Shown here: in pieces, positions 1 to 25,987 of the stretch
Layout: each line of letters begins with the position of its first letter
How positions within the stretch are numbered: position 1 is the first letter of the stretch
Source of the DNA: Elainellaceae cyanobacterium
Lineage (GTDB): Bacteria > Cyanobacteriota > Cyanobacteriia > Elainellales > Elainellaceae
Reading direction: 5' to 3'
DNA: 25,987 nucleotides
Assembly: GCA_044356135.1 (NCBI GenBank)
Contig: JBIKWV010000001.1
Span: 1 to 25,987, forward strand
Notes under the pieces: model-generated
What the model saw: only the letters and a program-made list of their open reading frames with translations
What the model was told of the DNA's origin: nothing
Databases searched by the model: none
Made by a program: the position numbers and the translations under genes

Positions 1-232
1 CCCTTGAGGGACATCAAGGTCCTGACAAAATGGTATACGAATTTTTCGGCTTCGTCTCTCCCCCCGGAGAGCGCTGCTCTGATTGTACTAATTCTAAGCG
101 AAGAGTCAATTACCTTCCACTACTTCCTGATCACCTGAATTCCTTACTGGATGCATCCTGGAGCCGATCGCACTCCGCAGAAATTGACAGGTGGCTCTGG
201 TATCTGGAAACAGAGTTTGAGGGGGTGCAGAA

Positions 233-3200
233 GTGAACCCTTCAAATTCACGCCTGGACGGCTTTTCAGAGAAAATTGAGCGCGAATTTTGCGAGGGTTC
301 TGCGATCGCTCAACCGCTATTCAATACGGCGGTCAGAGTCGTTGAGGACACTGGGTTCTGGGAGCCTAACGTTGCACTAAATCAGCACGTTTCCCGCTTC
401 TACGAAACGCGCAGACCGCACCATTTCAGCGCGATCGCTTTTTTCCAGCAAGAAGTTGGAGAGCTTTGGCAAGGGAAGCCAGAATGCCCAAGGATTGACC
501 CCAAAAAGGACACTCCGATCAAATACGAAAACCCCGCAGGCATTGGAGCGCGGGGCTACCTGCCGCCAGTTCCACCAGAAATTCGGCAAACAATTGGCGA
601 TCGCTTTGGGTGCGGCATTCCACTGGAGGGCAGCTTCTGGGAGTGGCTTGAGCAACACCCGGAAATTCCCGTAATCCTGACGGAGGGCGGGAAAAAAGCG
701 CTTTGCCTGCTCAGCCTGGGCTATGTGGCGATCGCTCTCACTGGCGTTTATGGTGGGCACGTCGTCAATGAAACGATTGCAGGACAGAAGGTAAGACTTG
801 CTGCTCCTCACCTGATTCCCGACCTGGACCGGTTCGCAGCGCCAGGGCGGCGATTTATTCTCGCGTTTGACCAGGATGCAAAGCAGGAGACCCGCGAACG
901 GGTGGATATCGCCATACATGGCCTATCAGCTCTGCTGACCCAATCTGGTAGTCTGGCGCAGATTGCATCCTGGGACGGAGCCACTGGAAAGGGCATTGAT
1001 GACTACTGCGTTGCGGATGGAGCCGCGGCGGTGGAACAGACCCTCGACGGAGCAGTTAGCTTTGAGGAATGGGCAATAGCCCGCAACATCGCGCGGCGGG
1101 TCCGTCGCAGGCCCAATCTCAATATCGGAGATTCAGAGTTCATTGAGTACGCAGATTCGCTACCTACAGCAGGAATTTTGGCGCTGTACGGGGGCAAGGG
1201 AACTGCCAAAAGCAAAGCCATTCACGCGCTAATCAAGGAGCGTTTCTGGCTGTCGGTTGCACCCCTGCAATCGATCGCTCGTGAGCAGGCGGAGAACTGG
1301 GGCGGAGCGTTCGTCAATGATGGCGACAGCTTCAACGGCATGTTGCTGAATGAACACAACCAGCCAGTCAAAGGCGGCTCTGTATGCCCACCATCACTCC
1401 TGAAAGTGCTGAAGGTAGAGTGCGATGTGCTGGTTCTAGACGAGCTGGTGGCCGCACTTCGATTCCTGCTGGAGTCGAGATTAGCCAATAAGGACGGCAT
1501 CAGACCCCTGCTGCTAACGGAGCTGGAGCGCAGAATCAAAACTGCGCGGTTGGTGATTTTGGCAGATGCAGACCTGACAGAGGAAGCGATCGCGTTTGTC
1601 GAAAACATCCGAGGGGAGCGGGCGTTTCTGGTGCGCTCCGAACGCAAGCCATTGACCTGGCAAGCCAGCATCATCGACGGCAGCGAACGGGAGGCGATCG
1701 CGCAGTTTCTGGAGCAGGCAGAGGCGCTGCCAGACGACAAGGTGATTTATCTCAACTCCGACAGCAAGGCGCTGGTGAACACCCTGGTCGGGCTGCTTAC
1801 AGAGCGGGGCATCAAATCCTTGCCCATTACTCAGGACACCAGCAGCGGCGACATAGAACGCAGTTTTTTAGCTTCTAAGGGGCACGATCTGCCTTTGCTG
1901 GTCAGAGATGGGGTGAAAGTGATTCTGAGCAGCCCCAGCGTCACCCAGGGTTTCAGTATTGAGCAGAACACCAACCTGGTGGATTCCGTCTGGGGCATTT
2001 ACCAGGGGGTGAGCATCTCTGCTGACGCGATCGCGCAGGCGATGGACCGCGTTCGATCGATGGTTCCAAGAACACTCTGGGTGGCGAAGAAGGGGCGTGC
2101 ATATAGTCGAATTTCAAGGGCAACCAATGCCCGTGAGTTCCTGCGCGAGTTCAAGTCTGCCAGCACGGCCACTGCTCGAATAGCGCGGCTCTCGCTGAAA
2201 CCATCTACCGCTAGAACTGCCGACGGCATTGATTGGGAGTCTGAGCATCTTAGACTGCTGGCAGAGCTGGAGGCCGCCAGAAATCGCGGCATGGTTGCAC
2301 TGCGCTCAACTGTTGTTGCGCTTCTCAAGCATGAAGGTAAGCGGATAGAGTTCATCCCTCCAGCGGTTTCCCCAGTTGATGTGGAGCTGCTGGGCGCTGA
2401 AATTCGCAAACTGCGGGAGAAAGCCGAGCAGGAGCGGATGAATGCAATGCTCAAGGAGCGAGATATATCCGACGACGAAGCGGCGGCGCTGGAGCGCAAA
2501 GCGCAGACTGAAGTGCTGAGTCCCTCAGAAGCAAACTGCCTGAAAAAATTCTATCTGCGTCGGTTTTACCGGGTGGAAACTGTGACGGCGGCTTTAGTTG
2601 TTGGCGATCGCAACGGCAAAACCCAAACGGAAATTATCAACCTCGAAACGGCACTGGATGAAGCAGCGGCGCTGGAGCGCAGCGCCAGGTCTATCGAAAA
2701 AAGTCCTACCACTCCGCAGGATTGGAATCCAGCAGCACTACGCCGATGGTTGCTGGCACAATCAGGGGGACTGAAGCTGATCCAGGACATCTGGAGCAGC
2801 CAAATAGAGGAGCTGCGGGAGGAGCTGTGGCGGCCCGTCGCTCAGGCGATGCAGCGGCATAGCAGAGAGTTCAAAATTGCCTTTAAATTCAGCAATATCG
2901 ACAAGGTTGAGCCATTCCAGGCGATCGCCACTTTACTGGACTGGTGCGGTATCAAACGGATCAGGCACAGACGGCGCATGGGGAAGGAGGTTTTGAGCTT
3001 CTACACCATCGATTCTGCCCATCTGGAGCGAGTCAGGGCTATTGTGCGCCGACGGGCACAGGCCGATCCACCCCCCCAAGAAAGTGACTTTTACCAGGGG
3101 GGTGGATCGGTCCCAGACTGGGATGCGCTAAGGACTGTAATTACCTTTGCCATACAAAGAGGGGAGTTTCAGCCCCAGCAAGTTCCTGACCTAGAGGAGC

Positions 3201-3400
3201 ATGGAACGGCGATCTCGATGGCAACCAGCAGGCCCGCTGTAGAAGTGCTGCCTCACCTGGTTACCGAATGGAGGTTCTTGTCGCCAGAGGTTAAAGCAGA
3301 CCTGTGCGAGATGTGGGATACCGCAGATGCAGAGAATCTCTTCCTCATCCTGCGCGACATCTGGGCGCTTGTAGACTCACTCCGGAGGGCTGCTGCATGA
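233..3400 (+). CDS. repA: Plasmid replication initiator, DUF3854 (Toprim-like) primase plus SF2-like helicase (CyRepA1/Slr7037 type)
   Basis: HPEIPVILTEGGKKA...LGYVAIALTGV and FILAFDQD (DUF3854); deviant Walker A GGKGTAKS; Walker B VLVLDE; SPSVTQGFSI and QAMDRVR resemble SF2 motifs V/VI; GTG start after a G-rich RBS. Confidence 0.9.
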   Translation: MNPSNSRLDGFSEKIEREFCEGSAIAQPLFNTAVRVVEDTGFWEPNVALNQHVSRFYETRRPHHFSAIAFFQQEVGELWQGKPECPRIDPKKDTPIKYENPAGIGARGYLPPVPPEIRQTIGDRFGCGIPLEGSFWEWLEQHPEIPVILTEGGKKALCLLSLGYVAIALTGVYGGHVVNETIAGQKVRLAAPHLIPDLDRFAAPGRRFILAFDQDAKQETRERVDIAIHGLSALLTQSGSLAQIASWDGATGKGIDDYCVADGAAAVEQTLDGAVSFEEWAIARNIARRVRRRPNLNIGDSEFIEYADSLPTAGILALYGGKGTAKSKAIHALIKERFWLSVAPLQSIAREQAENWGGAFVNDGDSFNGMLLNEHNQPVKGGSVCPPSLLKVLKVECDVLVLDELVAALRFLLESRLANKDGIRPLLLTELERRIKTARLVILADADLTEEAIAFVENIRGERAFLVRSERKPLTWQASIIDGSEREAIAQFLEQAEALPDDKVIYLNSDSKALVNTLVGLLTERGIKSLPITQDTSSGDIERSFLASKGHDLPLLVRDGVKVILSSPSVTQGFSIEQNTNLVDSVWGIYQGVSISADAIAQAMDRVRSMVPRTLWVAKKGRAYSRISRATNAREFLREFKSASTATARIARLSLKPSTARTADGIDWESEHLRLLAELEAARNRGMVALRSTVVALLKHEGKRIEFIPPAVSPVDVELLGAEIRKLREKAEQERMNAMLKERDISDDEAAALERKAQTEVLSPSEANCLKKFYLRRFYRVETVTAALVVGDRNGKTQTEIINLETALDEAAALERSARSIEKSPTTPQDWNPAALRRWLLAQSGGLKLIQDIWSSQIEELREELWRPVAQAMQRHSREFKIAFKFSNIDKVEPFQAIATLLDWCGIKRIRHRRRMGKEVLSFYTIDSAHLERVRAIVRRRAQADPPPQESDFYQGGGSVPDWDALRTVITFAIQRGEFQPQQVPDLEEHGTAISMATSRPAVEVLPHLVTEWRFLSPEVKADLCEMWDTADAENLFLILRDIWALVDSLRRAAA
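3063..3110. repeat. 14-bp perfect inverted repeat with 20-nt spacer inside the 3' end of rep
   Basis: CCGATCCACCCCCC (3063-3076) and GGGGGGTGGATCGG (3097-3110) are exact reverse complements. Confidence 0.9.
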
Positions 3401-3546
3401 ACTCGAAGTGCCCCAACCTTCACAGCCTGCTGGCCGTCGCCCTGAAGCTCAGCGAGGCCGATCGCAGCGTCCTACTGAGGCAGGCTCAGCAGATGTTGAG
3501 CGGCCAGCAGGAAAAACCACCTCACCCGGAGCGACAAGCAGCATAA
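3397..3546 (+). CDS. Small helical hypothetical protein (49 aa), translationally coupled to rep
   Basis: ATG overlaps the rep stop (ATGA); MNSKCPNLHSLLAVALKLSEADRSVLLRQAQQML. Confidence 0.55.
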   Translation: MNSKCPNLHSLLAVALKLSEADRSVLLRQAQQMLSGQQEKPPHPERQAA

Positions 3547-3719
3547 GCCATCAGCAGCAGCCGATCCTCGCTCAAGTCAATGCCCTGCTGAACCGAATGT
3601 CTGAGGACGATCGGCTCCGAGTACTGCGGTTCTGCGAAAACGTGCTGAAGTCGCGCCAGGGCAAACGGGCAAAGCGGATCCAGCGGGAAGAAGTGGGGGG
3701 CTGGCGGATTGGGAAATAA
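3543..3719 (+). CDS. Small hypothetical protein, start uncertain
   Basis: 3' part of ORF 3408..3719 (LLNRMSEDDRLRVLRFCENVLKSRQGKR) reads as an amphipathic helix similar to the preceding ORF; possible starts are ATA 3543 or ATG 3598. Confidence 0.35.
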   Translation: MSHQQQPILAQVNALLNRMSEDDRLRVLRFCENVLKSRQGKRAKRIQREEVGGWRIGK

Positions 3720-3741
3720 AGTACAAATGAAGTATAAATAA

Positions 3742-3755
3742 AGTACAAAAGTACC
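3742..3755 (+). promoter_or_regulatory. Cyanobacterial LexA (SOS) box
   Basis: AGTAC-AAA-A-GTAC-C matches the consensus RGTACNNNDGTWCB exactly; lies in an AT-rich intergenic region 52 nt upstream of the SprT-like gene. Confidence 0.65.
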
Positions 3756-3807
3756 ATAATTAAAAGACGGCGTAATAGAATAAAACTACATCTAGTTATA
3801 TGTAGTC

Positions 3808-4392
3808 ATGCCAGACGTTGAAGTTGTCGATTTTGACCGTTCTCCGCTGAGTTTCGAGCAGATGCGCCAGTTGACGACTTGGTCATGGGGAGAGATGGGA
3901 GCCTGTATTGCGGATTTATGGCTGCAATTCAACGAAAGACATTGGGCAGGAATGCTGATGCCCTGTCCGATCTGGTTTCCCCGAACTTTGCCCTATTGGA
4001 GAAGGAAGGGTAAGTGTACCGGAAACCTTTATGGTCAGACTCTGCACATTCAAATTCTCTTGGGCCTACCTATGCAGGAAAAAGCGAATGTTCTTCTGCA
4101 CGAAATGATTCATCAATACCTTTTGCAAGCAGAGAAGCCTACAGAGCATAACGACTGGCCTTGGTGCGATGAAGTCATGCGCTTGAGTAAAGACATTTTT
4201 GGTCTTGACATCTGGGCCGCGCCAGCGCACCCTCGCAAGGTTAGAGGGAAATCCCAACGAGTACAGCAGGTTCGCGCTGATGGCAGAAAAAGTATTTCCA
4301 TGCAGGTGATTGCTGAGTGGCCCCAGAGTACTGGGTGGCAGATTGACATCGAAGAGTACATAAAATTTCCTTCTCAAATTTGGTTTTGCTGA
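3808..4392 (+). CDS. SprT-like zinc metalloprotease domain protein
   Basis: VLLHEMIHQY (HExxH) followed by a third His (TEHNDWPW); LWLQFNERHWAGML helix typical of the SprT N-terminus. Confidence 0.8.
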   Translation: MPDVEVVDFDRSPLSFEQMRQLTTWSWGEMGACIADLWLQFNERHWAGMLMPCPIWFPRTLPYWRRKGKCTGNLYGQTLHIQILLGLPMQEKANVLLHEMIHQYLLQAEKPTEHNDWPWCDEVMRLSKDIFGLDIWAAPAHPRKVRGKSQRVQQVRADGRKSISMQVIAEWPQSTGWQIDIEEYIKFPSQIWFC

Positions 4393-4499
4393 TGTCAGTG
4401 AGACAGAGGCAGTCTTAAGGGGGGTCTGCGAAACGAACCCCATGCACAATCCCAAATGCAGCTATTCAGGGTGACGAGAAACAACAACCACAGCCCAAC

Positions 4500-4799
4500 T
4501 TGAGGCCGATTTTGAGTAACTTTAACTTCTTGTTCGATGAAAACCAATTTCTGCGGGAGAATGCCAAGTATTTTGCGCAGGGAGAAGGATTCAGTCACCC
4601 AGAGTTCAACTTGACCAAGCAGGGGACCTTGCTGCGAGCCTACCCCCATCTTGCCGATAAGCTTAAGGCTGCTGGAGAGAGCGAGACCCGCCTATGCAAA
4701 GTCGCGCTTGATAAGCTCAAGGCGGATGAGCAGGATCTGCTGGAAAAGTTCACTGTTGTTCGCGGAAAAATCGCCAAACTCCAGTCCCGCCGCCCATGA
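4500..4799 (+). CDS. Hypothetical protein with C-terminal coiled coil
   Basis: 99-aa ORF with TTG start, co-oriented with sprT; heptad-like C-terminus (LDKLKADEQDLLEKFTVVRGKIAKLQ). Confidence 0.45.
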   Translation: MRPILSNFNFLFDENQFLRENAKYFAQGEGFSHPEFNLTKQGTLLRAYPHLADKLKAAGESETRLCKVALDKLKADEQDLLEKFTVVRGKIAKLQSRRP

Positions 4800-4989
4800 T
4801 GATTGTCGATGAGTCCAGGCGATCGCGTCACCGCAGTAGACTCCGCCGCTGTATCTGTAGCCGGTGGTGGTTTAGGCTGTGGCACTGGCTCCTGTGGAGG
4901 GCGATCGCTCCAGCCGTGGGGTGAGGATCTGCAACGGTGGGGTGTTGCAACTCCTATAAGTTGCAGCACCGCTCACTGTACTACCGCAT

Positions 4990-5051
4990 ACCGCAGAGCC
5001 AAAAGCCTTACCTGGCGATCGCCCGCCAGGTAAGGCTTTTGGCTCTGCGGT
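4990..5051. repeat. 28-bp perfect inverted repeat with a HIP1 site at its apex (hairpin or bidirectional terminator)
   Basis: ACCGCAGAGCCAAAAGCCTTACCTGGCG (4990-5017), 6-nt loop, exact reverse complement at 5024-5051; GCGATCGC at 5015-5022; lies between convergent genes. Confidence 0.9.
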
Positions 5052-5128
5052 GCGGTGGGCCTTGCCGCAGGGGATAAGCCCTCAAGTGTTGCAGCAACCG
5101 TCGTCCCTGATGAGGGCGATCGCCAGCG

Positions 5129-5971
5129 TTACCCAGCATCGAACTTATCGACCTCGTTTCCCCAGCTCTCCCATCCGGGCCTGCGTTGGCGGGCAAATAA
5201 CTCCAGTCGGTTTTCTACCGGGCAGAGCTGCTCGACCAGGGTGTAAAAAACCTCCGGTTTCCTGCTGTGCTCGCGCCTGGGGGCCATCAACACCGTGGAT
5301 TGATTGGTGAGCGTCCTGAGATGTCGGAAGCTGCGGGCCTCGCCCCTGGTGGCAATAATGCAGTGCTCTGTCGCGTTCCTGAGCCAGTGCCCCACGCCAA
5401 TATGAACGCCGCCTGCCTTGGTGGTTTTGACCCAGGTGAGAATCGTCTTGGGTGACATCCCCCACCGTTTAATGCAGTTGTAAGCTTCCGCCATGAAGTT
5501 GTTGGTGGTCCAGAGCCATAACACCGCGCCGGTGCGATCGCACAGTTCAAGAACGGGCAGTGCAAGAATCTCCTCCGTTTCCATGGGTGGGTAAGGAATC
5601 CGATTGCGATGGGTTTTATCGTTGGCCCGCAACTCGTATTTCCACGGCGGGTCAACGACCAGGCACTGGTACTTCTGGGTTGGCAGCGGTGGAATCTCGA
5701 AGGGATCTGGGTGAGCTACGATTCTCCTGCTCCTTCGCTGTGCTGCCTCCAGCACATCCAATTCAGGAGCACCGTTGAGCTGCCTCAGCAGGTGATCTCC
5801 CTCAAACTTGCTCAGTTCACCTTCCTTGACCAGTTCCTTGATTTTGCAGCGGGCAGCGGCCTCGGAATTCGCAAGGTAGCGATGCCTTTTTCTCCACTGC
5901 CCGTCGCACTTCTCATTCCAAGCTAGATACCAATAATCGCGCCCCTTAATAGTTTTGGTAACGATGTGCAT
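5129..5971 (-). CDS. MT-A70 family N6-adenine methyltransferase (orphan) with an extra N-terminal domain
   Basis: YQCLVVDPPW catalytic motif; LWLWTTN; HWLRNATEHC; REHSRKPE; RLELFARQRRPGWESWGNE (MT-A70 signature). Confidence 0.92.
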   Translation of the reverse strand: MHIVTKTIKGRDYWYLAWNEKCDGQWRKRHRYLANSEAAARCKIKELVKEGELSKFEGDHLLRQLNGAPELDVLEAAQRRSRRIVAHPDPFEIPPLPTQKYQCLVVDPPWKYELRANDKTHRNRIPYPPMETEEILALPVLELCDRTGAVLWLWTTNNFMAEAYNCIKRWGMSPKTILTWVKTTKAGGVHIGVGHWLRNATEHCIIATRGEARSFRHLRTLTNQSTVLMAPRREHSRKPEVFYTLVEQLCPVENRLELFARQRRPGWESWGNEVDKFDAG

Positions 5972-5977
5972 TTCTCT

Positions 5978-6000
5978 TAGTACCTAACTGTTAGGTACTA
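5978..6000. promoter_or_regulatory. Palindromic operator upstream of the MT-A70 gene
   Basis: TAGTACCTAAC-T-GTTAGGTACTA, perfect 11-bp arms, 6 nt upstream of the ATG; a TACAAT -10-like hexamer lies next to it on the minus strand. Confidence 0.55.
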
Positions 6001-6015
6001 TTGTATATTCCCATA

Positions 6016-6030
6016 AAGGTATTAGACCTT
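6016..6030. repeat. par-associated site copy 1 (AAGGTATTAGACCTT)
   Basis: Identical 15-mer at 7258-7272; 13-bp inverted copy at 6915-6927. Confidence 0.75.
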
Positions 6031-6077
6031 AATGATTTATAGACTTAAAACCTTAATAGGCAAAAGCTATTAAGAAT

Positions 6078-6497
6078 TTATAGGTTTAGAGCTTTTCTCA
6101 AGTCCTGAATACTGCGAATCTCATCCCAGTTTACGTCTGTAGCCTTGAGCAGCTCTACTGCCGTCTGAATGAGGTGCTGAGGGTAGACGCGATCGCTTGC
6201 TGGTACCGGGGCATCGTTGTTCTGCCTCACCTGTTTTGCCGTATCAGCGAGCCACTCCTGCTGTGATTCGAGAATTTTGATATTCACAGTCACTAAACGC
6301 TCCTTTTGCTTCTGGGTTCGTTTTTTGGCAGCGGGTTTCTCTGTCGAGGGTTGGGGTGTTGCCTCCGGCGCTGGGGCAGTTGGGGGAGGTGGTTGAATAG
6401 ACTCCTGCTGGGGTGGTGTTGCAGCGGGCGCTGGTGCAGGAGTAGGCTTTCCCCCAAAATCTCTCAACCCCAGTCCCCCCATTCTTTTCTGGCTCAT
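6078..6497 (-). CDS. ParA partner / putative centromere-binding protein (type Ib-like)
   Basis: ATG at 6497 overlaps the parA stop (ATGA); Pro/Ala-rich disordered N-terminus followed by a folded C-terminal domain (LVTVNIKILESQQEWLADTA...), the usual layout of small ParA partners. Confidence 0.75.
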   Translation of the reverse strand: MSQKRMGGLGLRDFGGKPTPAPAPAATPPQQESIQPPPPTAPAPEATPQPSTEKPAAKKRTQKQKERLVTVNIKILESQQEWLADTAKQVRQNNDAPVPASDRVYPQHLIQTAVELLKATDVNWDEIRSIQDLRKALNL

Positions 6498-7225
6498 TTT
6501 TTCAGACCCCACAGTTTGACGACTTCTTTCCCCAGCGACTTATAGGCGATAGCTCCGCTGCTCGACGGCGCGTACTCCAGAACGGGCTTCTGTTGAGCGA
6601 TCGACTCTGCCACCGTGATGTTTTCGGGAATAGCTGTGTAGAGCAGGTGATAGCCGAGATCCGATGCTCCTGTTACCAGAAGGTCATCAGCCTCCCTGGT
6701 AAGCACCAAGTTGCGTTTGTATCTGCTCCGCAGCACGTCGATAGGCTTATCGGGGCTGTCGTCCCTGATGAGGGCGATTGCCTCACTCAACCCTTTTAAG
6801 GCGGCTGGTTCTGGCAGCGTGGGCAGCAGCACTCTATCTGCTGCAAGGATGGCCTGCACTGAAACAAAACCCAGATTGGGAGGGCAATCGAGCATTACCA
6901 CATCATGCTCTAATGGTCTAATACCTTTAAGGGATTTTGGGAATAAATCATCATCCGATGTGAGGCGAAACATCCCAATATCGCCGGGAATGACAAACAG
7001 GTTTTTCGACTGTGTGACTTGTGGCGCGATCGCCTCATCCTGGGTTAGCCAATCAAGTGCTGTTGGCTCGCTGCCGTCGAGGCCCAAACCAAAGGACATC
7101 GTTCGCTGTCCGTCGAGGTCAATCAGCAGCACCCGATGAGTTTTTGCCAGGGCAGCGCCCAGGTTAATAGCAGTGGTTGATTTTGATGTGCCACCCTTCA
7201 GATTCCAAATAGCGACTGTCAGCAT
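6494..7225 (-). CDS. parA: ParA family partition ATPase
   Basis: NLKGGTSKST deviant Walker A; VLLIDLDGQ; VVMLDCPP Walker B; AADRVLLP; IPENITVAESIAQQKPVLEYAPSS. Confidence 0.95.
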   Translation of the reverse strand: MLTVAIWNLKGGTSKSTTAINLGAALAKTHRVLLIDLDGQRTMSFGLGLDGSEPTALDWLTQDEAIAPQVTQSKNLFVIPGDIGMFRLTSDDDLFPKSLKGIRPLEHDVVMLDCPPNLGFVSVQAILAADRVLLPTLPEPAALKGLSEAIALIRDDSPDKPIDVLRSRYKRNLVLTREADDLLVTGASDLGYHLLYTAIPENITVAESIAQQKPVLEYAPSSSGAIAYKSLGKEVVKLWGLKK

Positions 7226-7257
7226 TTCGCCCTCACATCTAATGGTGAAATCCTAAC

Positions 7258-7272
7258 AAGGTATTAGACCTT
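7258..7272. repeat. par-associated site copy 3 (AAGGTATTAGACCTT), in the parA promoter region
   Basis: Identical to 6016-6030; 32 nt upstream of the parA start. Confidence 0.75.
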
Positions 7273-7332
7273 TTTGGGATTAAATGAGGTCTACTTAGAA
7301 TAATGAGTGCGAGGATTAGCTGCGCTGCCCCT

Positions 7333-7464
7333 CTACCCTGCACTGAGTAGCCGCAAACGATTCCGAGGTAGATCCACCTGCCACTCCAGCCTGGTCAGCC
7401 TGTCCCCTACCGTGCGGGACTCTTCGCCTAGGTACCGGGCGATTGCTTCCTGTTGGCGATTCCT
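7333..7464 (-). pseudogene. 5'-truncated paralog of the RHH gene at 13685..13903
   Basis: Translates as EAIARYLGEESRTVGDRLTRLEWQVDLPRNRLRLLSAG*; 20/37 identical to EAIALYLREEAPTVGDRLSRVERELENLKRRFRLFSD; no start codon, in frame directly after the parE stop. Confidence 0.75.
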
Positions 7465-7773
7465 TCAGTTATTCTGCTCGTCTGAAAAGAGGGTGTCTAA
7501 GTCCCGATAGCCACTAAGGATACGTTCGATCGAAATTCCCTTTTCATTTGGGCGGTAGAAAATGATGTAGTTGCCGACAGGGAAGCCTCTTAGGTTAGGA
7601 AATAATTCCTCATAGCTCCGTCCCATGCCAGGAAAGTTGGCCAGCTTCTGGAAGCGCTCAGCGATCGCCAACAGAAATTCTTCTGCCCGATCTAGGCTGT
7701 CACGGGCGATGTAATTCTTGATGTCTTTGAGGTCCTGTCGCGCTTGGGCACTAAAAGTGAAGCGTTTCTTCAT
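7465..7773 (-). CDS. parE: RelE/ParE family type II toxin
   Basis: FTFSAQARQDLKDIKNYIA...LANFPGMGR...LRGFPVGNYIIFYR...IERILSGYRDL. Confidence 0.92.
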   Translation of the reverse strand: MKKRFTFSAQARQDLKDIKNYIARDSLDRAEEFLLAIAERFQKLANFPGMGRSYEELFPNLRGFPVGNYIIFYRPNEKGISIERILSGYRDLDTLFSDEQNN

Positions 7774-8036
7774 TACTGAGTTTGGCGAGCCTGGTCAATC
7801 TCTCCTAAGAGTTCCTGAATGACCTCTTCTCCGTCAAATACTTCCCCGCGATCGCTCTGCCTAATGCCAACCGCAATCTCCCTACGAAGGGTTTCAAGAC
7901 GCAGCTCGCGAAGGCGATCGCGCTCCTCCAGTAGACGTAAGGCTTCCCTCACGACCTCACTGGCAGACAGGTAGCGACCGCTCTCGACCTTTTGATGGAC
8001 GAACTGTTCGAGTTCTGGCGTAAGGGAGACGTTCAT
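7773..8036 (-). CDS. parD: ParD family antitoxin (CC2985-like RHH)
   Basis: MNVSLTPELEQFVHQKVESGRYLSASEVVREALRLLEE; TAATG overlap with the toxin gene; ATG at 8036 preferred over the longer ORF start. Confidence 0.92.
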   Translation of the reverse strand: MNVSLTPELEQFVHQKVESGRYLSASEVVREALRLLEERDRLRELRLETLRREIAVGIRQSDRGEVFDGEEVIQELLGEIDQARQTQ

Positions 8037-8360
8037 AGGTAGAGCCTGCAAGGTAACGACAGGACTACCTCTAATTTTGCTGCTATTAGCAAAGAATGTC
8101 AAAGTTTGCTATTGCAATCTTTCCACTGGAAAAAGGTTGTATTAGAGTGGATTAGCTTAGATGCCTTGGGAGACGGAGATTGGTTCGGGAACGCAAGCAC
8201 AATGGTAACGGTACAACAACCGTTGAGCAGTCAGAATTACCTTTAGCTCAGAAGGAAAATGGTGAGCCAGGAATCACGACATTGGAGAACTGGCCGTGAT
8301 TGCTGCTCAACGTTAGCTCGCAAAGACCACAAGGAAGCATTGCCCGGAATGTACCAGCCC

Positions 8361-9017
8361 ATGAACTATGTCAAATCCAAACAACGTGTTGCCGACCACG
8401 GGGAGGTGTTCACTCCAGCGTGGATGGTTGAGGCGATGCTCGACCTGGTGAAGGATGAGACGGAGCGCATTGACTCCCGCTTCTTAGAACCTGCTTGCGG
8501 CAGCGGCAATTTCCTGGTGCAGATTGTGCGGCGCAAGCTGGCGGCAGTGGAGCTGAAGTATGGCAGATCGGACTTTGAGCGGCGGCACTATGGGCTGCTG
8601 GGGCTAATGTGTATCTATGGAATCGAGCTGTTAGCGGACAATATTGCCGAATGCCGCGCTAATGTGCTGGAGATTTTCGCTGAATACCTGAATCTGGATG
8701 AATCGGATGATCTCTATCGGGCGGCGTCCTACGTGCTGTCTCAGAATCTCGTACACGGCGATGCTTTGGCAATGCGCACCCACGACAGCCAGTTGATAAT
8801 CTTTTCCGAGTGGGGCTATTTAGGCAAGGGCAAGTTCCAGCGGCGCGATTTCCGTTTGGATACGCTCACGCTGTCTTCGACGTTTAGCGTGGAGAACCCA
8901 CTTTTTGCACACCTGGGCAAGCATGAGATTTTTACCCCGACGAAGACCTACCCGCCGCTGACGGTGCGGGAACTCGCTGCTGCCGATCTGGGCGATCTGC
9001 GGGAGGCCACCCGATGA
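8361..9017 (+). CDS. SAM-binding RM-associated methyltransferase-like subunit lacking a catalytic NPPY motif
   Basis: KSKQRVADHGEVFTP (motif X), FLEPACGSGNF (motif I), IYGIEL, NLVHGDAL; no (D/N)PP(Y/F) found; start at MNYVKSK assumed. Confidence 0.8.
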   Translation: MNYVKSKQRVADHGEVFTPAWMVEAMLDLVKDETERIDSRFLEPACGSGNFLVQIVRRKLAAVELKYGRSDFERRHYGLLGLMCIYGIELLADNIAECRANVLEIFAEYLNLDESDDLYRAASYVLSQNLVHGDALAMRTHDSQLIIFSEWGYLGKGKFQRRDFRLDTLTLSSTFSVENPLFAHLGKHEIFTPTKTYPPLTVRELAAADLGDLREATR

Positions 9018-10594
9018 GCACTCAAGCTGGTTTTGCCCTGCATGGACGTAACCCGGATGTGTTGACCTGCATTGCGAACTTATCGAACGACGAGGTGTTT
9101 ACACCACCAGAGTTTGCCAACCGGATGTTGGATACAGTGGCGGAGGCGTGGGCGGCGGATCATGACGGGGCTAATCTCTGGGCAGACAAGACGGTGCGGT
9201 TCCTCGACCCCTGCACAAAATCAGGGGTTTTCCTACGCGAAATCACTCGCCGCCTCACCAAGGGTTTAGAGGCGGAGATCCCAGACATTCAGGAGCGCGT
9301 GAACCACATTGTCACCAAGCAGGTGTTCGGCATCGGTATCACTCACCTTACCAGTCTGTTGGCGCGACGGAGTGTGTATTGCTCAAAGCACGCCAACGGG
9401 GAGCATTCCATTGCCAAGTCCTTTTCGAGTGATGAGGGCAATATTTGGTTCGCTCGTACCGAGCATACGTGGGTTAAAACCAAGTGCAAGTTCTGCGGTG
9501 CACCAAAAGCAATCTTGGATCGTGGCGAAGGGCTTGAAACTCATGCCTACGCATTTGTTCACACCGACGATATCAAAAATTGGCTAGCCGAGATATTTGG
9601 AGGCAATATGCAATTCGACGTAATCATTGGGAATCCCCCATATCAGATGAAGGGAGGGGCAGGTGGTTCAAGCGACTCATCTATTTATCACTTATTTGTG
9701 GAGCAGGCGAGGCAATTGGAACCACGATACCTCAGCATGGTTATCCCTTCGCGTTGGATAGCAGGTGGGCGCGGCATGGACGAATTCCGCAGGACCATGC
9801 TTAATGACCGTCACATCAGCCATTTTGTTGACTACACGAAGATGTCAACAGCCTTTCCTGGCGTAGATTTTGAGGGTGGGGTTGGCTATTTCCTCTGGAA
9901 CCGGGAGTACAAAGGTGATGCACAATACACCCTATTCCAAGGGGAGGAGCGCCGCCCGACAATTACAAGAAATCTTGGCGCGCAAGACATTTTCATTCGA
10001 GACCATCGCGCCCTGAGTATTCTCGAACGGGTTCAGTCTCTTCGCGAACCGACAATGGACGCGGTGATCAGCGGGGATACTCCGTTTGGGTTAGCAACGA
10101 ATTTCTCCGATTATAAAGACGAGCCTTTTCAGGGATCAGTTGCCCTTTACCTCACAGATCGAGGACGGCGCATAGTAGCGCACACCGCTCGATCTGGAAT
10201 CAAGAAGAACGCGCATCTTATCGATTCATGGAAGGTGCTTCTCCCAGAGGCTTACGGTGAGCGGGGCGCAATTCCTGCACTGGTTCTTGGGCCTTCAATC
10301 GTGGCTTCGCCTGCTTCAGTTTGTACGCAGACGTATCTGGTCGCAGGACCACTTGCAGATGAAAAGCAAGCGAATAGTCTCCTGTGTTATACCAAGACCC
10401 GGTTCTTCCGTTTCCTTGTTTCGCTTCGCAAGATCACTCAACATGCACTGCGGTCAACATATTCATGGGTTCCCCAACAGACCTGGGATTACGACTGGAC
10501 TGACGAGATGCTTTACAAGAAATACGACATCACGAAGGACGAGATCGCATTTATCAACAGTATGATCCGACCAATGGGCGAGGGAGATGACTAA
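9014..10594 (+). CDS. Eco57I-like N6-adenine DNA methyltransferase with C-terminal specificity region
   Basis: DEVFTPP, FLDPCTKSGVF, FDVIIGNPPY, LSMVIPSRW; ATGA overlap with the previous gene. Confidence 0.9.
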   Translation: MSTQAGFALHGRNPDVLTCIANLSNDEVFTPPEFANRMLDTVAEAWAADHDGANLWADKTVRFLDPCTKSGVFLREITRRLTKGLEAEIPDIQERVNHIVTKQVFGIGITHLTSLLARRSVYCSKHANGEHSIAKSFSSDEGNIWFARTEHTWVKTKCKFCGAPKAILDRGEGLETHAYAFVHTDDIKNWLAEIFGGNMQFDVIIGNPPYQMKGGAGGSSDSSIYHLFVEQARQLEPRYLSMVIPSRWIAGGRGMDEFRRTMLNDRHISHFVDYTKMSTAFPGVDFEGGVGYFLWNREYKGDAQYTLFQGEERRPTITRNLGAQDIFIRDHRALSILERVQSLREPTMDAVISGDTPFGLATNFSDYKDEPFQGSVALYLTDRGRRIVAHTARSGIKKNAHLIDSWKVLLPEAYGERGAIPALVLGPSIVASPASVCTQTYLVAGPLADEKQANSLLCYTKTRFFRFLVSLRKITQHALRSTYSWVPQQTWDYDWTDEMLYKKYDITKDEIAFINSMIRPMGEGDD

Positions 10595-13124
10595 GACCAT
10601 CGACGAAATCCTCGCGTCTAAGCCGGAAGTGCGGCTGCGGGTTTATGCCTACTCGATTGATGACAAGGTGCACCAGGGACTCCTTAAGGTAGGGCAGACC
10701 ACCCGTGATGTGAAACAGCGCGTTGCCGAACAGCTCAAGACCGCTGCCATCAAGAACTTCAGGATCGAACTGGATGAACCTGCCGAACGCGATGACGGCA
10801 GCATCTTTACCGATCGCGAGGTGCGGGCAGCACTGGTCGCAAAAGGATTCGAGAACGTTGAACTGGAGTGGATGCGCTGCACTGTCGCAGACGTAAGAAC
10901 GGTACTGACGGAACTGCGCACGGGTCAGCGGTTCACAGGCACGCACCACGAGACTTTCCCGATGCGCCGCGAACAGGCCGAGGCCGTGGACAAGACCCAC
11001 GCCTACTTCCATTCCATCTGGAAGGAGGACATGCACGCCGTTCCCCGCTTCCTCTGGAACGCGAAGATGCGCTTTGGCAAAACTTTCACCACTTACCAGC
11101 TTGCCAAAAAGTTGGGTGCCAAGCGTGTGCTGGTGGTCACCTTCAAGCCATCTGTCGAGGATGCGTGGAAAACCGACCTCGAGTCACATGTGGACTTTGA
11201 TGGGTGGCAGTACCTCTCGAAATCTTCCGGGCGCGACCCGACACAGATTGATCGCAGTAAGCCTGTTGCCTATTTCGGCTCGTTCCAGGATCTCCTTGGT
11301 CGTGATGCCTTAGGTAACATCAAGCCAAAGAACGAATGGCTTCACAAGGAATCCTGGGATCTCGTCGTTTTTGACGAATACCACTTCGGTGCATGGCGGG
11401 AGTCAGCGAAGGAGCTGTTTGAGGGCGAGGAAGAGGCGATCTCTCGGATGGAGGCTCAGCTCGACGATGCCAAGCGATTGAAGGAAAGAATCGCCGATTT
11501 GCAGGAGCCTTTAGAGACGGAAACCGAGTTCCTCCCCATCACCACAAAGGCATACCTGTACCTCTCCGGCACACCGTTCAGGGCATTGTCTACGGGCGAG
11601 TTTATTGAGGAGCAGATCTTCAACTGGACGTATACCGACGAGCAGCGTGCAAAGGAGGAGTTCGCGGCGGACAACCCTGGCGCAAGGAACCCCTACGGTG
11701 CGCTGCCACAGATGCGGTTGCTGACCTACCAGATGCCGGACGAGCTGCTGGCGATCGCCAGCGCCGGGGAGTTCGATGAGTTCGATCTCAATGCCTTCTT
11801 CGAGGCATCCGGTACGGGCGCGACGGCGCGGTTCAAGCACAAGGACGACGTGCAGAAGTGGCTGGACATCATTCGCGGTGGGTACGCTCCTCGGTCGGTC
11901 GAACACCTGAAGACGGGCACGCGGCCACCCTTCCCCTATTCGGATGTCCGCCTGCTGCCCTACCTACAGCACTCGTTCTGGTTTCTGCCCAACGTTGCGG
12001 CCTGTCACGCAATGGCGAACTTGCTGGCCGAGAGGCAAAACACCTTCTGGCACGCCTACAAGGTCATTCTCGCCGCTGGCACCTCCGCAGGTATTGGGCT
12101 GGAGGCATTGCCGCCCGTGCGAAAGGCGATCGGGAGCGGATTCGACACCCAGACGATCACCCTGTCCTGCGGCAAGCTCACCACTGGCGTGACTGTGCCC
12201 CAGTGGTCTTCCATCCTCATGCTGCGCAACCTTAAGTCCCCGGAGACCTATTTCCAGGCCGCATTCCGCGTACAGTCGCCGTGGTCAATCAAGAACCCCA
12301 ATGGCGACAACCCCAACCAGGAGGAAATCCTCAAACCCGTCTGCTTCGTGTTTGACTTTGCTCCCACCCGCGCACTGCGGCAGCTCTCGGAGTATGGAAT
12401 TGGCCTATCGCCCAATGAGCCGAACCCGGAAAGTGCGGTCAAGGATCTCGTGTCGTTCTTGCCCGTACTGGCCTACGACGGCGCGAACATGACACAGATT
12501 GATGCGGGCGGCATTCTCGATATTGCAATGGCGGGTACCTCTGCCACGTTGCTGGCGCGCAAATGGGAAAGTGCGCTGCTCGTGAATGTGGACAACGAAA
12601 CCCTGCGTCGTATTCTGGATAACCCCGATGCAATGGCAGCTGTAGAGCGCATTGAAGGTTGGCGTGCGCTTGGTGACAACATTATCGAGACGATCATTAA
12701 TAAGAGCGAGAAGGTAAAGGGACTCAAGAGCAAAGCCAAGGAAAAGGGGCTAACGGCCAAAGAGAAGAAGGAACTCAGCGACGAGGAAAGGGAATACAAG
12801 TCCAAGCGCAAACAGATTCAGGAAAAACTGATTAAGTTTGCCACACGCATCCCGGCATTCATGTACCTGACTGACTTCCGGGAGAACACGCTTCAGGATG
12901 TGATTACCAAGCTCGAACCGGATTTGTTCCTGGCTGTCACCGGCCTTACGGTCAAAGACTTCCATCTGCTCGTGCAGCTCAAAGTATTCAACACCGAGCA
13001 AATGAACCATGCCGTCTTTGCATTTCGGCGGTATGAAGACGCATCTCTCCGCTACACCGGCATAGAGAGCCATCCGGGACTGACCCATTATGGACTCTAT
13101 GACACTGTAGTGGCGAAGGAGTAA
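10587..13124 (+). CDS. T5orf172/GIY-YIG-like nuclease fused to an SF2 (ResIII-like) helicase; putative restriction subunit
   Basis: N-terminal VYAY...LLKVGQTTRDVKQRV...EWM; MRREQAEAV; NAKMRFGKT (Walker A); VVFDEYH; LYLSGTPF; YFQAAFRVQSP. Confidence 0.88.
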   Translation: MTKTIDEILASKPEVRLRVYAYSIDDKVHQGLLKVGQTTRDVKQRVAEQLKTAAIKNFRIELDEPAERDDGSIFTDREVRAALVAKGFENVELEWMRCTVADVRTVLTELRTGQRFTGTHHETFPMRREQAEAVDKTHAYFHSIWKEDMHAVPRFLWNAKMRFGKTFTTYQLAKKLGAKRVLVVTFKPSVEDAWKTDLESHVDFDGWQYLSKSSGRDPTQIDRSKPVAYFGSFQDLLGRDALGNIKPKNEWLHKESWDLVVFDEYHFGAWRESAKELFEGEEEAISRMEAQLDDAKRLKERIADLQEPLETETEFLPITTKAYLYLSGTPFRALSTGEFIEEQIFNWTYTDEQRAKEEFAADNPGARNPYGALPQMRLLTYQMPDELLAIASAGEFDEFDLNAFFEASGTGATARFKHKDDVQKWLDIIRGGYAPRSVEHLKTGTRPPFPYSDVRLLPYLQHSFWFLPNVAACHAMANLLAERQNTFWHAYKVILAAGTSAGIGLEALPPVRKAIGSGFDTQTITLSCGKLTTGVTVPQWSSILMLRNLKSPETYFQAAFRVQSPWSIKNPNGDNPNQEEILKPVCFVFDFAPTRALRQLSEYGIGLSPNEPNPESAVKDLVSFLPVLAYDGANMTQIDAGGILDIAMAGTSATLLARKWESALLVNVDNETLRRILDNPDAMAAVERIEGWRALGDNIIETIINKSEKVKGLKSKAKEKGLTAKEKKELSDEEREYKSKRKQIQEKLIKFATRIPAFMYLTDFRENTLQDVITKLEPDLFLAVTGLTVKDFHLLVQLKVFNTEQMNHAVFAFRRYEDASLRYTGIESHPGLTHYGLYDTVVAKE

Positions 13125-13474
13125 AGAGAGGTGTTTGTTTGTGGACGCATGATTAGACCACGCCAATGTCTGAGTTTCAATGGAGAAGACGTAGGTAAAA
13201 CTGTATTCCCTGCCGTTAGTTGCTGCGATGACCTACCTTAATCGGAATGATGTGGTTGACTTGATCGGCGGTGCTCATTCTATCGGCATCCCCAATGTCG
13301 AATACGATTTATATATTCCCGGCGTGGGACTTGTGGAAGTATAAACTCATCTTGAATGTGGGTGATGAGCCTGCACAGCGATCGCCTCTCTCCCCTACTC
13401 CTCTCCTCTTCTCCTGCTCCTCCCCTGGCTGGTGGCTGGGGAGATGTCTGATGCTGGTGGTGGGCAGCAAAAAA

Positions 13475-13570
13475 GGATCATTAATGATCCAATGATCCAC
13501 CTATGGATCATTCCCTCAAGCACTTGTCTTGGGGGAATTCCGGGCTTTTTATTTGGCTTTTTAATGATCC
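13475..13570. repeat. Cluster of five AATGATCC/GGATCATT octamers
   Basis: GGATCATT at 13475 and 13505; AATGATCC at 13483, 13491 and 13563. Confidence 0.8.
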
Positions 13571-13684
13571 CTTTTGCCTTTTTTTACCTGTTTTTGAGAG
13601 GGCTTCTCTCCCCTCCCTCATCTTGGTCACCCGCTTCGATTCTTGCGTAATAAGTTCATGCGCTACACAAGATCTTTTTGCCGT

Positions 13685-13903
13685 TCAGTCGCTGAACAAC
13701 CGAAATCGGCGCTTTAGATTCTCAAGCTCTCTCTCCACCCTGGACAAGCGATCGCCCACGGTGGGAGCCTCTTCTCTGAGGTAGAGCGCTATCGCTTCCC
13801 GTGTCAGGTCAGAGGTGGTCAGTCCGGTTTCCCCTGCCAACTTCTGAAGCTTTTTCAGCAGGGTTGGATCGAGTCGGCACGAAAGATTAGATTTCCTGCT
13901 CAT
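13685..13903 (-). CDS. CopG-like ribbon-helix-helix protein with C-terminal coiled coil
   Basis: MSRKSNLSCRLDPTLLKKLQKLAGETGLTTSDLTREAIALYL fits the RHH pattern. Confidence 0.85.
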   Translation of the reverse strand: MSRKSNLSCRLDPTLLKKLQKLAGETGLTTSDLTREAIALYLREEAPTVGDRLSRVERELENLKRRFRLFSD

Positions 13904-14132
13904 TGTCTTGTGTAGTTTGCGCTGCTTACACAAGCGTAGCCTGGATGTCAATGATTTTTAGAAGCCTCCCCGCTTACAGCGCATACCACGTAAGTCAAAC
14001 TTATCAATCGGGTGCAATCAACGGTAGAACAAGGGTTTGGTGCGATCGTGATTGATAAGCAAATCTAAATTTCCCTTCTTGCTGGGGCTTCTCCCTACTT
14101 GGGATACGGAATTTCAAGGTTTTGATGCCTCG

Positions 14133-14159
14133 ACTTGACAAAATCCAGTTTCGTCAAGT
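14133..14159. promoter_or_regulatory. Candidate recombinase crossover/operator site
   Basis: ACTTGACAAAA-TCCAG-TTTCGTCAAGT, 10/11 inverted arms, 40 nt upstream of the recombinase; contains a TTGACA -35 hexamer. Confidence 0.5.
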
Positions 14160-14199
14160 TACCATCGGGGGAAGTTGAGTAGTTTTCACTGGTGGGAGT

Positions 14200-14790
14200 A
14201 TGGCCGTCAATTTCGACATCGACCTGGGAGATCTAGAGGACTCAAAAAAGGTCGGGGGTCATGGTCAGGCAAAAATCCTTACCGACGATGAACTCTCCCA
14301 GTTGTTTGAAGAGGGTTTTCAGCGGCGGCGCGATCGCGCTCTGTTTGCAATCTGCTTGTTCTGCGGCTGCCGCATTAGTGAGGCGCTGCAACTGCGAGTG
14401 GAAGACTTGGGCGGAGGGGCTGTTACCTTCCCCAAAGCGATTGTGAAAGGCAAGGGAAGCACTCGCCAAGTCCCCATCATTCCATCGCTGCAAGTCTTCC
14501 TGGAGGAGTACAGGGAGGGAGGGGAGGGGGATGTAATGCCGGAGCAAGGCTATCTCTTCCCAGGTCGTCGGGGCACGAAAGCAGGCCACCTTACTCGCGC
14601 AAATGCAGATTTGATATTGCAGGCGGCGTGCGATCGCATTGGATTAGAAGGGGTGAGCACCCACAGCTTCCGGCGCACCTACATTACCAAATTGAGAGCA
14701 AAGGGCTATTCTCCAGTGCAAATTCAACGGAGAACTGGACATCGGCGGCTTGAGAGTTTGCTACCTTACTTCGATCAAATAAAGCCGTAA
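14200..14790 (+). CDS. Tyrosine recombinase (catalytic-domain-only, plasmid resolvase type)
   Basis: RDRALFAICLFCGCRISE (Arg I), THSFRRT (HxxR), TGHRRLESLLPY (His/Tyr). Confidence 0.93.
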   Translation: MAVNFDIDLGDLEDSKKVGGHGQAKILTDDELSQLFEEGFQRRRDRALFAICLFCGCRISEALQLRVEDLGGGAVTFPKAIVKGKGSTRQVPIIPSLQVFLEEYREGGEGDVMPEQGYLFPGRRGTKAGHLTRANADLILQAACDRIGLEGVSTHSFRRTYITKLRAKGYSPVQIQRRTGHRRLESLLPYFDQIKP

Positions 14791-15096
14791 TTGTGTGCCC
14801 CCGGTGATCGCATCCCTATCAAGGAACCGGTTCCTCGATAGCACTAACCCTGTCACTCGCGGCATTGTGCGGTCGGCGATCGCCCTGACCAGATATTTGC
14901 TCGTTTACCCTCAACTTCACTCAGCGCAAACGAGCAAAAGGGGATGGGAACGTTTGCAACAGAGGAGTTGCATACCGTCTGCATGATCCTTCGTGACAGG
15001 TTAGTGCTGGAGGGTAACTCCTCCTTCTGCATCAGCCACTGCTTAAGCAAGGGTTAAGGTCGAGATGCGGGAGTCAAAATATGAAAGGGCAAAGAT

Positions 15097-15231
15097 ATGT
15101 CCAATAAAAAAACGAGCAAGCGAGTGGCTAGCATAGCCTCGAAGCAGCTACGGAGCCGCAAGACCAGCAAGGATAGTAAGTCTGTTGCTGGGTCTGCACT
15201 CTCGCAGCGCGCTCCTAAGAAGAAGAAGTAA
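15097..15231 (+). CDS. 44-aa Lys/Ser-rich basic microprotein (below the ORF-track cutoff)
   Basis: MSNKKTSKRVASIASKQLRSRKTSKDSKSVAGSALSQRAPKKKK*; purine-rich RBS upstream; followed by a strong palindrome. Confidence 0.7.
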   Translation: MSNKKTSKRVASIASKQLRSRKTSKDSKSVAGSALSQRAPKKKK

Positions 15232-15251
15232 AAGGTAGATCGAACATAGGG

Positions 15252-15277
15252 GGAAAGCGGAACCGGTTCCGCTTTCC
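15252..15277. terminator. 26-bp perfect palindrome, probably a bidirectional terminator
   Basis: GGAAAGCGGAACCGGTTCCGCTTTCC between the convergent microprotein and GIY-YIG genes. Confidence 0.65.
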
Positions 15278-15341
15278 TTCTTCCATGCCAGAGTCTTGCA
15301 TTTGGCCAGCGATCGTCTCCAGTCGGATTTGCCTCTAATGT

Positions 15342-15989
15342 TCAGCGACTGAACGGCGCGGGTGGCTCCTTTCCTCTGCAAATTCTTGTGTAACTTCTTG
15401 TGGAATTGGCGGGATAGTTACACAAGAATTTTGCGTTGGCTTGGGGTTCTGATGTTGGGCGCGGCTCTTGAGCCTGGGGGCTTGATTGGTCAATATAGCG
15501 ACTGGCTCGCAGGTCTAAAATCGATGAAGATTGAGGCTGATTTGCCCTGGGGATTCCCAGAGAGAAGCCTGGGTAAAGAGTTCTGAGCAACGCATAAAGG
15601 CATCCCCCGATTACGATCGCACCCACGAGTTGCCCCCAGAATGATGGAGTATCAACTCCCCGCTCAAAGTCATAGCGGTAGGTGCCGCGCCGATTCTGGT
15701 TGGTCTTGGGTTTCGGGCGCTGTTCATTGTAGTCGCCCAGTTCCTGAATCCAATAGGCTTCGGCCTCATCCAATTCATGCTGCGGGCACTCCTCAATCAC
15801 TTCCAGTGCAAAGGAGTTTATGCCATACTTCCTCCAGTCGCGTTGGAGGCCGTCGCAGCAGTGCCTTCCGCGTTCGAGATCACGAATATGCTGGTCCCAT
15901 CGAACACGAACGTCTTTGGCCTGCCCGATGTAGCACTGGCCATTCTTCAGACAAGTGATTTTGTAAATGCCACAAGTCATGTCTACCAC
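15342..15989 (-). CDS. GIY-YIG endonuclease with a C-terminal transmembrane segment
   Basis: GIYKITCLKNGQCYIGQA..RW..H...F.LEVIEEC...AEAYWIQEL; hydrophobic FWGQLVGAIVIGGCLYALL; overlaps the ATPase stop. Confidence 0.85.
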   Translation of the reverse strand: MVDMTCGIYKITCLKNGQCYIGQAKDVRVRWDQHIRDLERGRHCCDGLQRDWRKYGINSFALEVIEECPQHELDEAEAYWIQELGDYNEQRPKPKTNQNRRGTYRYDFERGVDTPSFWGQLVGAIVIGGCLYALLRTLYPGFSLGIPRANQPQSSSILDLRASRYIDQSSPQAQEPRPTSEPQANAKFLCNYPANSTRSYTRICRGKEPPAPFSR

Positions 15990-18211
15990 TCAGCTTTAGT
16001 AGGTGAATTGCCGCGCAGCACCCACCGAAGCGTGATACCATCACCGAAGGTTTTGCCGCATCCGGCTTGTGCTAATTCGCGGAACAGATTGCGAATTGAT
16101 GCCGTGTCGATGTCCTCGGTGCGGAGGATATATTGCTTCACTTCGCTGGCCGATAACTCCCTCCCCCACCAGTTTTTGCTCTGGTAATACTCCAGAATCT
16201 TTTGGGCGAGGGCCGACAGCTTTGGGGCTGGTGCAGGTGCCGACGGAGTTTCGGGCGATCGCTCCTGGGTGGGTGCGCTGCCATCCCGGTGCATCCGCCA
16301 GTAGTTGCCCTCATGTGAAAACTGCCCAATCCTCAGCACACTGCCCAGGTCTTCCAGAAACATCTGGAAGTTGAGCTTATCGGGAATCTGACCCCATCCC
16401 TGCCGCAGTGCGTCCACCTTTGCCCACCCTTGCAGGCCAGCATTGCCAGCCTGCGATCGCGTCAGCCACTGCAAGAACTCGAAGGCATTTGGCACCTTCG
16501 CGCAATACTCTTGAAATCGTCTCAGCCTAGCAACTGGGTCATCTTGTACAGGCGGCTCTGGTGCAGACGGTTCAGGCGGGGGCGGCTGCATCCCTGCCGG
16601 GTTGCCAGCAGCATCCAGCATCGGAATCTTCACGCAAAACCAGCGGGTACGCCAGTAAGCGATCGCCGGGTAAGCCTTCCCAGCCTGAATATCAGCGTCG
16701 GTCTTCAGCAGCTCAACGATGGCTTTGCGCAGATGCTCCTGGTCCTTCGCGCCCAACTTGAGCATCTTTTCATCAGCGAACGCCTTCTGAATGCCACCGA
16801 TGCCGGGGAACAGGATGAGCATCCCATCCCGGCGATCGGCACTCATGCCAAGCATTTTTGCCACCAGGTCAACGGAGACGATGCACAGTCGAGCGTTAGC
16901 CTTCCGGGTCAGCGACCCGAACATATTGATCCAGGTGTCCAGGAGTTTGGCCTGCTTCTGTCCCTGGCCGAGGATGGCAGGGATTGTAAAACTGGCTTCT
17001 TCCAGCACCCGAAACAGGCCGGGGAAGACAGCCTGCCCTGCACGGTACTGGCTCTGGCGAGACTCCGGCCCCTCCCCTGTGATCGCCTCAATATCAGCGG
17101 CCATCTGTTCAGACATTTCGCCATAGGTCGGGACAATTTTGTAACCGTCCCACTCTTCAGGTCTACCGTAGCTGTCCAGCACGACACCATCAGCAGGGGC
17201 ATTGCCATCGAACAGAACGTACCGTGCAAGATATTTGACGAGGCGGCTCTTGCCGCCACCCTGGTCGGCGATGCACCCAAAAATGGGGAACTGATCAATG
17301 TCCTTGAGTTGTAATAGGTCAAACCATTCCACAGCAGTCTGGGCGGTGCCCAGGTTCTCCAGCGCAGACACCAGATCATTCACCATGTCCTGGGGCGAGA
17401 AGCTGACCCCAGGCTGCGGCTGCGGAATATGCGTAGGTGGTGCAGGTATTTCATTGCCGAAGAACCTGCCGCCCTGCAATCCCCCGCCAGGGATCTGAGG
17501 TAGCCAGCCAGTGCCCGGAAGCGCAGGTTCTACCCGGCCCTCAATGGTGGCATAAGCCGGAGGCTGGGAATACCGTGGCTCATCCCGCCGCACATGGTTG
17601 CGCACCTGCTCCATCGTCGGCAACTCATGAGACTTTCGGACATGGTTGACGATGAAGATGTATGCCTGCTCCCGTCGTTCCCACTGGATATCCAGCAGCA
17701 TGGCCAGCAGGCTTTCATCTTCAAATGCCAGCAGGGTGTATTCTGCCTCCAGTTCCGCTTCCAGGTAGCGAGCCAGACGACTGATGACCGATTCATCCTC
17801 AATCTGAACGGCATCCTCTTCACCGTGCAGCTTCGCGCCGACAGCCTGAAGGCGACGGCCAGCATCACCCCTGAAGAAGGGAATGGCGGACCACCGATTA
17901 GTGATCTGTTTATCGATGACGGTGGCCGCAGCCCAGACGGATATGCCACCGAGAACACCAATGAGAGCCATCGGGCCAGCGAACGCTGACAGAGCGACTG
18001 AGAATGCAGAGACACCCAGACCGGAGGCTTTGGTGCTATCGCACCCTCCCCGAATGGAGAGGGCACGATGCTCCAGCATCTGTCGCCGGAACGCGATCGC
18101 CTGCGCTGGGTCATCCTCCAGCAACTCCAGGAAAGTATCCTTCCAGTTCTCGTCAGGTGTCATTTGAATCGGGGGCGGATCTTGAATAGTGGGGATGGTA
18201 TTGATGCTCAT
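15983..18211 (-). CDS. Membrane-anchored FtsK/HerA-like P-loop ATPase with C-terminal winged-helix-like domains
   Basis: Two adjacent N-terminal hydrophobic segments; Pro-rich linkers; Walker A ADQGGGKS; Walker B-like FRVLEE; LTRKANARLCIVS; helical C-terminal domain LSALAQKILEYY...LSASEVKQ...IRNLFRELAQAGCG. Confidence 0.7.
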   Translation of the reverse strand: MSINTIPTIQDPPPIQMTPDENWKDTFLELLEDDPAQAIAFRRQMLEHRALSIRGGCDSTKASGLGVSAFSVALSAFAGPMALIGVLGGISVWAAATVIDKQITNRWSAIPFFRGDAGRRLQAVGAKLHGEEDAVQIEDESVISRLARYLEAELEAEYTLLAFEDESLLAMLLDIQWERREQAYIFIVNHVRKSHELPTMEQVRNHVRRDEPRYSQPPAYATIEGRVEPALPGTGWLPQIPGGGLQGGRFFGNEIPAPPTHIPQPQPGVSFSPQDMVNDLVSALENLGTAQTAVEWFDLLQLKDIDQFPIFGCIADQGGGKSRLVKYLARYVLFDGNAPADGVVLDSYGRPEEWDGYKIVPTYGEMSEQMAADIEAITGEGPESRQSQYRAGQAVFPGLFRVLEEASFTIPAILGQGQKQAKLLDTWINMFGSLTRKANARLCIVSVDLVAKMLGMSADRRDGMLILFPGIGGIQKAFADEKMLKLGAKDQEHLRKAIVELLKTDADIQAGKAYPAIAYWRTRWFCVKIPMLDAAGNPAGMQPPPPEPSAPEPPVQDDPVARLRRFQEYCAKVPNAFEFLQWLTRSQAGNAGLQGWAKVDALRQGWGQIPDKLNFQMFLEDLGSVLRIGQFSHEGNYWRMHRDGSAPTQERSPETPSAPAPAPKLSALAQKILEYYQSKNWWGRELSASEVKQYILRTEDIDTASIRNLFRELAQAGCGKTFGDGITLRWVLRGNSPTKAEW

Positions 18212-18243
18212 CGCTTTGCCCTGATGGTTCTGATGGTGCTGTT

Positions 18244-20448
18244 TTAGTCAAGCGTGGGAGCCTTGACGCCCGACTTTCGGAAGAGATGCGGTAGGGTGAT
18301 GCGGAATCCGGGATAGCTGCGGCCCATCCACACCCCAAAGGCTTCCGCGCCTGCAACGGAGGCACAGAACCAGAGGAAGTGCAGCATCGTAGAGTTGGCC
18401 GCAGGTGTGCCCATAAATGCCGCTCCACCTACCTGATCCAGCCAGGGATATTGGTTGTGGGCGGCAACTGCATCAATCGCCCAGAACAGTGCGGTAAACG
18501 CCAAGATTTTTATGTGGCGTCCCCAACCGTGGTTGGCGATCGCTTTGGCGTAGTGCTTCGCCATGTAGGTGGCACCAGGCTTGGGATTTGGCGTCTCAAA
18601 CTTCTCCGCTTCCTTGTAGCGGATTTGTTTCTCGCTCATGGTCATTGTGTTGAGTGAAGCGATTTCGACTGCCTGGACAGAAAAGGCAACGAATGCCATC
18701 ACCAGGGCATTTGGATTGAACAGTAGCGCACCCAGCATCACCAGGTTGGCCCCGTCATCAATGCCCGGTTTGGGCATGAATTTGAAAGTGGCCATTGATG
18801 GGACTGCGGTGACATAGTTCTCAATTGCCAAACCCAGGCAATACAGAAAACCTGCTCCCAGGTAAATCGTGTTGTAGGGGGGTTTGAAGCTCATCCAGAT
18901 GATCTGGCAGATTGTGCCCACCCAGAATGCCAGCTTTCCAAACAGCTCCACGGGCCGGGACTGATCCGGTGGCTGATACCTGGGAGGGGTGGCACTCTCG
19001 CGTTCCCTCCTGCGTTTTTCGGTGGCCTTCAGCCGACGATGGGTGCGATCGTCTGAAGGATTGCGACCATTGTTCTCGGTTTGATTGGTTGAGTTGGAGC
19101 CATTCACGGTTTCCCTTTTACCAACACCTTTGCCGTTGTAGATTGCCATTGTTCCGTAAAACTCCCTAACGTTATTGACAACTTGTTCGTAGGTGCCCTT
19201 GAAAGACCGAGTGCCACCACCAGAGGTAAACAACCGGACGTGATACCCTTCCTCCGGCGTCCAATCCACCTCACCAGAGAAGTCTGGTGAGATCTTCTTC
19301 AGTCCATCGATCATTGAGTCGAGCAAAGTTTCTCGACTCAACTCCTGGGTTTCCGCCTGGTCGATCGCTGTCAGTACCTCTTCAGCGGTGGCATCGGTCA
19401 ACATCGGAATAGAGGCACCCACCCTGGTCACGGTGAACTTGCCGCTTGCCCCGTTGCCTGTCCAGTCAACAACCCACCGCTGAGTTGATTCATTCTGACC
19501 ATTGACCCTGGCCCACTGTTGAGATTTTTGCCTGACCTGATAACGCAGCTTCTCCAGTTCGGTTGGTGGACGTGTCCCATTGTTGTAGGTTGGATTGTTC
19601 GTGGCCTTTTCCTGCTCACGAACAAAATCCAAAACCTCATCAAAGGTTGAACTGACCAGATGGACACCCTTGAGGCCATCCTCGTCCAAGTTGTATAGGC
19701 TTCCATTCCCCCAGCCAGAATTGCGGACGACTCGATAAGGGCGTTTTGAGATCTGAGCGATCGCCTGCCGCAGATGGTCCAGGTCATCACCCGCTCCAAC
19801 GCCTGGTGAATCGGCTCGCGCAGCAGTTGCAACGCTGGGCGTTGCAGCGCCGGATAGGCGCTCAATGATTTCGATGGTGTGTTCGTGGATAGCAACAGTG
19901 CGATCGCCCCAGAAGCTATGGCCTAGTAAACCAAAGCCATCATTACCTTCAGGCAGAAGGTTGACTTCCACATTCCAAACTGTAAGACAACCAACAGATA
20001 TTGATTCAAGCTCGAAGCGCTTACAGCGCACCAAACCGTTGGCGGTTTGCACATCAGTGAAGCCAACCTGCCGCTTCCGAACACCACCTATCTGCTCTCT
20101 GGTGAGCGCAACAGTGCTGCACCCGGTGTCCACTATCAGGAAGGCCGTATGGCGATCGCCCAGCACCACCTCAACAACCGGAATGTTGTTGCGCCGGAAC
20201 TCGATTGGTGTGCAGTAGCGCCGGGGGCGCTTCCCCATTCGCACCTGGATTTCAGCTTGTTCGTAAAAGCATTCTGAATTGCATTGATTACGAAAGGCAG
20301 GGATTCCTCCCTGGTAGTTCTGCTGCACGAACCACTCAATCTGCTGATCAGAAGAGTTTCTGATTTCCTCAGCAGTCTTATTCTGCCAGGGGAGACACTT
20401 TATGAGCCAGTCACGAGCGGCGAGTAATTGTGCATCACTTAGTTCCAT
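18244..20448 (-). CDS. Multidomain membrane protein with a retropepsin-like (clan AA) aspartic protease domain
   Basis: FLIVDTGCSTVAL...VQTANG...GLLGHSF; three internal repeats; multi-pass hydrophobic C-terminus. ATG 20448 with a GGAG RBS is preferred because the ORF-track extension overlaps the upstream gene. Confidence 0.8.
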   Translation of the reverse strand: MELSDAQLLAARDWLIKCLPWQNKTAEEIRNSSDQQIEWFVQQNYQGGIPAFRNQCNSECFYEQAEIQVRMGKRPRRYCTPIEFRRNNIPVVEVVLGDRHTAFLIVDTGCSTVALTREQIGGVRKRQVGFTDVQTANGLVRCKRFELESISVGCLTVWNVEVNLLPEGNDGFGLLGHSFWGDRTVAIHEHTIEIIERLSGAATPSVATAARADSPGVGAGDDLDHLRQAIAQISKRPYRVVRNSGWGNGSLYNLDEDGLKGVHLVSSTFDEVLDFVREQEKATNNPTYNNGTRPPTELEKLRYQVRQKSQQWARVNGQNESTQRWVVDWTGNGASGKFTVTRVGASIPMLTDATAEEVLTAIDQAETQELSRETLLDSMIDGLKKISPDFSGEVDWTPEEGYHVRLFTSGGGTRSFKGTYEQVVNNVREFYGTMAIYNGKGVGKRETVNGSNSTNQTENNGRNPSDDRTHRRLKATEKRRRERESATPPRYQPPDQSRPVELFGKLAFWVGTICQIIWMSFKPPYNTIYLGAGFLYCLGLAIENYVTAVPSMATFKFMPKPGIDDGANLVMLGALLFNPNALVMAFVAFSVQAVEIASLNTMTMSEKQIRYKEAEKFETPNPKPGATYMAKHYAKAIANHGWGRHIKILAFTALFWAIDAVAAHNQYPWLDQVGGAAFMGTPAANSTMLHFLWFCASVAGAEAFGVWMGRSYPGFRITLPHLFRKSGVKAPTLD

Positions 20449-20512
20449 CTGCAACACTCCATCATCTGTATAACGAAAGCGAACGCCAGACAAATAAGGC
20501 AGAAAACGACCC

Positions 20513-20962
20513 TCATCCGGGGTTCTCCGATTTGCATACGTTCGGGTCTGACCCGACCAGGTAAAACAACCCCTGATAAGCCTCCCCAACGCAGACGCCG
20601 CCCTGGTCGAAGATGCGGGTGCGCTGATTGGGATTGACTGTTGCCATGAAATCTCTGGGTGGCAAGTTTCCAGGACTGTACGTGTACCCCTGCAACACGA
20701 ACTGACTGGCCTCAACTACACCGTGCTCTTTGAATACATCAGATGTTGCGCGTTGCGTCATAGCCCAGGTCTGGTTGACGCTGGCGTTATAGGCCAGTTG
20801 ATCACGCTTGGCCGAAGCGATCATGTGCTGGCCATATTTGTACTGGATGGATGGCCATGCGGCCAAAACCACACTTGCCCCCAGTCCGAAGCTCACCCAC
20901 CGAAGGGTGCCAAGCTTCATAACTCGCTGCATGTTCGACTGCTGGTGCGAAATGTTTTGCAT
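20513..20962 (-). CDS. Hypothetical protein with N-terminal signal/TM anchor
   Basis: AGGAGG RBS before MQNISHQ; hydrophobic WVSFGLGASVVLAAW; C-terminal Cys pair. Confidence 0.75.
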   Translation of the reverse strand: MQNISHQQSNMQRVMKLGTLRWVSFGLGASVVLAAWPSIQYKYGQHMIASAKRDQLAYNASVNQTWAMTQRATSDVFKEHGVVEASQFVLQGYTYSPGNLPPRDFMATVNPNQRTRIFDQGGVCVGEAYQGLFYLVGSDPNVCKSENPG

Positions 20963-20985
20963 CCTGCTGTCCTCCTGAAAGGATA

Positions 20986-21180
20986 GAAAATTGATCAATT
21001 GAACAGAACCTGTGTGTTTTGGGCTTCTATTGGCCTTCAATTGATCAATTGATCAATATTGATCAATTCCTTCTATCGCCCACTGGGTGGGGATTGAAGC
21101 TTTCAATTGAAAAAATAGAAGAAAATTGAAGCCCGAAAAAATAGAAGCCTTCAATTGAAGGAATAGAAGGCTTCTATTGA
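20986..21180. repeat. AT-rich array of interleaved short palindromes
   Basis: ATTGATCAAT x4, TTCAATTGA x3, multiple ATAGAAG/CTTCTAT; 13-bp inverted repeat at 21140-21152/21166-21178. Confidence 0.85.
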
Positions 21181-21635
21181 TCCGAAGCCCCCCGCAGTTG
21201 AGCTACGTCCTGGTTGAATTGCTGGAACACACCACGGACTGCGTGGAGATCCATGTAGAGGTGCAACCGCTCCAAAAACGCCTGGAGGCGTGGCAACTCT
21301 TCCTCAGTGGGAGTCGTCAAAATGCGCTGCACCGTTGCCGCTACCTGCTGCGGTAACGCCTGCTCAATCACCTGCCAAGCGATCGCATCGCTGAGGCTAT
21401 TGAGGTTCAGTCCTGGTGTTGCAACACCCTCCAGCGCTGGAGCTGGTGCTTCGAGCTTGAGGATCTGGCGCAACAGCTCAACGCCTGCGTCTGTCCAGAG
21501 CGTCTCCTGGCCGTCCTTAATGAAATGCACTCGTGATTGGAATTGATCGCCCTTGCGCGACTTGGTGCTGCGAATCGTTGAGGACTGGACGCCCAGGAGG
21601 TCAGCGACTTGTGGGGTCGAATATACTTGGTTCAT
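21174..21635 (-). CDS. ORF6N/antirepressor-like DNA-binding protein, paralog 2
   Basis: YSTPQVADLLGV..TIR..KSR...F....HF.K....LWTDAG; aligns over full length with 22015..22464; alternative GTG start at 21695. Confidence 0.7.
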   Translation of the reverse strand: MNQVYSTPQVADLLGVQSSTIRSTKSRKGDQFQSRVHFIKDGQETLWTDAGVELLRQILKLEAPAPALEGVATPGLNLNSLSDAIAWQVIEQALPQQVAATVQRILTTPTEEELPRLQAFLERLHLYMDLHAVRGVFQQFNQDVAQLRGASDQ

Positions 21636-21697
21636 TGGTTCTTTTTGTAGAGGGACTAATGCAGGCCCGTTGCGGGGGTGGGTGAAAAAGCTCACAA

Positions 21698-22018
21698 TTA
21701 CTCCTCCTGCACCAGAAACTGAATCAGGCCAACGGCGTCACCGACCTGAATGCCATCCAGCATTTCCAGGACATCCGGCATCTCATCACTGGTTCGATCT
21801 GCGTTCTCAGGAATTGCCTGCTCCGCAGCGTCCTGAATGCTGGTGCTGAGTTTGGCAAAGTGCCGATAAACGAAGGCTGCGAGCACCAACAAGAGCGCGG
21901 CCTGGTCGCAACCCTGCATCCCATCAGGAGAGCCGTCGCCATAGCGTTCAACAAGCTTTTTGGCCTGCGGGCACGTTGTGAACTCGGAAACCGGAAAGAG
22001 GTTGGTTGTGGTGCTCAT
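21698..22018 (-). CDS. Hypothetical protein
   Basis: 106-aa ORF overlapping the upstream stop (ATGA) and abutting the next gene. Confidence 0.7.
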   Translation of the reverse strand: MSTTTNLFPVSEFTTCPQAKKLVERYGDGSPDGMQGCDQAALLLVLAAFVYRHFAKLSTSIQDAAEQAIPENADRTSDEMPDVLEMLDGIQVGDAVGLIQFLVQEE

Positions 22019-22464
22019 GCCGCTCCCTCCAACCGCTTCACGTCGCTCTGTACAGCCTGAAATGCCCGCTCTACAGTCGTTAGGTCAAGCAGCAGCCCAA
22101 CCTGCTCAAGAATGTGCTTCAGGCGCTGCAAGTCTTCCGCATTCGGATGTTGGAGGATTTGGTAAGCCCTGTTTTTGATTTGCGCTGGGAGCTGCTGCTC
22201 CAGGTACGCCCAGGCCAGTTCATCCACTGCTGAAACCAGGACGGGGGCGATCGGGCTGCCGACTACTGGAAATGGTGCTTCCTTGCCGAGTGTCTCTGCC
22301 AGCAGTTCTACACCCGCCTGGGTCCAAAGTGTTTCATTGCCTCGTTTAACAAAATGCTCACCCTCTGAAAACTTGGCAGAATCTCTGCTTTTTCGGGTGC
22401 GAATCGTGTCTGGAGAAACGCTCAAAAGCTCTGCTACCTGAGCAGTTGCGAATACTTGAGCCAT
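22015..22464 (-). CDS. ORF6N/antirepressor-like DNA-binding protein, paralog 1
   Basis: FATAQVAELLSVSPDTIRTRKSRDSAKFSEGEHFVK...LWTQAG resembles the ORF6N pattern (F.EG.HYF...LWTE.G). Confidence 0.72.
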   Translation of the reverse strand: MAQVFATAQVAELLSVSPDTIRTRKSRDSAKFSEGEHFVKRGNETLWTQAGVELLAETLGKEAPFPVVGSPIAPVLVSAVDELAWAYLEQQLPAQIKNRAYQILQHPNAEDLQRLKHILEQVGLLLDLTTVERAFQAVQSDVKRLEGAA

Positions 22465-22547
22465 TATGAGTAAAGCTCCTTACGTAATGGTGGGAGTGAA
22501 CGGGGGCGATCGCTGAGCTGTCCAGGCGTGGGCGATCGCTCCCCCAA

Positions 22548-22835
22548 CTAATGAATCTCGGCTTCGATGTTCAGTGACTGAACACTGTCGCTGGCGAGAG
22601 TAGTTTCAAATCCGCTAATCCAGTCGGTGACGAACTGGCGGTTCTCATCGGTGATGCTCTGCACGTCTGGCGGTAGCAAGTCGGCAGCACTGGCGATGCG
22701 CCAGAGGCAATCATCCTTCTGCTCAGAGCTGCCAGCGGCGTGATAGCGCTGGATTTGCTTGGTGATGTAGTCGTGAGTAGTGGCGCTCATTTGCGAAGTT
22801 GATTCAGTGTTGTAGAGCCATTGGAGGGCGTTCAT
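22548..22835 (-). CDS. Hypothetical protein
   Basis: 95-aa ORF in the cluster with a CAGGAG RBS. Confidence 0.7.
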   Translation of the reverse strand: MNALQWLYNTESTSQMSATTHDYITKQIQRYHAAGSSEQKDDCLWRIASAADLLPPDVQSITDENRQFVTDWISGFETTLASDSVQSLNIEAEIH

Positions 22836-22907
22836 TTTTGGGATTCTCCTGAATGTTTGATAGGTATCGAAAAAGCCCGATCGCAGCTCGAAAAAAGCAG
22901 GGGTGGC

Positions 22908-23159
22908 TCAAATGCCTTCAATGGGATCGGAAAAACTAAAGTTTGGAACCTGCTGTTCAACAGGCGCGGTGAAAGATTGAGCAGTATTGGAATCCGAGCA
23001 CTTCATCGGCTCCAGCTCCCAGGTTTCAAGCAGATGGCGTCCGTAGCGAGAAATCATCAGCGCGATCGCCGCCGATGGACTATTAGCGCGAGTTTTTGCT
23101 TGAATCTGGTCCACGATCTGCCGGATGGCTGGGTCAAGAACGATGCGCGTTTGGCTCAT
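22908..23159 (-). CDS. Putative ParR-like/RHH adaptor protein
   Basis: Coupled to parM by ATGA overlap; TRIVLDPAIRQIVDQIQAKTRANSPSAAIALMI fits a strand-helix-helix pattern. Confidence 0.65.
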   Translation of the reverse strand: MSQTRIVLDPAIRQIVDQIQAKTRANSPSAAIALMISRYGRHLLETWELEPMKCSDSNTAQSFTAPVEQQVPNFSFSDPIEGI

Positions 23160-24157
23160 AGGGCAGTCATCCCCACAATGCTGATGGACTGAGGGTTAGG
23201 GGCAATTTTGAAACGTCCTTTTGTGGCCTCCTGCAATGGCGCTGCAACTGGAGCGGAGCCGCCGATAATCAGCACTTCACCCAGGCTGGAAAGCCACTGC
23301 CCCCAGCGGGTTTTGATGGCCCCGCGTATCTCTGCCAGCCATTCGTCACGGGCAATTTCAAACGCGGCGCGGAAGCAGTAACCCGTCGTCCCCAGTGCGA
23401 AGTCCCCCGTCTCAATGCCGTCCATAATCAGCGTCAGATTGGGGCTGGTTGGGAGATCGCGCGTAATGCGGGCAGCAATCCGGCGGGCCAGGTCATAGGT
23501 TCCAGGCAGAATCAAATCAGCCTCGCGCATTAATGAACCACTGGTGGAATAGAGCCGCAGAATGCTGGTCCCGCCTCCCAGATCCAGCACCCCGTTTGGA
23601 TTCTTGCGGCTGAGAAACAGCCCGGAACACATTGCAAATCGGTACGCCGCCTTCGTTTCATCAACTGCTTCAACCGATCGCACCGATGCAACGATGGACT
23701 TTCCATTGCGACGGAATTCAAAAGTACCAGCGATCGCCTGCAATGCCGCAACATCAGCTTCATTCCGGCTATTGGACAGTGCAATCAGCAACCTCTCAAC
23801 CCGGAGAACGTTCTGGCCTGGATTGGGCTGTAATGCTGCCAGCACCAGGCGCTGGGCGAGCTTCACTTTGTCATCCTGAAATACGGGCACTCCATTCAGG
23901 TCTTTTGCAGCCTGCCCAATGACGAACGTCTTTCCCTCAAACTCAATCACCACAGACTTTTCATCGGGCGAAACATCTTCCCAAGTGGGGTCAATGTCTT
24001 TGATGAAGCTGGGAATCGTGTGAACGCCTCCAGTCGGGTTTATCCACTGGATCGTGCGGTTGCCGCCATCAAAGCAAACGGTGGGGCGAATCAGGGCGGT
24101 ATCCCTAGCGCGTTCGCTATCTGTTCGTATTGCGGATTTCTGTAGGCTTGCGGTCAT
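23156..24157 (-). CDS. parM: ParM/StbA family actin-like ATPase
   Basis: Phosphate-1 VCFDGGNRTI; FVIGQAA; connect VDETKAA; phosphate-2 VLDLGGGTS; adenosine VLIIGGSA. Confidence 0.9.
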   Translation of the reverse strand: MTASLQKSAIRTDSERARDTALIRPTVCFDGGNRTIQWINPTGGVHTIPSFIKDIDPTWEDVSPDEKSVVIEFEGKTFVIGQAAKDLNGVPVFQDDKVKLAQRLVLAALQPNPGQNVLRVERLLIALSNSRNEADVAALQAIAGTFEFRRNGKSIVASVRSVEAVDETKAAYRFAMCSGLFLSRKNPNGVLDLGGGTSILRLYSTSGSLMREADLILPGTYDLARRIAARITRDLPTSPNLTLIMDGIETGDFALGTTGYCFRAAFEIARDEWLAEIRGAIKTRWGQWLSSLGEVLIIGGSAPVAAPLQEATKGRFKIAPNPQSISIVGMTAL

Positions 24158-24388
24158 TTTGGGTCTGAGCCTCCTGAAAGTTGTTCAAATGCTTGTCCTG
24201 TAAAGGCTTGGCAGGAATAAGGGGCGAACTGAGCGCTACTGGAGCGCGATCGCCAGATGTTCGTTGGGGTTTCCCTCCCTGTACGTCGCTCGAACACATG
24301 CTAACATACTAAGAGCATCTGAAAAGCATCTTAAAAGATGCAAAACGCAGTTTCACGGCAGAACCAAGTATGCTGAGGTATCAGAATC

Positions 24389-24580
24389 ATGCAAAACGCA
24401 GCGATGAAGCGGATTACAATCACCCTCCCCGACTCAGCGGCGACGGAACTGGAGGACTGGGCACAGCAACAGGGCCGACCAGTGGCGAACCTTGCCACCT
24501 TTTTGGTGGAGCTGGGCATCCGTGAGGCGAAGGAGAAGGGAGATTACAGCCCTACGCTGAAGAAGAGCAATGAGAAGTGA
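24389..24580 (+). CDS. CopG-like ribbon-helix-helix regulator, divergent from parM
   Basis: MKRITITLPDSAATELEDWAQQQGRPVANLATFLVELGIRE. Confidence 0.88.
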   Translation: MQNAAMKRITITLPDSAATELEDWAQQQGRPVANLATFLVELGIREAKEKGDYSPTLKKSNEK

Positions 24581-24592
24581 GGCGATCGCACC

Positions 24593-24970
24593 ATGACGGA
24601 CGCAAATCGGCTGGACAGAATTGAGGCGTTATTAGAGCAGGTTGCTGCTTCTCAGCAGGCTACTCAGCAGATTGTTGAATCGAATGCCCGCGCAATTCAG
24701 GCATTAGGCGATCGCAACGAGGAAACCCGCAAGATTGCCGAATCTGCCGCAAAGAGTGTTGTAGCGCTGGGGCAAACCGTCATGGATGACCGGGCGGAAC
24801 GAGAGGAGATTGAATCGCAGTTGCGGCTCAATATCAGCAGCACTAACTCCAGCATTCAAGCGCTTGTTACCGAGGCCCGCGAGAACCGACGGCAGCACAT
24901 TGACTTCCGGGAGCGGTTCGATCGCCTGCTGGCCGAAATTCAGGAGATTTGGCGGCGCATCGCCGGGTAA
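24593..24970 (+). CDS. Coiled-coil hypothetical protein
   Basis: NRLDRIEALLEQ...IVESNARAIQAL...ERFDRLLAEIQEIWRRI heptad pattern. Confidence 0.8.
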   Translation: MTDANRLDRIEALLEQVAASQQATQQIVESNARAIQALGDRNEETRKIAESAAKSVVALGQTVMDDRAEREEIESQLRLNISSTNSSIQALVTEARENRRQHIDFRERFDRLLAEIQEIWRRIAG

Positions 24971-25264
24971 GGCCGATAGAAGCTTAAAACTTAATTGGAG
25001 GAATCAGCCACCAGAACAAACATTCGTTGTAGGATCAGTTCCAATCAAAAACCCGTCAGCGCAGCCTGAGAAACTAAGACGCCAACGGGTTCTGAATTTT
25101 TTCACAGCCACCGGGAGGGGGCCGCTTTTGCTATGCCAAATTTACCGCATTTCACCCCGCTTTGTCGATCCCCAGCAGGGAACTTCATCTGTGGCTCCAG
25201 AAGGGCGATCGGTTAGGGCAAAGGAGGTGTAGGGACGTGCCAGTTCCAGATTTAGCGTGGACAG

Positions 25265-25294
25265 GAAACCGAAAGAAACCGAAAGAAACCGAAT
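25265..25294 (+). repeat. Tandem 10-bp repeat GAAACCGAAA x3
   Basis: Two exact copies plus GAAACCGAAT. Confidence 0.85.
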
Positions 25295-25392
25295 AAAACG
25301 GGGAAATAGTAGGTTTGTACTTAACCCTGATTCTCCTCCAACTCCATCGCGTGTTTAACAAGTGATTGGCTAGTTGAATTTAACACCCAGTG

Positions 25393-25448
25393 AACTTTTT
25401 AACTTTTTAACTTTTGAACTTTTTAACTTTTTAACTTTTACACTTTTA
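25393..25448 (+). repeat. Tandem 8-bp AT-rich repeat (AACTTTTT consensus) x7
   Basis: AACTTTTT AACTTTTT AACTTTTG AACTTTTT AACTTTTT AACTTTTA CACTTTTA. Confidence 0.9.
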
Positions 25449-25742
25449 CACCTGACATTCTTCATCCTGTAGAGATTAGGACTACCATTTAGAGGGATCT
25501 GCGAGCGCTGAAAGCTAATAACAGAAACAAAATCAAGCGGTTTGATTTTTGTCTACTTTGGTAGGCGATTGCAGGGAAGTTGCAACAGAAGTTTTTCTGT
25601 ACCAAGTGAGGGCGTAAAAGAAAGACCGCCGAGGACTTGGCAGAACTTGGAGAGCTGGTATACGATCCGATCATTCAATCTACGCTCGAACGATCTACGC
25701 TCGAATTTTGAAGAATCCATATTTAGGGTCTTGGAGGCCACG

Positions 25743-25943
25743 ATGCCAAACCGATCGATTGAGAAGGTATCGAAAAGAAAAGAACCGCTGGTAGTGCTCA
25801 CGCTCCGTGTGAGCAGCACGGTGAAGGATGAAATTGAGGAAATTGCTCGCAAGGAGGGAGGCACACCCAGCCTGCTGGGTCACCTGTTTCTGACCACTGG
25901 CCTCAATGCACACAAAACGCTGCAAGCAAAAAGGGCCAGCTAG
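25743..25943 (+). CDS. Small RHH-like protein (possible copy-number regulator upstream of rep if the molecule is circular)
   Basis: LVVLTLRVSSTVKDEIEEIARKEGGTPSLLGHLFL; GGAGG RBS before ATG 25743. Confidence 0.7.
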   Translation: MPNRSIEKVSKRKEPLVVLTLRVSSTVKDEIEEIARKEGGTPSLLGHLFLTTGLNAHKTLQAKRAS

Positions 25944-25961
25944 TTAACTAGCTGGCCCTTT
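25930..25961. terminator. 32-bp perfect palindrome over the stop codon of the last ORF
   Basis: AAAGGGCCAGCTAGTTAACTAGCTGGCCCTTT. Confidence 0.6.
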
Positions 25962-25987
25962 GTTGAAGCTAATCCCATCAAACGCTC

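Follow-up and report, generated by a model that had tools for sequence, protein, structure and literature searches.

What does an aspartic protease of the retroviral type do in front of a bacterial membrane protein? The question is raised by a 734-amino-acid open reading frame from a lake cyanobacterial plasmid, located in the window (the whole 25,987-nucleotide stretch analysed here). The encoded protein is built of a four-helix N-module, a retropepsin-like protease, three repeat units, a linker and a polytopic membrane domain (Table 1). This order had been proposed by the initial annotation, and the ~60-residue helical N-terminal domain, the single-lobe DTG aspartic protease, the three repeat units and the Asn/Gly-rich linker with a multi-pass membrane domain were all recovered by the present analysis at the coordinates given there.

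Table 1. Position of the features of the 734-aa protein and of its two module partners in the window.
Feature	Residues	Positions	Strand	Basis
Whole ORF P0001, 734 aa + stop		18244..20448	(-)	ORF call and four-metagenome match
N-terminal four-helix module	1-59	20272..20448	(-)	AF2 model and P0088 match
Retropepsin-like aspartic protease domain	77-196	19861..20220	(-)	Pfam, AF2, Foldseek
Catalytic Asp-Thr-Gly	107-109	20122..20130	(-)	Local sequence ..LIVDTGCS..
Repeat unit 1, helix-three strands-helix	221-282	19603..19788	(-)	AF2; motif TFDEVLDFVRE at 268
Repeat unit 2	297-367	19348..19560	(-)	AF2; motif TAEEVLTAIDQ at 354
Repeat unit 3	372-438	19135..19335	(-)	AF2; motif TYEQVVNNVRE at 419
Linker, Asn/Gly-rich and disordered, then a strongly basic helix	439-497	18958..19134	(-)	AF2, charge count
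Met434 codon (19147-19149) and Shine-Dalgarno-like AGGGAG (19162-19167), 12 nt upstream	434	19147..19167	(-)	Sequence
Polytopic membrane domain	498-734	18247..18957	(-)	phmmer, family HMM, hydropathy
Module gene 1, small bitopic protein, two conserved Cys in the C-terminal domain		20513..21040	(-)	Homology
Module gene 3, P-loop NTPase anchored by a TM segment; Pro-rich linkers, C-terminal domain		15983..18211	(-)	Homology

The protease domain passes the gathering cut-offs of two Pfam families, PF13975 (Asp_protease_2, E 4e-9, 37.3 bits against 28.2) and PF13650 (gag-asp_proteas, E 2e-8, 35.5 bits against 24.3). The catalytic triplet is followed by the downstream hydrophobic-hydrophobic-Gly motif, here LLG, at residues 174-176. 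The domain is modelled by AF2 at a pLDDT above 95 and adopts the single-lobe beta-barrel of retropepsins. Its best Foldseek match is APRc (5c9f, E 5e-8, TM 0.69), followed by the proteases of FIV, HIV and EIAV (E 1e-4 to 1e-3). Profile, D-T/S-G and LLG motifs and predicted fold all agree with a retropepsin-like member of clan AA; the cut-off of TIGR02281 (clan_AA_DTGA) is not reached (33.7 bits versus 57.95). Judged by its motifs, the protease appears catalytically intact, and both activity and homodimerisation are predicted. The N-module in front of it consists of four helices (residues 5-18, 26-30, 34-44 and 48-59; pLDDT about 80) and is 42% identical to the entire free-standing 66-aa protein P0088. 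The 734-aa protein has no N-terminal signal peptide.

The region behind the protease had been described as three diverged repeats of ~65 residues, possibly with a dsRBD-like fold. An alpha-beta-beta-beta-alpha pattern is indeed predicted three times, identically in both AF2 runs, at a pLDDT of about 45 (low) for unit 1, 55-76 (middling) for unit 2 and 76-91 (good) for unit 3. When the units are aligned with this secondary structure as the only anchor, the score reaches z = 5.3 relative to shuffled sequences (0/5000), and the signal originates from an in-register helix motif, T-x-[DE]-[EQ]-V-[LV]-x-x-[VI]-[RD]-[EQ], at residues 268, 354 and 419. The repeats are thus upheld by a predicted fold and one common motif, but pairwise similarity between the units is weak (p = 0.012, 0.04-0.07 and 0.21).

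The dsRBD topology, spanning about 65-70 residues, is likewise predicted three times, with low confidence for unit 1. The best Foldseek matches of the repeat region in PDB and AFDB are proteins with three dsRBDs, R2D2 and Loqs-PB (E about 1e-3), and DRBM proteins cover most or all of the repeat model (E 4e-4 to 1e-3). Unit 3 by itself aligns with dsRBDs, HPF and T7 gp1.2 at a VIA-align Z of 5-7, which is the noise level for a common fold. Like tandem dsRBD proteins (R2D2, Loquacious-PB, DRB4), the region contains three consecutive alpha-beta-beta-beta-alpha units. Unlike them, the units are acidic (pI 4.9-5.3), and their second helix begins with T-x-E-E-V instead of the basic KKxAK-type RNA-binding motif. 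No dsRBD profile or other Pfam family matches any unit at E up to 10, and the basic RNA-contact motifs are absent. The suggested dsRBD-like fold agrees with the predicted topology. The most likely ligand of the acidic repeats would be protein, not RNA. Searches with the repeat region alone yielded no relatives in 400 cyanobacterial genomes, metagenome contigs, genome contigs, Pfam (E up to 10), PDB sequences or ESM Atlas features. The small N-domains of P0149, P0150 and P0005 were compared with the repeats and show no resemblance, and weak Pfam hits to DUF7341, DUF7700 and DUF1522 fell below threshold and were ignored.

The linker is modelled at a pLDDT below 50 over residues 437-465, followed by a helix at 465-485; residues 465-497 hold 10 K+R and have a pI of 10.8. 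Five to six helices follow at residues 498-724 according to hydropathy and AF2 (pLDDT 50-78). Fold searches with the whole model are dominated by the protease. The membrane domain can be assigned by sequence: phmmer retrieves P0003 (E 9e-47) along with some 20 further proteins, and a family HMM built without the 734-aa protein matches residues 468-708 at E 1e-45. The family alignment (A2) shows the motifs PPG, EGYWQ, F-PKPF-DGA, Q-x-x-Q and GAE. Profiles of this family and of the NTPase family described below retrieve only P-loop noise from PDB sequences. Across the family, positive-inside counts assign the N-tail, the loop 600-641 and the C-tail to the cytoplasmic side. From these charge counts, the protease and the repeats are predicted to be cytoplasmic and tethered to the membrane.

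By homology and gene order, the membrane domain corresponds to the second of three genes in a conserved and uncharacterised module carried by cyanobacterial plasmids of the CyRepA type. A small bitopic protein comes first, the membrane protein next and a TM-anchored P-loop NTPase last. This order is repeated in six further loci, with ParM-like and CyRepA genes adjoining. The first gene is 40% identical to the one upstream of P0003 (E 4e-34) and has homologs in the same position in loci L037, L032, L036 and L010. The NTPase is 37-41% identical to the L012 protein in its N- and C-terminal parts (E 8e-36), and the GKT/S of the family is conserved (alignment A4). This family is present on 55 cyanobacterial plasmids in PLSDB and is annotated as hypothetical in every case; the module is widespread and wholly unannotated. 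PHROGs, NCBIfam and PADLOC returned nothing for the 734-aa protein or its two partners. An affinity of the NTPase to FtsK/HerA is visible among language-model feature neighbours, without Pfam support, and is a lead only.

Of 401 cyanobacterial genomes searched, 13 gave a match, and in 12 of these the membrane protein is a gene of its own. Its stand-alone relatives measure about 250 aa (230-350) and possess a short basic N-tail only. Such relatives, for example WP_015173913.1 on the Calothrix plasmid pCAL6303.01 and P0003, share neighbours and gene order with our locus, whereas the ~435-aa N-terminal extension is carried by the 734-aa protein. At its N-terminus, the membrane protein of the module offers a slot where unrelated domains replace one another. 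Module and slot bear on the plasmid biology of cyanobacteria used in biotechnology.

A protease also occupies this slot, fused to the membrane gene, in two further proteins, P0005 and P0148 (511 and 567 aa). Their lineage is flanked on one side by a homologous small protein and on the other by an NTPase that shares 62% identity with its L012 counterpart; for the P0005 membrane domain, synteny and a weak profile match (hhalign probability 41%) are the only ties with the main family. The catalytic motif is conserved in both as DTG or DSG, and all three fused proteases retain D-T/S-G and GLLGHSFWG. Among 109 protease domains, these three form a clade (SH-aLRT 94), so the fusion of protease and membrane protein is not accidental. 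The early concern that homologs might reveal a chance fusion of separate genes is thus half answered: the membrane part is separate in nearly all of them, but the fusion recurs twice and its proteases are monophyletic.

In comparison with known enzymes, the nearest structural relative is APRc (RC1339) of Rickettsia conorii, in which TM helices are combined with a retropepsin domain that dimerises and undergoes Asp-dependent autoprocessing (PMC4140852). Both polypeptides unite a single-lobe DTG protease with transmembrane helices. In APRc, three N-terminal TM helices precede the protease and the enzyme is described as membrane-embedded, whereas the protease of the 734-aa protein is N-terminal to a 5-6-helix domain of an unrelated family and predicted to be cytoplasmic. 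The gene of the 734-aa protein is also plasmid-borne, its protease has the helical module on one side and the three repeats on the other, and the sequence identity to APRc is only about 20%. As in retroviral Gag-Pro-Pol, the retropepsin is placed between modules with flexible linkers, and elsewhere two or more of these modules occur as separate proteins. In contrast to Gag-Pro-Pol, this is a bacterial plasmid gene with a polytopic membrane anchor, lacking capsid, reverse transcriptase and integrase, and its processing is suggested by analogy. SpoIIGA of Bacillus and PerP of Caulobacter also join a membrane domain to a dimerising aspartic protease that acts in one compartment on a specific substrate. 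Compared with SpoIIGA, the domain order is reversed, and the 734-aa protein differs from both in its membrane family and its extra repeats; Peptidase_U4, the SpoIIGA family, is absent from its Pfam matches at E up to 0.1. Bacterial retropepsin-like proteases are few and only recently studied (APRc, RimB, the Rlo enzymes), and the characterised ones are described as surface-associated, secreted or soluble. The 734-aa protein is a variant among the membrane-associated ones, fused to a normally separate plasmid membrane protein.

We consider it somewhat more probable than not, at roughly 55%, that one real gene encodes a mosaic, membrane-anchored and cytoplasm-facing retropepsin-like protease, which is activated by dimerisation and cleaves itself first. 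The short basic cytoplasmic N-tail of the module membrane subunit would have been extended by the four-helix domain, the protease and three units of dsRBD fold, with flexible linkers in between. As such a protease acts solely as a homodimer, it would be switched on when two membrane subunits meet. Cleavage would most likely begin within the protein itself, in the disordered linkers near residues 60-76, 197-220, 283-296 and 437-497. Cuts there would free soluble modules and leave behind a membrane subunit of canonical form, about 250-300 aa long. While the data show the architecture, the families of the parts, the recurrent fusion and the intact ORF, we infer the topology, dimer-dependent activation and self-cleavage; self-processing in the manner of viral polyproteins is plausible given the precedent of APRc and the retroviral proteases. 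That small “effector” domains are released is speculation. If true, a cytoplasm-facing retropepsin on a plasmid-backbone membrane protein would offer a simple test case for retrovirus-style polyprotein processing in bacteria.

It is somewhat unlikely, with a real chance nevertheless, that the protein remains uncut as a stable membrane protease and cleaves another cytoplasmic protein in trans, for instance one of the upstream HTH proteins or the NTPase encoded next to it, which has Pro-rich linkers. The repeats would then bind the substrate or a partner, in a scheme comparable to SpoIIGA or PerP, which is consistent with their acidic, dsRBD-like nature, a fold type often used in protein binding. 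Tight packing of the genes on one strand from 22464 to 15342 also speaks for this reading. The number of promoters and terminators found by a scan did not exceed the chance expectation. Retropepsin-like proteases that are tethered to the membrane and cut substrates in trans are known from bacteria. On the other hand, the majority of module copies function with no protease at all, so that the protease must be dispensable for the core function of the module.

A bolder version of self-processing is unlikely, namely that the protein is a true bacterial polyprotein. The plasmid would encode a membrane/ATPase machine, perhaps for DNA transfer in the manner of TraB/FtsK, and the N-terminus of its membrane subunit would serve as a polymorphic cargo slot, occupied here by the retrovirus-type protease; assembly of the machine and dimerisation would activate the protease, the precursor would be cut, and the helical protein and three dsRBD-fold proteins would be freed into the cytoplasm. 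The protease does sit between modules that are free-standing elsewhere, the N-module as P0088 and the membrane domain as a stand-alone family.

Quite improbable is a recent and functionally neutral read-through of a soluble protease-repeat gene into the membrane gene, with the normal product starting at Met434 and the long form as a by-product. Residue 29 of P0003 aligns with residue 467 (phmmer), and the stand-alone homologs would therefore start near residue 439, about where Met434 lies. Together with the AGGGAG 12 nt upstream, this makes Met434 a putative start for the membrane protein, either ancestral or internal. The exact architecture was moreover found only once in searches of proteins, 400 cyanobacterial genomes, metagenome contigs and genome contigs, and the full-length protein gave zero matches in a word-index search and in tblastn against PLSDB. 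A neutral by-product is difficult to reconcile with the protease-membrane fusions in two further proteins, whose protease domains are sister to that of the 734-aa protein, and with the protease-repeat part, of which no free-standing gene was found near any stand-alone module. Linker and frame are also intact in four metagenomes, a point of little weight as these are clonal.

The start codon of the 734-aa frame, an ATG at 20448, is preceded 8 nt upstream by GGAG (20457-20460). The frame is open to 20715, but this ATG lies beyond the upstream gene, whose stop is at 20513. That the long frame is an assembly or sequencing artefact joining unrelated genes, as the fragmented source MAG (1109 contigs) and a public gene call (P0002) that is only 301 aa long might suggest, is effectively refuted, because contigs from four lake metagenomes (four runs, four studies) match without a single difference or indel. 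The P0002 call is itself a contig-end artefact and was dismissed: its contig, identical to the window and with an open 5' end, stops 60 nt upstream of Met434. One independent metagenome contig covers 18625-20317, and thereby all domain junctions, and the ESM Atlas contains the 734-aa sequence letter for letter.

The open reading frame at 18244-20448 (minus strand) encodes 734 residues. The frame continues open 5' of ATG 20448; this codon lies 8 nt 3' of a GGAG and beyond the stop codon that ends the preceding gene. A public gene call of 301 aa for this gene (P0002) was rejected as its true extent, being simply the first ATG of a contig that breaks off 60 nt further upstream. This contig has the same sequence as the window and an open end. 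The 734-aa sequence was found exactly in the ESM Atlas, and window 18000-20800 recurs with zero substitutions or indels in metagenome contigs from lake water (four metagenomes, four studies, 2020-2024). One independent metagenome contig covers 18625 to 20317, including every domain junction. These exact matches indicate that the long frame is real DNA and not a chimera. The zero-difference metagenome copies suggest that the plasmid or host is clonal and widespread, and are thus uninformative on selection.

Features of the 734-residue protein (residue numbers) and of its genomic surroundings (window positions)
Feature	Position	Remarks
N-terminal four helices	residues 5-59	AF2 pLDDT ~80
Protease beta-barrel	residues 77-195	AF2 pLDDT >95
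Catalytic DTG	residues 107-109	
LLG	residues 174-176	
Repeat unit 1	residues 221-282	helix/three strands/helix, AF2 pLDDT ~45
Repeat unit 2	residues 297-367	helix/three strands/helix, AF2 pLDDT ~65
Repeat unit 3	residues 372-438	helix/three strands/helix, AF2 pLDDT ~85
Disordered linker	residues 437-465	AF2
Basic helix	residues 465-485	AF2
Membrane domain	residues 498-724	AF2: five long hydrophobic and two amphipathic helices
Small bitopic protein	20513-21040	upstream; 40% identity to the copy at L012 (closest relative), E 4e-34
NTPase	15983-18211 (-)	downstream; N-terminal TM segments, Walker A GKT/S, C-terminal domain
CyRepA1/DUF3854 replication protein	233-3400	
ParA, ParE toxin, MT-A70		
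Eco57I-like restriction-modification set		
Integrase, GIY-YIG nuclease, ParM-like actin		

The AlphaFold2 (AF2) model, for which relatives of the protease and of the membrane family were aligned (A3), recovers the N-terminal helical domain of the initial annotation. P0088, a free-standing 66-aa protein, matches residues 3-56 with 42% identity over its whole length (phmmer). The single-lobe DTG aspartic protease read from the sequence is likewise borne out, as the sole Pfam-recognized domain (above cut-off). Foldseek ranks APRc, the retropepsin-like protease of Rickettsia, first (E 5e-8), followed by the FIV, HIV and EIAV proteases, and ESM Atlas searches lead to cyanobacterial aspartyl protease clusters. 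A second retropepsin-like gene of chromosomal type is found in the source genome (G000:C644:2341-2709, locus L002), with 30% identity to the protease domain; the match includes one in-frame TGA.

Three diverged units, alike at their ends, had been proposed to follow the protease. The alpha-beta-beta-beta-alpha order is predicted three times in both AF2 runs, neither of which had any alignment depth here. By Smith-Waterman, the units resemble one another only marginally (p = 0.012, ~0.05 and 0.2). Aligned solely by the limits of their predicted elements, the units reach a sum-of-pairs score that exceeds composition-matched shuffles by 5.3 SD (0/5000), and helix 2 starts with a shared motif (TFDEVLDFVRE, TAEEVLTAIDQ and TYEQVVNNVRE in units 1 to 3). 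In Foldseek, the isolated repeat region is matched best by three-dsRBD proteins (R2D2, Loquacious-PB and DRB4 in the PDB, DRBM proteins in AFDB); these alignments cover most or all of the repeat model (E 4e-4 to 1e-3). The triple repeat is therefore supported by three independent observations: the AF2 topology, the element-anchored score and the three-dsRBD matches. Unit 3 alone gives VIA-align Z scores of 5-7 with dsRBDs, ribosome hibernation factors, T7 gp1.2 and aminotransferase subdomains, a level that the tool itself flags as background for a common two-layer fold.

The earlier guess of a dsRBD-like fold fits the predicted topology and the Foldseek matches. In comparison to R2D2, Loquacious-PB and DRB4, the units share the predicted tandem fold, whereas they are acidic (pI 4.9-5.3), all lack the basic helix-2 motif of dsRBDs and none matches a dsRBD profile. 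They are therefore considered dsRBD-fold rather than dsRBD-family, and more likely bind protein than RNA. No homologs of the repeat region were found in 1.84 billion representative proteins (phmmer), 400 cyanobacterial genomes, or metagenome and genome contig collections; by sequence, this region is an orphan.

The model also agrees with the linker and multi-pass membrane domain described initially. Exhaustive phmmer matches of the full protein are confined to protease domains, P0088 and a set of ~20 proteins (230-290 aa) that align with residues ~470-720. This set is clearly one family and has conserved motifs (alignment A2); a family HMM made without our protein scores the membrane domain of the latter at E 1e-45. 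No signal peptide was found in the protein. Mean K+R counts in the family are 7.7 in the N-tail, 7.7 in loop 600-641 and 3.1 in the C-tail, and only 0.1-0.2 in loops 520-525 and 667-682. By the positive-inside rule, the N-terminal extension, and hence protease and repeats, would face the cytoplasm.

The membrane family occurs in 13 of 401 sampled cyanobacterial genomes, stand-alone in all but the window. Its neighbours are constant, a small bitopic protein upstream and an NTPase (570-755 aa) downstream, usually with genes for a ParM-like protein and a CyRepA replication protein close by. The NTPase family is present on 55 PLSDB plasmids (Nostoc, Tolypothrix, Calothrix and others), with all copies annotated hypothetical, and PADLOC, Pfam and PDB offer no name for it. 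In language-model space, the NTPase has HerA/DUF87 and FtsK_SpoIIIE clusters among its neighbours; this affinity serves as a lead only. The window NTPase can be aligned with its closest relative (L012) only along 235 N-terminal and 170 C-terminal residues, not in the central P-loop domain, and has VLEE at the Walker B position instead of the family's hhFDE, which suggests domain replacement or strong divergence. Directly after the module of this relative lies a CBASS-like pair (L012:4365-6811), a patatin and a SMODS/DncV-like nucleotidyltransferase.

The protein, which belongs to an unstudied plasmid module, is a novel form of an already known type, the bacterial membrane-associated retropepsin-like protease. 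Retropepsins are active only as homodimers, and the tether to a membrane subunit could make activity dependent on subunit pairing. APRc, the nearest solved relative, also combines TM helices and protease in one protein; it forms dimers and cuts away its own flanking sequence, a step that requires the catalytic Asp (PMC4140852). Given this precedent, the long low-confidence linkers between the modules, and the existence of at least two modules as free-standing proteins elsewhere, self-processing would be the most economical reading. The main alternative is cleavage of a partner in trans, with the repeats as binding modules. An ordinary membrane protein might also be made separately from Met434, which coincides with the start of the stand-alone homologs and lies 12 nt 3' of AGGGAG.

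A chance fusion of separate genes is contradicted by recurrence of the protease fusion in P0005 (511 aa) and P0148 (567 aa), in which an N-domain is followed by a protease (40-42% identity to ours), a basic linker and a membrane domain. Their slot is the same, with a small-protein homolog on one side and, on the other, an NTPase that shares 62% identity with its L012 counterpart. Similarity of their membrane domain to the main family is only weak (hhalign probability 41%, confined to the core motif). Among 109 protease domains placed in a tree, those of the three fused proteins group as a clade with no further members (SH-aLRT 94), and D-T/S-G and GLLGHSFWG are retained in each. Close to stand-alone modules, no separate gene for a protease was found. 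The clade, the common slot and this lack of a nearby protease gene argue that the fusion was inherited and maintained. P0149 and P0150, relatives of P0005, are 66-78% identical to it from the linker on, whereas their N-terminal domains are unrelated: ~66 aa without protease versus 265 aa of N-domain and protease in P0005. The junction with the common linker is sharp (L010:2649-4184 versus P0149 and P0150), and the gene of P0150 (L041:10001-11125) is complete and has the same module context. As judged from these alignments, the N-terminal slot is plastic and subject to module swapping.

The window spans an entire contig (26 kb) from a fragmented MAG of a cyanobacterium, contains HIP1 GCGATCGC sites and, by gene content, has the makings of a plasmid. 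The fusion gene is one of a dense run of minus-strand genes between 22464 and 15342. About nine head-to-tail 8-nt units (TTAACTTT / TGAACTTT) at 25383-25454 could be iterons or serve as a centromere-like site; on a circular contig they would lie upstream of CyRepA. Between ORF 4640-4969 and the MT-A70 gene lies a probable terminator, a perfect inverted repeat of 28 nt around a 6-nt loop (4990-5051). At 6000-7272, AAGGTATTAGACCTT-like sites are found on both sides of the parA operon and within it (repeat families D5, I2 and I5).
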